This document shows positions 1 through 64,000 of a stretch of DNA of 64,000 nt, one piece after another. Source of the DNA: an uncultured Spirochaetota bacterium (GTDB taxonomy: Bacteria > Spirochaetota > Brevinematia > Brevinematales > JAOACQ01); NCBI GenBank assembly GCA_963835575.1, contig CAWIGG010000005.1, positions 128,001-192,000 of the forward strand, given 5' to 3'. Every line of letters begins with the position of its first letter. The stretch's first letter is position 1. The notes beneath the pieces are model-generated. The model saw nothing but the letters and a program-made list of their open reading frames with translations, was not told the origin of the DNA and searched no databases. A program made the position numbers and the translations under genes.

Positions 1-1231
1 ATATGATGACGCTGGCGCGGTTAGAGTCCCTTGTTATCAGTTCCGCAAGCTGGTTTTCAGCGTCATGATATGTATCCGGATTTTCAAACTCGATCGCCCA
101 GTACACCGGGATTTCCTCCCAGAGCATTATTCCCATTTCATCTGCGATCTGCGCCGCCCTTTCCGTGTGCGGGTAATGGGCCAGCCGGATGAAATTGCAG
201 TTCAGTTCTTTCGCGATTTTGATGTTCTCAATGATCTCTTTATCGCTCATCGCCTTACCGTTGCGGACGCTTTCCTCGTGCTGGCTAATCCCTTTCAGAA
301 AGATAGGTTTTCCATTTAAAAGTATATCCTGCTTTTCCGTTCTTATTTCCCGGAAGCCGGTCCTGTCGCTGACCCTGTCTTCTTTATAAGATAATGAGAC
401 ATTATAAAGCGCCGGGTTTTCAGGCGACCATAATTCCGGCGCGGCCTTGAATACCGCCTGGCCTTTCCCGTTCTTTACGGCAATTTTTTCCCGGACAGAA
501 AGGCCTGGTATTTCCAGCTCTGCCGTTCCGTCCTTTTCAGGTCCGTCAACCGATAATTCAGCCCGGATTTCCCTGAAATTGCCGCCGGGAACAAGATGGA
601 TAAAATACTGCCTGATAAAAGTCTCGGGAAGCCGGACCAATTCCACATCCCTGTAAATCCCGCCGTAATTAAACCAGTCGGTATTATCATTCGGGACATT
701 GTTTTTTTTACGCGTATTATCGGCGGTAACGATCAGCCGGTTATTTTCCTCCAGTAAACCGGTAACCTCGATATAAAACGGCGTCGAGCCGCCGCGGTGC
801 ATCCCGATAAATTTACGGTTCAGAAATACTTTGGCCTCATAATTAACGGCGCCGAACTTCAGGAATACCCTTTTCTCGCCGCGGTTTTTATAAATGAATT
901 TCCTGGTGTAAACAGCGCTGCCCTCGTAAAGGAAATATTTCTCTCTCTCAACATTCCAGCATGCGGGGACCCGGATCTTTTCCCACCGGTCAAAACTGTA
1001 GTCCAGAGGCAGAGGACGGCCGCCGGCATCATGCGATTTTTCCTCATACCATTTCGACCGGACGCAGTTATCATAACGGTCTATGCCGAAATTCCACAAG
1101 CCGTTTAATGACTCTTTATCCCGGTTCCTGTCGAAGATCATGCCGGTGTAATTCAGCATTTTTTTTAAAAAAGGGCTGTTATAATCATTATCATGGATAT
1201 TGGATAGAAAATTACTTGATTTATCCGCCAT
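1..1231 (-). CDS. Glycoside hydrolase family 2 (beta-glucuronidase/beta-galactosidase-like), runs off the window start
   Basis: Not in the ORF track because it is truncated. Manual translation from ATG 1231 (GGAG upstream) gives MADKSSNF...SLNGLWNF...FGAVNYEAKVFLN...HRGGSTPF...DWFNYGGIYRDV...LWSPENPALY...GFREI...LNGKPIFLKG..HEE...NFIRLAHYPH...ADEMGIMLWEE...NRASVII, which are typical GH2 motifs. Confidence 0.9.
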   Translation of the reverse strand, partial: MADKSSNFLSNIHDNDYNSPFLKKMLNYTGMIFDRNRDKESLNGLWNFGIDRYDNCVRSKWYEEKSHDAGGRPLPLDYSFDRWEKIRVPACWNVEREKYFLYEGSAVYTRKFIYKNRGEKRVFLKFGAVNYEAKVFLNRKFIGMHRGGSTPFYIEVTGLLEENNRLIVTADNTRKKNNVPNDNTDWFNYGGIYRDVELVRLPETFIRQYFIHLVPGGNFREIRAELSVDGPEKDGTAELEIPGLSVREKIAVKNGKGQAVFKAAPELWSPENPALYNVSLSYKEDRVSDRTGFREIRTEKQDILLNGKPIFLKGISQHEESVRNGKAMSDKEIIENIKIAKELNCNFIRLAHYPHTERAAQIADEMGIMLWEEIPVYWAIEFENPDTYHDAENQLAELITRDSNRASVII

Positions 1232-1259
1232 ATTCATCTCCGGGATTATAGGACATTTT

Positions 1260-2918
1260 TTATTTGATTCTTTCAAATTCAAGACCGAAAAGATTTATCT
1301 TTTCACCGGATACGGATATTGTTTCACCGGAATATCTGCCGAAGCCGGTTATGACGGCTTCCGAATCATTAACCGCGTCGAGGTATAGTTTCAGTCTGCC
1401 CATTTTGCCGGTAGAGGCGGAAAGGACCAGCCCGTCAGGGCTGTATGATAATTTGAAGTTTTTCAGCCTGGGGTTTTCTTCATTGGAACAGATATAATCG
1501 CCCGTCCATTTCTTCCAGGCTTCCGTTGTATTCAAGCTTCTGAATTCCCCGCCCTGGGGCGAGCGGAATCCCAGTTGTTCCATAGCGAATATTCTTTCGC
1601 CGTTGATTTCAACAATACCAAGCCTGATCATCGACAACTGCTTTAAACTCAAAGGAAGAAAACCGAATAATAGCAGTTTTACATTAAACCAGCCGTCCCT
1701 GCATGGGAGCATGAGAAAATTCCCGGACGGCATCATGGCGATCAGTTTGCTTCCCGATTCTTTTATGTTTACAATTCCGGACAGGGAGATAAAACGCCCG
1801 GCGGATTTCCTTATTATTTCCGGGGTCAGTTTTATTAAAGTCCTGTTTTCATCTCCGGGGGGTTTTATGCCGTATTTATCCTCCACAATAAGCCCCAGGA
1901 TATCAATGGAAACCTGGTGGTTCATAAGCGCGCCCGACGCGGAATTCGTCAGGAGAGTTATTCCCAGCTTCCTTTCAGGAATGAGAACGGTTAAACTGAA
2001 AAAATTCGGAGTGCCTCCGTCATGCCAGATCACCTTTCCCGCGTAATCGAGGCCCGGCTTGCCGGTGAACCAGCCCAGCCCGCCGACATAACTCATATCG
2101 ATCGGGTTTTCCGGGTACTGGGGAGTAAACATCATATTTAAAGTATTTTGCTTTGTGAATAAACCTCTGCCGCCGTTCAGAACGGCTTTCATAAATACGG
2201 CCATATCGTCCGCGTTTGAAAATATCCCTCCGGGCGGGACCTCTTTCATCATGAGCGGTTCGTTCTGTTCCCTGCCTGAGGCATAGGGCTTGGAAAGATC
2301 TTTTTTCATATCATCCGGGAGCACAATTGAAGACCGCGTCATACCGAGGCCTTTCAGCAGAACATCTTCAATATATTTGTGATACGGCATTCCGCTGACG
2401 CGGCTGATCAGCACGCCCAGTAGTTCATAACCGAGATTGGAATAATAAAACATCTTCCCGGACGGATAAGGCATGCAGGCATTTTTAAGATAAACCGTGA
2501 CCGATTGAAAAGCCTCAGGGTCCTGGGAAAAGTAATCCTTAAAATTATCGCTGGGAAGGCCCGAATGATGACAGAGAATATCACGGATAATGACAGGGCC
2601 GTTATCCGGGAAGCGGGATTTGACTGAAAATTCCGGAATATAATCCCTGACCGGCTTATCAATATCGATCTTCCCCTCTTCGGCCAGCCGCATTACCGCC
2701 GAAGCCGTAAAAACTTTTGTAATGGACCCGATCTTAAAGACCGTGGAATTATCAGCCGGAATTTTATTCGCCTTATCGGCAAACCCGAAACCTTTTGAAA
2801 ATAGAGTTTCATCGCCGTGCACGATGGAAACCGCGGCGCCTGTAATCTTGAGCTCTTTCATTTTATGGTTGATTAAACCGGAAATTTTACCGGACAGGCT
2901 GTTCTTAATATTCTGCAT
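1260..2918 (-). CDS. Serine hydrolase, beta-lactamase/class C PBP family, with C-terminal extension
   Basis: SxxK (GSITK), YxN (YSN) and HxG (WHDGG) motifs; LCHHSGL. Confidence 0.9.
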   Translation of the reverse strand: MQNIKNSLSGKISGLINHKMKELKITGAAVSIVHGDETLFSKGFGFADKANKIPADNSTVFKIGSITKVFTASAVMRLAEEGKIDIDKPVRDYIPEFSVKSRFPDNGPVIIRDILCHHSGLPSDNFKDYFSQDPEAFQSVTVYLKNACMPYPSGKMFYYSNLGYELLGVLISRVSGMPYHKYIEDVLLKGLGMTRSSIVLPDDMKKDLSKPYASGREQNEPLMMKEVPPGGIFSNADDMAVFMKAVLNGGRGLFTKQNTLNMMFTPQYPENPIDMSYVGGLGWFTGKPGLDYAGKVIWHDGGTPNFFSLTVLIPERKLGITLLTNSASGALMNHQVSIDILGLIVEDKYGIKPPGDENRTLIKLTPEIIRKSAGRFISLSGIVNIKESGSKLIAMMPSGNFLMLPCRDGWFNVKLLLFGFLPLSLKQLSMIRLGIVEINGERIFAMEQLGFRSPQGGEFRSLNTTEAWKKWTGDYICSNEENPRLKNFKLSYSPDGLVLSASTGKMGRLKLYLDAVNDSEAVITGFGRYSGETISVSGEKINLFGLEFERIK

Positions 2919-3143
2919 ATTGACCTCGCAACAGATGGATCAATATCATAATTCCATTGTTGAAATAATTCAAAATTTTAGACTGTAAACATCTTCATTA
3001 TCAGGTTTATTAATCTATTTCAGGATATAAAGAACTGCCCGGCGCCTTAAAAAAGAATATCAAATATTGATTTAAATATGAATTGACAGAACCCTGAGCC
3101 GAAATTAGAATCATGAATCATTATTAAAAATGCGGAGGTCTTT

Positions 3144-3488
3144 ATGGTCATACATCCATCCGAAATGAAAATCGATATAAAGGAAAAAATGCGCGAAGGC
3201 GAAGGTTCGGTTAAGATGCTCCATCTGGTCGAAGGGGATAAAATGAAAAACGCCCGGCTTCTGGCCCATCTGACCATAACGCCGGGATCAAGCATCGGTA
3301 CGCATGAGCATCTGAATGAAACGGAGTATTATATCATCCTGAAAGGAAAGGGTATTGTTCTTGATAACGGCATAGAGAAGGATGTCTCTCCCGGGGATGT
3401 CGTCGTCACCGGCGGCGGGGAATCGCACAGCATCAGGAATACCGGCCATGATGACCTGGAGCTTCTGGCAGTGATCATTACATACTAA
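3144..3488 (+). CDS. Cupin domain protein
   Basis: HEH...E.YIILKGKG and PGD......GESHSIRN cupin motifs; GGAGG RBS. Confidence 0.9.
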   Translation: MVIHPSEMKIDIKEKMREGEGSVKMLHLVEGDKMKNARLLAHLTITPGSSIGTHEHLNETEYYIILKGKGIVLDNGIEKDVSPGDVVVTGGGESHSIRNTGHDDLELLAVIITY

Positions 3489-3501
3489 AAATAAATTTAT
3501 T

Positions 3502-3836
3502 TTCACAGGAAGACACGAAGTCGCGAAGAAAATATTTACATGCTTGAGATTTTAATCAGATTTCGGGATGTTATAAAATAAATATTTTGGATTAAGAAAA
3601 TAAGTATTATTAAAAAATATTAATAGCCCGGACATTTTAACAGGATTGAATATTATTTATTCATCCTTGAAAATACTGGCTTTCATGGATGGTTGATTAA
3701 ATCATAAAATGAAAGAAACTGAAAGAAAAGGAAATATAATTACAACTCTCTTATATATGATATTAAAAAGAACTATATTGAAATAAGATAAATTTGTTAT
3801 TTCAGATATCATCGTGCCTTCGTGACTTCCTGTGAA
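3502..3836. repeat. Periodic inverted-repeat pair bracketing an AT-rich spacer
   Basis: ttcacaggaagacacgaagtcgcgaag (3502-3528) versus tcgtgccttcgtgacttcctgtgaa (3812-3836), whose reverse complement is ttcacaggaagtcacgaaggcacga. Confidence 0.75.
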
Positions 3837-3864
3837 TTGAATTATAATTTAGTATCAACCTGTT

Positions 3865-4410
3865 TTATAATAATTTCTGATAATAAACGTTATCCAGGAC
3901 TCTGTCGAATTTATATCCCATATTCTTAAAATAACCGCACTTTTCATAACCGCACTTTTCGAAAAGCTTTATGCTCCCGGTATTCTCGGCGCAAATCCCG
4001 GCTATGATCGTTTTTATCCCCTTTTCCCCGGCAGCTTTTTCCATGTATTCAACAGCGGCGGTCCCTATCCCCTTTTTCGTCTGTTCCGCTTTTATATAAA
4101 TAGTAATTTCATAGGTAAAGCGGTACCCTTCTTTTGAGCTGTACGGCCTGAGAAGACAGAACCCGCAGAAATCATCCCTGTCATAAATGCAGAAGGCGTA
4201 CACGGCAGGATTTTCAATATTAAAAAAATTTATTACTTCCCGCGGCTTGAGAGTATTGATATGATAGGTGGCTGTTGAATTGATAACATAATAGTTATAG
4301 AGCGCGGCGACATCGGCGTAATTCTTTTTTCCCGTTTTTTTAAAAATAATCTCATTCATAATTTTATACCCTTCATAAAAAATATCGGCGTTATTAAATC
4401 CTTCGGACAT
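3865..4410 (-). CDS. GNAT N-acetyltransferase (phosphinothricin acetyltransferase/YncA-like); true start may be MNEII
   Basis: YNYYVINSTATY, TYEITIY, KKGIG, ENTGSIKLFEKCGYEKCG, GYKFDRVLD. Confidence 0.85.
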   Translation of the reverse strand: MSEGFNNADIFYEGYKIMNEIIFKKTGKKNYADVAALYNYYVINSTATYHINTLKPREVINFFNIENPAVYAFCIYDRDDFCGFCLLRPYSSKEGYRFTYEITIYIKAEQTKKGIGTAAVEYMEKAAGEKGIKTIIAGICAENTGSIKLFEKCGYEKCGYFKNMGYKFDRVLDNVYYQKLL

Positions 4411-4413
4411 TCT

Positions 4414-5271
4414 TCAGCCGAAACAGGCATTGGAATGCCTGAAGGGAGGGATTTCCACGGCTTCTCCTCCCAGCGCCCGGTTAAGGCATGTCATATAATG
4501 CACGGTATAATTTTCCGCTTCAAATATGCAGTCGATCAGACGGAGCCCGCATTCCGGCAATGCCCTGACCAGATCGACGGCGCGGGCATGCTTCATGAAT
4601 GAGTCCATTCTCTTGCGGATATTGTAAAAATAGTCGCTGACGCTGACAAAGGGACGGTGCGCCGGATTGACCTCTTTGAAATTATCTTCCTTGAAATAAT
4701 CGGCCGGGTCAATCCTTTCCAATTTCCGCGCGTCCATAAAATAATCCCTGAAGCCGGCTGGTTCCAGGACCCATTTATCGATGAATGTCAGTATTTTCAG
4801 GATATGCCGCCAGAACGGCATTCCGCCGTATTCCCTGTTCCAGTCAATAAAGACCTTGTTCCTTTTTTCCCGGTTCCAGGTGATCGCGTTATTGCGCCCC
4901 AGAAGGTCCTCGATATCCCAGAGCAGGTAATTCAGGCGGCCGAAAACGGCCTCCGGAGAACCGTACGGGCTTCCTGCCATTGCGGGAAGAGCGGACACTC
5001 TTTTCCGCTTCCCGTAATGGGCCCCTTTCCTCCAGATATTGAGAGCGCTGGAAGTCCTGAGGTAGGTATTATATTCTTCCCTTTTTACCGGATCGGTCAG
5101 TACGCTGTAAGCATTATAGATCATCCTGAAATCCGCTTCCGATTCGGGGGAATTATTGTTTTTGTCCGGATGATGTATTAACGCCAGCCTGCGGAAAGCA
5201 GCTTTTATCTCTTCTATGCCGGCATTATCCGGCACATTCAGGATTTCGTAAAAAGAGGAATAGGGGATCAT
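4414..5271 (-). CDS. J-domain (DnaJ-like) protein with unknown C-terminal domain
   Basis: N-terminal YEILNV...IKAAFRRLALIHHPDKN...AYSVLTDP with intact HPD motif. Confidence 0.85.
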   Translation of the reverse strand: MIPYSSFYEILNVPDNAGIEEIKAAFRRLALIHHPDKNNNSPESEADFRMIYNAYSVLTDPVKREEYNTYLRTSSALNIWRKGAHYGKRKRVSALPAMAGSPYGSPEAVFGRLNYLLWDIEDLLGRNNAITWNREKRNKVFIDWNREYGGMPFWRHILKILTFIDKWVLEPAGFRDYFMDARKLERIDPADYFKEDNFKEVNPAHRPFVSVSDYFYNIRKRMDSFMKHARAVDLVRALPECGLRLIDCIFEAENYTVHYMTCLNRALGGEAVEIPPFRHSNACFG

Positions 5272-5490
5272 ACTTTCTTATTCCTTAATTTTTATAAAGT
5301 ATATCATACTTTTATATTGAAATCAAAGGGCGCCTTTGCCGGGGGGGCTTTCTTTTATTTTTTAAATCAAGAACGGATTCTTATTCCGACTCGCAATCGG
5401 GGTGTCCACTTTCTTTTGCTCGTCCAATACTTCGGCCAGGCTCGGCAACCGCAATTCATTGTTTAATTGACATAAGCCAAGAAAGCAATG

Positions 5491-5558
5491 CCCCTCGCCC
5501 CGCACCATTTTGTAAGCTACTCCAGTTGAGGCTGTTCAAAATGGTGCGGGGCGAGGGG
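5491..5558. repeat. Hairpin module (cc(t/g)caccaNtttgt...caaaNtggtg(a/c)gg family), copy 1
   Basis: cccctcgccccgcaccattttg / caaaatggtgcggggcgagggg form perfect 22-bp arms. Confidence 0.8.
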
Positions 5559-6070
5559 AAAAGGACGCCCTCCACGGTTTTCTTTAATCGCATATCTTTA
5601 TTGACTCTAATGTGGCATTCTTCAGAATAATAATTTTGATACTCAATTATATTTATGCCTTTCTTATGTCGCCGTCCGTGGCTTTATTCGAAAGGCGGCC
5701 GCAATCCATTGCGGCATGTATGTCTCTTTTATTATATACTTCGCAGAATGCCGCTGGTGAGAACTTATGTATTTAATAACTATTCGAAAATCTGGCAGGG
5801 AAAAACCGCGGAGGGTTGCTACGCTTGGTATACGGCTCCTTAATGAATTATAACGGCTCTTTATTATATTATAATGCTTATTGGGGTATCGACCTCCCGC
5901 AGACCCAGAGTGATGCGGTAAGTCGGGGCGAAGCGAATCGAAGGAGGCAGTCCTACACCGCTGACTCAATAAACTGAAAATTGGAGCCCGGACACCGAGC
6001 CACGTCGAGGTGTGATTTCCGAAGAAAATTGTATCAAGATGTCCGTGCCTTTACCATTACGCCGTCCGTG

Positions 6071-6123
6071 TCCCTCACCACTTTGTCCGGCTTACGCGGT
6101 GAGACTTACAAAGTGGTGAGGGA
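6071..6123. repeat. Hairpin module, copy 2
   Basis: tccctcaccactttgt / acaaagtggtgaggga form perfect 16-bp arms. Confidence 0.8.
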
Positions 6124-6291
6124 TTACTCAGGGCAGGCCTTGCCGCAAGCATGAGCTTCTCTTCTATTATAGTGGTAGCGGATAACACGACTATTAATCA
6201 AGATATTTTATGTACAGATTATGGCCAGGAAGAAAATTGCCTCGGGAACGCATTAACTAAACGCGGCAAGGCACAAGCAGTATGTTTGTCA

Positions 6292-8975
6292 TTACAATTT
6301 CACTTCCAAAGTACATCTTGCGCCCTTCCTGCTTTCAATTTTAAAACCGGCCCCTAATTGCTTGCTGAGCATATCGACAAGAATAAAACCGAAGCCTTTT
6401 GATTTATTGATATCAAAATCGGCCGGAAGTCCGATACCGTTATCCTGGATTATGACGGATATTTTATTTTTACTTTTTGTGATGATTACTTCAATTAACC
6501 CGCTTTCTCTTCCCGGGAAGGCGTATTTTATGGAATTTGTAATGAGCTCGTTGACAATAATTCCGAGAGGCAGAATTAACCTGGTATCCGCGGTGAAATC
6601 ATCAATCTTTTTTTCAATGCGGATCCGGTCATTATTGAGAAAAATCATGGTTATTGAATCGACAATATTACCGAAATATTTTTTTGCTGAAACATCATTA
6701 TAATCTTCAGAAATGAGCATATTTTCATAAAGGATGCGCATGCTTTGCACCCGTCTGATCGCGTCCTGTATTAAAGACAGCGCCTCAGGATTTTTAATGG
6801 AATTGGATTGGAGGGTTAAAAGCATTTCTATAGAAGCGATATTGTTTTTTATGCGGTGATGGACTTCCTTGATCATAAGTTCTTTTTCCTGCAGTTGACG
6901 CTTTGTTTCCTCTTCCGCCTTCCTGCGCCCGGTGATGTCCGTCGCGATGTGTATTACTTTTTCCAGCCTGCCGTTTTCATCAAACATCGGCGTACAGGAC
7001 ACGCTGTAAAAACCATTTAATGTTTCAACTTCCATATCATAGGTTTCGATTATATTCGTGTTCTTCATTTTTATAAAAGGACAGTTTTCCGGCGGACACG
7101 CCGCTTTGGGATCATGAAAGATTTCCCAGCATTTTTTATTTTGATATTCCATTATATCCAGGCCTGTCAATTTTTCAAAAATACTGTTCCCTGCGGCAAC
7201 ATGCTGCTCTGAATCCAGTATGACAGTCGGATGCGGTATGGCATTGAATATGGATTGCCAGTTTTGAACGGATTTCTTTAAATCATTCTCAGCCTGCAGG
7301 CGTCTGGCTTCATTCTGCCGGATTTCAATTGCGAAACCGATATTTCCGGCCAGTTCATCAAGCAATTTCACTTCTTCTTTATTGAAAAAACAGATTTCAC
7401 CGGCGTAGATATTTAACGTTCCCCAGATTTTACCGTCCACCGTCAGCGGAAAAGCGGCTGATGATTGGTAGCCGTTTTTTTTCGCGGCTTCCTGCCATGG
7501 CTCATGCTTTCATCATTCAGAATATCATTACAAATCACATGAATGCCTGAACTGACAGCCCTGCCTGTCGGACCGCCGCTCTGTTTTTTATCATTCAGGT
7601 CGATGTTGATATTTTCAAGATAATCGGCCGCAATTCCCTGCGACGCGACTGCATCAACTTTATTTGTTATAGTATTGATTTTGCCGATCCAGACCATTTT
7701 GAATCCGCCCTTCTCAACTGCCGCATCGCAAACGGATTGAAACAGGTCCTTCTGATTATTACAGCGGACAATTATCTGATTAATGCTGCTCAATAAAGAA
7801 TACATCCGGGTCAGATTCCTTGCAGTTTCTTCAGCCTGTTTGCGCTCGTCAATGTCTTCAATAATGGATATGATGCAGGCTCTATGGCTCAACCGGATCG
7901 CCCGGGCGGAAAACAGTACTGTTTTGATGTTCCCGTTTTTCGCGCGCAGTTTTGTCTCCATGCCCTCCATGGCCCCGCTCTCGCGGAGAGCCGCTACCAT
8001 GCGCTGCCGGTCCTCTTCATGGACCCATATATTCAATTTAAGAGTCGAGCTGGCCAGGGCTTCTTCCCGGCTAAATCCGGAAATGGTTGTGAACGCATCG
8101 TTGACCTCGATAAACGCGCCGTCTTCCATGTTTGCGATGATATAGGCATAGGGCGAAGTTTTGAAAGCCTTTGAGAAGCGTTCCTCGCTCTCCCGCAGCG
8201 CTTCTTCAGCCAGCTTGCGTTCGGTGATATCATCGAATAAAACGAATATCCTGCCCGAAACTGGAGCTCCTGAAATGAACATCGTCTTAACGGCGCCGTT
8301 CTTGCAGGTCACCCGGTACTCGTTTCCGGTGATCTCCTTATTCTCCGTCACGGCCTTCTGGACACGCGCCATCCATTCGGAAATAACTTCCCTGCGGTAA
8401 TCCTCATCCGTGTAGGCCTGGGCCCACCACCTGTCCATATTGGGGATATCCTCAGGCATATATCCAAAAACTTTTACGGCTTTCCGGTTGATAAACTCAA
8501 TCACGCCGTCCATGCCGACGATAGCCATCGCAATCGGGGCCTCTTCAACGACCTTTCGGAAGCAGTCTTCGCTTTCCGCCAGTTTCTGATGCGTATCAAA
8601 AAGCCGGAATGCCATTTTTATAGACGCGATGAGCACCATATCCCCGGAATTTTTGACTATATATCCATACGATGTGATCCCCTCGGTTTTTTCTACCACC
8701 TCCCGCTCGGCATGAGATGATAAAAATATCAGAGGAATATCATGATTCTTCAGAATTGTTACCGCCGCCTGCGTGCCGTCCATGCCTTTACCCAGGTTAA
8801 TGTCCATAAGGATCAGGTCTATATTCTGCGTTTTATTAACGGTTTCTATCGCTTTTTCACCGGAATTTACGGTGATGACTTTGAAGCCGTATTGTTCAAG
8901 GGTCATTGCTTCCGACATGGCGATGAGCGCTTCATCTTCCACCAGGAGTATTACTTTTTGATTGCCGCTTTCCAT
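6292..8975 (-). CDS. REC-PAS-PAS-GAF-PAS-HisKA_2/HATPase hybrid sensor kinase, split by a frameshift near 7500
   Basis: ORF 7443-8975 has REC (LLVEDE, LMDINL), two PAS domains and the start of a GAF. ORF 6292-7440 has the end of the GAF, a PAS, EVHHRIKNN, NELITNSIKYAF and DNGIG. Adding one C at ~7500 restores MSPWQEAAKKNGYQSSAAFPLTVDGKIWG. Confidence 0.85.
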
Positions 8976-9305
8976 AATATAACCCCCCTTTGTCTTTCAT
9001 ATCATTAAAGACAGCGCGGCCAGATTCTCCTGAAACAGACGGCTAAGTAATGCATATAACTTTTTCTAAATGCCATCCCATTTTCATACAATTAATTATA
9101 GTCATTTATAATTTAAAAATCTATTGTTTTTTAATTTTTTTATTTTTCCTCTATTCCGTCCGCCGGTATTTTCTCACTGATCGGATCGGGGGAGCATGCC
9201 CTTCTTTTCTTAAAACCCCAAACCATTTGTTTTTTTTTATAAATTATATTAAGATTAAACTCTTAAAAGAATATCATGATAAAAAAATATTTGTGGGGGA
9301 ATACT

Positions 9306-10166
9306 ATGGAATATTTTCAAAGCCTGCCGGACAAGATCAAAAAACACCTGGACGAACTGATCAAATCAGCGGATATGGAAGACAATGAAGAGACTAAAAG
9401 CCAGATGACGACCATCTGGATCGAAAAAGAGAAAATGTTCGAGGACCAGATTAAAGCGCTGGACATGATCGTACTCCCGTCGTTTAAAGCGGACGACCGG
9501 AGGGGCGCGCTTCTCCTCACCTATTCCGGCTCTCTTGTCGCGCTCAGCCCCGCCATTGATAATGAACGCTATATTGAATACTACAGCATCAAGCTCAGGT
9601 ATGACGTGCCTGAAATCGTTATTATTGAAGAATCAAACATCGCGGAGGATATTTCCGTCGATAACATTGTAAAATTCATAAACGGCCCCATTCAGAAGAC
9701 ATCGAGCCTTTTCAAGATCACTTCATTTAAAGAAGACGTAAGCCTGGAGGAACAGGAAAAAAGGATCCGGCAGGCTGTGATCTTCCTGACAAACGCTTTT
9801 GTGTTTATAAACCGGACGGTCCTTTTAAAAGACAAAAATGTCCCGGAACAGTTCAACCTGAAATCCATATCCAGGTTCATCGCCAATAAAAACGGCATCA
9901 CGCAGAAACAGGCCAAGCAGATTGTGGAAGACTACCAGTATATGCTGGAAACGGGAATGCTCCTGGGCGAGAAGGTGAAGATCGGCAGACTGGGTTCGGT
10001 CCTGCTGAAGAAAAAGAAAGCAAAAAAGGCCCGGGTCGGGATCAATCCGAAAACTATGGAAAAGATCACCATAGACGCCAAACCGGAAACGATGGCCCCT
10101 AAAATGAGCTTCAGCAAAACAATCAAGGAAAAAGCCGCGACGATGGTGTTGAAGAAAGAAAGCTGA
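9306..10166 (+). CDS. Uncharacterised N-terminal domain fused to an HU/IHF-like DNA-binding domain
   Basis: C-terminal IANKNGITQKQAKQIV...GEKVKIGRLG...ARVGINPKT.EKITIDAK is an HU/IHF signature. The N-terminal ~170 aa are homologous to ORF 43778-44308. ATG 9306 follows a GGGGGA RBS. Confidence 0.8.
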   Translation: MEYFQSLPDKIKKHLDELIKSADMEDNEETKSQMTTIWIEKEKMFEDQIKALDMIVLPSFKADDRRGALLLTYSGSLVALSPAIDNERYIEYYSIKLRYDVPEIVIIEESNIAEDISVDNIVKFINGPIQKTSSLFKITSFKEDVSLEEQEKRIRQAVIFLTNAFVFINRTVLLKDKNVPEQFNLKSISRFIANKNGITQKQAKQIVEDYQYMLETGMLLGEKVKIGRLGSVLLKKKKAKKARVGINPKTMEKITIDAKPETMAPKMSFSKTIKEKAATMVLKKES

Positions 10167-10190
10167 TCCTTAAAAGGAAAACAATATATA

Positions 10191-10224
10191 AAAGCCCGGC
10201 AAACGGATTGCCGGGCTTTTTTTT
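10191..10224. terminator. Intrinsic terminator (likely bidirectional)
   Basis: aaagcccggcaa-acgga-ttgccgggc followed by a T tract, between convergent genes. Confidence 0.8.
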
Positions 10225-10325
10225 CAACTATTTAACGGGATGATAATAAGCTGTAAATCCAGAGATGAATAATGTTCTTAAAATACGCCGGATTCTTATT
10301 GATCAGTGATTTATTTTTTCAGCTC

Positions 10326-11732
10326 TCACCCGGGCTGTTTCCAGCCGGTCATATCCCTTACTGACACCAGCAGGACTTTTTCGCCCTTTAGTTCAAAAAC
10401 TGACAAAAGAACATCGGCTTGAAATTCTTCTCCGTTTTTTCGTTTGAACTTTCCGTTTAACCTGCAGGAGCCGGTATCAAAAGCTTCCTTGATTTTTGCT
10501 TTAAATACTACAGGCGAATCCCCGCCCAATACCTCCGCCGGATCAGCGGCGGTAAGTTCGTTTTTATTATCAAAGCCGAAGAGCTTCAAGGCTTCAGTGT
10601 TGCAGTCTATAAACCCCATTTCATTCAGAAATATCAGCGCGTCCCTTGAGTTTTCCATAAGGGCTTTGAACTCTTCCCCGCATTCCTGAAGTCTCATCTC
10701 TGTTTTCCTGATAAGGCTGTTATCATGGAATGTCACCAGCCTTCCTATTATATGATGCAATTCATCCTTTATAAATGTTACGCGGACCGACAGGATCATC
10801 ATCGGCTCCAATGAATACATCCATTCTTCCTCATTTTCGAAATCGGAAAACATGTTTTCCAGAAGACCGGGCCATTTCGCGAATAAATCCTCAGCCTTCT
10901 GCCCCATATTTTTTAACGACAGGTTGAACCTGAGGGCCGCGGAAGGATTAAAATCAGCCAGATGGCCTTTCAGATCTATGACCAGGAAACTGTCATGCAT
11001 CGCTTCCATTACACGGCGGCCGGCAATAGGAAGGAGCGCCAGGAATTCATATTTTGGTACCGCGTAAGAGATCAGCACGACCATTATACCGAAGGCCAGG
11101 GGTGTAAAGTCATAACCCATTAAAGGAATAAGCTTGAATACATAGACTAAATTCCATGAAATGACAACCAGGGCCGCGGCAAATACTATGACAGCCTGCT
11201 TTTTATATATTCCCCTGGTGATAACGGCATTGATCAGGTTCAGGATAAGACCTGTACCCATAAATGAATATAAGAATGCGGCCATTACCCAGAACAGCGG
11301 ACCATACGTTATATTCAATCCATTATCAGAGGTCAGTGCAAAGGACGTCCAGAACAGATTATGCAGCGGATTAGTCCAGAATAAAAGAAGAAAGCCGGCG
11401 GACAATAACGGCAGGATTATTGAAAAAGCCTTCAGCGTCTTTTTCAGCAGGCTGGTGTAAGCGATTGAAAAAAGCAGGAAGAACACTGCCGACATCGGAA
11501 TACCAATGTACTCAAATTGCTTTATCAGAATCTTTGTCTGCAGAGTAGCGGCCGCTGTTTCAAATAAAGAGCCTGTTACCCATATAAAGGAAAATACAAT
11601 AAGCCATAACCCATAGCCGGCCGCCGGATGCTCTTTTTTTTCCTTCATCAAAAAAGCCACTCTGATCAGGAAAATGGAGGTTAAAGCGGCGGCGATAGAA
11701 TAAAATGAGAACTTCCAGATCATACAACTCAT
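10326..11732 (-). CDS. HisKA_7TM-type membrane sensor with two PAS domains and no output domain
   Basis: Seven hydrophobic helices (FEYIGI, LFWTNPLHNLFW, YGPLFW, DFTPLAF) followed by PAS motifs (DSFLVIDLKG.LADFNPSA; SRDALI...DCNTEALKLFG; FKRKNGEEF..DV). The stop comes directly after the second PAS. Confidence 0.75.
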   Translation of the reverse strand: MSCMIWKFSFYSIAAALTSIFLIRVAFLMKEKKEHPAAGYGLWLIVFSFIWVTGSLFETAAATLQTKILIKQFEYIGIPMSAVFFLLFSIAYTSLLKKTLKAFSIILPLLSAGFLLLFWTNPLHNLFWTSFALTSDNGLNITYGPLFWVMAAFLYSFMGTGLILNLINAVITRGIYKKQAVIVFAAALVVISWNLVYVFKLIPLMGYDFTPLAFGIMVVLISYAVPKYEFLALLPIAGRRVMEAMHDSFLVIDLKGHLADFNPSAALRFNLSLKNMGQKAEDLFAKWPGLLENMFSDFENEEEWMYSLEPMMILSVRVTFIKDELHHIIGRLVTFHDNSLIRKTEMRLQECGEEFKALMENSRDALIFLNEMGFIDCNTEALKLFGFDNKNELTAADPAEVLGGDSPVVFKAKIKEAFDTGSCRLNGKFKRKNGEEFQADVLLSVFELKGEKVLLVSVRDMTGWKQPG

Positions 11733-11898
11733 CCCTATTAAAATATTTAATTTTTTAATCTGATTGATAGGATTTCATCATTCCGACCGGAGTTTTTATT
11801 TGTATATGAGTATTTTAACTGACAAACCGTATAATGTAAACATTAAATTTATTTTATCCCGAACCGGGATAAATATAATCTTTCATTAAAAAAAAGTA

Positions 11899-11927
11899 TT
11901 TACATTTATTCATAATAATTATATAAT
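11899..11927 (+). promoter_or_regulatory. Putative sigma70 promoter of HD-GYP gene 1
   Basis: TTTACA-17 bp-TATAAT. A similar TTTACA-16-TATAAT lies at 14440-14467 upstream of the paralog. Confidence 0.5.
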
Positions 11928-12012
11928 TCTTTGGAAGGTGCCGGATTTCAAGATGTTCCTATTTTAAAAAATAGCTGAGCGGATTTTTCAATTTTAGTAT
12001 TAAGAGTGAGAT

Positions 12013-14328
12013 ATGAATAAAAGCAAAAAAAAATCAAGGCTGACCATAGGTTTCCTGATTGACACCGTAGACACACCCTATCATTTAAACATATTGAGCG
12101 CCATCAATGATGCCTTACAGGAAAAAGACGCCAACCTGATTTGTTTTCAGGGCGGTTTCATATCCGATGACAGGAATTATTACACAACCATGAATAAACT
12201 GTTCGATTTTGCCAACTCAAATTACCTTGACGGTATCATCGTGCTCGGTACAACCGTTTTCCGCACGGCCAGGAAACAGAAAATCCTGCAATTTTATAAT
12301 AAATTCAAGGACCTTCCGATTGTCAATATCGGCGAAAAAATCGAGGGTATCCCTAACATCCAGACCGACAACAAAGCCGGTATGAAGAAATTAATCGATC
12401 ATCTGATCCATCATCACCATTTCAAAAAAATCGCTTTTATCAAAGGAAGGGAAGGCGTCATAGACACGCAAGAAAGGCTGGAAGCTTATATTGAAACCCT
12501 GAAGGCCAATCAAATGGAAATCGATAAAAAGATGATAGTGCCCGGCGATTTTCTGACGAGCTCGGGCATAGAGGCCGTTAAAATGTTTCTGGATGAAAGA
12601 AAAATGAGGCCTGATGCCATCATAGCCTCCAACGATCACATGGCCATGGGAGCCATTGAGGAACTGGCCAGGCGCGGCATTCAGGTCCCTTTTGACATGG
12701 CCGTAACCGGTTTTGACAATATCGAACTGAGCCAGTATTCCCTGCCGCCCATTACGACCGTATCACAGCCTTACCGGGAACTCGGCAGAACGGCAGCTGA
12801 TATACTGTTTGACTTGATAGAAAAGAAAGCGGCGCCGGAATCCGTACTTCTGCCGACGGAATTGATCATCCGCGATTCTTGCTCGTACCTCTGTTCTGCA
12901 AAACGAGTTAATCCTGTTCCCGCTGGCCGGAATCCAGACGAAAAGCACCTGGATCACATGATGGAATATCTGAGAACCGCCAATCCACTCTTAAAAGACC
13001 AGAATTCAATCCGGCCTGTTCTTGAAAACATAATAAACGCTTTTTTATCAAGCATAGAAAATAACAATAGAGACGATTTCTTCAGATTTCTCAACAAAAT
13101 GATCAGTGATAAAGTTTTTGAAAATAATGAAATGTTCGGTTTACACAGCCTTATTGACAGTCTCAGGAACACTGTTCTGCCGTCACTAACGGACGCCGGG
13201 AAAAAAGCGCTTGGCGAGGACATCTGCAACCACTCCCTGATAATATTCACGAGGCAGATCGCAAAAAACCAGATTCTTGTTTATGACGAACTTTCGACAT
13301 TCCAGCAGACCTTGAACTCCATTCACCAGGGCCTTTATATGGCTTTGAAAACCCGTGAACAGATCAAAATCCTGGAAAAGAGACTGCCTGAACTGGGAAT
13401 TAAAAGCGCTTTTTTATCATTATTTACCAACCGAAAGGAAACCAGATTAAAAACGGCTATGGTTTACGATGAATCCGGAGCTATCAATACAGCAAAATCA
13501 AAAGAGATCACGGCCGGCGAAAATCTCATCCCCGAAGGCCTGCCGTTGTCGGGAAGGAGGGTCACGTATATCATCGAACTGCTGGTCAACCAGGGCATTA
13601 TTGCTGTGGAAATGGTGCCTATCGAAAAAAGCGTTGTCTATAGAAGCCTGAGGGAACACCTGTGGATCGCGTTTGGAAGCTCGAAACTTTTCAGCGAGCT
13701 TCAGGAGCAGAAAAACAATCTCAGCGCCAATTTGAAAGAACTCCGGATGGCAATGGAAGGATATCTTGAAACAATGGCGCTCATCCTGGAAGCCAGAGAT
13801 CCCTACACGGCCGGGCATCAAAGAAGGGTTTCCGACCTGGCAAGGAGCATAGCCGCTGAAATGCGCCTGTCTGATGATCAGATTGAATGCATCAGAATGG
13901 CCGGCATAGTGCATGATCTCGGTAAAATTCGTATTCCTGCGGAAATACTCAATAAACCAAGCAAATTGTCAGACATAGAATTCGCCCTGATTAAAGACCA
14001 CCCGGCCGTCGCCTATAAAGTCCTGCAGAATATAGACTTTCCCTGGCCTCTCGCCGAAGTGGTTTATCAACACCATGAAAGGATCGACGGTTCAGGCTAT
14101 CCGCTTGGGCTGAAAGGAGAAAAGATGAGGGTTGAGGCCAAAATACTCAGCGTGGCAGATGTTATAGAAGCTATGGCTTCCTACCGGCCGTACAGGCCTG
14201 CTTTAGGCATTGAAAAAGCTCTGGAAGAAATCATTAAAAACAAAGGCATTCTTTATGATCCGGCTGTTGTTGAAGCCTGTTTGAAGCTTTTCAATATAAA
14301 AGGCTATAAATTTATTGACAACAAATAA
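12013..14328 (+). CDS. LacI-type sugar-binding domain fused to an HD-GYP cyclic-dinucleotide phosphodiesterase
   Basis: Peripla_BP-like N-terminus (DN..GM, AIIASNDHMA.G, VTGFDNI, PPITTVSQP) with no HTH. C-terminal RDPYTAGHQRRV, HDLGK, HHERIDGSGYP. Confidence 0.9.
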   Translation: MNKSKKKSRLTIGFLIDTVDTPYHLNILSAINDALQEKDANLICFQGGFISDDRNYYTTMNKLFDFANSNYLDGIIVLGTTVFRTARKQKILQFYNKFKDLPIVNIGEKIEGIPNIQTDNKAGMKKLIDHLIHHHHFKKIAFIKGREGVIDTQERLEAYIETLKANQMEIDKKMIVPGDFLTSSGIEAVKMFLDERKMRPDAIIASNDHMAMGAIEELARRGIQVPFDMAVTGFDNIELSQYSLPPITTVSQPYRELGRTAADILFDLIEKKAAPESVLLPTELIIRDSCSYLCSAKRVNPVPAGRNPDEKHLDHMMEYLRTANPLLKDQNSIRPVLENIINAFLSSIENNNRDDFFRFLNKMISDKVFENNEMFGLHSLIDSLRNTVLPSLTDAGKKALGEDICNHSLIIFTRQIAKNQILVYDELSTFQQTLNSIHQGLYMALKTREQIKILEKRLPELGIKSAFLSLFTNRKETRLKTAMVYDESGAINTAKSKEITAGENLIPEGLPLSGRRVTYIIELLVNQGIIAVEMVPIEKSVVYRSLREHLWIAFGSSKLFSELQEQKNNLSANLKELRMAMEGYLETMALILEARDPYTAGHQRRVSDLARSIAAEMRLSDDQIECIRMAGIVHDLGKIRIPAEILNKPSKLSDIEFALIKDHPAVAYKVLQNIDFPWPLAEVVYQHHERIDGSGYPLGLKGEKMRVEAKILSVADVIEAMASYRPYRPALGIEKALEEIIKNKGILYDPAVVEACLKLFNIKGYKFIDNK

Positions 14329-14522
14329 GGATTATAATATATGTTCAATAAAACAAATCTCAATTTCCGTATCTCTCCTGACTGGCACAGTAGAAGAGCT
14401 TTAACTCCCGGTCAATCTTTTTATTATTATTAAAAACTATTTACATTTATATAAAAAACGTTATAATTCAAAAAAGCCGGCTTCAAATCGTCAGATTCTA
14501 AATTTTTATAACCGGGGGCAAG

Positions 14523-16836
14523 ATGAGTTCAACAAAGAAACCAAGGCCGACAATCGGCTTAATTTCGGACAGTTTTGACGCGCCTTATGTATCCAAAATT
14601 TTTGACTCAATCAATAATACAGCAAAGGAAAGAGATGCCAATTTGATCTGTTTTGACGGCGGGAACTTAGATCCCCGCAGATCTTATTACCGTACTCTCA
14701 ATAAATTGTATGACTTTATCAACCCGAATGTTGTGAATGGAATCATTGTCCTGGGTTCGACGCTTTTTCACAATACAAACCGGAAGGCCGTCTTTAATTT
14801 TTATAATAAATTCGGAAAAATTCCAATTGTCAATGTCGGGATTCAAATAGACGGAATTCCCAGCGTCCTTGTGGATAACAAAACCGGAATGAAAAGCCTG
14901 ATGAATCATCTCATCCATCACCACGAATTTAGAAAATTCTCATTTGTAAAGGGCTCTGAAGGATCCCTGGATGCAGAGGAACAATACGATGTTTTTATTG
15001 AAACTCTCAAAGAAAACAAAATTGAAATTGATGAAAACCTGATCTTTCCGGGAAATTTCCTTCCGGAAGCCGGTATCAATGCTGTCAGGGCAATCTTTGA
15101 CGGCAAAAGAGAGAAACCCGATGCCATCATCGCCGCCAACGACCATATGGCCATGGGCGCAGTTGAAGAACTAAAAAACAGGGGTATCCAGGTACCGTTC
15201 GATTTGGCCGTCACAGGTTTCGACAATATCGAAAACAGCCAATATACTATCCCTCCGATCACGACGGTTTCTCAGCCTTTCCATGAAATAGGAAAAACAG
15301 CGACAGACTTTTTGATTGATTTATTCGAAGAGAAAAATGTACCGAAAACGACCCTGCTTCCCACGGAATTGGTCATCAGAGACTCCTGCTCCTACTTCTG
15401 CTCGAAAAATTCCATAATATGCCTTCCCTCATCAGGAACGGACAAAAATAAAATGTCCGAAAATCTGCTGAGGTATCTGAACGCTACCCGTTCGATCAAT
15501 AACAGCAGTTCTTCCGTTTTTTCCGTCATAGAAAGAATAGTGAACGCCTTTTTAACAAGCATCGAGACTGGAGATAAAAACGAATTTTTCAAGACAATGA
15601 ATGAGATGATCGGCGACAATACGTTTGAGAATAACGGGATTACTGATATTCACAATCTCATATCAGGACTTAGAAGCGTAGTTTTACCGCTGATTTCCGA
15701 CAATCGGAAAAAGGAATTAGGCGAAGACATCTGCCATCAGATTCTTATCATATTCACATATAAAATAGCACAGAAGCAGCTTCTCATTTATGATGAAGTA
15801 TCGTCTTTCCAGCTGGCTCTGAACTCTTTCCAGGAGGAGATCTTCACGACTTTCGAAAAAAAGAAACAATTCAAAGTTCTTGAAAATAGTCTGCCCGATC
15901 TCGGATTAACAATCTGCAGTCTTTCACTGTTTACGGATGAAAGGGAAACCGAAGCGAAAACGGTCATGGCCTATAACGAGAAAGGAATGATAAATATTTC
16001 CGGGCTAAAAAGGATCAATCTGAAGAATAACCTCTTCCCGGAAGAGTTTCTGTCATCCGGGAACAGATACACGTTTATCGCAGAGATTCTGGTGGACCAA
16101 GGCATTCTTATTATGGGCATACTGCCTAAGGAAAAAGTCCGGCTCTACAGGATCTTAAGGGAAATTTTAAAGATCGCGTTCAACAGCTCCCTATTTTTTC
16201 ATGAGCTTCAGGGACAGAAGAATCAGCTGGACAACAATATAAAGGAATTGAGAATAACGATGGAAGGCTATCTTGAAACAATGGCCTTGATCCTGGAAGC
16301 GCGCGACCCGTACACGGCCGGTCATCAGAGAAGGGTGTCCGACCTTGCCAGAAATATTGCCGCCGAAATGGGTCTTTCAAAGGATCAGATCGAGTGCATC
16401 AGGATGGCCCGGCATCGTCCATGACCTCGGTAAAATCAGGATACCCGCCGAAATCCTGAATAAACCAAGTAAGCTTTCTGAAATAGAATTCGCCCTGATC
16501 AGAGACCATCCGACAGTAGCATACAGGGTCTTGCAGAATATCAAGTTTCCATGGCCTCTCGCCGAAGTGGTTTATCAGCACCACGAAAGGATCGACGGTT
16601 CAGGCTACCCTCGTGGACTGAAAGGCGAAGAGATGAGGATTGAGGCGAAAATACTCAGCGTTGCGGATGTGATCGAAGCCATGGCTTCCTACCGGCCTTA
16701 CAGGCCTGCTTTAGGCATTGAAAAAGCCCTGGAAGAAATCATTAAAAACAAAGGCGTTCTTTATGATCCGGATGTTGTTGAAGCCTGTTTGAAGCTTTTC
16801 AATATAAAAGGCTATAAATTTATTGACAACAAATAA
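14523..16836 (+). CDS. Tandem paralog: LacI-type sugar-binding domain plus HD-GYP, frameshifted at ~16410
   Basis: Same architecture as 12013-14328. An extra C in atggcCcggcatc splits CIRMAGIVHDLGK between ORFs 14523-16424 and 16345-16836. Confidence 0.85.
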
Positions 16837-16838
16837 AT

Positions 16839-16868
16839 AACGCCCCGCCTGATTAAGACGGGGCGTTT
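16839..16868. terminator. Intrinsic terminator hairpin between convergent genes
   Basis: aacgccccg...cggggcgtt. Confidence 0.65.
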
Positions 16869-16887
16869 AACTTTCATAGTTCACAGA

Positions 16888-17370
16888 TTACTTTTTACCC
16901 TTCTTGCCGTGCGGCGCTTCTATACGCTTTACATTCAGCAGCAGTATGACTTTGCCCTGCTGGGTCGGCGTCAGTATGTCGCGAGACTGGTCAATATACT
17001 TATTCCTGATCGACTCCATTTTCTGTCTGTTGCTGTTGATTGTTTCTATTATGGGTTTTATTTCCTCGTCTTTTGAACCGATATTGAGTTTATCGTTCAG
17101 GTATTTCAAGTCGACAATCATCTGTTTAACAAGAGGCTCCAGTTCCCCCTTTTCATTAGAAGCCATTGTCTGCAGTTTTTTCGTCTGGTCATCTGTTAAA
17201 CCCAGAATTTTTTTGAACTTTAAAATACTGTTCGCGTATGCAAGCTCGCCGTTCACCTGCCGCAGACTATTGTCTACTGCATAGCCGGATTGCGCGCATA
17301 CAATTAAAAAAGCCGTCATCAAAAAAACGGCAAGAACCGTATAAAACAATTTTTTCATATTTTCCTCCAT
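16888..17370 (-). CDS. Spy/CpxP family periplasmic protein
   Basis: Signal peptide and two LTxxQ motifs (LGLTDDQ, ILTPTQQ). Confidence 0.75.
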   Translation of the reverse strand: MEENMKKLFYTVLAVFLMTAFLIVCAQSGYAVDNSLRQVNGELAYANSILKFKKILGLTDDQTKKLQTMASNEKGELEPLVKQMIVDLKYLNDKLNIGSKDEEIKPIIETINSNRQKMESIRNKYIDQSRDILTPTQQGKVILLLNVKRIEAPHGKKGKK

Positions 17371-17485
17371 TATTTATTTTAGCTGTTAGGCATGATTATT
17401 GCAAAAATCATTCAGACTCTGGAAAAGCACTTTAGAAAAAGCGCTTTATTTATTAACCATAAAAAACACTAAGAATCACTAATCT

Positions 17486-17573
17486 TCCGCTAAGCCACGC
17501 TAAGTCACGCTAAGTGAAAATTACTATACAAATTATTCGTTTTTATTCGCGTCCATTCGCGTGCCTTAGCGGA
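17486..17573. repeat. 10-bp-period inverted-repeat pair
   Basis: tccgctaagccacgctaagtcacgctaag versus attcgcgtccattcgcgtgccttagcgga. Same family as 30531-30559/38035-38063. Confidence 0.8.
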
Positions 17574-17644
17574 TTATCCGTCTAATAGTAGTGATTATAA
17601 TCATCTGCGAAGCTATGCCCTGAGCAAGCACAGCACGTCTAACT

Positions 17645-19057
17645 TCAAGTTCCTTTCTTTCGGAAAATCCTCTCGTTAATATCCTGGATGAAATCAAGCA
17701 TATCGAGGGCCGGTTTATAGATATAGAAATAATGAAATTTCGGCGATTTTTCAGTCTCGCGGACTTCCTTAAAAGTTTTTCGGCCGATTATAATAACCGC
17801 GATCCTGAGAACCGCGGAGAGTAGAAAAACAGCCGTGAACGCATTGAGAAACCCGAATTTAAAATGGGCCCTGAGCAGTAAATCAGACAGCAGCCCTCCC
17901 GCGGCACAGCCTAGAAAAACACAGAAAGAGTTCAGCATGTTAAAATAGGACATCACCTTTGAGATATTCTCCCGCCTGACCGCATCAAATATGAAATTAC
18001 TGGTGGCCAGATTCACGCCGGCCCAGACAAACCCGCCGAAAACCTGCATGAGCAGGATCAGATAAAAGTTTTTGACAAAAACCCAGAATATGGCCAGAAG
18101 AGGCAGCGCCAGCGACGCGATGATCAGGACCCTGTAGTTGCCGTATTTATCGGAGAGCGGCCCCCAGTATGTCATAAAAATAAACGAAGTGATGGTACCG
18201 ACCATCATTACGGCCGTGAACTGAAGGTAGTTAAAATGAAGGCTCTGGAGAATATAAACCGGCAGGATCGGGCCGAGCAGATTGGCGGAAAATGAGATCA
18301 GAATAATAAACAGGACAAACCTTCCGAAATTGGTTGCGGTTAATTTCTTTAAAAAAGTAGTGAATTTAAAAGTACCGCTTTCCTCGGTCACTTTCATTTT
18401 CGGCTCATACTGCCTCTGCAGAAGAAAAATGCTGGAAAACCGGAACGCGAACCCTGCTATAAACAGGATACCGTAAGCCAGGACTTCATGCCCGAATCTT
18501 TTGGCAAAAAAGAGACTGACGCCTGCAAGTGAAATAGCAATGAACTGCGCTATTCCCATATAGCGGTTCCGGATGCCCCAGTATTCCCCTCGGACCTTAC
18601 CGGGCATTAAATCATGCATCCATGAAAGCCAACCGGGCCCGCCGAAATTCGAGGCACTGAGCCCGAGGCAGTAAAATACCACTATGAACCATGGATTTTT
18701 TGTCAGGGCTGTAATAACAAATACAAAAACCCAGGAAGACGCATGGACTATATTGCAGATAATGGAAAGCTTCCGCCGCTTTTTAAACCAGTGTATAAAG
18801 CGCGCGCCCGCAAGCTGGGCAATACCGGCGCCCAGCTGTCCGAACCCCTGGATCAGACTTACCTGGAAAACAGAAGCCCCGAATATCAGCGCAAAGGGAA
18901 CAATGTAATTCTCGGCAAAGCCGAACATTACCGCCCAGACAATTCCATCCAGAGTGGAATAATAAAGCCCCCGCCTGATATCCCTGTCATCGATTTTTTT
19001 CAAAAAAGAACGTAACGACATAATAAATATTTTAGCGTTATGGCCCCGAAATATCAA
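17645..19057 (-). CDS. MFS transporter
   Basis: About 12 hydrophobic segments; MFS loop motif WGPLSDKYGNYRVL. Confidence 0.85.
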   Translation of the reverse strand: MIFRGHNAKIFIMSLRSFLKKIDDRDIRRGLYYSTLDGIVWAVMFGFAENYIVPFALIFGASVFQVSLIQGFGQLGAGIAQLAGARFIHWFKKRRKLSIICNIVHASSWVFVFVITALTKNPWFIVVFYCLGLSASNFGGPGWLSWMHDLMPGKVRGEYWGIRNRYMGIAQFIAISLAGVSLFFAKRFGHEVLAYGILFIAGFAFRFSSIFLLQRQYEPKMKVTEESGTFKFTTFLKKLTATNFGRFVLFIILISFSANLLGPILPVYILQSLHFNYLQFTAVMMVGTITSFIFMTYWGPLSDKYGNYRVLIIASLALPLLAIFWVFVKNFYLILLMQVFGGFVWAGVNLATSNFIFDAVRRENISKVMSYFNMLNSFCVFLGCAAGGLLSDLLLRAHFKFGFLNAFTAVFLLSAVLRIAVIIIGRKTFKEVRETEKSPKFHYFYIYKPALDMLDFIQDINERIFRKKGT

Positions 19058-19260
19058 ATGATTGGCTAAAGCTCTCCAGATTACCTGGTTCAGAGGCGAT
19101 ATTACAGGAATTCATTCTAAGAGATAATCAAAAGTAAGTTAATATTCAAATCTTCCGATAAAAAAAAAGATGCAGTTCAATCCGGCTCACTCAGATAATC
19201 AAACATGATCCCATTGTAATCATGAACATTTGAAAAATTAAAAGGAGATACTTTTCAATT

Positions 19261-20025
19261 ATGAATATAACCATATTCCGGCTCATAATCATATTTATAT
19301 TATTTCTTCTCAACAGCTTTGCATCAGGGGTCCAGGACAGCGATTCCTCTCCGCAGGCATTCCAGGAATTAACGCTTTCAATCAGGGAAGGCAATATTAC
19401 AAAAAAAGATGCGAAAAATAAATTTAAAGAACTTATACCACTGCTTGACCGGTATTTTACATCTCATGGGGGCAGAAACTATTCATCATCTAAATGGGTT
19501 TTTCCGGTCAACGGTTATTCTCCGCGCCGTGCGGAATTAGATAAACGGGATTTTCTATACAGAGGTTATGATTTTTTTGTTTCCAACCGCCATCATGACC
19601 ATCCCGCCTATGACCTGTTTATAAGAGACAACAATCAGGACTGCCTGGACGATAAAACAGGCAGGCCGGTGCAGGTCCTATCCATGACTTCCGGTGTTGT
19701 AGTGGCAATCAACACTAACTGGCAGACAAACGAAGACATACTGGGCGGTAATCATGTCATGGTCTATGATCCGGGAAATGAAGCTTTGATTTATTATGCC
19801 CATAATAAAGAAGTTCTTGTAAAAACAGGCGCTATTGTAAAACCGGGAGACACTCTGGCAATCATGGGAAGGACCGGCACAAAAGCATTCAGAAAAAAAT
19901 CGCCGACGCACGTGCACGTTATGTATTTATCAATTAATAAGGGGATACTCAAACCTGTTAAAATCTATAAAAAATTAAAACAATGCAGAGTGCTGGTTAA
20001 AACAGATCAATCATTTACTCAATAA
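19261..20025 (+). CDS. M23 family metallopeptidase (exported)
   Basis: HxxxD (HPAYD), YYAHN, V..GD.LA.MGRTG and HxH (THVH) motifs; signal peptide. Confidence 0.85.
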   Translation: MNITIFRLIIIFILFLLNSFASGVQDSDSSPQAFQELTLSIREGNITKKDAKNKFKELIPLLDRYFTSHGGRNYSSSKWVFPVNGYSPRRAELDKRDFLYRGYDFFVSNRHHDHPAYDLFIRDNNQDCLDDKTGRPVQVLSMTSGVVVAINTNWQTNEDILGGNHVMVYDPGNEALIYYAHNKEVLVKTGAIVKPGDTLAIMGRTGTKAFRKKSPTHVHVMYLSINKGILKPVKIYKKLKQCRVLVKTDQSFTQ

Positions 20026-20074
20026 AAGTCACTTCTAAAAAACCGCCATAATTAGAACATAGCTATGCTGACGG

Positions 20075-20570
20075 AACCACAGATTACACTGATTACACAG
20101 ATTTAAATTTTGAAGTATAGATTTGGCAAGCTTTGTTAGTGTTCTTGTGTTAGTGTTCTTCATCTTGCCAGGCAACCAAGCGGATCAAGCCTCATTACAA
20201 GTCAGGTAAATTATTTCATATTATTAATGGGCAGTTCTAAAAACTCAAATATTTAGAACTGCCGCTATTATATGAGTTCATGCTACCGCCCGAGTTCGCT
20301 GTCTGAAAAGATCATCAACCAGCGAACTCTATACGGTAGCGCCAATTAAATTTACAAGAGATTCTATAACCGGGGCAGTTCCAAAACCTATGTTGGAAAT
20401 ATCTGATTGATTTTGAGTTTTTGGAACTGCCCTAATATTAAAAAAGAAACGATGTGCAATTCTAGAACGGATATAGTATTAGCAAAATAAAATCTTTAAA
20501 ATCATTATTTCTACAAAATTCTATATTGATTTCACAGAAAACATCAGTGAAATCTGTGGAATCTGTGGTT
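20075..20570. repeat. 9-bp-period inverted-repeat pair enclosing a MITE-like element
   Basis: aaccacagattacactgattacacagatt (20075-20103) versus atcagtgaaatctgtggaatctgtggtt (20543-20570). Confidence 0.8.
20229..20432. mobile_element. MITE-like element (gggcagtt... family), copy 1
   Basis: TIRs gggcagttctaaaaactcaaa / tttgagtttttggaactgccc, flanked by TAAT on both sides. Internal layout is shared with 40548-40761. Confidence 0.65.
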
Positions 20571-21438
20571 GCAATTCTTGAGATGAAATTCCTAAACACG
20601 ATAATAAAATAAAAGTCTTTAATATCACTATAAAGAACAATGTTCTCGATTTTCTATCCTTTCTACATCAAGAAAATCAAACAGGCCTGCGGCCGCCGTA
20701 CATTTTTTTCAGAACATTGCCCATTATATTAATCCTTGCCTTCCGCGGAAGCAGACGCCGGATAATAAAATCGGCCGCTCTGCTGCCGAACCCTGGAATT
20801 GAAACCGGTTTTCTGCCCAAATCTTTCAGGGCCTGTTCTGCAACAATGTCCGGCCGCATCGCATTCATTTTTGCGCCGGGGGAACTCTGACGGTAATTAG
20901 GCGTATCAACAGCGCCGGCAGCGCAGGCTAATATATCGACCCCCTTATCCTTCATTTCATACCATAATCCTTCTGCAAGGATCAAGTTCCAGGCTTTTGT
21001 CGCCGCATAATTGGCTATATACGGCGAACCCTGCGACGAGCTGAGACTGGACATCAGTATTATTCCCCCGCCGCCGCGCCTGATAAAACGGCCGCCGAAA
21101 GAATATGCCAGCGTCAGCGGCCCCCTGCAGTTTACATCTATTTCCTTCAAGTGACGGTCAATGGAATGATCAAAAAACGGCCCGATAAGTGAAAGGGCCG
21201 CGTTATAAACGAGGAGCCCGATGTCCAGACCGGCAGTTTTCCGGTCAATAATTACAGGACTTTCTTCTTCCGAGAGATCAAGGCAGAGCGTCCGGACTTC
21301 GACAGAAAAACTGCTTTTTAAATTTTCCGCCAGAGCCTGAAGTACATCCCGCCGCCTTGCGATTAGTATCAGATTCAGTCCCCGGCCGGCAAGAGATCGG
21401 GCGTAAGCTCCGCCCAGGCCTTCGGACGCGCCGGCTAT

Positions 21439-23139
21439 CAGACTGTGTGAAAAAGGCGGTGTAAGACAATAAAGGCGGAGAAAAATCCTCAAATTTATTT
21501 TAATAAGGTATAATATGTAATCAAATTTGAGGTGTGTAAGATGAACCATATAACAGGAGAGCCAAGAGACCAGATAGTACTTTACGCGGAAACTATTGAT
21601 GGTTTGATAGAAGAGAAGAACCCTGTAAGAATTATAGACGCATATGTGAGCAGACTAAACATCAGGAGGTTGGGATTCAAAATTAAAGAGGCGAAAAAAG
21701 GGCGTCCATCCTACACAGCGGATGTATTGTTGAAAATATATATTTACGGATATTTGAACAAAGTCAGGACCACGAGGAAATTAGAAAACGAATGTAAAAG
21801 GAATACGGAACTGATATGGCTGACCTGCCGCTTAGCGCCTGATTTTAAGACCATAGCGGATTTCAGAAGGGATAATATTAAGGGCATAAAAAACATTTTC
21901 AAAGAGTTTTTGAAAGTATGCCGCAAATTAGAACTGCTGACATTTAAATTAACAGCGACAGATGGAACGAAAATAAGTGGGCAAAACAGTCTGGGTAATA
22001 TTTATAGGCGGGAAAGCATTGAAGGAGTTGAGAAAAAGATTAATGAAAAAATAGACAAATATCTTTTGGAATTGGATAAAAATGATAAATCGGAAGAAAA
22101 CGAGTTTGAGTTTTTATCCAGCAACATTGAAAAAAAGCTGGACAGCCTCAAGACAAGAAAAGAAAAAGTAGAAGCGATAAAAAAAATGTTTGAGGCCGAT
22201 CCGGAACTTGAAATCGTTTACGGGAATGATCCCGACGGCAGAATTGGGAAAGATAAAGGGAAAACGGATGTTTTGTACAACGCGCAGATAGCAGTGGACG
22301 AAAAGAATAAATTGATTGTCGCGGTGGATGTAACCAATGAAAGTAATGATGTTCATCAAGCGGGAAATATGGTTAATAAAGTTGAAGAAATAAAGAAAGA
22401 ACTTGAAGCCGAACCGGGATTAAAAACCATACATGTCCTGGATGCCGGATATTATTGCGAAAGTGAGATATTACCGCTTACAGACGGGGGTCATGAAATC
22501 TATATTCCAAGCCCGCGCGATGAAAAAGAAAAAAAGTCCAGGTACAAAGAGCAGCAGAAAGAAAGTATCCCGGCAAAAGGATATCTGGCAGAAGATTTCA
22601 AGATTGATAAAGAGAAGAACCAGTTGATTTGTCCGCAAGGATTACGATTAAATAATCAAAGTGTATATCAGGATAAAAACACGGGGATTACTGTAGCGGA
22701 ATTCAAGTGCAGGAACGAGAATTGTGAGAAGAAGCATTTATGCACAAAAAGCAAAGAAGGCAGGACGGTAAAGTTATCGGTGCGAAAGGAAGATATGGAT
22801 AAATTCGATGAGAAGGTCCGAAGTGAATTGGGGCAAAAGATTGTTGCAATCAGAAAAGAGTTGGCAGAACATCCATTTGGAACAATAAAAGGAAATTTTG
22901 GTTATAATAATTTCTTGCTGAAGGGGATTGATAAAGTAAAAAGCGAGTTTAATTTCACGGCATTTATCTATAATTTTAAAAGAGTTCTGAATATTGCTGG
23001 TTTTGATAAGTTATTAGCCGCAATATAGTCTGAATTTCAATGATTATCAGTAATTTTTTATTCAGGCTCTTCTTTAAAGTAAGCAGGAACCTTTAGATGC
23101 CTGATCTTATAAATGTATTCTCTTTTTTCACACAGTCTG
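21439..23139 (+). mobile_element. IS1182-like insertion sequence #1
   Basis: TIRs cagactgtgtgaaaaag / ctttttcacacagtctg; 3-bp duplication TAT (21436-21438, 23140-23142). Confidence 0.9.
21541..23028 (+). CDS. IS1182-family DDE transposase
   Basis: GRPSY, LLKIYIYGY, PDFKTIADFR, DGTK, YNAQIAVD, LDAGY, AEHPFGTIK motifs. Confidence 0.9.
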   Translation: MNHITGEPRDQIVLYAETIDGLIEEKNPVRIIDAYVSRLNIRRLGFKIKEAKKGRPSYTADVLLKIYIYGYLNKVRTTRKLENECKRNTELIWLTCRLAPDFKTIADFRRDNIKGIKNIFKEFLKVCRKLELLTFKLTATDGTKISGQNSLGNIYRRESIEGVEKKINEKIDKYLLELDKNDKSEENEFEFLSSNIEKKLDSLKTRKEKVEAIKKMFEADPELEIVYGNDPDGRIGKDKGKTDVLYNAQIAVDEKNKLIVAVDVTNESNDVHQAGNMVNKVEEIKKELEAEPGLKTIHVLDAGYYCESEILPLTDGGHEIYIPSPRDEKEKKSRYKEQQKESIPAKGYLAEDFKIDKEKNQLICPQGLRLNNQSVYQDKNTGITVAEFKCRNENCEKKHLCTKSKEGRTVKLSVRKEDMDKFDEKVRSELGQKIVAIRKELAEHPFGTIKGNFGYNNFLLKGIDKVKSEFNFTAFIYNFKRVLNIAGFDKLLAAI

Positions 23140-23186
23140 TATGAGCGCCCAGGGCCCGTACTTTTTGTTAAAAGGTTTTCCTTTCA

Positions 23187-23711
23187 TCATTTTTTTAATT
23201 CCTTTCCCCGGGTAAAGGGATGATCACTTTTCGCCATCCGGAAGATAACCAGTACAGGAAAAACAAGCCAAGGAAGATTGGACAAAAGCACAGGTAAAAA
23301 ATCCGGCGCGGCAAAAGCGCCCCAGGCTTCCTCTCCCAGTATGATAATAACATTGGTGATCAGCATGGCGCTCATTATGACTGCCGGAATACGGATCCAT
23401 TCCCTGCCTTTAATAAAGGCATATATTGCCGCCGCGTAAAACGGCCCGAAAATCAGAACGTCCAGCCAGATTGTCATTCTCCACCAGACCGGCCTGGCAA
23501 AGAGCAGGGGGTCAAAATTCCTGCCGTACCAGTGGGCAAGATCGACAATCATTTTCGGCGGCCAGAGAGGATAATTAAAATGCGATGTATCGGGAATGAC
23601 GACCTGTTCCAGGTCTATCAGGTAAGTTATGAAGATAATATTAAATATATAAAAAACAAGAATAACAATGTCCCATTTCCGTTTCCGCAAAGGAATGACT
23701 TCACGCTCCAT
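23187..23711 (-). CDS. EXPERA/EBP (emopamil-binding/TMEM97-like) domain membrane protein
   Basis: Four TM helices; WYG..FDPLL..RPVWW, PFY..AIYAF..G.EW and NLPWL motifs. Its stop overlaps the SDR start (TGATG). Confidence 0.7.
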   Translation of the reverse strand: MEREVIPLRKRKWDIVILVFYIFNIIFITYLIDLEQVVIPDTSHFNYPLWPPKMIVDLAHWYGRNFDPLLFARPVWWRMTIWLDVLIFGPFYAAAIYAFIKGREWIRIPAVIMSAMLITNVIIILGEEAWGAFAAPDFLPVLLSNLPWLVFPVLVIFRMAKSDHPFTRGKELKK

Positions 23712-23734
23712 AAATATAACTCCTGAATTTTAAA

Positions 23735-25849
23735 TTACTTCTTTATGATATCCTTAATTTTTTTTGATAAAACAGACATGGTATAGGGTTTTTGTATAAA
23801 GTTCTGAACTCCGGCTCTCAGGGATTCATTAATTCTGTCATCTTGTTTATAGCCTGATGCGAGTAATACACTGACATCCGGCATGACATTCTTCATTTCC
23901 AGAAAAACCTGTTCTCCTGACATCTTCGGCATAGCCATATCCAGTATAACCAGATCAATATCTTTATATCTTTCCCGGAATATTCCGAGGGCTTTTTCAC
24001 CGTTCGAAGCGGTGATAACCCTGTATCCTAATTCCTCCAGAATATTCGATGTTATTTTTAATACAGGTTCTTCATCATCTACCAATAAGATAAGGCCGGC
24101 GCCTTTGAATATTTTTTCTTCAGGCCTTCTTTCGACTTTACTTTTTTCATCAATTGAAGGAATATAAACAATAAATTCAGAGCCTCTCCCTTTTTCTGAG
24201 TAAACATCAATAAAACCATGATGGAGCTGGATTATGTTAAAAGATATGGCCAGACCGAATCCCGTGCCATTTGTCTTTGTCTTGGTTGAGAAAAAAGGGT
24301 CAAAAATCCGCGGTATTGTTGCCGCATCCATACCGACCCCTGTATCCTTAACGCTGAGTTTCCAGTAATGGCCCTTGTGTGCATTCGGGTGGACTTTACG
24401 GAACATCTCTTCCGCGAATTGCTTTGTTAAAGAGATAGTAAGCGTACCTCCCTGTTTTTCAGTTTCCTGCCTCATGATGGTCATAGCATGCCATGCATTG
24501 ATGCAGAGGTTTAAAATCACTTCTTCTATCTGAGTAAAATCAGCTTTCAGCATTGCTCTTCCGGGATAATAATGAATTTTAATGTCCACACTTTTATCAA
24601 TTGTGCTTTTACATATTTTAATAACATTTTCGACAATGTGATTCAGATCGGTTATTTCAAAAACAATATCATTTTTACTAGACAATGTTAATAGATTTCT
24701 CACCATATCAGCGGCCCTGTTTGCAGAATTTTCTATGATAGAAATGCTTTCCAGCGTTCCTTTCATGTTTATTCCCTCATTTTTTATCTCATAATTCATA
24801 AGAGAAACTGTTCCAATTATTGCCGCCAGGATATTATTGAAATCATGAGCAAGCCCGCCGGATAGAATCCTCACTGTATCCATCCTCTGTATCTGACGCA
24901 GCTGCTCATCCTTTTTTTCCAATTCCGTCGTATCATCAAGCCTTATCACCACGCCATTTATGACATCATAAACCAGCAGAAAGAAAAAAACATCAAAATA
25001 GCGTTTTTTCCCATCCTGTACAAGTTCTCTGTAAAAAGCAGAAGGTTTTTTCTCGCGGACCACATCTTCCAGGGCTCTTTCATATTTTTTCAAGAATGGA
25101 ATAACATCCCAGGCCTTTTTTGAAACGGCTTCTTCGGCTTTGATGCCCGTTTCTTTTTCAGCGGCAGTATTCCATTGCGTTATTTCTCCTTCTGTATTTA
25201 CCGAAATGAGAACTGAAGGAAGCGAATTAAAAACATTCGCAAGGTAATTCTGGGATTTGTGCAATTCATCTTCGGCGCGATTTTTTTCCGCTATTTCATT
25301 TTGAATTTTATTCATTTGAATGAAATTATCTTTAAGTACTGCCTTGTATTTCGAACTGATAATGAATGCAATAATAGAAAAACAAATGATAATGGGCACT
25401 CTTTGCACCAGCGCCTGAGAAATATTTTCTCTCATATATTGATTGTTCATAAAAACATTTATGATGTTTACGATAAGATAAATTGTTTCAGTATAAATCA
25501 AAAGCATTTGGTCCAGAAATAAGATGGAAAAACCGATGACAAAAAATGACAGCGCCCACAAACTTAAATTATAAGGATACACGAAAAGGACTATAATTGT
25601 AAACAAAATAAAGAAATTGATTATTATAACAGTGAGTATTCTTTCAGGGACCTTTAACATTCTTAAAAGCGACGGGATGGAGCCGATTATTAAAATCATC
25701 AGGCATATTATTGAACTTTTAAGCCATTTATGAACACCTGAAACCGGAATGATTTCCGCTATAAGAAACGCAATAAAGCTGATTCCCATGATAGTAATAT
25801 AAATATTTATCAGCAATGAATTATTTTCTTTGCGGATTTTCTGGAACAA
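23735..25849 (-). CDS. Membrane hybrid histidine kinase (TM-PAS-HisKA-HATPase-REC)
   Basis: GGLAHDFNNIL, NLCINA, DTGVGM, FDPFFSTK, GTGFGL; C-terminal LLVDDE/LDMAMP receiver. Confidence 0.9.
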   Translation of the reverse strand: MFQKIRKENNSLLINIYITIMGISFIAFLIAEIIPVSGVHKWLKSSIICLMILIIGSIPSLLRMLKVPERILTVIIINFFILFTIIVLFVYPYNLSLWALSFFVIGFSILFLDQMLLIYTETIYLIVNIINVFMNNQYMRENISQALVQRVPIIICFSIIAFIISSKYKAVLKDNFIQMNKIQNEIAEKNRAEDELHKSQNYLANVFNSLPSVLISVNTEGEITQWNTAAEKETGIKAEEAVSKKAWDVIPFLKKYERALEDVVREKKPSAFYRELVQDGKKRYFDVFFFLLVYDVINGVVIRLDDTTELEKKDEQLRQIQRMDTVRILSGGLAHDFNNILAAIIGTVSLMNYEIKNEGINMKGTLESISIIENSANRAADMVRNLLTLSSKNDIVFEITDLNHIVENVIKICKSTIDKSVDIKIHYYPGRAMLKADFTQIEEVILNLCINAWHAMTIMRQETEKQGGTLTISLTKQFAEEMFRKVHPNAHKGHYWKLSVKDTGVGMDAATIPRIFDPFFSTKTKTNGTGFGLAISFNIIQLHHGFIDVYSEKGRGSEFIVYIPSIDEKSKVERRPEEKIFKGAGLILLVDDEEPVLKITSNILEELGYRVITASNGEKALGIFRERYKDIDLVILDMAMPKMSGEQVFLEMKNVMPDVSVLLASGYKQDDRINESLRAGVQNFIQKPYTMSVLSKKIKDIIKK

Positions 25850-26079
25850 TTCAAAAAAATTAATATAAAACTCCCAAACAATTATTTAAAATATCGTTAA
25901 ACAGGGAGAAATTAAAAATCACTATCTATTCTAATTAAATAGTATTTTCAAGTCAATTCTTAAATCTTTTAATTTGATCCTATGGGAAATCAGATCCTTT
26001 CAGGAAAACATAAACTTATCATTAAAATAATTGTTTTTCAAATCCCGCGAACGGCAATTCCGGTCCTAAAGCTCAAAAT

Positions 26080-26775
26080 TCACCAGCCTTTTATCAGCGG
26101 CATTGCTTTTGCGGCATTAATCAGACGCTCCCTTCCTTCCTCTGTATAGCAATCAAAGTGAGACTCTCCTGCCCTGATAAAAAGGCCGTTGTCAAATCTT
26201 TTTATTTCCGAAGCGTAAGGATTTTCTTCCAGGGCCCTGCCGCCCTGCATAAGCTCCTCTTCAGGGCCGAAAAAATTCAGCCAGTAAAGGGCCAGTAAAG
26301 GCCCGAGGTATAAAACGTCCTCATATACATTTTTATGCAGATCATATCTATTTTTTTTAAAATGGCAGAAAGCATAGGTGAAAGGAATAGCCTGCGTCAA
26401 CATTAAAAAGAATTTTTTTATTTTATCAGGTTCTATTTTTAAAGCCAGAACTGATTTTGCCCAGAATTCCAAAGTACTTCTCAACGACGCTTCCTGTCTG
26501 ATAATTATTGACAAGTTTTTATATTCATCAAATATCTGTATAACATCCTGATAATTATCCAGCGCATTCAAAACCATTTCACAATTAAATTGCTTAATTT
26601 TAATCAAAGGCCGGTTTGAGCGCATGATAAAATCCGGTTTAGCCGGGAAAAAAGCGTCAAAAAGCGCAAGCGCAGGATCCATAACCCCGCTGTCCAGAGC
26701 GCCGGTTTTATTGATATTAAAATTAAACCAGAGCTCATCTTCTATTTCATCCATCATATTTATCATCAAAAACAC
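26080..26775 (-). CDS. Hypothetical protein
   Basis: 231-aa ORF with a plausible RBS; no family recognised. Confidence 0.6.
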   Translation of the reverse strand: MFLMINMMDEIEDELWFNFNINKTGALDSGVMDPALALFDAFFPAKPDFIMRSNRPLIKIKQFNCEMVLNALDNYQDVIQIFDEYKNLSIIIRQEASLRSTLEFWAKSVLALKIEPDKIKKFFLMLTQAIPFTYAFCHFKKNRYDLHKNVYEDVLYLGPLLALYWLNFFGPEEELMQGGRALEENPYASEIKRFDNGLFIRAGESHFDCYTEEGRERLINAAKAMPLIKGW

Positions 26776-26851
26776 CTCAAACTAATGTTATTTGATTTAA
26801 TGAATTTACAAAGGTTTTTAATAAAAAAATCGCCGAATACAGCTTATTATA

Positions 26852-26880
26852 AAAAGCCCGGCAAATAGATTGCCGGGCTT
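26852..26880. terminator. Intrinsic terminator
   Basis: aaaaagcccggcaa-atag-attgccgggctt, with the T tract on the minus strand. Confidence 0.7.
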
Positions 26881-27201
26881 AGTAAGGGGTTATGGTAACT
26901 AAAAAAGGCTTTTTATCTTTTGATATATAACTCTATAATTATATCTGTTTTATCATTAATTAACATGCGATCTTTTTAAATCAAAGCCTTACATTTGCCG
27001 GAAGCCGTCATTCAGCCCGGGTAGAACTTTTTTATATTTTAAATGAATTTGCTGCTCGTAATTTTATAATAATAGACTTTCATTTTTCAAGAACAATATA
27101 TACTTATTTTTCTACGTAAGCTCTACTTATTTTAGTACGTATGGTATTAAACACTTAATGGCCATAATTGAGTAGGAGGCGGGTTTACACCCGCCGACCT
27201 C

Positions 27202-28647
27202 TCACACCACCGTACGTACGGTTCCGTATACGGCGGTTCCAAAATATAATTTCTGATAAATACAAATCTTGTTCAGCATCGATACGAGTCCCATACTGTC
27301 GAATAATTTCTTAGGAAAGGCGATGTTCATATGTTTAGCGCCTGAGTTCCACCACGCACCCCTCTGGTTAAATGAGCATTGGACAGCTTGTTCTTCTTTG
27401 AGTCCAGCATTTATTAGCCGTTTTCTTCTTGTCCATGGCTTTTTCCATTGTCTCCAGAGTATGCAGCGCAGTTTCCTCCGAACCCATCCATCCAGTTCCT
27501 CCGCAAAATCTTTCATATTCGCAAGAATGAAATAGTTGATCCATCCGCGAATTTTCGGATTCAGTTCTTTCCGGATAAATTCTTTCAGGTTCTGGTTTCT
27601 ACCTTTCCGGAACGCTGTTTTCAGGTTTTCTTTTAATTTCTTCTTCGATTCGGCCGCGACTCTTATTCTGACTTTCCTCTCGAACGCGAATGAGTATCCG
27701 AGGAATTTTCTTTCCCACGGTCTTGCTACGGCACTTTTCTCACAATTTACTTTCAACTTGAGTTTCTTTTCGACGAACCTGGTGATTGAGTCCATAACTC
27801 TGATTCCGGCTTTTATACTTCGGACGTAAATATTGCAATCGTCAGCATACCGGCAGAATGAGTGGCCTCTCTTTTCCAGTTCCTTGTCAAGGTCGTCCAG
27901 AATAATGTTTGCCAGCAGCGGGGATAGATTTCCGCCCTGCGGTGTACCCTTTTCCCTTTTCGTGATTGACCCATCGGTCAACATTTCGGCTTTGAGATAT
28001 GCCGCAATCAGTTTCAGGACTTTCTTGTCCTTCACTTTGCGTTTTACTCTTGCCATCAGAATGTCGTGGTTTACTTCATCAAAGAATTTCGCCAAGTCCA
28101 TATCAACGACCCATCTTTTCCCTTCCCGCTGGTATTCCGCCGCTTTCGTAATCGCCTGCTGCGCACTTTTTCCAGGCCGGAAACCATAGCTTGATTCGGA
28201 AAATTCCGGTTCAAGGATTGGACTTAACACCTGATACAGTGCCTGCTGGATGACCCGATCCATCACCGTCGGAATCCCCAATTGTCGGACTCCGCCATTC
28301 GGTTTCGGAATTTGCACTCCTTTTACCGCTTTCGGTTTGTACCTTCCTTCCAGCAGTTCTTTTCTGGTTCTCTGCCAGTGTTCGTTGATGAAGCCTTTTA
28401 GCTGTTTTACAGTGACTCCGTCAACTCCCGCCGCCCCCTTATTGCTTACCACCCTGTGATAAGCTTCCAGCATGTTCTCGCGTTTGACCAGACGCTCTAT
28501 TAAATTTGTTTCATCCGGTGTACTCCTTCTTTGACTCTCTGCACGGATACACGCGCTTTGGCTATTCTTCGGAATTCCGTCCCTATCCTTTGTCAAAGCC
28601 GGAAAGTTTCCTTCCGCTTCTGCGTAAGTTACCGTGTCAGGATTCAT
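27202..28647 (-). CDS. ltrA: Group II intron reverse transcriptase/maturase (no endonuclease domain)
   Basis: NKGAAGVDG, IPKPNGGVRQLGIPTVMDR, SYGFRPG, DLAKFFD, GTPQGGNLSPLLANI, RYADD and a maturase X domain. Confidence 0.95.
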   Translation of the reverse strand: MNPDTVTYAEAEGNFPALTKDRDGIPKNSQSACIRAESQRRSTPDETNLIERLVKRENMLEAYHRVVSNKGAAGVDGVTVKQLKGFINEHWQRTRKELLEGRYKPKAVKGVQIPKPNGGVRQLGIPTVMDRVIQQALYQVLSPILEPEFSESSYGFRPGKSAQQAITKAAEYQREGKRWVVDMDLAKFFDEVNHDILMARVKRKVKDKKVLKLIAAYLKAEMLTDGSITKREKGTPQGGNLSPLLANIILDDLDKELEKRGHSFCRYADDCNIYVRSIKAGIRVMDSITRFVEKKLKLKVNCEKSAVARPWERKFLGYSFAFERKVRIRVAAESKKKLKENLKTAFRKGRNQNLKEFIRKELNPKIRGWINYFILANMKDFAEELDGWVRRKLRCILWRQWKKPWTRRKRLINAGLKEEQAVQCSFNQRGAWWNSGAKHMNIAFPKKLFDSMGLVSMLNKICIYQKLYFGTAVYGTVRTVV

Positions 28648-28977
28648 AGCGGTACTCCTATAGTTTGGTTCTGCCCTTCGCCTCCGGTCAAGAGGTTACT
28701 ATGGCTTCTGCTGACTTCTGAAAACCCCTCTTATCACCTTTCGATGACAATAGCCAATATGTGGCAGGCTGTCAGACCTCCCCGGGTAATGCGCTCGTTC
28801 CTTCACACTTATGTCTGCCGCATCTACGCCATTGCTTTCTGTGTAAGTATCGGGCTTTAACGATAATTGCCGTCTCACCCAGCAGTGCCGCCTCTATGCG
28901 GTTTCTGTTCGTCAGACCAGTGCTTTGCCTGCAGCTTCCTTCAGATTCCGCCTCACGGCGGACACCCTTGCCGTCTG

Positions 28978-29029
28978 TCCCTCACCAGTTTGTCCGGCTG
29001 CCCGGAGAAGTTCACAAACTGGTGAGGGA
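28978..29029. repeat. Hairpin module, copy 3, inside intron domain I
   Basis: tccctcaccagtttgt / acaaactggtgaggga form perfect 16-bp arms, 15/16 identical to those of 6071-6123. Confidence 0.8.
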
Positions 29030-29093
29030 TTCCCCTTACCGGGTGCATACGGGACTTTCACCCGCAAGAACGTGCGCCCTGCCGGGCGCACAA

Positions 29094-29128
29094 TAAAAAA
29101 ATCCGGCGGTAAAACCGCCGGATTTTTA
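29094..29128 (-). terminator. Intrinsic terminator used as the IIC intron target
   Basis: Minus strand aaaaatccggcggt-ttt-accgccggatttttttatt, immediately followed by the intron GUGCG. Confidence 0.85.
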
Positions 29129-29146
29129 GTAAAAATGTATCTAATC

Positions 29147-29794
29147 TCATTTTTTGGATGTCTGCATATCATCCTTATGGCTCCGGCTTCCGCCTCCATA
29201 AATCTCTCTCTTTTCGAATGGTTTAATGGAAGATCCTAGAGCCGCATACCCGTTTACGAATTGATCTGTAGTAATACCGCTGTAAAAGCTGTTCAGCATA
29301 CCTATGCTGTTTTGAAAATTATCATCAGCCGCATTCACTCCCCACCAGTAGTAAGGTGACTGAGTTGTTCTTAACACTTTAAGCTTAAAATCGCCGAAAT
29401 AGAATACCCGGTTTGCCTCCACCTTAAAGTCCTTATTCACCGGGACTGAATTAATTACCGCTCCACCCAAGTTGAATATAATTTTTGTCAATGTGTATTC
29501 ACCCGGCTTTAAGTCAGTGAAAATGTAGCCCTTGTCGCCGCTCATGGGAATATATATTTCCTTTCCGCCGGCTTCTGACCTGGAGATAATATCAAGAGCC
29601 AGATATGCATCGTTTTCCGCAGTGATCGGCGTCCGGTCCGTATAAAGGAACGTACTGTAAATGTACGCCTGATCTTCTTTGAGTTTCCCGCCGGCATTAA
29701 GATCAGTCGACTTTACATTTTCCCTGTAGCTGTATCCGCAGCTTATCAGCAATAGAAGAACCGCCCAAAAAATCTGAAATTTTATGCTTTTCAT
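29147..29794 (-). CDS. Putative lipoprotein, unknown function
   Basis: Lipobox LLLISC after a hydrophobic signal; GGAGG RBS. Confidence 0.7.
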
Positions 29795-30096
29795 AGATGC
29801 CTCCTTTTTAAATCTATAAGAACAAAGATTAATTAAATCAATCTTAATCTTATATTTTTAATATAAACAAAATCAAACCTTTTGTCAATAACATTATTCA
29901 AACATAACATTATTAAAACGAAATTCAAATATAACAATGCGGGAATTTTTGAAAAATAAAACTCTGTAAATTACAATAAATATGATTTGCAATATATTAT
30001 AATTGTAAAAGTTATATTTCATAGACCCCTTGCCAGGTTTTTTCATGCAGTATACGCAAGGCAATTTTATTCTGAATTGAATTAAGAGGAAATATT

Positions 30097-30558
30097 ATAC
30101 CGCGGATAAAACTCCAAAAACTCGATCATTACAGTTTTCTTTATGAAAGGGAGATCAGGGTCGGCGATATTAACTACGGCGGCCACCTTGGGAATGATTC
30201 CATTGTAACCATAACGCATGAGGCGCGCCTTGATATGCTGAAAAAAATGGGTTTTTCAGAACTCGACCTGGGCGACGGCAAAACCGGCATCATTATGGCG
30301 GACCTGGCGGTAAATTTCCTGAGCGAGGGATTTCTATTCGATAAGATTATTGTTGAAAGCGCGATCGGAGAAGTTGGAAATTCCGGCTTCTGTGTTTTTC
30401 ACCATTTCAGGCGGGATGACGAAAGCATCGCCCTGGCCGAGACGGGCATAGTCGCATTTAATTACGGAGAAAGGCATGTGGCAAGACTGCCGGAGGCTTT
30501 TGTAAAGGCTGTAGAAAAAAACCAGGGGTTTCCGCTAAGCCACGCGAATACACGCTAA
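30097..30558 (+). CDS. Acyl-CoA thioesterase (4HBT/hot-dog fold); apparent ATA start
   Basis: The frame is open upstream of the ORF-track ATG 30235: (M)PRIKLQKLDHYSFSYEREIRVGDINYGGHLGND...HEAR. GAGG RBS lies 7 nt before ATA 30097. Confidence 0.8.
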   Translation: MPRIKLQKLDHYSFLYEREIRVGDINYGGHLGNDSIVTITHEARLDMLKKMGFSELDLGDGKTGIIMADLAVNFLSEGFLFDKIIVESAIGEVGNSGFCVFHHFRRDDESIALAETGIVAFNYGERHVARLPEAFVKAVEKNQGFPLSHANTR

Positions 30559-30964
30559 TGAGGCTGGGGAATTCGGGGATTAACCACGGAAAGGCACGGA
30601 AAACACGGAAGAGGATTGAATTAGGGCTTCGCCTGTAATACAAAAAGATTTAATTTTTAAAATCCTTTTTTATTTTATTGAAGCTTCATTATAATATCCG
30701 ATTTTTCACACGGATTAACACGGATTAGTGCGGATTTGAAGGATTTAGGTTAAATTGAAGCCGCCCGCATTGTTCACTCGGTGCCGGGAATGGAATAGGG
30801 CGTTTGGGTTTGTAGGTTATTAGGGCGGGCTGCGCCCGGTGGACAAAGAATTTCGTTTTATAAATTTTTATTGTTTTATTAAAGTTGGTTATTAGAGCCT
30901 AATTAATCAGGATGGTTCGGCAGGCTCACCACAGGTTTTCAGGATGAAACAGGATTGGCAGGAT
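30531..30964. repeat. Cluster of left arms of periodic repeats (A, B, C, D)
   Basis: A tccgctaagccacgcgaatacacgctaat 30531-30559; B ttaaccacggaaaggcacggaaaacacggaag 30580-30611; C cacacggattaacacggattagtgcggatt 30707-30736; D caggat...caggatgaaacaggattggcaggat 30908-30964. Confidence 0.75.
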
Positions 30965-30986
30965 ATTGTATCATTGAAACAAATAT

Positions 30987-31016
30987 TTGCATGGGCGGGG
31001 GTTAATGAAGTATAAT
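30987..31016 (+). promoter_or_regulatory. Putative sigma70 promoter driving the cassette array (Pc-like)
   Basis: TTGCAT-18 bp-TATAAT, ending 28 bp before the first cassette boundary GTT at 31045. Confidence 0.55.
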
Positions 31017-31044
31017 TTTTAACAGGGAAGTTCATATATTTTGA

Positions 31045-32017
31045 GTTGTACATCATGCGGCCACACTTTAAGTTAAAAAAAGGAGTAAAAATGTTAATTG
31101 ATAATTGGCTTAAAAACAATTCATCTACTGTTAATTGGAATTTTATTTATAATGATTGGCAAGATATGCAATTATATTACAATTGTTGGCGAGATTTACA
31201 AGTTCATACTATTATTCAATCCGTATTATCACTACCTTTTGATAAAATTAATGTCATTGATTTATGTTGTGGCCCAGGCACTCTATCAAAATCCTTGTTA
31301 GAAAAAGACAGTAGAATTAATATTATTGCCATTGATGCGAATAAATTTTTATTGTCTGTTTATAAAAATATTTTGAAGAATTATAGCAACAGATTTGCAA
31401 TAATTGAATCAGATATAAGAAATCCTGATTTGTATGATAATATTCATGAAGAAATTCATGCAGTAATATCATTAACAGCTCTTCATTGGTTATCCGCAGA
31501 AAATCATAAAAGTTATATGAAAACATTTATAAGCTGCTTGTTAATAAAGGAATATTTTTAAATGGTGATCCTATTAATTTAGAATCTCAGTATTTTAAGA
31601 ATGTTGATTATAAAATAAGTACAGATAAAAATATTGATTGGAACACTTTTTGGAATAACATTTATAATACATATAATCTAAAAAATGAAATTGAAGAAAT
31701 GAATAATCTTCTATCAATTTTTGAAGGATCTGAAGATGGATATTCAAGAGATTTCTATCTTAACTCATTAAAAGAAGCTGGATTTAATGGTTATGAAATT
31801 TTGTTCCTATCCGGGAAAAGATGTGTATATGGCGGCATTAAATGAATGTGGCCGCACAGCGTGCAACTCGGCGTTTGCGCTCTGCTCCTCGGCCTACGAC
31901 CTGTGCGATCGGGTTCGCCCGGCGGTCAGCAGGCCGCAGAAGAAGAACGCCGGGCTCACCAAACCCGCTCGGCAAGAGCGAAGCTCTAAGCCTCGCGGGC
32001 TTCGCAAACGCCTACCG
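31045..32017 (+). mobile_element. Integron-type gene cassette 1
   Basis: Begins GTTGTACATCATGCGGCCACA. After the gene comes TGTGGCCGCACAGCGTGCAAC (reverse complement GTTGCACGCTGTGCGGCCACA), then the attC hairpin. Very low-GC ORF. Confidence 0.75.
31091..31845 (+). CDS. Class I SAM-dependent methyltransferase (cassette gene), frameshifted at ~31510
   Basis: VIDLCCGPG, AIDAN, ISLTALHWL motifs. Adding one A in the cataaaag run continues KLYENIYKLL...GIFLNGD...LKEAGF...YGGIK to TGA 31843-31845. Confidence 0.8.
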
Positions 32018-32023
32018 TTAAAT
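31861..32023 (+). other. attC-like recombination site
   Basis: R'' GTGCAAC (31861-31867) and R' GTTAAAT (32017-32023); inner perfect arms ggcgtttgcg / cgcaaacgcc plus nested gcccggcg/cgccgggc stems. GC-rich island between two AT-rich ORFs. Confidence 0.75.
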
Positions 32024-32061
32024 GTCATGCCTCGCAACGATAATATTTAAGGAGTTATAAA

Positions 32062-32652
32062 ATGTTTCATAATATTTCATCAAAAATATTACAAAGAATG
32101 AATTATTTAGAGGAAATTGATCGAAAAGATAGAAATGATGGAACACCAAGAATGCAAAGATTAAGACAAATTCCTCCAGAAACAGGTAAATTTATATCGC
32201 TGATAGCTTCAAGCTGTCCAAACGGCGAATTTATTGAAATCGGAACAAGTGCAGGTTATTCAACAATGTGGCTGTCCTTAGCGGCAAAAGAAAGAAATAT
32301 TAGAATCAAAACTTTTGAAATATTGCCGGAAAAAATAAAATTAGCTAAAGAAACATTTAAAATAGCTGATATTGAAAATTATGTCGAATTGATTGAAGGA
32401 GATTTCTTAGAAAAAGGAAAAAATATAAATAACATAGCTTTTTGTTTTTTAGATGCGGAAAAGGAAATATATGAAAAAAGTTTTGACATCGTTTCAGCAA
32501 ATTTGGTAAAAAATGGTTTGATTATAGCTGATAATGCTATTAATCATTATGAAAAAATAAAACCGATGATTGATAAAGCAGAAAATGATAATAGTTTTGA
32601 TTGTTTAACAGTACCGATTGGAAAAGGTGAATTTCTATGTAGAAAAATATAA
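32062..32652 (+). CDS. O-methyltransferase (caffeoyl-CoA OMT/YrrM-like), cassette 2 gene
   Basis: [27 protein letters not shown] motifs. Bounded by GTTAAATGTCATGCCTC and its inverse GAGGCATGGCATTCAA. Confidence 0.85.
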
Positions 32653-32682
32653 ACCGATTTTGAGGCATGGCATTCAAGAGCG

Positions 32683-34360
32683 GAGTCTGTCGCAAAAGCA
32701 ATAAAACGAATCAGCAATGTCCTATTGAAAATGGCTTTTTTAAAATTTTATAACTTTCTCGGGTAATATGATCACTCAGTCCGGATTTTTTACTATTTTC
32801 AGTCCCCTAATCCTACAATTTAATCCCCAAAGCCGCCATTTTCCTGAAATTGTACGCAATGCAGACCATATGCCAGATAGTGTTTACACTATCCAGACCG
32901 CGGTAGTAAAACCTTCCGAAGTTGAAGTACTCTTTTATCGTCCCGAAAATGTGCTCGATCAGGCAGGCACGCTCATTGTAAGTTCTTTTACCTTCAATAC
33001 TCCTAAGCTTTTCCTTCATCTTGCGCCTTAATTCAACCGTTTCAAAATATTCATACTTTACATTAAACCGTTTGTTTTTTAATGCTTCCAGCTTACCGGC
33101 GCAATTTGAAAGCAGCTTGCACTTCCTGCACAACTCGCGCTTTGGATAGAAACGGTAATTCTTGACTCCCCGATCATTATAAGCTCTTTCCGCGCACATA
33201 ATCTGGCCTCCGGGGCATTTGATTTTCCTGATATTACCGTCAATTATTAATTCACAGTCTTTGGATGTTATTTTATCCTTGTTCTTTCTCTTTTTCGGAC
33301 TTCCGTCTTCTTCTTTTCCTTCGGGGATATAAAGGTCGATCTTTTTATCTTCACCGTATTGGATATTATCCGATGTGAAATATCCGGCGTCCAGCGTGAA
33401 CTTTGTGTCTTCCTTCGGCTCTTCCTGGTGATCCATTACTTCCTCTATCATCGGGACAGCAAGGTTACGGTCGCTTGCGCAGTCTGATACCATCGCGCCG
33501 GTCAGAAATTCATTTTTACTGTCAACGGCGGCCTGGCAATTATACCCGGGGCCGATTGATCCGTTATTCATTTTCATTAACCTGGCGTCTTTGTCTGTCA
33601 GGTTTACGCTTTCCGTTTCGTCTAAATTCCTGTCCTCAACTGTTTTCAGAAATTTATCTATCCCGGATTTCTGCTGTTCAAACTTCTTGAGTTTATTTGC
33701 CATCCTTTTGGAATATTTATCATCGGTATTGCTGTTCACCGTTTCCTGGAGGATTTTTAAGATCTTTTCCTCGATTTTATCCTTTTTATCCCGGAATTCC
33801 TTCGCATTCCCCGTGAAATTCCTGTTGGCCGATGCCTTTATCTTTGTACCGTCTATAGCTTCCAGTTCATAACTGATAAAACCCGATTTCGCCAGAATGT
33901 ATACCATTTTCCCGAAAATACTAACGATTTCATCCAGGTATTTATTGATAAATCTACAGATATTACTGTGGTCAACGGTGGTATTTCCCGCGAGATAAAT
34001 CGTGTTCAGGTCGTTTTTCATCCTTTTTTCTATTTTACGTGAAGTGTAAATACCGGACGCGAAGCTGTAAAACAGGACTTTCAGCATCATTGTAGGGTTG
34101 ACCGCTTTTGCTCCCGTTGTTTGATTCCGCAGTTTAACGGCAAATTCAGCGGGGGAAATATAGCTCTCAACATAATCGTCAATGACTTTGACCAGCAGAT
34201 TGTTTTCCCTGATTTTGTCGGGATCGACGGTCAGCCAGTAGATTTGATCGCGAATATATTTTTTGAATTTCCCCAGCATTTGACACCTCTTAAATATGGT
34301 TTTATTATATTCTATCGTAAGTTATGAAAAATGTACATGAAGAGCTTTTGCGACAGACTC
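32683..34360 (-). mobile_element. IS1182-like insertion sequence #2, inserted in the cassette-2 attC
   Basis: Perfect 17-bp TIRs gagtctgtcgcaaaagc / gcttttgcgacagactc; 4-bp duplication AGCG (32679-32682, 34361-34364). Confidence 0.9.
32813..34279 (-). CDS. IS1182-family DDE transposase
   Basis: MMLKVLFY, SRKIE, DHSNICRF, IDGTKIKASA, TDKDAR, GYNCQAAVD, LDAGY, IEHIFGTIK motifs. Confidence 0.9.
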   Translation of the reverse strand: MLGKFKKYIRDQIYWLTVDPDKIRENNLLVKVIDDYVESYISPAEFAVKLRNQTTGAKAVNPTMMLKVLFYSFASGIYTSRKIEKRMKNDLNTIYLAGNTTVDHSNICRFINKYLDEIVSIFGKMVYILAKSGFISYELEAIDGTKIKASANRNFTGNAKEFRDKKDKIEEKILKILQETVNSNTDDKYSKRMANKLKKFEQQKSGIDKFLKTVEDRNLDETESVNLTDKDARLMKMNNGSIGPGYNCQAAVDSKNEFLTGAMVSDCASDRNLAVPMIEEVMDHQEEPKEDTKFTLDAGYFTSDNIQYGEDKKIDLYIPEGKEEDGSPKKRKNKDKITSKDCELIIDGNIRKIKCPGGQIMCAERAYNDRGVKNYRFYPKRELCRKCKLLSNCAGKLEALKNKRFNVKYEYFETVELRRKMKEKLRSIEGKRTYNERACLIEHIFGTIKEYFNFGRFYYRGLDSVNTIWHMVCIAYNFRKMAALGIKL

Positions 34361-34511
34361 AGCGGTTCAGTTCCCCGTATTAACCCAATTACTAATAATT
34401 ACTTTTTAATCCTCATTTAATTGTTTCATTTCAATAGAGTTAATATAATTGCAGAAAAACTCTATTTTAATTTCTTTTTTTTAACAGTCGTAGCCTAATA
34501 CCTCATTCCTC

Positions 34512-34612
34512 TTCTGTGAAATCTGTGTAATCTGTGGTTACATTACCCCTTGATCTTCTCAAATCTCAATACCCTCCGTGCCCTCCGTCTCTCTCAGTGC
34601 TCCCTGTGTTAA
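34512..34612. repeat. Right arms of periodic repeats (C', B')
   Basis: ttctgtgaaatctgtgtaatctgtggtt 34512-34539 and ccctccgtgccctccgtctctctcagtgctccctgtgttaa 34572-34612, inverted relative to the C/B-type arms at 30580-30736. Confidence 0.65.
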
Positions 34613-34744
34613 ACTCCCGTAGGCGACTCCCAAAAGACAGGCTCCTGGTTTACTCAAATATTTCTTTTCTAACAATCCCTTCCCGTCTTGTAAGCTATAT
34701 TTTGGAGAAAAAGTTTACAAAAAATAATTCTTCAGTAGAATACC

Positions 34745-34915
34745 TCCTTGTGGAAGTTGTTGCTCACTACCCGCCTGCCTTCTGGTTTGAAACCAAGGCA
34801 CACAGGAAGATTGCCAACTCCACAAGGACCGTTTTGGTCTCTTAAAACAATTGCCAGGATATTCCCTTGAATAATCCTGTCGCTCATTACAAGGGTGCCG
34901 AAATGGAACGGTCTG
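34745..34915 (+). ncRNA. Predicted IS110 bridge RNA
   Basis: Two stem-internal loop-stem modules. Module 1: ccttgtgga.gttg/caactccacaagg enclosing cccgcct and acaggaaga. Module 2: gaccgtt/aacggtc enclosing taaaacaat and ttacaag. Upstream TTTACA-16-TAGAAT promoter (34714-34741). Confidence 0.75.
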
Positions 34916-34931
34916 ATATTTTAATCTGCTG

Positions 34932-36606
34932 TTGCCTGTCGGTTTTTATAACATGCTTCATGGACATACGGCAGGGTTCCCGTTAAAATAAAACGGGAGA
35001 AAAAGATGGCAAGATTTGAAAAGAACAGCCTGGAGCAGGGTGAGTTCCTCGCGATCAATATAGGCGAGCAGTTTGATGAGAATTCCAGAGAATTTATACT
35101 AAAAGAATTCATCAAAAACCGTATTAAACTGGAGGATTTCGCGGCTTACTATAAGAACGACCATAGAGGCAGAGAGATTAAAAATCCTCGGGATGTGATC
35201 TGTGCGGTACTCTACGGTTACATTACGGGAAATCGTATCAGCCGAAAGATAGAAGATTTGCTGAAAAAACACATTGGGTTTATGTATGTTTCAAACCGGC
35301 TGAAAATTGACCATTCGGTAATTTGCGAGTTCAAGGTACTTTTTCAGGAAAAGATCGAGGAGTTGTTCAGCCAGCTTTTATATATACTCAACGAAATGGG
35401 GTCTATAGATTGGGACATGGTAGTGGGTGACGGCACAAAGATCAAGGCCTACGCGAGTAAGAATAAGAATGTGGGAAAGAAACATACCCGGAAGCTGATG
35501 GACACTTACCAGAAGATGGCGGAAAAGATTGTGAAACAAGACCTGGAACTGGAAGAATCTTACCGGGAAGGCAAGCTGGAGCAGCCTTATTACGAAGCGG
35601 AGAAGAAGCGGGTATCAAGGCGGAAAAAGATTTACGATAGTGTTTTGAACCAAATCGATGAATACAAAAAACAGGTAGAGAGAGGGGAAAAGACAGACGA
35701 AGAATTCACCAACCTGACTGATCCCGAAAGCAAGCTGATGTCTGGAAATCCGCATAGTGTGTTTATACAGGGATATAATTCGGCGATGATGGTCAGTAAT
35801 AATGATGTGATTATAGATTTTGAAGCAATCACAACACCGGAAAAACAGCATACGGAAGAAATGGTAAAGAGGGTGGAACAGAAAAAAGCGGAATTAAAAG
35901 TTGATAAGGCTAGCAAATACCTTTTTGATTCGGGTTTTCAGGACATGGAAGAGACAATCCGGATGGTGGAGGAAGGAAAAGACCTTTATGTGGATACGAA
36001 AGAGCGGGATTTCAGTGATAAATCACAGAAGCGAAGAGACTTTAAACTGGAAAAGATTGATGACGAATATATCCTGGGATGCCGGGGCGGCCGTAAGGAA
36101 AATGGGTATTTAGATCGAAATAACCAAAGATATACATTTTTGTATTCACGGAAGGGCTGTGAAAGATGTCCATTTTTCAGTGAGTGTTATAAAAACATCA
36201 AACCGAAAACACAGCAAAAGACAGTAATTTTCAGTGAGTTTGAATTGAATAATCGGTCTAAGATTGATGCTTATTTAACAAAACTTTACAGCGAAGAAGG
36301 GCAAAAGATATACAACCGCAGGATAGGTAAAGAACACGTATTTTCAAACATCAAAACACAGAAGGGTTATGTTCAGACAGTTTACAGAGGTCAACGGAAA
36401 GTGAATTTGGAGCTATGCTGGGTATCCCTTGCGCATAATTTTATGAAATATGCCCAATATTTGAGAAAATAGAGAGGATTTTGTATAGTCTGAGTATCGA
36501 TTATTCGAAATTTATTATTAAAATCAGCTAAGCTGACAAAATTTTTATTTGCCCGCTTATTGTAAGGGGCTGGTTTGACTCCGAAAATGAAATAACCGAC
36601 AGGCAA
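34932..36606 (+). mobile_element. IS1182-like insertion sequence #3, nested in the IS110
   Basis: TIRs ttgcctgtcggtt / aaccgacaggcaa; 4-bp duplication GCTG (34928-34931, 36607-36610). Confidence 0.85.
35006..36472 (+). CDS. Divergent IS1182-like DDE transposase
   Basis: LYGYITG...SRKIE, DHSVICEF, DGTKIKAYAS, NLTDPES, QGYN, FDSGF, EHVFSNIK, LAHN motifs. Confidence 0.85.
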   Translation: MARFEKNSLEQGEFLAINIGEQFDENSREFILKEFIKNRIKLEDFAAYYKNDHRGREIKNPRDVICAVLYGYITGNRISRKIEDLLKKHIGFMYVSNRLKIDHSVICEFKVLFQEKIEELFSQLLYILNEMGSIDWDMVVGDGTKIKAYASKNKNVGKKHTRKLMDTYQKMAEKIVKQDLELEESYREGKLEQPYYEAEKKRVSRRKKIYDSVLNQIDEYKKQVERGEKTDEEFTNLTDPESKLMSGNPHSVFIQGYNSAMMVSNNDVIIDFEAITTPEKQHTEEMVKRVEQKKAELKVDKASKYLFDSGFQDMEETIRMVEEGKDLYVDTKERDFSDKSQKRRDFKLEKIDDEYILGCRGGRKENGYLDRNNQRYTFLYSRKGCERCPFFSECYKNIKPKTQQKTVIFSEFELNNRSKIDAYLTKLYSEEGQKIYNRRIGKEHVFSNIKTQKGYVQTVYRGQRKVNLELCWVSLAHNFMKYAQYLRK

Positions 36607-36619
36607 GCTGGAGGAAAAA

Positions 36620-37894
36620 ATGCTAATCCGGGATGCTATCGGGATTGATCCCGATTCACAACAGTATGTGTGTATGTATGTCAAAGCGGAAGACTGGAAA
36701 ACGGAACGGAAAGCCTTTCCGGTTACCACAAGCGGCCTTGATAATCTGATCGAATGGACTCGGTCGAAAAATGACCCGATTATCGCCATCGAGGGAAGCA
36801 ACGGGCAGAGTAAGCCCTTAGAGAAAGTGCTTCGTAAGGAATCGATGACCTATTACTCGTTTAAAGCAAGGGATGTTGAACAAAAGAGGAAAAGCCAGCT
36901 CCCGGCGGGAAAGAACAACGAAAAGGATGCTCATGCCGCCGCTCTTTTGGCTTTAGAGCGTGAAATGAACGGTTCTCTGGAAAAATGGAGAAGGGTCTAT
37001 CCTGTTGACAGCGAATTACAGACGATAACCCGGAAATATGAAAGTGTAAGCGGCAGGATCACAGAGGAAATATCCGGGCTGTGGAAGCTTTTATGCGAGG
37101 CTTCCCCGGATGTTTACCTGTTCTTAAGCGGCAAGAATATGGAGACGGATAACAGACGTAATGTTTTGAATAGCGCAGGAGTACTGAATTTGCTGTGTAA
37201 TTGTCCCGATTTAAGCCAATGGAGGAGATTAAGCGCGGAGAAAATGAAAGAGCTGATGGGTGGAGGCTCTTATAGAGGCCGGGATAAGACCATCGCCGGC
37301 TTACAGGTAATAGCCCAAAGAATCTTGGGTGTAGCGGGCCCCATTTCCATGATGATCCGGCAATCTGCTGAAAATATTATTCTTTTGAAAGGCCATAAGG
37401 AAGAAATGAAGAAGATTTTGGATAATCTGGCTGAATCCAGGGAAGCTGTCCGGGTTTTAGCCTATGACGAATCCAATGGCAATGGGTTGAAAGGAATCGG
37501 CGTGATCACTGCCTCTACGATGATAGCCGAGATTATTCATATCAATCGTTTTGTTAAAGAGGACAGCCTGGCGTTATATGCGGGATTCGGTATGGTGGAA
37601 GATGAAACCGGAAAGAAAAATAGGGGTGAAAGAAAGAAGATGAAACATACTCACGATTATAACCGCCGTTTGAAAAACGCCTTTATGAACGCGGCCAAGA
37701 ACTTTGTTCACTGGAATCCGGACCACCATATTTCCGGCATGCACAGGAATTTGATAAAAAATGGAATGAGCAGGCTCGAAGCGAATAAAAGGGTTGCCAG
37801 AGCATTAGTCCGTAAGATATTTCGGATATTAAAGGACTATGAGTCTGAAAATATAAGGAAAATGGAAGAAAACGGGGTGGCAAAAGTGGGTTAG
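36620..37894 (+). CDS. IS110-family recombinase/transposase
   Basis: N-terminal IGID...IAIEG...KNNEKDA RuvC-like domain; C-terminal LKGIGVITA..IAEI..INRF....LALYAG...NRRLKNA...VARALVR Transposase_20-like domain; GGAGG RBS. Confidence 0.85.
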   Translation: MLIRDAIGIDPDSQQYVCMYVKAEDWKTERKAFPVTTSGLDNLIEWTRSKNDPIIAIEGSNGQSKPLEKVLRKESMTYYSFKARDVEQKRKSQLPAGKNNEKDAHAAALLALEREMNGSLEKWRRVYPVDSELQTITRKYESVSGRITEEISGLWKLLCEASPDVYLFLSGKNMETDNRRNVLNSAGVLNLLCNCPDLSQWRRLSAEKMKELMGGGSYRGRDKTIAGLQVIAQRILGVAGPISMMIRQSAENIILLKGHKEEMKKILDNLAESREAVRVLAYDESNGNGLKGIGVITASTMIAEIIHINRFVKEDSLALYAGFGMVEDETGKKNRGERKKMKHTHDYNRRLKNAFMNAAKNFVHWNPDHHISGMHRNLIKNGMSRLEANKRVARALVRKIFRILKDYESENIRKMEENGVAKVG

Positions 37895-38034
37895 AAACCC
37901 TGCGGAAATATTCCGCGAGCAACACCTCCATTTTCTTCCGCCTTTATTATATCGAACTACTGAGGTTTTTTAAATATTTTGATCGTTTTTTTCTTGACTT
38001 AACTAAAACAATCTTCCTGTTAATTTACCCCCCA

Positions 38035-38063
38035 ATTCGCGTCCATTAGCGTGCATTCGCGGA
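38035..38063. repeat. Right arm A' of the 10-bp-period repeat
   Basis: attcgcgtccattagcgtgcattcgcgga matches the reverse complement of arm A (30531-30559) at 22/29. Confidence 0.7.
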
Positions 38064-38093
38064 TTATCCATCGGTCTCCCGCGAATACACAAT

Positions 38094-38124
38094 AAAAAAA
38101 CCCGGCAAATAATTGCCGGGTTTT
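38094..38124. terminator. Intrinsic terminator of the kinase/vWA operon
   Basis: aaaaaaacccggcaa-ataa-ttgccgggtttt. Confidence 0.75.
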
Positions 38125-38140
38125 ATTCTGTTATACCATT

Positions 38141-39559
38141 TTATTTCTTCTTCTTAATCTCCCCTTCATCGAACACGATCGTGGCGCCGCCGACATTCAG
38201 AACATCGCCGGATTCCAGTATTTTTGTCTTGACGGGCTTGTTGTTGACCATCACATCTTCCTTGCTCTTAAGCGTGTAGACCTGGGTCTTGCCGTCGAAT
38301 ATGATCGTCGCATGCTCGTCTTTGACGGACGGCGCGTTCATAATGGTCAGGTCCGCGTTTTTAGACCCTCCGATGATCGTCTGGCCCTTATTTAGTAACA
38401 GCGACTTGCTGATAATCGTTCCCTTCGGCGCGTCCAGAACTTCCAGCATGGGTTTTGTATTCGTATTCTTAAATTTAATGAGCGACAACAGCCATAATAA
38501 TAGAAGGGCAAGAAGAAGCGCCAGAAGAAGCCAGAGGGTAAATTCCTTTAAAGGCATGCCGAAGAGGACGCTCGAAAAATAATACCGGGTCGAGCTTACC
38601 TTGCTGTTATCACCTGCTGTCATATCCACTTTTACATATTTTTTGAGCGCGGGCTCCATTCCTGCCTTATAGGTGATCATAAACTCATTCAGGATCTGCT
38701 CTTTGATCCTGATATAAATATTCTTCAGTTCTTCCTCGTTTTTAGCGTCAAACACCACGCCGCCCGTGTTCTGTGAGATTGTTTTCAGACCAGTGTCCTT
38801 TTTATCGTTGCCGTAGTTTATAACAAATACCGACACGCCTTCCATCAGGCTTTTTTCAATAGCTTCCTGGTATTTAAAAATCTTTGTGCCGAAATCCTTG
38901 TGCGGCTTTTTGACATATTCATAATAGGGCATATTCTCGCCATCGGAAAGAATGATGACGGCTTTTCTGCCCGACACCTGTTTGAAATCTTCCATGGCCA
39001 GATACAGGCTTGAATAAATTTCAGTCCATGCTTCCTCGCTGGACGGTTTCTTGATCTCATTCAGGTAATTCGCGATCTTATTTTTATCATTAATGGGCAT
39101 TGAATAAATAGTATAAAATGAATTAAAGGAAGCGATCCCGACCGTGTCCCTCTGGTTTTTTATGCTCTGAAGAAAATTGACAATGGCTTTTTTCGCGCTG
39201 GAGATCCGCATATTATCCTCATCCGGGGTTTCCCTTCCGTTAAAATCATCATACATACTGCCGGAATTATCCAGAAGCAGAAGAAAATTAATACCGTTTT
39301 CATAATTCGCTTCCGGCTTGAAGTTCAATATTTTAACCGGTTTGAAATTCTTCTGGTCGGCGGATTCAGATACATTAAACCTGTTCTGCTCGATGTTTTT
39401 TACAGGATTACCCTTATTGTCCAGAACGCTGATGTATAAATTAATTTTCTGATTAAGCAGTAGACGGGAATTATCAATCTGCGAGATATTGACAGAATCG
39501 CCGAACACCCATTGAAAGACAAGAAATGATAAGACTATCAAAATAGATTTTTTAAACAT
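38141..39559 (-). CDS. Exported vWA-domain protein with TM helix and C-terminal FHA-like domain
   Basis: Signal peptide; MIDAS motif DNSGS...T...ILSDG; TM LWLLLALLLALLLLWLL; FHA-like IIGG..NADL.I....V...HA.I...VNN.PV....LESGDVL.VG. Confidence 0.85.
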   Translation of the reverse strand: MFKKSILIVLSFLVFQWVFGDSVNISQIDNSRLLLNQKINLYISVLDNKGNPVKNIEQNRFNVSESADQKNFKPVKILNFKPEANYENGINFLLLLDNSGSMYDDFNGRETPDEDNMRISSAKKAIVNFLQSIKNQRDTVGIASFNSFYTIYSMPINDKNKIANYLNEIKKPSSEEAWTEIYSSLYLAMEDFKQVSGRKAVIILSDGENMPYYEYVKKPHKDFGTKIFKYQEAIEKSLMEGVSVFVINYGNDKKDTGLKTISQNTGGVVFDAKNEEELKNIYIRIKEQILNEFMITYKAGMEPALKKYVKVDMTAGDNSKVSSTRYYFSSVLFGMPLKEFTLWLLLALLLALLLLWLLSLIKFKNTNTKPMLEVLDAPKGTIISKSLLLNKGQTIIGGSKNADLTIMNAPSVKDEHATIIFDGKTQVYTLKSKEDVMVNNKPVKTKILESGDVLNVGGATIVFDEGEIKKKK

Positions 39560-39631
39560 AATTTACTCCTTTTCCGTCAAAGTCCGCCGGCAGCGCTTTA
39601 CGCCGCATGCGTCTCTGTATGGAATATATTT

Positions 39632-40522
39632 TTAACTATACTTGAATAAAAACTTCGCGCTGCCGATCTGTATGACATCATCAAGCTGCAGTTCTTTCTG
39701 CTCGGCAGCATCATCATTAACTTTGATCCTGCCGTTCTTCGCCTTGTTTTTAATGCTGACATTTATCCCTTTGGCTATCACTTCGGCATGATAAGATTCA
39801 ATGTCTTCATAATCCGAAAGCCTGATGTCGCTCCAGCCGGAAGTCCCGATCCTTATCTTTCTCTGATTGATCAGGAATTCCTTCCCTTTATACTTACCGT
39901 TCAATAACCTGAGGACCCCGAAAGAAAACGAGCTTTCGATAATTCCGTAAAAAAAGCCTATCATCAGCCCGAATACCAGGAACCCGATCAGCCTGGCGAT
40001 CAGGAGATTATTGATCATGAGGGGGAGATACTCTACGGCCAGCCCTCCTATGATGCCGCCGATAAGACCGCCCAGAAAACCGACCTTCATTTTATTAAAT
40101 GAAAGCGAGCGGAAGCCTTCCGTCATGCCGATAAAAATCCCCAGTATGGCCCAGCCCCCGGCCCGCGTCAGAGGCACGGCGATCTTATTAATGCTGGAAA
40201 CGGAATGAAGCAGTTTATCCCCGACTATGAATAACGCCGCCTGCCCGGCTAAAAAACCGGCGGCTCCGCCGATAACGCCTACAATAGCGCCGGTAATGAC
40301 GCCTTTCAATATTTTGCCGCTATCCGCCAGAATAATGCCTTCGCTGGAGCCGAAAAAACCGCACATAAAAATTCCGACAATGACTCCCAGGGTTATGCTG
40401 AAAATTAAATAGGAAGGAAATTTTGCCTGAAATATGATGATTGATTCCACCATGGCCCACGAAGCGAGCCCGCCGAGAAGTCCGATAATTGAAAGAAAAA
40501 CCCTTTTCATTAATGTTGACAT
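39632..40522 (-). CDS. Gly-rich multi-TM membrane protein with C-terminal FHA-like domain
   Basis: About six Gly-rich TM helices, then LRLLNG...GKEF.I...IRIG...DIRL...HAEV...VND......LQLDDVIQIG. Confidence 0.8.
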   Translation of the reverse strand: MSTLMKRVFLSIIGLLGGLASWAMVESIIIFQAKFPSYLIFSITLGVIVGIFMCGFFGSSEGIILADSGKILKGVITGAIVGVIGGAAGFLAGQAALFIVGDKLLHSVSSINKIAVPLTRAGGWAILGIFIGMTEGFRSLSFNKMKVGFLGGLIGGIIGGLAVEYLPLMINNLLIARLIGFLVFGLMIGFFYGIIESSFSFGVLRLLNGKYKGKEFLINQRKIRIGTSGWSDIRLSDYEDIESYHAEVIAKGINVSIKNKAKNGRIKVNDDAAEQKELQLDDVIQIGSAKFLFKYS

Positions 40523-40547
40523 ATTCTCACTCCTTCTAAATTATTAA

Positions 40548-40761
40548 GGGCAGTTTCAGAACTGCCGCCTTTGTTTTTAATCATGCTGCCCCTCACCATT
40601 TTGTGAACTCCAGCGGTGCAGCCCCAGCAAAATGGTGAGGGGCAGCGTCGTTTTTATTAACCAAAAAGCTTTTTATATCCGGGGCAGTTTCCAATCCCCG
40701 CGTCAGTTTATTTGCTTCTCAGATGCCGATATATAGACTCGTGCAGGATTGGAACTGCACC
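40548..40761. mobile_element. MITE-like element (gggcagtt... family), copy 2, containing hairpin module copy 4 (40585-40646)
   Basis: gggcagtt..agaactgccgc...tcatgct[hairpin]agcg...ccggggcagtt.cca...tggaactgcacc, the same order as 20229-20432. Confidence 0.65.
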
Positions 40762-42670
40762 TTATTTAATCCTTAAGTTAATTTGATCGTTTTTGACATC
40801 ATAATCCACATAAACATTTTTATAACCGTCGGGCGTAATATTGATCGATTCCGATTTTGTCTTTTCACCTTTCTTAATAGTTAAAGTATAGTGTCTGGAA
40901 GCAAGCAGATATTTCTGGCCGCTCTGTGTTGTCGTATTAATTTTAACATACTTTTTATCTTCCCCGCCGGTGTAACAATAGGCATGGTCGTCCAGAAACA
41001 CTTCCAGCCCGTCATAATTTGACTTGATAAAGAGCGTTCCCGCTTTCGGGACAAGATACACATTGATTTTCACTACCGTTTCATAATGACCCACCGGTAT
41101 TGTGATTTTTTTAGGGAGATACCCTTTTTTTTCAAATTTAAAGTAATACTTCTTGCTGTTGACAAGCATGTTTTTCAACCTGCTTTTGAAAATCGCCCAC
41201 TTGATCCATCCGTAATTACCAAACACGGAAATATTCACATCATCCAGCTGGGTTTCAACGTCCCTGTCATAAATATTGAACCGGATGTCCATGGGCAGCA
41301 AGGGAGGCGCGGAACGGCTGATTTCTATTTCATCAGCCTTTGACGGGAATTTATAAGATTCCTGTACGGCGACAGGCTCTACAAATATTTCCCTGTAATA
41401 CTTTTCATTTTCGGCTGTCAAATCGAACCTGTATTCCCTGGACGGCAGATAAATTTCATCCGACCTGTATACATTAATATTACCTTTGGTCTTAACAGCA
41501 TTATTCAGGCGGCAGATGACTTTCGCGTATTCGGAATAATTATCATTTTTATTTTTATAAGACAGAGTCCCTGTCATATAATCTTTATCGCCGGTCATAT
41601 AAGCCTTATCCGCTTTTACAGTGATCCTTATTTTTCCATAGCTGTCTCTTGCAAAAAGGTCATAATAGAGGCCTTTATAATAAAGTAAATTGAATGCTCC
41701 GGCCAGAATTAATAAGCTGAAAGCTGTTTTTAAAACAAAAGTCCCGATATTAAAATACTTAACTTTCGGGAGGCTTTTAACTTTCTGAGTATATTCGTCG
41801 CCGAAAACATAATTCCTGATGGCGTCGTTAATTTTCTGCTGTGTTTTGAATTTTCTGAGATACGGCCCCAATTTCGCTATGACAACGCCCAGATCGTTAT
41901 AGCGGTTTTTCGCCCTGTGATGCATCATCTTCCTGATGATGGACTGGACCCTCGACGGGACATGCGGATTGATCTTGCGGGGCTTTTTATACTTGCCCTT
42001 CTCTATAAGCGATATTGTTTTGGCGGCCATATCGGACGAAAAAGGCAGCTTGCCTGTCGTCATGAAAATAGAACAAAACCCCCATTGAAAAAATATCCGC
42101 CCTTTTATCCACATTCTTGCTGTCCGCGATCTGCTCAGGCGCCATGTAGGAAGGGGTACCAAGGGTCGTGCCTTTCTGGGTCAAACCCGTTTCCGTATCA
42201 TCCTCGGATTTAGCGATGCCAAAGTCGGTCAGTTTGACTTCCCCTTCTTTTGAGATGAGTATATTCGCCGGCTTGATATCCCTGTGGATAACGCCCTTGT
42301 CATGAGCGTATTTCAAACCCTTGCATACCTCTAATAAAATGAGTACCGCGGCCTCGTTTGACAGATGCCTTTTCAATTGAATAAGCTTGTCCAGGCTTAT
42401 TCCGTCGATATATTCCAGGACTATATAATATGATCCGCCCTCCCTGAAATGATCATAAACCTGCACTATATTCTCGCTTCTGAAGTTGAACATAATTTTG
42501 GCTTCTCTTTTAAACCTTTCAACAACCCCTTCTATTCCCTTGAGATTGAGCTGTTTGAGGATTATAAAGCTTTCCAGCGTGGGGTGTTTTGCTTTATAGA
42601 CAGTTCCCATTCCGCCCGAAGCGATTTTTTCTATGACAAGATATTTACCAACTTTTTCCATCATGTCCAT
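40762..42670 (-). CDS. Hanks-type Ser/Thr protein kinase with TM and extracytoplasmic (PEGA-like) region, frameshifted at ~42066
   Basis: GGMGTVYKA, HRDIKPAN, DFG, GTPSYMAPE, DIFSMG motifs. Removing one T restores LFYFMTTGKLPF, joining ORF 40762-42162. Confidence 0.85.
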
Positions 42671-43707
42671 TATCCTTGAATAATTTCTTTTGTCCTGTTC
42701 TGAAGCTCAAAAATATCATGGTCCAGTATTATATCCCTTTCCGCGCTGATCTGCGCAATGATAAACTTAGAGGGATTATGGATTTGAATATACTTTCCGT
42801 CAGCGCGCTTATTATAATAGTCTTTTACCGGCCTGTGCCCTCCGAAATAATAAGCGGCGCTCATCCCTTCGTTTCCCAGGTAATACTCAAGCATTTTTAA
42901 TACGCTGTCGTGTTCGGCCTGGTTATTGTCGGTCCATGTCAATCCCTCTATTATATCCGGATTTCTCCGGTAATTGACGATCTCATTTTTTGAAAAGAAC
43001 CTTTTCGGCTCAGCATGAGAGATCAGAAAATTCTTTCCGACAGCGAACAGCGGCAGCTGTTTCTCAAAAATATAATAGCTCCTCAGGAATTCTTCGCTGA
43101 AAAATTTTGCCACATAAGAGGCGACCATAGGCCCTTCAAGCGCAAATTTCCTGAAAGGGTAATTCCCCTCCCCCTGTTCATTGGAAATGTTTTCATGATT
43201 ACCCTTTAAAAAATGAAAATTCTCGGGAAACGCGCTTTTTGTCTCCATAACCATTTCCATCAGACCCATGCTCTCTTTCATCTCTTTATCCATGTGCGAG
43301 TGGCGGCTGTAACCATCCAGGTATTCATAATGTGCTTCTTTCCATCTTTCCATTTCCCTGCTCTCGGCATGGAAACCGTCGCCCACACAGACTATCTGCA
43401 GTTCATCCCCTGCAAGCTTTTGTATGCTGGTAATACCCTCGCCGTCTTTATAGAACAGTACATTCAGAAAAAAGTCCATTCTCGCATGCAGATCCGGCAT
43501 TATTATGGTAGGAATATACTTTTTTAAATTCAGCAGGCCTCCGGGCATTCCGTCGGAATCCCGGGGCCTGATGTTTCTATCCTCATCCAGCAGCGCTTTG
43601 CTTGCTTCAGTTATAACCGGTAAAAATTCCCCTTCATCCGGCGGCTTTTTACGGTTATAAATTTTAATAAACCTCTGTTTAATTGAATTTAAATTCATTT
43701 TCAGCAA
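42670..43707 (-). CDS. Calcineurin-like metallophosphoesterase (putative PPP-type phosphatase)
   Basis: DLH, VGD, GNHE, SHA and GGH motifs. Its stop overlaps the kinase start. Confidence 0.8.
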   Translation of the reverse strand: MLKMNLNSIKQRFIKIYNRKKPPDEGEFLPVITEASKALLDEDRNIRPRDSDGMPGGLLNLKKYIPTIIMPDLHARMDFFLNVLFYKDGEGITSIQKLAGDELQIVCVGDGFHAESREMERWKEAHYEYLDGYSRHSHMDKEMKESMGLMEMVMETKSAFPENFHFLKGNHENISNEQGEGNYPFRKFALEGPMVASYVAKFFSEEFLRSYYIFEKQLPLFAVGKNFLISHAEPKRFFSKNEIVNYRRNPDIIEGLTWTDNNQAEHDSVLKMLEYYLGNEGMSAAYYFGGHRPVKDYYNKRADGKYIQIHNPSKFIIAQISAERDIILDHDIFELQNRTKEIIQG

Positions 43708-43777
43708 ACAATCCTTCTTAGATTTTATGAAAGAGAATGACAGACAAAGAAGCGCGGCTTTAAAGCAAATTCACGCG

Positions 43778-44308
43778 TTATTCATTAATATAGGTTTTAT
43801 TGACTTCAACAAATTGATCCGTCAATATCATGGTGACTTCTTCCAGCTTTTCGCCTTCTTCTTCCGGAGTAAGGTTTTCAGAAGTCACGGCAATCTTGAA
43901 TATCGGTGAAGTCTGCTGTACCGGCCCGTTTGTTAAAACAGCCCGCTGTCCATTGGCCATGTCTTGAGAGAGCTGCGCGTCGTCTTTTGACAGTAAATGA
44001 GGGACATCCTGACGCAGGTCGATGCTCGCATAGCTGACCTTTCTATTATTATCTACAAGAGGCCCGATTGATACGAGCGATCCGGAATAAGTCATGGCTA
44101 TGGCTCCCCTGGCATCATCCTTGCTGAGGACCTCTACTTCTTCCATCTTCTGGGTTTCGAGCTCGTCCAGAAATTTCTTTTCCTTTTCAAGCCATGCTTC
44201 AGCGATCTTTTCCGTAGATTCCTCGGTGTCCGGCAGACCTGAGGTTCTTGTAATACCTTTGATATGATCCTGGATCTTTTCAGGGATCTGACTTAAAAAT
44301 TCTCCCAT
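43778..44308 (-). CDS. Uncharacterised acidic protein, paralog of the N-terminal domain of 9306-10166
   Basis: Shares W.EKEK.F, DD.RGA...TYSGSLV, SI.LR.DVP, NGP.Q.TS..FKI and LT..FV..N.T; AGGAGG RBS. Confidence 0.8.
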   Translation of the reverse strand: MGEFLSQIPEKIQDHIKGITRTSGLPDTEESTEKIAEAWLEKEKKFLDELETQKMEEVEVLSKDDARGAIAMTYSGSLVSIGPLVDNNRKVSYASIDLRQDVPHLLSKDDAQLSQDMANGQRAVLTNGPVQQTSPIFKIAVTSENLTPEEEGEKLEEVTMILTDQFVEVNKTYINE

Positions 44309-44454
44309 ATTTTTTATCCTCCTAATAAATTTTTGATTAAATAAAATATAACATTACCCTATTGATAAAGCAAGAATATTTCCATTTAGCAGCTTTAAAA
44401 ATAACATAAACTGAGCAATTCTTTTTACAAAAGCTTAATAACAGCCCCTCACCA

Positions 44455-44490
44455 TTTAGTAGAGACGCACGGCCATGCGTCTCTACTAAA
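44455..44490. repeat. GTAG-type REP-like palindrome
   Basis: tttagtagagacgca-cggcca-tgcgtctctactaaa, preceded by one arm of the hairpin module (cccctcaccatt). A half copy catgcgtctct lies near 39606. Confidence 0.7.
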
Positions 44491-44494
44491 AAAA

Positions 44495-46470
44495 TCATAA
44501 TTCAATATGATCTTTAGGTTCGCTGAAATAAAATCCCTGCGAATAATCGATCCCCAGCTCAAGGCATTTTTCATAAACTTCTTTCGAATGAACAAACTCC
44601 GCTATTGTCAGCAGACCGAGCTCCCTGGCCGCATTAACAATCATTTTTGCAATGATATATGAGTTGTAGTCTTTGTCCAGATTCTTAATTATGGAAGCGT
44701 CTATTTTTATATAATCCACATTTAACTTAATGATATACTCAAAATTGGAATAGCCCGAGCCGAAATCATCAATGGCGACCTTGCACCCCATGGCCTTTAT
44801 ATCCTTGATAAAATCAGTCATAATATCATAGTTAACGACGCCTTCCGATTCAATGATCTCAAAAACGACATGGGAAGCTATATCTTTATTATTAGTTATC
44901 ATATATTTAATCAGATGATTGGTTTCCTGATTGAGAATATCCTTGACTGACAGATTAATTGAAAATTCATAATCCGTGTTTTTGAATGTTTCAAAGGATT
45001 TTTTAAGGACTGTGCTTGTTATCTGGCTGTACAGCCTGATCTTTTGCGATATATCCAGAAAGTTATATGGGCCGATTATTTTTCCGTCCGTGTCTATCAT
45101 TCTGACAAGACATTCATATTTCTCAATTTTTCCGCTTTTATTATTAATGATCGGCTGAAAAAATACCGTGATCATGTTATTATTAAGGGCTATTTTTAAT
45201 TTGTCCGCCCAGAAAATGTTCTTTTCATATTCCCTGCTGATCTCCATTGTGTCGCTATAAACGAGAAACGCTTTTTTCGATCTCTTTGCCTCTTTCAAAA
45301 CCATATCAGCGTTATTTACAACTTTATTTTTTGGTATTTCCTTTATTTTACTGTCCTGGATACTGCTGTAATCGGCGACGCCGATTGTAACGCGTACATT
45401 TATATCATGATCCTTATATTTAAAAGTATTGTCATTAATCTGTTCAAACAGATATTGCGCCAGATATCCGGCAGTTTTATTCTTTACATCGGTCGAATCC
45501 TCCTGAAAATCCATCAATATCGCGTATTCGTCGCCCTGCATTTTATACAGGTTATATTCCTGTCCGACAGACAGCTTTTTCAGACGGGCCGCCATTTCCA
45601 GCAGGACAAAATCCCCCACTTCATTCCCGTAAAAATCATTGATCTCCTTAAAAGAATCAATATTAATCAGGAGGACAAAAGGGTTTTTTATATTTTCAAT
45701 ATCCATCATCAGTTTTTTGCGGTTCGGCAGATCTGTCAGCGTATCCATGCAGAACTGCCTGGCAAGGGATTCTTTCAGATCGACAAACTTATTAAGTAAT
45801 AAATTTATCATTGTTAAAATCAATATAAGATATGAATATTCGACCATATAAACGAATTTATATATTTGATTGGCCACCATATAATCATTAAACGCGGCGG
45901 CAAAAAAAAGAAATAAAGCGATTATAATCGGCCCGAGATATTTATTACGCGTCATGATATAATTTTTAATCAGAAGGTAAAACATATAAATGAAATTAAT
46001 AAACTGGACAACCATTCCAATGGTGAAAATAATCCCCGGATTGGCTTCATAGTATAAAATTTCATAATTAAAGATTTTCAGGTATTTTATTGCCGGATTA
46101 TTGAGCGACAATGTCAGGTCGTTCTGAAGAAAAAGACCGAGAAAAAAAAGGCAATATAAAATATGGATAAAAATATATATATTGTTTTTGAAATATTTTT
46201 TACTAAAAAAAATATGAACCATATCACGGATATGCCGATCAAATAGGAAAATGATAACTGGAGCCTTTGCCAGAACATACCTTCCGTAATCGAATGAGAG
46301 CTGGAAAGACCGCATGAAAATACGGCGTATAAACCGACAGTTAATGACAGAAAAGCAAACGCCAGATTCACTTTTTCTTTTGTCTGCCGCAAAAAAAGCG
46401 CAAGATGATACAAACAGACACAGAAACAAATGACAGCTATGATTAATGGGGGTAATGACGTTAAAGCCAT
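44495..46470 (-). CDS. Membrane GGDEF(degenerate)-EAL c-di-GMP phosphodiesterase, frameshifted at the A8 run 46142-46149
   Basis: Multi-TM N-terminus (ORF 46114-46470), DTLTDLPNR, QGDEY, FQPI...YECLVR, IDDFGSGYS, IKID, AEFV, QGF. Confidence 0.85.
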
Positions 46471-46819
46471 AAAATCCTTTTACTTGAAAATGAATATATT
46501 ATAAACATTGTTTCAATAAAAAGTCAACGGCGATTTTGTTATGGATATATGAAAATTAAAAGACTGCGGGAGGAAAGATCTGGCAATGATATCCGCCCGA
46601 TAAAACAGCTTATTAAATTGTATAAAAAACAAGGTTTATCCGATTTGACACCCCCTTAATATTTTTAATAAAATCCTTTATTATGAAACCCTCAATTTCC
46701 CAATATTCAATATTTCTTTTTTTTTCAAAACTTCCATAGACATTTATTTTAAATCATTGTAGAATAAACCATATTAAAATTGAGTGATTTATTTTTTATT
46801 TATCTATAGCATATTTAAT

Positions 46820-46862
46820 GGCAGATTTCCACTCCGCGCGAAGCTCGGGGTGGAAATCTGCC
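46820..46862. repeat. Strong GC-rich hairpin in the divergent promoter region
   Basis: ggcagatttccac...gtggaaatctgcc, nested within tgagtgatt (46781) / aatcactca (46887). Confidence 0.6.
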
Positions 46863-46938
46863 TATTATTAAGCTTTTGATAAAGTAATCACTCAGTTTAG
46901 GATTTATTTGAACCAATTCAGATTTTCAGGATGGAATA

Positions 46939-48120
46939 ATGAATACAGTAATTTCCAGTTTTATGAAATCTCCAGTTGTTACTGTACAGCCTGATATCAA
47001 ACTAATCGATGTTGTCAAGCTGATGCGCTTAAAATCCGTTGGTTCAGTCCTTATCACACAAGAAAATAAACTGATCGGTATTTTTACTGATAAAGATGTC
47101 ATTAAACACTTAAGCCGGCCTGAGAATAAAAACCTCATTAAACCCATTATTCATTTCATGACCCCAAATCCTGTCAGCATACAAGCTCTAGATACTACCG
47201 GCTTAGCCTATAATCTTATGAAACAGCATAATATCAGGCATTTGCCTGTTTTTGAAGGCGATACCCTGACCGGGATTATATCCATGCGGGACTTGATTGA
47301 TCAAATACAACAACCAAATAAGGCTGATGCAGATCATACAGTAAAAACCGAGGCCGTCTTAACTCAAAAGGCCAGGGAACTCACAGGTTTTCAAATACGA
47401 AACATCTCATTTCTGGCTCATTTATATATGCATGATGCTGTTGATGACGAAATTGTAGAAAACCTCCGCGAATCCGAACTGGAATATTTTGCCCTCATTG
47501 AAAAATGCCGTTATCTGGAACAGCGTGTGAATATTGATGAAAAAACCGGGCTCCTTAAATACAAAAGCGATTACCTGCTCGCTATTCTGAAAACAGCCAC
47601 CCGGGTATTATCCGGGTTCATTGAAATATATCCTATCGGTTTTATCCGTTTTGATATTGATGATTTCTCTGTTTTCAATAACCGGTATGGTCATGATGTC
47701 GGCGACAAGGTCCTTGTTCAGTTTTCACAGTTATTAAAAGATAATTCACGCCCAACAGATTATATCATCCGTTTTGGAGGCGAGGAATTTGATATCATCC
47801 TGCCGAACACAAAAAAAGAAGGCATGATCGGTTTGCTTGAAAAACTCTATCTTGCCATGGAAAATCTTAAAATCACTATAGACGGCAATCCCATCCGTAT
47901 TACCGTCAGTGCCGGCGCCACAAACCTGGTTTACAGCCTTAAGAACCGTATTATTGATGATAGTTCCATTCAGACTATGTTTGAGAAGCTTCAGAATGAG
48001 GCCGACAATGCGCTGTATGATTCAAAATGCAGCGGGAAGAACAGATTCAGTCTCTATGATGCCGATAAAAACAGTCTTTATCCCGAAATCCGCGCGCGGT
48101 ACGCATCGTCCAAAAAATAA
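46939..48120 (+). CDS. CBS-pair plus GGDEF diguanylate cyclase
   Basis: Two CBS repeats (LIGIFTDKD, IRHLPV...GIISMRD); DIDDF...N.RYGHDVGD, RxxD (RPTD), RFGGEEF, ADNALY.SK.SGKNR. Confidence 0.9.
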   Translation: MNTVISSFMKSPVVTVQPDIKLIDVVKLMRLKSVGSVLITQENKLIGIFTDKDVIKHLSRPENKNLIKPIIHFMTPNPVSIQALDTTGLAYNLMKQHNIRHLPVFEGDTLTGIISMRDLIDQIQQPNKADADHTVKTEAVLTQKARELTGFQIRNISFLAHLYMHDAVDDEIVENLRESELEYFALIEKCRYLEQRVNIDEKTGLLKYKSDYLLAILKTATRVLSGFIEIYPIGFIRFDIDDFSVFNNRYGHDVGDKVLVQFSQLLKDNSRPTDYIIRFGGEEFDIILPNTKKEGMIGLLEKLYLAMENLKITIDGNPIRITVSAGATNLVYSLKNRIIDDSSIQTMFEKLQNEADNALYDSKCSGKNRFSLYDADKNSLYPEIRARYASSKK

Positions 48121-48254
48121 ATGGAATAAAATCTTTCTTGATATTCGAATAAACTCCTTACTTTCTGCGTGTAGAATCAGTTGGAATATAAAATCAGATA
48201 AATAAAATAACCTGATGAAGGGTAGTTCTAAATCTTGTGGTGGTGGTGGGTTTA

Positions 48255-48481
48255 CAGACTGTGTGAAAAGACAAAATTTCACCACGAAGACCACGAAGAA
48301 AATAAATGGGTTAGTTAAAATTTGTTATTGATTGTTCATTATTTAACGGTAATAAAGAAAATAAACAATAATTAAACAAGAAAGTTAATCAATTATTAAA
48401 AAAACTTCGTGTTTTTCGTGAACACTTCGATAAACTCAGTGCAGGCTTCGTGGTTAATAAAAAAAGTTTTCACACAATCTT
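48255..48481. mobile_element. Non-autonomous MITE with the ends of IS1182-like #1
   Basis: cagactgtgtgaaaa / ttttcacacaatct; TTA on both flanks; internal cacgaag periodic inverted arms (48281-48299, 48405-48455). Confidence 0.7.
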
Positions 48482-48533
48482 TTATCGCACCAACATTCAG
48501 GTTTTTGGGACTGCTTTAAGTTATATCAAAGAA

Positions 48534-48562
48534 AAAGGGCTGTCCTTCCGGACAGCCCTTTA
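48534..48562. terminator. Intrinsic terminator of the helicase gene
   Basis: aaagggctgtcc-ttcc-ggacagcccttt. Confidence 0.75.
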
Positions 48563-48583
48563 TTATTTTTTAACCGGATTTCT

Positions 48584-49831
48584 TTAATATGATGCCCTGT
48601 TTTTATTATTCACTCTTCTGAAATATCCTATTGAATTTCCATTCCTATGGCCAGATGATTGAGGAATTGGACTACTTTGCTGAAGAGCAGGATTGCCTGC
48701 CGCGAACGGGTGGTCCTGAACAACCGCTATATTTCTCGAAATCAATCTGTTGATATCCCTCAGATACGTCTTTTCGTCAGAGTCGCAAAATGAAAGCGCA
48801 ATACCGCTCGAGCCAGCTCTCCCGGTGCGTCCGATCCGGTGCACATAGGTTTCGGGTATGTTCGGAAGTTCGTAATTGACAACATGAGAAAGAGACTCAA
48901 CATCAATTCCCCTGGCCGCGATGTCGGTCGCCACAAGCACTCTTATCTGCTTCATTTTAAAATTACGAAGGGCATTCTGCCTGGCTGCCTGGGATTTATT
49001 GCCATGGATCGCCTCCGCACGTATGCCGGCCTGAATAATTTCCCTGACGACTTTATCGGCCCCATGCTTGGTCCGGGTAAAGACAAGCGCCGATTCAATG
49101 CTTTTGTCTTTTAATAGATGAATGAGAAGAGATTTCTTATGCTGTTTCTCGACAAAATAAACAGACTGATTGATCGCGTCCACAGTGGGAGAAGCCGGGC
49201 TTATATCCACTCTTGAAGGATTGACCATCAAATTCCGCGCCAGCTTTGAAACTTCCTCCGGCATTGTTGCGGAAAAGAGCAGGGTCTGCTTCTTTGCGGG
49301 AAGTTTCGCGATGATCTTCCTGATATCCTGGATAAAGCCCATATCAAGCATACGGTCCGCTTCATCAAGCACAAAGAATTTTATATTCGCCAGATTGATA
49401 TGTCCCTGGTTCATCAGGTCCAGCAGCCTTCCTGGCGTCGCGATCAATATATCCACCCCGGCCCTTAAGGCGTTGACCTGGGAAAATTGTGAAACCCCGC
49501 CATAGACCGTTGTATGCCTGAGGCCTGTATATTTTCCATAAGCCGTAAAGCTTTCCCCGATCTGGACGGCAAGCTCCCTTGTCGGGCAGAGCAGAAGCGC
49601 CTGAATAGCTTTAGGTCTTTTTACGCCGCTTTGCTCCGTATAGAGCATCTGCAATATCGGTATGGCAAAAGCGGCTGTTTTACCAGTGCCTGTTTGAGCG
49701 CATCCGATCAAATCCTTTTTGTTCAGAATAACCGGAATGGCCTGTTCCTGGATTGGGGTCGGCTTTGTATAACCTTCGTTTTTCAAAGCCTTCGAAATTG
49801 GTTCGATCAATTTCAAGTTTTCAAATGACAT
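48584..49831 (-). CDS. rhlE: DEAD-box ATP-dependent RNA helicase (RhlE-like)
   Basis: Q motif, AQTGTGKT, PTRELA, TPGR, DEAD, SAT, ARGID, HRIGRTGR. Confidence 0.9.
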   Translation of the reverse strand: MSFENLKLIEPISKALKNEGYTKPTPIQEQAIPVILNKKDLIGCAQTGTGKTAAFAIPILQMLYTEQSGVKRPKAIQALLLCPTRELAVQIGESFTAYGKYTGLRHTTVYGGVSQFSQVNALRAGVDILIATPGRLLDLMNQGHINLANIKFFVLDEADRMLDMGFIQDIRKIIAKLPAKKQTLLFSATMPEEVSKLARNLMVNPSRVDISPASPTVDAINQSVYFVEKQHKKSLLIHLLKDKSIESALVFTRTKHGADKVVREIIQAGIRAEAIHGNKSQAARQNALRNFKMKQIRVLVATDIAARGIDVESLSHVVNYELPNIPETYVHRIGRTGRAGSSGIALSFCDSDEKTYLRDINRLISRNIAVVQDHPFAAGNPALQQSSPIPQSSGHRNGNSIGYFRRVNNKNRASY

Positions 49832-50307
49832 TTTTTTTATCTCCTTTAAAAATGCGAGTCCAATGATTTTCTTTTCATTTTCATAATTACATAATTATAA
49901 AAAAACTATGGACAACAGTCAGTTCATAACATACCGTCTGATAATTGTGAGGTTTAATTCTCCCGAAATCAGGAACCGGAAGGGTTTGCTTTTACTGACA
50001 AGAAATCTGATAGAAAGATTTATCATCCAACTCTGCGGTATTATAACCGGTAATTTAATTACTGTCAAAGAAATGGCAAGTCGATCAAACTATTATTCCC
50101 GGCTTTACCGGTAAAATAATGATTATTTCTCATCACAACTTAAAATTCCGGGATACCGACGGGGCAAAAAATTTAACACCGTCAATAAAAATAGTTTTTT
50201 GATGCTGTATAAAATAATTAATTCTATATTGCTATAATATGGTCCATTCACTAAAATAGCTATGTGAAGTTTTTCAACGATTAATTTATATTTTCCGGGA
50301 GTCATAT

Positions 50308-51201
50308 ATGTATGATGATTTTTATTTTGAGGTGGAAAAAGAATTTTACCTGGAAGCGGTGGCTCATCTTCAAAAAATGTATATCGCGGACAAGAAGTTT
50401 ATCATAGACCCAAAATACCCGTTCCCGGCCAGAAGCTATAACTTCGAAGAGCTGGAGCGTCTGCAGAAAATATTATTCCCCCTGTACTGGAATAACAAGG
50501 ATTTCTGCACTTACAAGCAGAAGCTCTATGACGAACTGCTGGATTTCGCCAGCTATCTGTTTTACGCGATCCTCTCCTATGATGAACTGAGCGGCGACGC
50601 AATCAGCAGCGCTGTTAATGTAAGCATAAAAACCCTGCCTGTGCTGGGGAAAAAATTGAGAATGGATGTGGAGGCGGCCTATCTGGGCGACCCGGCCGCG
50701 ACAAAAAATTACAGCCAGATCATCCGGACATATCCCGGGTTCAAAGCGGTTATGATCCAGAGGTTCGCCCATATTCTCTATTTAAACGGCGCCGTATCCT
50801 ATGCCAGGGAACTGACAGAAACCGTCAATTTATTAACCGGTATCGACATTCATCCGGGAGCGAAAATCGGGGACTACTTTTTTATAGATCATGGAAACGG
50901 CGTTGTTATCAGCGAGACTGTCGAGATCGGCAAATGGGTCAGAATTTACCAGGGCGTCACGCTGGGAGCTCTCATTCTTGAAAAGGACAATAAAGGCAAA
51001 TTAAAAAGGGGATACAAGCGGCATCCCACTCTTAAGGACGACGTTGTCGTCAATAACGGCGCAAAGATATTGGGACCTGTCACCATCGGAAGCAATACGG
51101 AAATAGGCCCGAACTGCTGGATTGACAGGGATATTCCTAAAGATTCCAGGACCTATCTGGATAACAAGTTTATCCTGCAGTACAAAATAATCAAGCCTTA
51201 A
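50308..51201 (+). CDS. cysE: Serine O-acetyltransferase (CysE/EpsC-like)
   Basis: DVEAAY.GDPAA, YPG, TGIDIHPGAKIG..FFIDHG.GVVI, YQGVTLG, KRHPT. Confidence 0.8.
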   Translation: MYDDFYFEVEKEFYLEAVAHLQKMYIADKKFIIDPKYPFPARSYNFEELERLQKILFPLYWNNKDFCTYKQKLYDELLDFASYLFYAILSYDELSGDAISSAVNVSIKTLPVLGKKLRMDVEAAYLGDPAATKNYSQIIRTYPGFKAVMIQRFAHILYLNGAVSYARELTETVNLLTGIDIHPGAKIGDYFFIDHGNGVVISETVEIGKWVRIYQGVTLGALILEKDNKGKLKRGYKRHPTLKDDVVVNNGAKILGPVTIGSNTEIGPNCWIDRDIPKDSRTYLDNKFILQYKIIKP

Positions 51202-51449
51202 AACCTTTAGGACAGTGCTTTTTTAAGTTGTAATACTAATTTCACATCTTTTTTTTTTAAAATTCAAATTTTTCTGAAAGAAAATCTTTATGCAATTTGT
51301 AGCTTTTATATTAAAAAAAAGCGATAATATTAGGGGTTGTTTTAATTGAAGCGAATAAAACAGCCGATTTATTATAAAAATATATTCATGGTTTAAAAAA
51401 GATTCAAATTCTTTTCTAATCCTTTGAGTAGGAAATAGGAGTATTACGT

Positions 51450-51734
51450 ATGTACCAGGACAAAAACTTGAAATGCCGCGATTGCGGAGCTGATTTTGTT
51501 TTCAGCGCTTCAGAACAGGAGTTCTATGCCCAGAAAGGCTTCCAGAATGAACCCGTCCGCTGTCCGGATTGCCGGAGAGCCAAAAAATCACAAAGCCAGG
51601 GCGGTTATGGAAGACAGGAAAGGCAGATGTATGATGTAACATGTTCTTCCTGCGGCCAGCCCGCACAGGTCCCGTTCAAACCCACGAACGACAAGCCTGT
51701 TTATTGCAGAGAGTGCTATTCTAAAAACCGCTAA
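51450..51734 (+). CDS. Zinc-ribbon protein with CxxC-x17-CxxC domain
   Basis: CRDCG..FVF...EQEFY..KGF.NEP.RCPDC and CSSCG....VPFKP...KPVYCREC. Confidence 0.9.
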   Translation: MYQDKNLKCRDCGADFVFSASEQEFYAQKGFQNEPVRCPDCRRAKKSQSQGGYGRQERQMYDVTCSSCGQPAQVPFKPTNDKPVYCRECYSKNR

Positions 51735-52168
51735 TTATTTTTAATAAAATAATACGACGTTTTTGAAAAACTATCCGCACGTGCCGCAGGCTTTTTTGCC
51801 AGCGGCTGTGCTGTGATAGTATTTTTTCTGCAATTTAAAGCAATATATTTGTTTCCCTCAATGTTTAATTTAATTGCCGCCGGAATGCGTTGAAGACAGT
51901 TTATTCGTGTTTATATTTTAAAGCATAAGCATTGTTTTTAAAGACCATCCCTGTCAATTATTTTTTTACAATGAAACTTAAAGAAAACAGAAAGTGATAT
52001 ATCAAAACCGATAGAAAACCCCTCGTAAATAAAATTCCATTCAATCTAAATCAAAAAGCTAAAAATATCTAATTCTTTTATCAGCAGCAAATTATATTTT
52101 TGTTTTTATACCTGGTACACTATTTGCTTATAATAACCATGAATTTTAATTTAACAGGAGATTCAATT

Positions 52169-52834
52169 ATGAAAGGCAAATGGTTTTTAGCCCTAATGCC
52201 AGTTTTACTTCTTCAGAGCTGTGTTCTGCTTCTTAAAGACAATATATCCGGTTCCGGCAGAGTTACCACCGAATCCCGGGCTGTCAGCGGAATAAACGGG
52301 ATGGAACTGAACGCTATAGGCGAAGCACAGGTCGTTGTCGGCAGCGCTGAAGCTTTAGTTGTCGAGGCTGAAGACAATCTTATGCAATATATTACAACTG
52401 AAGTCGTAAACGGCAGACTAAAATTAGATATCAGCCGGAATGTTACTATCAGCCCGACCAGACCGATCCGCTATACAATTATTGTAAAAGATATTAATGA
52501 CGCCGTAATTAACGGTTCCGGTGATATCAGTATTTCCGGTATCAGTGAAAACAGCATGAACTTGAACATAAACGGTTCGGGTTCTATTAATGCTTCAGGG
52601 GATTGTGTCTATCTCAATACTGATATAGCAGGGTCAGGTTCCATTAACGCTTCCGACCTGATGGCAAATATAGTGAATACCGATATCAGCGGATCAGGAA
52701 GCGCCACGGTGTGGGCATCAGACAACTTAAACGCCTTAATTTCCGGGAGCGGTAATATTAATTACTATGGAAATCCCAATGTTACCAAGAACATCACAGG
52801 TTCAGGATCGGTCCATTTTCTTGGATATAAATAA
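52169..52834 (+). CDS. Lipoprotein with head GIN (DUF2807-like) domain
   Basis: Lipobox LLQSC; repeated I.GSG.I units; GGAG RBS before ATG 52169. Confidence 0.8.
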   Translation: MKGKWFLALMPVLLLQSCVLLLKDNISGSGRVTTESRAVSGINGMELNAIGEAQVVVGSAEALVVEAEDNLMQYITTEVVNGRLKLDISRNVTISPTRPIRYTIIVKDINDAVINGSGDISISGISENSMNLNINGSGSINASGDCVYLNTDIAGSGSINASDLMANIVNTDISGSGSATVWASDNLNALISGSGNINYYGNPNVTKNITGSGSVHFLGYK

Positions 52835-52858
52835 AACCTTAAACTCTCTCTCAACCTC

Positions 52859-52889
52859 AAAGCCCGGCGGCTTCATTCTGCCGGGCTTT
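52859..52889. terminator. Intrinsic terminator
   Basis: aaagcccggc...gccgggcttt between convergent genes. Confidence 0.65.
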
Positions 52890-52957
52890 ATTTATTTTCT
52901 TAATTAAAGAAAAAAACATATACTGAAAAAAATATTTTTTATATAAATAAAGAATAA

Positions 52958-54646
52958 TCAGGCGATCGGGCCATATTGAATGACATTTTCTTCCGGCGAT
53001 TCGAAAAATCTGGCGTTCGTTATTTCCTTTTCAATTTCCAGTTTGCTTTTCTTAATATTCAGTACCGTTCCAGGATAGATCTTATCCTTAATGATAATAA
53101 CAGGTTCCTCTTCGAGTATCAGCTTCTGCTCAATTTTAGAAACCTGTTCCATCAACTCTTTAACTTTTTTATTAATATTCGATTCCTCAGAGAGCAATTC
53201 CAAACAAAGGATTTTTTTAACTTCGGGCAGGCTTTCGACATATTTTTTCGGATCTTCAAATAACTGCGACCCGAAAGTGGCCGTCAGCTTAGTCATCACC
53301 GTTTGGAGCAGGTCCTTCTGGCGGTTCATGACACTCCTGACAGATTCAAGCTCGCGCTCCAGCTCAAGGTTTCTGCCGACGGTAAGTACTGTGTTTGAAA
53401 CAGTTTCCGAGCCTGCTGAATTAACCTCAATTTTATAAAGCGCGATGGTCTCGCCGCCCAGGATCCTGCCATGAGCGCTTGAGACAATTACTTTCTTATT
53501 TGAAAAGACCTTGCTGTTGATAATGGAATCCTCAGCCATTATTTCACCGCCGGCTTCCACATGTGCATTCTGGATAAATTTCGCGCTGACGCTGCCGGCC
53601 GCCTTGATGATTTCGGGACCTTTACCGGAAATACCCATTTTCACCGTTATATTCCCGCCTGCTTCAATAGCCGCTTCATCCACGCTTTGTTCTATAAGAA
53701 TATCGCCCCTCGATTTTACTGAAAAACTGGGGTGTACGCTGCCTTTTATAATAACCGACCCGTTATAATCTATATTTCCCCTCTCGTAATTCACATCACC
53801 GCTGATCGTTAATACTGCTTTGACCGATACCCTTTTTTTGTCGATTTCCAGATAGCCGTCAATAGCCGAAACATATATTTCCGGGTTATTTACCGAAGGG
53901 CTAATATTATCTCCCGCTTCATAACCTTCTACCATTTCGTTAACCGCAGCGACTTTATTTCCGAAGATATCTGTCCCGTCCGAAGGCTGCACTTCCATAT
54001 GCCTCTGTAATACTTCTTCCCCTTGAGAAACCTGGATAATAGAACCCTGATCTTTAAAATCTATTTTTCCGTCAAGCTGCAGTTTTCCCGCTTTTCTGGT
54101 CGTATCGATCAATAATGTATAATACTCCGGCTTTCCATTGACGGGTTCCTGCATTGACTGCGCTATTTTTACTTTAGTTATTTGCCGAACGGCGGGATCG
54201 ATTTTTAAAATCTCCGCCTTGATAATTTCAGGATCAACCGGGGCAGTGATTTTATTTTCTGAAATCACCGCGCCGATATCATCGTAATCGGAAAGCTTGC
54301 CGTTATTTGCAGGATGGATAAGATAATACGCTTTTGTTTTATCTTTTGTTATCTGGAATGGGATAATAAGATGCAGTCCTTTAATGCTGTCATTAACGAT
54401 AAATCCATACTGCTTTGCCCTGTAATTTTTAGCTGTTTCATCAAAGTGAATGCCGGCCCCAGTTTTCAGCTGGAAAAACGGGACGATAGAATGATAAGGA
54501 TATGCCGGGTCTGCAAACCTTTCCGCATCCTCCGGACTATTTGCTTCCGCTAATTCGGCTATCAAGTCATCCTCCGCCACAAAATTGTGATGGCCTGAAA
54601 GGACCGTATGGGTTTCACCCGCTTCATTCCGGTCTTCGACAAACAT
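52958..54646 (-). CDS. FapA (DUF342) family flagellar assembly protein
   Basis: G.IDFKD, DGTDIFG, GDVNYERGNIDYNGSV.IKG, AKFIQNA.VEAG, G.ILGG and IYPGT motifs. Confidence 0.85.
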   Translation of the reverse strand: MFVEDRNEAGETHTVLSGHHNFVAEDDLIAELAEANSPEDAERFADPAYPYHSIVPFFQLKTGAGIHFDETAKNYRAKQYGFIVNDSIKGLHLIIPFQITKDKTKAYYLIHPANNGKLSDYDDIGAVISENKITAPVDPEIIKAEILKIDPAVRQITKVKIAQSMQEPVNGKPEYYTLLIDTTRKAGKLQLDGKIDFKDQGSIIQVSQGEEVLQRHMEVQPSDGTDIFGNKVAAVNEMVEGYEAGDNISPSVNNPEIYVSAIDGYLEIDKKRVSVKAVLTISGDVNYERGNIDYNGSVIIKGSVHPSFSVKSRGDILIEQSVDEAAIEAGGNITVKMGISGKGPEIIKAAGSVSAKFIQNAHVEAGGEIMAEDSIINSKVFSNKKVIVSSAHGRILGGETIALYKIEVNSAGSETVSNTVLTVGRNLELERELESVRSVMNRQKDLLQTVMTKLTATFGSQLFEDPKKYVESLPEVKKILCLELLSEESNINKKVKELMEQVSKIEQKLILEEEPVIIIKDKIYPGTVLNIKKSKLEIEKEITNARFFESPEENVIQYGPIA

Positions 54647-54899
54647 GCGGCTGATACTTCTGTCAATATAAAAAATAAGCAGTTTTATTTTATTACCCTC
54701 AATAGCTTATATATAATCATCGGTATTTAATATCTGCTTCTTACCACCAAATAATATCTTATATGGATTGAGTAGAATTATCAATAGTTATTTCTAATAA
54801 TGATATCTAAAACTTTGAAATCCTTTTTATTGCCTGAAATGTGGCAAAAAACAGCAAATTCAATTAAGATAAATATTGTTTTAAAAAGGAGGATTAATT

Positions 54900-55313
54900 A
54901 TGGCGGTCACAGGGTTCGCTCATTTATGCATTCATACAAAAGACCTTGAGGAATGCGGGAAATTTTACTGTGATATACTGGGGTTCAAAAAGGTATTTAA
55001 TTTCACGAAAAACGGAAAATTAACCGGTTTTTATGTCCGGATCAGTAAAAATACATTCATGGAATTCTTCCAGGACGATCATGACTATAAAGAGAAATCA
55101 TCTATAGCGCATTTCTGCCTGGAAACGGATAATATCGGGAAAATGAAAAAGCATCTGGCGGAGCATTCGGTTCAAACGACTGAAATAAAACTCGGCGTCG
55201 ATAACACCTATCAATTCTGGTTCAAGGACCCGAACGGCCTCGATATCGAGTTCCATCAATACACAGGCAAAAGTTCACAGAGAACAAAAAAGGATGTGGA
55301 AATAGACTGGTAG
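54900..55313 (+). CDS. VOC/glyoxalase family protein
   Basis: AHLCI..KDLE....FY.DILG, HFCL, FKDPNG..IEF. Confidence 0.9.
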   Translation: MAVTGFAHLCIHTKDLEECGKFYCDILGFKKVFNFTKNGKLTGFYVRISKNTFMEFFQDDHDYKEKSSIAHFCLETDNIGKMKKHLAEHSVQTTEIKLGVDNTYQFWFKDPNGLDIEFHQYTGKSSQRTKKDVEIDW

Positions 55314-55322
55314 AATTTCATA

Positions 55323-56108
55323 CTAAGTCTGATCGGCAAAACGCCACCAGGCAAATGTGCCGGCCAGCCCCAGAACGCTAGTCAAAATCAGTATCATATA
55401 GTTTATGAGAGTGAGTGATTCCGCGCTTTCGGACCCCGCCGCGCCGCTGTAAAGCATCGGTATTGCCCATGGAACATATTGCGAAAAACCCAGCGCGCCG
55501 GCAAATTGCGCCAGCGCCATTGTGAGAACCACATAAGCCATGGGAGGCAGATATCCCCGGCCGGAACTCGCAAAAAACGCTACCGGCGTACAGAGTATTA
55601 TTGTAAGTAAAGAAGCTATGGAATATAAATACGCGTTATGAAAAGCCAGTGCGGCTGACCATCCCGGAATATCGATTATCAATCCGACCAACAGACTTAT
55701 TATCAATAAAATAACTGAAAGCAGGGCGCACCAGACTGCCGCAACAATAAATTTTGAAAAAACGATGGCCGATCGCGAGACCGGCAGCGAAAGGAGGTCT
55801 TTGACGGTACGGTCGGAATATTCCCGCCCGAAAGCCCAAGAAAACACAAAACCGTACCCGATCAATCCCAGCGCGGACGCCGCCATATTGAGTATCCCGA
55901 AATAATTCGGCCAGTCGGCCTTTCCCAGCAAACGCGCTTTGGTACCCAAGAGTCCTAATTTATATGCAAGTTCCGGATTTTTTGAAACCCATAACAAAAA
56001 ACCCATCATAACCGCTATGACAGAATAAGCCAGCAGGGTTGCCGGAAACATTTTGGATTTGATTATTTTCATGCTTTCAGCCCGGAGGGCCGCAGACATG
56101 CTTTTCAT
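55323..56108 (-). CDS. ABC-2 type permease (BcrB/lantibiotic immunity-like)
   Basis: FGREYSDRT.KDLL.LPVSR..IV.SKF; six TM helices. Confidence 0.85.
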   Translation of the reverse strand: MKSMSAALRAESMKIIKSKMFPATLLAYSVIAVMMGFLLWVSKNPELAYKLGLLGTKARLLGKADWPNYFGILNMAASALGLIGYGFVFSWAFGREYSDRTVKDLLSLPVSRSAIVFSKFIVAAVWCALLSVILLIISLLVGLIIDIPGWSAALAFHNAYLYSIASLLTIILCTPVAFFASSGRGYLPPMAYVVLTMALAQFAGALGFSQYVPWAIPMLYSGAAGSESAESLTLINYMILILTSVLGLAGTFAWWRFADQT

Positions 56109-57040
56109 TGTACGCCTCCATTCACGCCGATTATTCTTAAAAAATAACTCTCCAGGTCTTCTTCCTCGACGTTTAAAAGCGACGGCGGCAGTCCGGAATG
56201 GACTAAGAAAGCCGCTATTTCCTCGGGATGGTTGAGGGCTTTTTCTCCTGTTATTTCCAGGATGCCTTCATTGGTCTGGTTAACTGAATATCCCTCATTT
56301 TTCAATTTAATTCCGGCGGCTGTATTATCAATTGTTTTAATAAGAAGACGCCTCCGGCGGAGTTTGTCCAGACTGTCAGCGTCCGCTTCCTGCAAAAGCC
56401 TGCCTTTATGAATAATACCGATGCGGGTGGCAAACCTGGAGATCTCGCCCAGGATATGGCTGGAAATAAATATGGTGACCCCCTGGTTAAAAGCAAGGTC
56501 CTTGAGCATTTCCCGTATCTCGACAATTCCGGCGGGATCGAGCCCGTTGGAAGGCTCATCCAGGATCAGTATTTCAGGCTTGTGAATCAGGGCCCTGGCC
56601 AGCCCGAGCCTCTGGGCGTTGCCCAGGGAAAGATTCCTTGCCTTTATTTCAGAATATTCTCCCAGCTTCATTCTTTCAATGATTGAATCAATGGAATGTT
56701 TATCTTTTATTAAACGGAGCCTGCGGGTTATTTCCAGGTTCTCCCGGACGGTCAGGTCGGGATACGAATAGGGTATTTCCACAAGAAAGCCGACGCTGTT
56801 CCATAACCCGAAATTCCCTCCGCGGACACGCCTGTTGCATAAAAAAGATGCGCCCGATGACGGACGGACCATGCCTAGGAGCATCCGGATGGTTGTAGTC
56901 TTTCCCGCGCCGTTCAAGCCGAGGAAACCGTAAATCTCGCCTTTTCCGACACGGAGTGATATGCCGTCCGCCGCATGGACCTTTCCGTAGTATTTTGAAA
57001 GATTTTCAGTCCTGATGATTTCATCCATAAAGAACCTCAC
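56105..57040 (-). CDS. ABC transporter ATP-binding protein (BcrA-like)
   Basis: GLNGAGKTT, LSLG..QRLG, LILDEP.NGLDP, SSHIL. Confidence 0.9.
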   Translation of the reverse strand: MRFFMDEIIRTENLSKYYGKVHAADGISLRVGKGEIYGFLGLNGAGKTTTIRMLLGMVRPSSGASFLCNRRVRGGNFGLWNSVGFLVEIPYSYPDLTVRENLEITRRLRLIKDKHSIDSIIERMKLGEYSEIKARNLSLGNAQRLGLARALIHKPEILILDEPSNGLDPAGIVEIREMLKDLAFNQGVTIFISSHILGEISRFATRIGIIHKGRLLQEADADSLDKLRRRRLLIKTIDNTAAGIKLKNEGYSVNQTNEGILEITGEKALNHPEEIAAFLVHSGLPPSLLNVEEEDLESYFLRIIGVNGGVQ

Positions 57041-57249
57041 TGTTTTTTTAAACCTAAGAAAATTCCGGGAAAAAAAACATATTAAACCTCTTTTTTTACC
57101 TATTAATTATTTTCCCTCTCTCTCCATACCGGAACTGATTCGAAGTACACATTTGAAGATATGCAAGTGATGGAAATTCCTCAAAGCGGCGGGAAATCGT
57201 GTAATGGCTGCCCAATCAATGTGTGATTTCCAGTTCTCAGGGAATTTAA

Positions 57250-58461
57250 TTATAATTGCCGGAGCGCTTCAGCAGGAGACATTTTTCTCGCGCGTCTTGC
57301 CGGTATACATGCAGATATGGCTGAAACAATAATGGCCATTATAATGGCGATAAATAAAACCTGAATATCCGCAGAAGGATAAATGATCATATTTATCGGT
57401 ATTTCTCTATTCTTCACCATACTGCTGAAATTAAGCCCTTTTACGGATGAATAAATGGTTAACAAATAACCCAGCAGGCTGCCGGATATACCGCCAAAAC
57501 ATCCGATAAAAATTCCTTCCAGTGTGAAATTAAAGAAAATGTCGCGGTCGGTCATTCCCAGCGCTTTCAAAGTACCGATTTCCTTCATTCTTTCATAAAC
57601 ACTCATAACCATAGTATTAACAATTACAAACGAAGCAAGCAGAAGGATTAACAGGAACAGGATATAAAAGGCATATAGAGTTTTCAACATGATATTGTAA
57701 AGTCCGCCGGTCTGTTGATCGGGGTCCTGTATAACCATTCCGGCAGGCAGCATTTTCCGGATTTCATTCTGCACCCTGGAAAGGTCAGCTTTCTTGCCGG
57801 TAAAGATAGTGAGCTCTGTTATTCCATTTTGCATCTTGAGAAGTTTGCGCGCATTCTGAAGGTCTATAAAGAGAGTCCGTTTATCGATCATGCTGATACC
57901 AAAGCTGATAATTCCCTTTATTTTGAGCTTAATTCCGTTAAGTCCTCTTTCGGCGGTCGATGTAACCAATAAAATATCGTCGCCGATTTTAATCTTCATT
58001 TTTTCAGCCAGGCCCTCGCAGATATAAAGCCCTTCATCATCCAGTTTTCCCTGAGTTAATTTGTTTTCCAGATCAAAATATTTACTCCTGAGGTCCGCCC
58101 CCACTCCCAATGCCGGCTGCGTATTTTCTCCTTTTCCCAGAACGATGGCAAACCGGACCCGTTCTTCTACTAATAAGACACCCTTAATTTTACTGATTTT
58201 TACGGCTAAATCACCCGAATTGGGGATATAATCATCCACCGGCAGATAGCGTTCATATCTGACATAATCGGCAGTAGTCACCTTAAAATTCCCGGTCGTG
58301 TAATTAATAGTATTCCTCAAGACTCCGTTTACAGTACCGTTAAAAAAACCAATTCCAAATGTTACGGCAATCGTCGCAATGAAAACGGACAATGCCGTCA
58401 GCAGCGACCTTTTTTTATTCCGTAAGACATTCCTGACAGCGAATTTAATTAATGTAAACAC
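57250..58461 (-). CDS. FtsX/LolE-type ABC permease (pair 3, second gene)
   Basis: RNKKRSLLT; ER.KEIGTLKALGM; PARRA.KM.PAEALR; GTG start after GGGG. Confidence 0.85.
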   Translation of the reverse strand: MFTLIKFAVRNVLRNKKRSLLTALSVFIATIAVTFGIGFFNGTVNGVLRNTINYTTGNFKVTTADYVRYERYLPVDDYIPNSGDLAVKISKIKGVLLVEERVRFAIVLGKGENTQPALGVGADLRSKYFDLENKLTQGKLDDEGLYICEGLAEKMKIKIGDDILLVTSTAERGLNGIKLKIKGIISFGISMIDKRTLFIDLQNARKLLKMQNGITELTIFTGKKADLSRVQNEIRKMLPAGMVIQDPDQQTGGLYNIMLKTLYAFYILFLLILLLASFVIVNTMVMSVYERMKEIGTLKALGMTDRDIFFNFTLEGIFIGCFGGISGSLLGYLLTIYSSVKGLNFSSMVKNREIPINMIIYPSADIQVLFIAIIMAIIVSAISACIPARRARKMSPAEALRQL

Positions 58462-58471
58462 ATCTTCCCCC

Positions 58472-59692
58472 TTATTGGACTTTTTTAAGGCAATCGGCGA
58501 TTTCCAGCCTTGTCGCTTTTCTGGCGGGATAGTAGCTGGCAAGCGCGCTGAAAATAACTCCTACAATAAAGGGTCCCGCGATGGTCCCCGGGTCTAATTT
58601 AAATTTGACGATCCCCAGGACATTAAATCCGCTAATATTAGTGGTGCCGAAAATTGAAGTAATATCCAATCCTACTAAAGCCGGATAAAGGCATATAATA
58701 ATACCGCACAGGATCCCGAATAAACTTCCAAAAAAGCCTATCATAAATCCCTCTAAAACAAAAAGGGTCTGGACTTCCCCATCGGTCATACCGAGGGCTT
58801 TCATAGTGCCGATTTCACGCTGCTTCTGATAAACCGATATGAGCATCGTGTTAATAATACCGATCAGTCCGATAATTGCTATGAAGAACAGAAAAATACT
58901 AAAAATCTTTTCTCTGCTTTGCGTCTGGACAACCGTGTCCTCGCCCATCTTGATCCAATCATAGATATTATATCCCGGCAGCGACATTTTTAAATCGGGT
59001 TCAAACCGGGCGTATTTGTGATAGTCTATTGTCTTAATCGCTATTTCCGAAACGCTATCGCTGTTCAAAAACATTAAAGCTTCATTCAGATTGATAAAAA
59101 CTGCCGAATTATCCACCTGCGGATCCGGAGAGCTTATCAGACCGGTAATTTCAAGATCTATGGAGTCGATCGTATTCTGGCTGTTATGGAAAGTGATATA
59201 GACGGTATCTCCGACAGCAATGTTTAAGTTACTGGCCAGTATTTTCCCGATAACTGCGCCTCCGGGCCGAAGATTCCCTTCATAGATAAAATTAGTAAGC
59301 GAGAAAACCGAATTATCGGTTATCAGGTTGATTCCGGTAGCAATGATTGGAGCAGATACTCTTCCATTATCCAGGTCCGCTGTAAACTGGACCCTTTCGG
59401 TATAGGACTTGATGTAGGATTTGGTTCTGAGGACAGCCTCTACGGAACGGTAGTTGCTAATAAAATTACTGAGATCATAAGGGCTGTCTTCATCGAATGT
59501 CATACTGCGGATCTTAAAATCCCCGGATTCAAACTGAATCTGGTTTTCAAAAGCCTGTGTGCTGAGGCCCTTTATAAATCCCATCATCAGGATATAAAGA
59601 GCAATACCGGCTGATAAAATAATGAATGTCAATAGAGTCCTGCGCTTATACCGCAGGATATTTTTAAGCGCCATTGAAAAAATGAATTTCAT
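58472..59692 (-). CDS. FtsX/LolE-type ABC permease (pair 3, first gene)
   Basis: RYKRRTLLT; REIGTMKALGM; YYPARKA. Confidence 0.85.
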   Translation of the reverse strand: MKFIFSMALKNILRYKRRTLLTFIILSAGIALYILMMGFIKGLSTQAFENQIQFESGDFKIRSMTFDEDSPYDLSNFISNYRSVEAVLRTKSYIKSYTERVQFTADLDNGRVSAPIIATGINLITDNSVFSLTNFIYEGNLRPGGAVIGKILASNLNIAVGDTVYITFHNSQNTIDSIDLEITGLISSPDPQVDNSAVFINLNEALMFLNSDSVSEIAIKTIDYHKYARFEPDLKMSLPGYNIYDWIKMGEDTVVQTQSREKIFSIFLFFIAIIGLIGIINTMLISVYQKQREIGTMKALGMTDGEVQTLFVLEGFMIGFFGSLFGILCGIIICLYPALVGLDITSIFGTTNISGFNVLGIVKFKLDPGTIAGPFIVGVIFSALASYYPARKATRLEIADCLKKVQ

Positions 59693-59744
59693 AGGAACTC
59701 CATGTATTACAATTTATATATTGCTCGCGTTTGGTTCAAAAGCT

Positions 59745-59887
59745 GTCATTGCGAGTACCTGGTTTTTTCTTAGCAATTGACTATCGCACGAAGCAATCTG
59801 TCGATAAAAAAAGCTAAGTTAACGTGCAGATAGATTGCTTCGCTTTAAAATATTCGGCAGAATATAAAGTCGGATGCTCGCAATGAC
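59745..59887. repeat. Palindromic element gtcattgcgag...cgaagcaatct/agattgcttcg...ctcgcaatgac, copy 1
   Basis: Two nested perfect inverted pairs; second copy at 62460-62625. Confidence 0.8.
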
Positions 59888-59963
59888 GGTCTTTGTATTT
59901 AAATTCTTAAATTTTCAATAAACCTTGTTTAAACAATCTATTCAATCTGCCGTTAACACAACC

Positions 59964-61166
59964 TCACAGCTTCCTTAATGCCTCAGCCGGCATCAGCTTT
60001 CCGGCATGCCGCGCGGGGTAGATCGTGGAAAGCGCCGGCACCAGAATGCTCAGAAAAATTGTTATCATAAGAACGTCCCAGCCCATCTGCGGACGGATGA
60101 TATACTCCATCGGCAGTGCAATTCCCTGCATCGCGAAGTCAAAATTAAAACCCACTTTGTTGAATATAAAATTAAATAAAAATCCGAGTAATCCTCCCAA
60201 TATGCCGCCCATCGCGCCGATGATCCCTCCTTCCAGAATAAAATTAAGGAAAATCTCCCTGTCTGTCATTCCCATGGCCTTAAGAGTGCCGATCTCACGG
60301 GTCCTTTCAAAAATAGCCATCATCATCGTGTTGATCACGACAAACGATGCCAGAAATACGATGAGAGCGTAAATAAAATAGAAGATCCATTTGCCGGTAT
60401 CCATAAAATCATAGAGATTCCCGAGCTGATCGCGGACATCCTGCACAGCCAGGCCTTCAGGGAGCATCTTTTTTATCAAATTTTTCACATTCCGGTCATT
60501 TCCCGCGTAAACAAGAAGTTCCGTAGTCCCTTTCTTTATTTTTAAAAGCTTCCTGGCATCATCAAGGCCGATAAAGAAAAACTGATCGTCGAACATTTCC
60601 ATATTATACTGAAAAATTCCCATGACCGGCAGTTTGATCCCGTTCAGCCCGCCCTCGGAAGTTTTTGTCGCCAGCAGAAGATTTTCGCCGAGTTTAACGC
60701 CCAGTTTCGCCGCCAGTTTCGTACCTATATAAATTCCGCTTTTCTCTATAGAACCCTCTTTTATTTTATCCTTCAGTTTCAACACGCTGTCTTTTAAATC
60801 TATCCCCATACCGAAAGCCGCAAAGGTTTTATCGCTATTTGCCAGCATAATACCGAACTTTATTCTTTCCTCAACCGATGATACTCCCGGTATTATTTTT
60901 ATCTGCCCGGAAAGTCCCGACGAATTTTCGACTATTTCATCCACAGGTATGAATTTTTCCCTTTTGATAAAACCTTCGGTAATAATACGCATGTCGCCTG
61001 TTTGATATCTTTTATAGTTGTCCAGCAGCATATCGATCATCCCGTTCATCCAGCCCATGGCCACGGCAACAATAAACGCGGCGGTAAAAACGGCGCTTGC
61101 CGTCAGGATGGTCCGTTTTCTGTTTTTTAACACATTGCGGAAAGCGAATTTTAAAATCATAAACAT
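59964..61166 (-). CDS. FtsX/LolE-type ABC permease (pair 2, second gene)
   Basis: KNRKRTILT; ERTREIGTLKAMGM; PAEALRKL. Confidence 0.85.
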   Translation of the reverse strand: MFMILKFAFRNVLKNRKRTILTASAVFTAAFIVAVAMGWMNGMIDMLLDNYKRYQTGDMRIITEGFIKREKFIPVDEIVENSSGLSGQIKIIPGVSSVEERIKFGIMLANSDKTFAAFGMGIDLKDSVLKLKDKIKEGSIEKSGIYIGTKLAAKLGVKLGENLLLATKTSEGGLNGIKLPVMGIFQYNMEMFDDQFFFIGLDDARKLLKIKKGTTELLVYAGNDRNVKNLIKKMLPEGLAVQDVRDQLGNLYDFMDTGKWIFYFIYALIVFLASFVVINTMMMAIFERTREIGTLKAMGMTDREIFLNFILEGGIIGAMGGILGGLLGFLFNFIFNKVGFNFDFAMQGIALPMEYIIRPQMGWDVLMITIFLSILVPALSTIYPARHAGKLMPAEALRKL

Positions 61167-61176
61167 GACAGTACTC

Positions 61177-62406
61177 CTATTGAATTGTACGCAGGCATTC
61201 GGCCGCCTGCATCCGGGTTGTCTTTTTCGCCGGATAGTAACTGGCCAGGGTGCTGGCTATGACCGATAAAATGAAAGCGTAAATGAATGAAGGGATGTCC
61301 CATACGGCCCGGATTGTGCCCGCCAGCCGCAAGGAAGCCATCATATTCTCGTTATTCTTCCCCACCATATCGGAAATACTATATCCGACGGCAACGAAAT
61401 ACCAGGTGACAAGCCCCCCCAGGATCAATCCCAGAATGCCTCCCAAAATGCCGATGATCAGCCCTTCCATGACAAACATGCCCTGCACTTCACTATCCGT
61501 CATGCCCATCGCCTTGAGCGTGCCGATCTCCCTTGTTTTTTCAAAGACCGACATCAGCATGGTGTTGACGATCCCGACAATGGCTATGATCGCTATGAAT
61601 ATGACAAAGATATAGGTTGTAATCTCATCCTGCATCGCGGCCCCCTCGATAGCCTCTGTCAATTCCCTCCAGACGGCGATCTGGTTCTGAGGAAGGTCTT
61701 TTTTCAAGTCGGCGCGGTATTTTTTATCATTATTTAAGTCTTCGGTAATAACTGTTATGGCCGTAACCCAGCCGGTATTGAGATATTTCTTGGCGTCCGG
61801 GAGCATGATATAACCCATGGAATTATTGACCATCGGATCGGTGGATTCGATGAGGCCTGTGACCTCAAATTCAACCGAATCTATCGTTCCCTGCCCGTTG
61901 CGGAATGTGAAATAGACATAATCGTTTAGCGAGAGCCCAAGGTCATCGGCCAGGGCTTTTCCCAGCATAACGCCGCCTTCTTCCAGCTTTCCTTTGTAAA
62001 TATAATTGGTCAATGAAAAAACCTCAGGGTCGCTTTTCAGATCAATCCCGGTCAGAATGCATGGCATTGAATCCCGGCCGTTATCGGCGTCAACCTGGAA
62101 TTGTATCCTTTCGGTGTAAGCCTTTACGTATTTTTTTGTTTTTAAAACAGCCTCAACTTCCGCCGCGTTCTGCATAAAATTGGACACCGAATAGGGATCA
62201 TCCTTGTCGAAATTGATGCTGCGGATCCTCAAATGCCCGGTGTCGAATTTGATATAATTATCGATGGACTGCTTTTTATATCCATGGACTATCCCGACCA
62301 TCAGGATATACAATGCGATGCCGACGGATAAAATGAAAAACGTCAATAGCGTCCTTCGCTTATACCTCAGGAGGTTTTTAAGCGCGAACGAAAAAATGAA
62401 TTTCAT
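61177..62406 (-). CDS. FtsX/LolE-type ABC permease (pair 2, first gene)
   Basis: RYKRRTLLT; EKTREIGTLKAMGM; YYPAKK...AECLRTIQ. Confidence 0.85.
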   Translation of the reverse strand: MKFIFSFALKNLLRYKRRTLLTFFILSVGIALYILMVGIVHGYKKQSIDNYIKFDTGHLRIRSINFDKDDPYSVSNFMQNAAEVEAVLKTKKYVKAYTERIQFQVDADNGRDSMPCILTGIDLKSDPEVFSLTNYIYKGKLEEGGVMLGKALADDLGLSLNDYVYFTFRNGQGTIDSVEFEVTGLIESTDPMVNNSMGYIMLPDAKKYLNTGWVTAITVITEDLNNDKKYRADLKKDLPQNQIAVWRELTEAIEGAAMQDEITTYIFVIFIAIIAIVGIVNTMLMSVFEKTREIGTLKAMGMTDSEVQGMFVMEGLIIGILGGILGLILGGLVTWYFVAVGYSISDMVGKNNENMMASLRLAGTIRAVWDIPSFIYAFILSVIASTLASYYPAKKTTRMQAAECLRTIQ

Positions 62407-62459
62407 AAGTACTCCTTGTCTTCTATATTATATAAAGTTAATGTTTGATTCAAAAAGCT

Positions 62460-62625
62460 GTCATTGCGAGCGCCCGGTTTTTTCTTAGCCATTGACTATC
62501 GCGCGAAGCAATCTGTCGGTAAAAAAAGATAACTTAACGTGCAGACAGATTGCTTCGCATTAAAATACTCGGCAGAGTATAAAGTCAGAAGCTCGCAATA
62601 GCCTGCCCTAAGCTTGCGAAGGGAC
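62460..62625. repeat. Palindromic element copy 2, with a 23-bp insertion at 62600-62622
   Basis: Aligns with 59745-59887; ctcgcaat[agcctgccctaagcttgcgaagg]gac. Confidence 0.8.
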
Positions 62626-62701
62626 GGACTTTGTGTTTAAATTCCTGGTTTTTCTGTAAGCCCTATTTAAACAATCTATTCAATTCACCGTTACCATATC
62701 C

Positions 62702-63913
62702 CTACAGCTTCCTCAATGCCTCCGCCGGCATAAGCTTCCCGGCGCTCCTGGCTGGGATCATGGCCGCCAGGCTTGATATAATAACAGCCGCCAAGATTGC
62801 AATAATCAATACGTCAATTCCTATATACGGGCGGACCACAAAGTTAAAGGGAAGGTCCATATTCTTTGCCTGCTCGAAACTCAAACCGGTGACGCTTAAA
62901 CTCAGCACGATCAGGTAGCCCAGAACCCCTCCGGGCAAAGCGCCTATCGTCCCAATGATGGCCCCTTCGAGGGTGAAGCTGTTAAATATATCCCTGTCGG
63001 TCATTCCCATCGCTTTCAGGGTGCCGATCTCGCGCATTCTCTCGAACACGGCCTGCATCATAGTGCTTATGATCACGAAGGAAGCGAGCAGAATAACCAT
63101 CAGGTCGAAGAAATAATAAATATATCTTGCCGTTTGAAGCAGGTCGTACAAACCGCCAACCTGTTCCTCGATATTTCTGACTGTATCCGGTTCCGGCAGG
63201 ATGGCAGATATCTTTCCCTGGACCTCCGGTATGGAATAGTCTCTCTTCGTAAAGACAAGGACCTCGGTGTCCAGGTCCTGCATTTTTAATAACTTCCTCG
63301 CGTTTGCCATGTCCAGGTAGAAGAATTTACTGTCGAACATCCCCACGCCGAAACTCAATAATCCCTTTACGCGTACCTTGATACCGTTCAGTCCCCCGTA
63401 TGTCGTTTTCGTGGCCAGCAGGATTTGATCCCCCGCCTTCAGATTGAGTTTGCCCGCGAGGGTATAACCTAAATAAAGCCCTTCCTTTTCAAGCGAACCC
63501 GGTTTTATTATTTTGTTTGAGAGATCGAGCCTCGGGCTGTTCAAATCGGCACCGATACCGAACGCCGGGACCGTATTCTGGTCGTTTCCCAGGAGAATGC
63601 CGAACCTTATTCTTTCCTCAACCGTGTCCACCCCGGGGATCTTTTTGATCTTATCCGCCAGTTGATCCGCGCCGGTCATCGTTTCATCGACCGGCAGGAA
63701 TTTTTCATATTTGACATAGTCCTTTGTAGTGACTTTAAGATTCCCTGTCTGATAATCAACATAATTGCTGTCGAAATTATCCAGAAAACCGTTCAATATC
63801 CCGATCATCAGCGCTATGACTATGGCCCCGGTAAAAATCGAAGCGGCGGTCAATAGAGATCTTCTGCTGTTCCTGAAAACATTTTTAAAAGCGAATTTGA
63901 AATTGGAACCCAT
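62702..63913 (-). CDS. FtsX/LolE-type ABC permease (pair 1, second gene)
   Basis: RNSRRSLLT; ERMREIGTLKAMGM; PAEALRKL; AAGGAGG before ATG 63913. Confidence 0.85.
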   Translation of the reverse strand: MGSNFKFAFKNVFRNSRRSLLTAASIFTGAIVIALMIGILNGFLDNFDSNYVDYQTGNLKVTTKDYVKYEKFLPVDETMTGADQLADKIKKIPGVDTVEERIRFGILLGNDQNTVPAFGIGADLNSPRLDLSNKIIKPGSLEKEGLYLGYTLAGKLNLKAGDQILLATKTTYGGLNGIKVRVKGLLSFGVGMFDSKFFYLDMANARKLLKMQDLDTEVLVFTKRDYSIPEVQGKISAILPEPDTVRNIEEQVGGLYDLLQTARYIYYFFDLMVILLASFVIISTMMQAVFERMREIGTLKAMGMTDRDIFNSFTLEGAIIGTIGALPGGVLGYLIVLSLSVTGLSFEQAKNMDLPFNFVVRPYIGIDVLIIAILAAVIISSLAAMIPARSAGKLMPAEALRKL

Positions 63914-63923
63914 ATCATCCTCC

Positions 63924-64000
63924 TTACTGGATAGTCCTGAGGCATTCCGCCGGCTGGAGCTTCGCGGTCTTATTGGCCGGGTAATAACTGGCAATAACGC
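63924..64000 (-). CDS. C-terminus of another FtsX/LolE-type permease (pair 1, first gene), partial
   Basis: ...IASYYPANKTAKLQPAECLRTIQ*, matching the end of 61177-62406. Confidence 0.8.
   Translation of the reverse strand, partial: VIASYYPANKTAKLQPAECLRTIQ

Follow-up and report, generated by a model that had tools for sequence, protein, structure and literature searches.

A probable bridge-RNA-guided IS110 element with asparagine and threonine at its active site, and an IS1182-like passenger, in an uncultured Spirochaetota bacterium

IS621 of E. coli and ISCro4/IS622 are IS110-group bridge recombinases (PMC11208160, PMC11208158; PDB 8wt6-9, 9t56). IS621 prefers perfect target matches, and mutants of its residues D102 and S241 are dead (alanine where the substitution is named, in the accessible part of the source). 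The core mechanism of the bridge RNA has been known since 2024, and the element described here is thus a good new member of the group rather than a surprise.

The stretch analysed (the window) comprises 64,000 nucleotides of contig CAWIGG010000005.1 from an uncultured Spirochaetota bacterium. At a probability of roughly 0.88, we read the locus as an IS110-group bridge-recombination element that is active and wired in the manner of IS621; its window copy has been hit by an IS1182-like element (Table 1). CT boundaries, six copies, a conserved two-module fold and guide covariation were all found. A preliminary description of this DNA had proposed a divergent IS110 bridge-RNA recombinase, which copies, boundaries and covariation support; it was incomplete in that it took a nested composite for one element, misread a handshake base and missed the departure from the DEDD residues and the serine.

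Table 1. Features of the IS110 element and its passenger in the window
Feature	Position	Strand	Basis
Left target flank, positions 1-7 (host DNA in 8-nt-period repeat)	34680..34686	+	Six sites compared, 18 empty 15-mers
Left CT core, left IS110 boundary	34687..34688	+	Six-copy homology begins there
Right half of donor and -10 (34691-34696) of putative circularisation promoter	34689..34696	+	Junction pattern in homologues
Internal promoter-like TTTACA-16-TAGAAT, just 5' of bridge RNA	34714..34741	+	Promoter scan, 10/12 matches
Target-binding loop module	34746..34828	+	Single-sequence folds; alignment fold with compensatory pairs
Left target guide, 9 nt including core (IS621 numbering)	34768..34776	+	7/9 match at window site; covaries with flanks in 49 homologues
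Right target guide, core and target 10-14, here also 15	34802..34809	+	Perfect at 6/6 sites
Target-loop handshake guide AU, complementary to donor positions 6-7	34810..34811	+	AT versus donor AT in 41/50 homologues
Donor-binding loop module	34829..34914	+	Single-sequence fold; alignment fold
Left donor guide	34843..34851	+	Identical to 38004-38012
Right donor guide (34887-34893) and donor-loop handshake guide GG	34887..34895	+	Compensatory variants in L009, L014, L020, L023, L042
Passenger IS1182-like element, 1675 bp	34932..36606	+	24 genome copies; absent from 4/6 IS110 copies
Passenger DDE transposase, 488 aa	35006..36472	+	Pfam DUF772 and DDE_Tnp_1_6
IS110 recombinase, 424 aa; D10, E58, N100, D103, T330-G331	36620..37894	+	Pfam PF01548 and PF02371; alignment to IS621/ISCro4
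Right end: -35 TTGACT (37994-37999), left donor half (38004-38012), right CT core (38013-38014)	37994..38014	+	Copy comparison
Right target flank, host DNA	38015..38020	+	Six bases identical at 6/6 insertions

Boundaries, copies and the IS1182-like passenger

The IS110 element proper measures 1649 bp including both CT dinucleotides, and a genome search placed near-identical copies with the same ends at five further loci, as the preliminary description had proposed to look for. Two of the six (the window copy and C2:1642913) carry the passenger and four are simple. Of the single IS110 element first drawn at 34687..38020, the left boundary stands; 34932-36606 is a separate IS1182-like element, and the right end is the CT at 38013-38014, the remainder being flank. 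All six insertion sites read TTCC(C/T)G(T/C)-CT-TCCTGT, in agreement with the target first inferred except for one C-to-T change in one site. When rejoined, they yield the same 15-mer, which is also present at 18 unoccupied sites, so the empty sites anticipated earlier do exist. In the six rejoined sites CT is shared and the target shows no further duplication, which confirms an IS110-type dinucleotide core.

In sequencing run X2, from another study, one contig, of depth 3.1 and with an additional 8-nt repeat unit, crosses the window site without the element, and a contig of 1666 nt holds the IS110 element without passenger, again adjoining the same kind of repeat. The assembly has no copy of the joined donor sequence and the genome no perfect target for the left guide. 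The end-to-end circle joint is absent from the X1-X4 contigs, which is no evidence either way as rare forms drop out of contigs. A search of the phylum gave matches in 5 of 401 genomes, its own included, where only four of the six copies scored; a scan of genome contigs gave a single relative. Simple copies have a left non-coding end of ~250 nt, with the RNA upstream of the gene, and a right end of ~120 nt; by eye, no long sub-terminal inverted repeats are present at either end. With a long RNA-bearing left end and no such repeats, the element fits the IS110 group rather than the IS1111 group.

The passenger separates the bridge RNA from the recombinase gene. It is bounded by 13-bp perfect terminal inverted repeats with GCTG duplicated at 34928-34931 and 36607-36610, both features being exact in 16 of its 24 copies, and it is skipped by X1 and X2 contigs. 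We call it IS1182-like because its transposase scores 213 bits with NF033551 (IS1182), below the cut-off of 270. The recombinase ribosome-binding site (36610-36614) is intact. Because the passenger interrupts neither the RNA nor the two halves of the donor nor the recombinase frame, mobilisation of the composite should still be possible, at any rate if the four simple copies supply the enzyme.

As to the origin of the two composites, we lean towards two independent insertions of the IS1182-like element into the same GCTG, or one insertion copied by homologous exchange, with the composite never having been moved by the bridge recombinase. The discordant haplotypes of the two favour independent hits or exchange: they differ at three IS110 positions (37158, 37234 and 37984), and each resembles certain simple copies more than it does the other composite, the one in C2 being the same as the simple copy in C6. 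Under a matrix built from 22 other passenger insertions, the site ranks among the best 152 of 8.77 million positions, and 5 of those 22 lie, by eye, in one repeated hairpin-like sequence. However, a rough hand estimate (six copies, some hundreds of good sites, 24 insertions) gives two independent hits a chance of ~1-5%, and gene conversion is indistinguishable here from short-read polishing errors. Alternatively, and more tentatively, the bridge recombinase may have made a 3.3-kb circle of the IS110::IS1182 unit, whose transposition gave both composites. These share insertion point, orientation and an identical passenger and have different flanks with correct CT junctions, and cargo-bearing IS110s have been described. 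The passenger haplotype is uninformative on joint movement because it is the commonest (16 of 24); the IS110 differences tell against such movement, and no contig bridging the IS110-IS1182 junctions was seen among the matches listed. Literature on IS1182 within IS110 gave nothing specific by title.

The recombinase and its active site

Both Pfam domains of the recombinase score above their cut-offs (RuvC-like PF01548, 49.8 bits against 29; Tnp PF02371, 49.3 bits against 21.3), and its model matches the IS621 and ISCro4 folds (E ~1e-10, target TM 0.73-0.75). The score with NCBIfam NF033542 (IS110) is 102.2 bits (E 3e-29 over residues 7-407), below the cut-off of 140, which marks the protein as divergent. 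In place of the DEDD tetrad it has D10, E58, N100 and D103, and in place of the conserved SG-motif serine T330-G331. The position of IS621 D102 is asparagine (N100) in 120 of 120 homologues; that of the S241 nucleophile is T330 in 116 and threonine or serine in all 120. T330 aligns to S241 without a gap, and the translation has no serine in residues 317-371. A serine does stand just before position 330 in 86 of the 120 homologues, where it could serve as nucleophile. At the level of 50% clusters, asparagine is found in 31/31 clade rows and aspartate in 31/31 next-tier rows. In a quick, midpoint-rooted tree that left out the ISCps8 lineage, the nearest full-length outgroup rows have D/S (24) or D/T (7), never N, which suggests that the N/T pair of this clade arose separately from other N/T lineages. 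As ISfinder-named members share the asparagine change, these residues exclude an "IS621-type active site" but not the IS110 family as ISfinder uses it.

Thr330 is probably the nucleophile, forming a 5'-phosphothreonine link, and Asn100 probably takes the loop-positioning role of IS621 D102. Because the corresponding IS621 mutants are dead, tolerance of the two substitutions is deduced solely from recent spread. The notion that threonine is unprecedented at the nucleophile site was rejected, SG or TG having been noted for IS1111 transposases (PMC11187229), as was the notion that the clade had never been sampled, since a member is listed in Durrant 2024 Supplementary Table 1. Among the papers listed by literature searches on IS110 with threonine, S241T, D102N, DEND and phosphothreonine, none was relevant. 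A recombinase chemistry that uses threonine is not known to be established alongside those of the serine and tyrosine recombinases.

It is very unlikely that the element is RNA-guided while its own recombinase is dead or structural, with asparagine and threonine as signs of degeneration and the copies moved in trans by another IS110 enzyme. Such a view could appeal to the requirement of IS621 for D102 and S241 and to a truncated relative (82% identical) at C2:1329629-1329991. Yet the DNA of that relative also reads E-T-G by eye, and tblastn at E<=1e-3, which could miss a very distant IS110, found no other full-length homologue in the assembly. Moreover, the two residues are fixed across a clade of ~45% identity in which D10 and E58 are invariant, and elements with ISfinder names carry the pair too (row 583 of Durrant 2024 Supplementary Table 1). 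The catalytic loop of the present recombinase lacks serine and thereby allows the idea of a threonine nucleophile to be tested cleanly; if true, this would widen recombinase chemistry and enlarge the pool of editing scaffolds.

Bridge RNA, guide covariation and putative promoters

The left end folds at z = -4.72, a stability reached in 0 of 200 shuffles, and has the two stem/internal-loop modules of bridge-RNA systems. These modules had been described earlier, and they hold as a stable fold and in the alignment fold (49 sequences, 31 consensus pairs, 17 with two-sided change), from which the open guide loops come. In the single-sequence fold, by contrast, the guides are partly paired, with mean unpaired probabilities of 0.49 (left target guide, LTG), 0.35 (right target guide, RTG), 0.55 (right donor guide, RDG) and 0.85 (left donor guide, LDG); the target-loop inner stem appears in single-sequence folds only. 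Rfam gave no match above any gathering score over 34500-38300. The sequencing runs listed as holding the sequence include none of RNA and have no bearing on expression.

The guide motifs, CT core and both promoter motifs of the preliminary description are present where it placed them, with two guides to be redrawn. The left target guide cccgcct has its 6/7 match, and IS621 numbering extends it to nine nucleotides, of which seven match; mismatches fall at position 2 at all six sites and at position 7 at four, which tells against the main reading, given that IS621 prefers perfect matches. The match of acaggaaga to the right junction is real and spans 12 nt (34802-34813), but the last base of this motif belongs to the handshake rather than to the target guide, because it pairs with donor base 38012. 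The bases after the left donor guide are TG rather than core CT. Chance was gauged with 20000 dinucleotide-shuffled versions of 34745-34915, the motifs having been picked post hoc. Of these versions, 4160 contained the 6/7 left-target match, which is weak by itself; the other three guide matches arose in 44, 37 and 174, and at least three matches together in none.

Guides were compared with flanks in a set of 65 non-redundant relatives, one flank per RNA. The left target guide matched its own flank at 5.65 of 7 positions against 3.82 +/- 0.12 when shuffled, a value that none of 10000 permutations reached (observed match, n=49; relatedness ignored), and the right target guide at 3.53 of 4 against 1.19 +/- 0.15, the highest permutation reaching 1.85 (n=47; relatedness ignored). 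Register errors in about a quarter of the rows blur a fixed-register test of the left guide, and the register-free test was therefore relied on. Of 47 homologues, 40-43 match the right guide at each of positions 10-14, and 10 do so at position 15. Most donor matches in homologues hold by construction, since ends were located with donor motifs. In L057 and L061, however, the left donor guide and the right end change together under a pattern independent of the guide, and the five relatives with donor compensation (Table 1) had their ends found via the guide and then corroborated by the target-guide match. No clear rule relating the donor-loop handshake to target position 7 emerged among homologues. 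Guides follow both target and donor across relatives, which supports the bridge-RNA reading and answers a check named in advance, covariation of guide and target. The idea that the matches arose by chance in a repeat-rich, low-complexity region, with the protein doing the targeting, is hardly credible: although the 6/7 left match occurs in 21% of shuffles and the target is a genomic repeat, it is largely refuted by guides that track differing flanks in 47-49 relatives, and the fold is conserved around variable guides.

Two promoter-like sites accompany the RNA. Circularisation would create TTGACT-17-TAAGCT, and the spacing claimed earlier is borne out by count (13 nt of right end, CT, TG). The pattern TTG..-17-TA...T is found in 38/38 homologues having both ends, its TA being fixed by the left-end search method, and of 50 homologous right ends, 47 have TTGAC where the -35 lies. 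The internal site, likewise named beforehand, was recovered by a promoter scan, which counted 3 sites over the region where shuffled sequence gave 0.8 +/- 1.0. In 49 homologous leaders, a search for a -35-like motif at the matching offset (-41 to -44) scored 33 hits. Literature on IS110 and the DnaA box held nothing relevant by title.

If IS621 is a guide, an RNA of ~170 nt would bind the recombinase, and its transcription would start at the internal promoter when the element is integrated or at the junction promoter when it is circular. The target loop of the RNA would open the repeat TTCC(C/T)G(T/C)-CT-TCCTG and its donor loop the joined ends, whereupon strands would be cut next to CT, exchanged with the help of the AU handshake, and resolved. 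On balance we also find plausible a broader picture: a mobile clade that cuts through phosphothreonine, a coupled asparagine that arose more than once in IS110, an internal promoter for the RNA mostly adjoining DnaA-box-like motifs, and movement of IS1182 cargo by this member.

Comparison with described systems

At ~15% identity to IS621, the element is a fully specified system in which six natural insertions and ~50 naturally reprogrammed relatives define rules: the right target guide covers positions 10-14 exactly, and reading at position 7 is loose. The RuvC-like, coiled-coil and Tnp fold is that of IS621 and ISCro4, whereas structural identity is 14-16% and the protein has 424 aa, with an extra helical block, against 326. 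Shared with IS621 are a left-end RNA with target loop then donor loop, the guide order LTG, RTG, LDG, RDG, a CT core, the lack of long terminal repeats, a putative junction promoter and a repeat-type target. The handshake is likewise A-U and G, A81/U82 are the same, and donor positions 6-7 are AT.

The element differs from IS621 in having asparagine for D102 and threonine for S241. Its right target guide naturally forms 7 pairs, core included, an extent that IS621 needed engineering to reach; its right donor guide is contiguous, that of IS621 discontiguous; its modules abut, where IS621 has an 11-nt linker; and its internal promoter-like site is conserved, in contrast to IS621, which depends on read-through once integrated.

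Threonine at the serine position is shared with IS1111 transposases ("SG or TG", PMC11187229), but IS1111-group elements with TG differ from this one, whose RNA lies in the left end and which lacks long sub-terminal repeats. Asparagine at the third aspartate together with TG is found in the ISCps8/ISMtsp6/ISSpi3/ISSso6/ISVisp2 lineage (Durrant 2024 Supplementary Table 1, row 583 and others). The same clade motifs, asparagine and threonine included, occur in Spirochaetota protein 0ab1e5bbbfdc7fe2a5 (row 617 of that table), which has no ISfinder name and whose RNA and residues are not discussed in the accessible part of Durrant 2024. Finally, as in cargo-bearing IS110 elements (bioRxiv 10.64898/2026.08.14.744561), IS110 ends and RNA bound extra DNA; here, in contrast to those elements, the cargo is one autonomous IS1182-like element lying between the RNA and the ribosome-binding site.

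Structure, copies and target repeats of the nested element

The preliminary description presented a single IS110 element with a readable bridge RNA. All four guides, the core dinucleotide at each end and the two promoter-like sites lie exactly where it placed them, but its single-element span requires revision: a comparison of six loci in the genome confirmed left and right ends common to all, and revealed a nested IS1182-like element that had been overlooked. Four copies measure 1649 bp and two 3328 bp (both CT dinucleotides counted), the difference being the IS1182-like element plus a 4-bp duplication. Contigs from sequencing runs X1 and X2 (X2 from another study) omit precisely this nested interval. 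The IS110 ends on the right at 38014, and 38015-38020 belongs to host DNA.

Features of the nested element and its neighbourhood (window coordinates)
Feature	Position	Strand	Remarks
~96-bp repeat	31909-32006		75-90% alike copies at many loci
Second, different IS1182	32682-34361	-	NF033551 307.6 bits, above cut-off
IS1182-like insertion (passenger)	34932-36606		1675 bp; between RNA and ribosome-binding site
DDE transposase gene	35006-36472
IS110 recombinase gene	36620-37894
vWA/FHA protein, membrane protein, Ser/Thr-kinase-like gene	38141-42670	-

The passenger is present in 24 copies in the genome. The two composites arose, slightly more probably than not, by repeated IS1182 insertion or by homologous exchange: the insertion site is a strong IS1182 target (within the top 152 of 8.77 million positions). 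The identical base and orientation of the passenger in both composites suggest instead that the IS110::IS1182 composite transposed as one unit, a history that is slightly less probable, as three IS110 positions distinguish the composites, and each is closer to the simple copies than to the other composite. None of the contigs listed bridged the nested IS110-IS1182 junctions. By eye, passenger targets genome-wide resembled imperfect palindromes (T-rich, a 4-bp core that is often GCTG, A-rich); 5 of the 24 copies lay within a single repeated, hairpin-like sequence, and several copies lay directly upstream of ribosome-binding sites.

At all six IS110 insertions the target read TTCC(C/T)G(T/C), CT, TCCTGT, although the wider flanks differ. 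Empty sites also exist, with 18 unoccupied copies of this 15-mer in the genome, mostly within arrays of 8-nt period. The right target guide was perfect at 6/6 insertions; the 9-nt left target guide was mismatched at position 2 in 6/6, position 7 in 4/6 and position 5 in 1/6, and none of the genome's sites matched the RNA perfectly. Position 7 seems to be barely read, since its T:C ratio was similar in occupied (4:2) and empty (13:5) sites. One X2 contig (depth 3.1) crosses the locus without the element; it carries an additional repeat unit and shows 11 further differences.

Short tandem low-complexity repeats, of several types, cluster on either side of the insertion (34500-34690 and 38030-38065) and beside other copies. 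The guides of homologous loci L001 and L086 point to another repeat type of the same family. A truncated relative (G000:C2:1329629-1330118; 82% amino acid identity over residues 303-422, same right end) has a CTCTGTG-type flank resembling those of L001, and looks like what is left of a sister element that targeted a different repeat.

Among the window's other features, the second IS1182 has about six more near-full copies in the genome, one of which (contig C6) is interrupted by a 3.6-kb insert. The ~96-bp repeat resembles integron attC sites; some copies form regular arrays (C7, C2:2031821-2034993, C6) between small methyltransferase genes. A methyltransferase ORF stops at 31561 while AT-rich coding-like sequence goes on (31046-31800), possibly reflecting a frameshift, and the Ser/Thr-kinase-like gene is apparently split over two frames near 41987-42162.

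Bridge RNA fold, guide covariation and predicted promoters

The left end folded far more stably than shuffles (z -4.72). The 6/7 left-target match is weak by itself (4160 of 20000 shuffles contain one); the other three guide matches recurred in 44, 37 and 174 of 20000 and at least three jointly in 0/20000, for motifs picked after the fact. In a scaffold alignment of 49 sequences, 17 of 31 pairs showed two-sided change, and the guides vary widely across homologues while the scaffold stays constant.

Homologues were gathered at 91 loci, with the RNA parsed in 71 and 65 left after own copies and identical target loops were dropped. Left ends (49) were located by searching for the right donor guide's reverse complement, and right ends (50; enough flank in 47) by a donor motif, so that the target-guide tests do not depend on how the ends were found, whereas most donor matches do. 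Guides and targets covary: the left guide matched at 5.65/7, as against 3.82 +/- 0.12 over 10000 re-pairings, none of which reached that value, and the right at 3.53/4 as against 1.19 +/- 0.15 re-paired, figures that are not p-values because relatives are not independent. Right-guide matches at positions 10-14 numbered 42, 43, 41, 40 and 40 of 47, and at position 15, 10/47. The ninth "target" base proposed earlier is not target: the two bases that follow the right target guide read AT, facing donor AT, in 41/50, which corresponds to the handshake that IS621 forms after strand exchange (PMC11208158). Compensatory donor changes affect the left donor guide together with the right end in L057 and L061, and the right donor guide together with the left end in L009, L014, L020, L023 and L042. 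Opposite donor positions 6-7 the two bases of the left donor guide are freely variable among homologues (CA, TA, AA, GA); the donor itself keeps AT there in 46/50, and the window's perfect 9-nt left donor match is a minority state (4/65).

Integrated IS621 reportedly depends on read-through transcription (PMC13626964). The junction promoter pattern is present in 38/38 homologues with both ends, and TTGAC is correctly placed in 47/50 right ends. A putative internal promoter is positionally conserved, as 33 hits to a -35-like motif fall at offsets -41 to -44 in 49 leaders (window TTTACA at -42); activity of both promoters is predicted from sequence. The motif TGTGNA(A/T)AA, the reverse of the DnaA-box consensus, sits ~10 nt 5′ of the internal -35 in 28/49 leaders (among L003-L090, e.g. 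L014, L022, L023), often as a tandem pair, as against at most 4/49 in dinucleotide shuffles. It is absent from the window's short-leader subgroup (including L001 and L002), and could link RNA transcription or excision with replication control.

A probable Asn/Thr recombinase active site

The predicted recombinase model (mean pLDDT 90.6) best matched IS621 and ISCro4 (E ~1e-10, 14-16% identity), and its domains, fold and architecture place it in the IS110 family; the nearest relative from another genome is 59% identical. Sequence and profile alignments set N100 against D102, and T330 against S241, of IS621. Among the 120 homologues listed, of 215, N100 is invariant; position 330 is T in 116 and S in the other 4, and a Ser directly precedes it in 86. 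The window's own recombinase reads E-T-G here, and its residues 317-371 contain no Ser. Among full-length 50%-cluster representatives, the 31 clade members, N/T (29) or N/S (2), lie together in a quick tree on one side of a branch whose SH-aLRT support is 100; the 31 next-tier representatives are D/S (24) or D/T (7). Thr330 is probably the nucleophile. In IS621, D102 steadies the S241 loop via G242 and is not named among the metal ligands described, making Asn a plausible substitute. That just four positions vary among the six IS110 copies argues that the enzyme works.

Siddiquee 2024 (PMC11187229) gives "SG or TG" for IS1111 transposases, with only SG conserved in the IS110 group. The tabulated data of Durrant 2024 (PMC11208160) include a member of the window's clade without an ISfinder name (row 617) and another Asn and TG lineage, with ISCps8 and ISSso6. 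In the motif-chosen rows listed, counted by eye, Asn at the third Asp goes with TG in 14/15 (exception row 83), and row 880 combines TG with Asp; the association is a lead, not a sample. In listings of largely non-subscription literature, neither a threonine nucleophile nor a DEND site was found to be discussed.

Comparison with known bridge recombinases

Most likely (probability 0.88), the window holds an active member of the IS110 group that works like IS621. Its RNA would guide pairing of the repeat target with the element's own joined ends, and strand exchange would occur at the CT core. The boundaries, the copies, the RNA fold and the covariation are directly demonstrated; RNA expression, circle formation and catalysis are what we infer. 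Single-strand copy-out, argued for IS621 (bioRxiv 2026.08.31.748434), would fit the accumulation of IS110 copies in this genome. Related work includes PMC11213020, a deep mutational scan of IS622 (bioRxiv 2025.05.14.653916) and a description of cargo-bearing IS110 elements (bioRxiv 2026.08.14.744561). The window element resembles IS621 in RNA-guided pairing, joined ends and CT-core exchange, a mode of action that is presumptive here. Its recombinase, in contrast, departs from the IS621-type DEDD and Ser and scores under the NCBIfam IS110 cut-off, and on these three counts, despite its family membership, we assign it to a separate, divergent clade marked by Asn/Thr.
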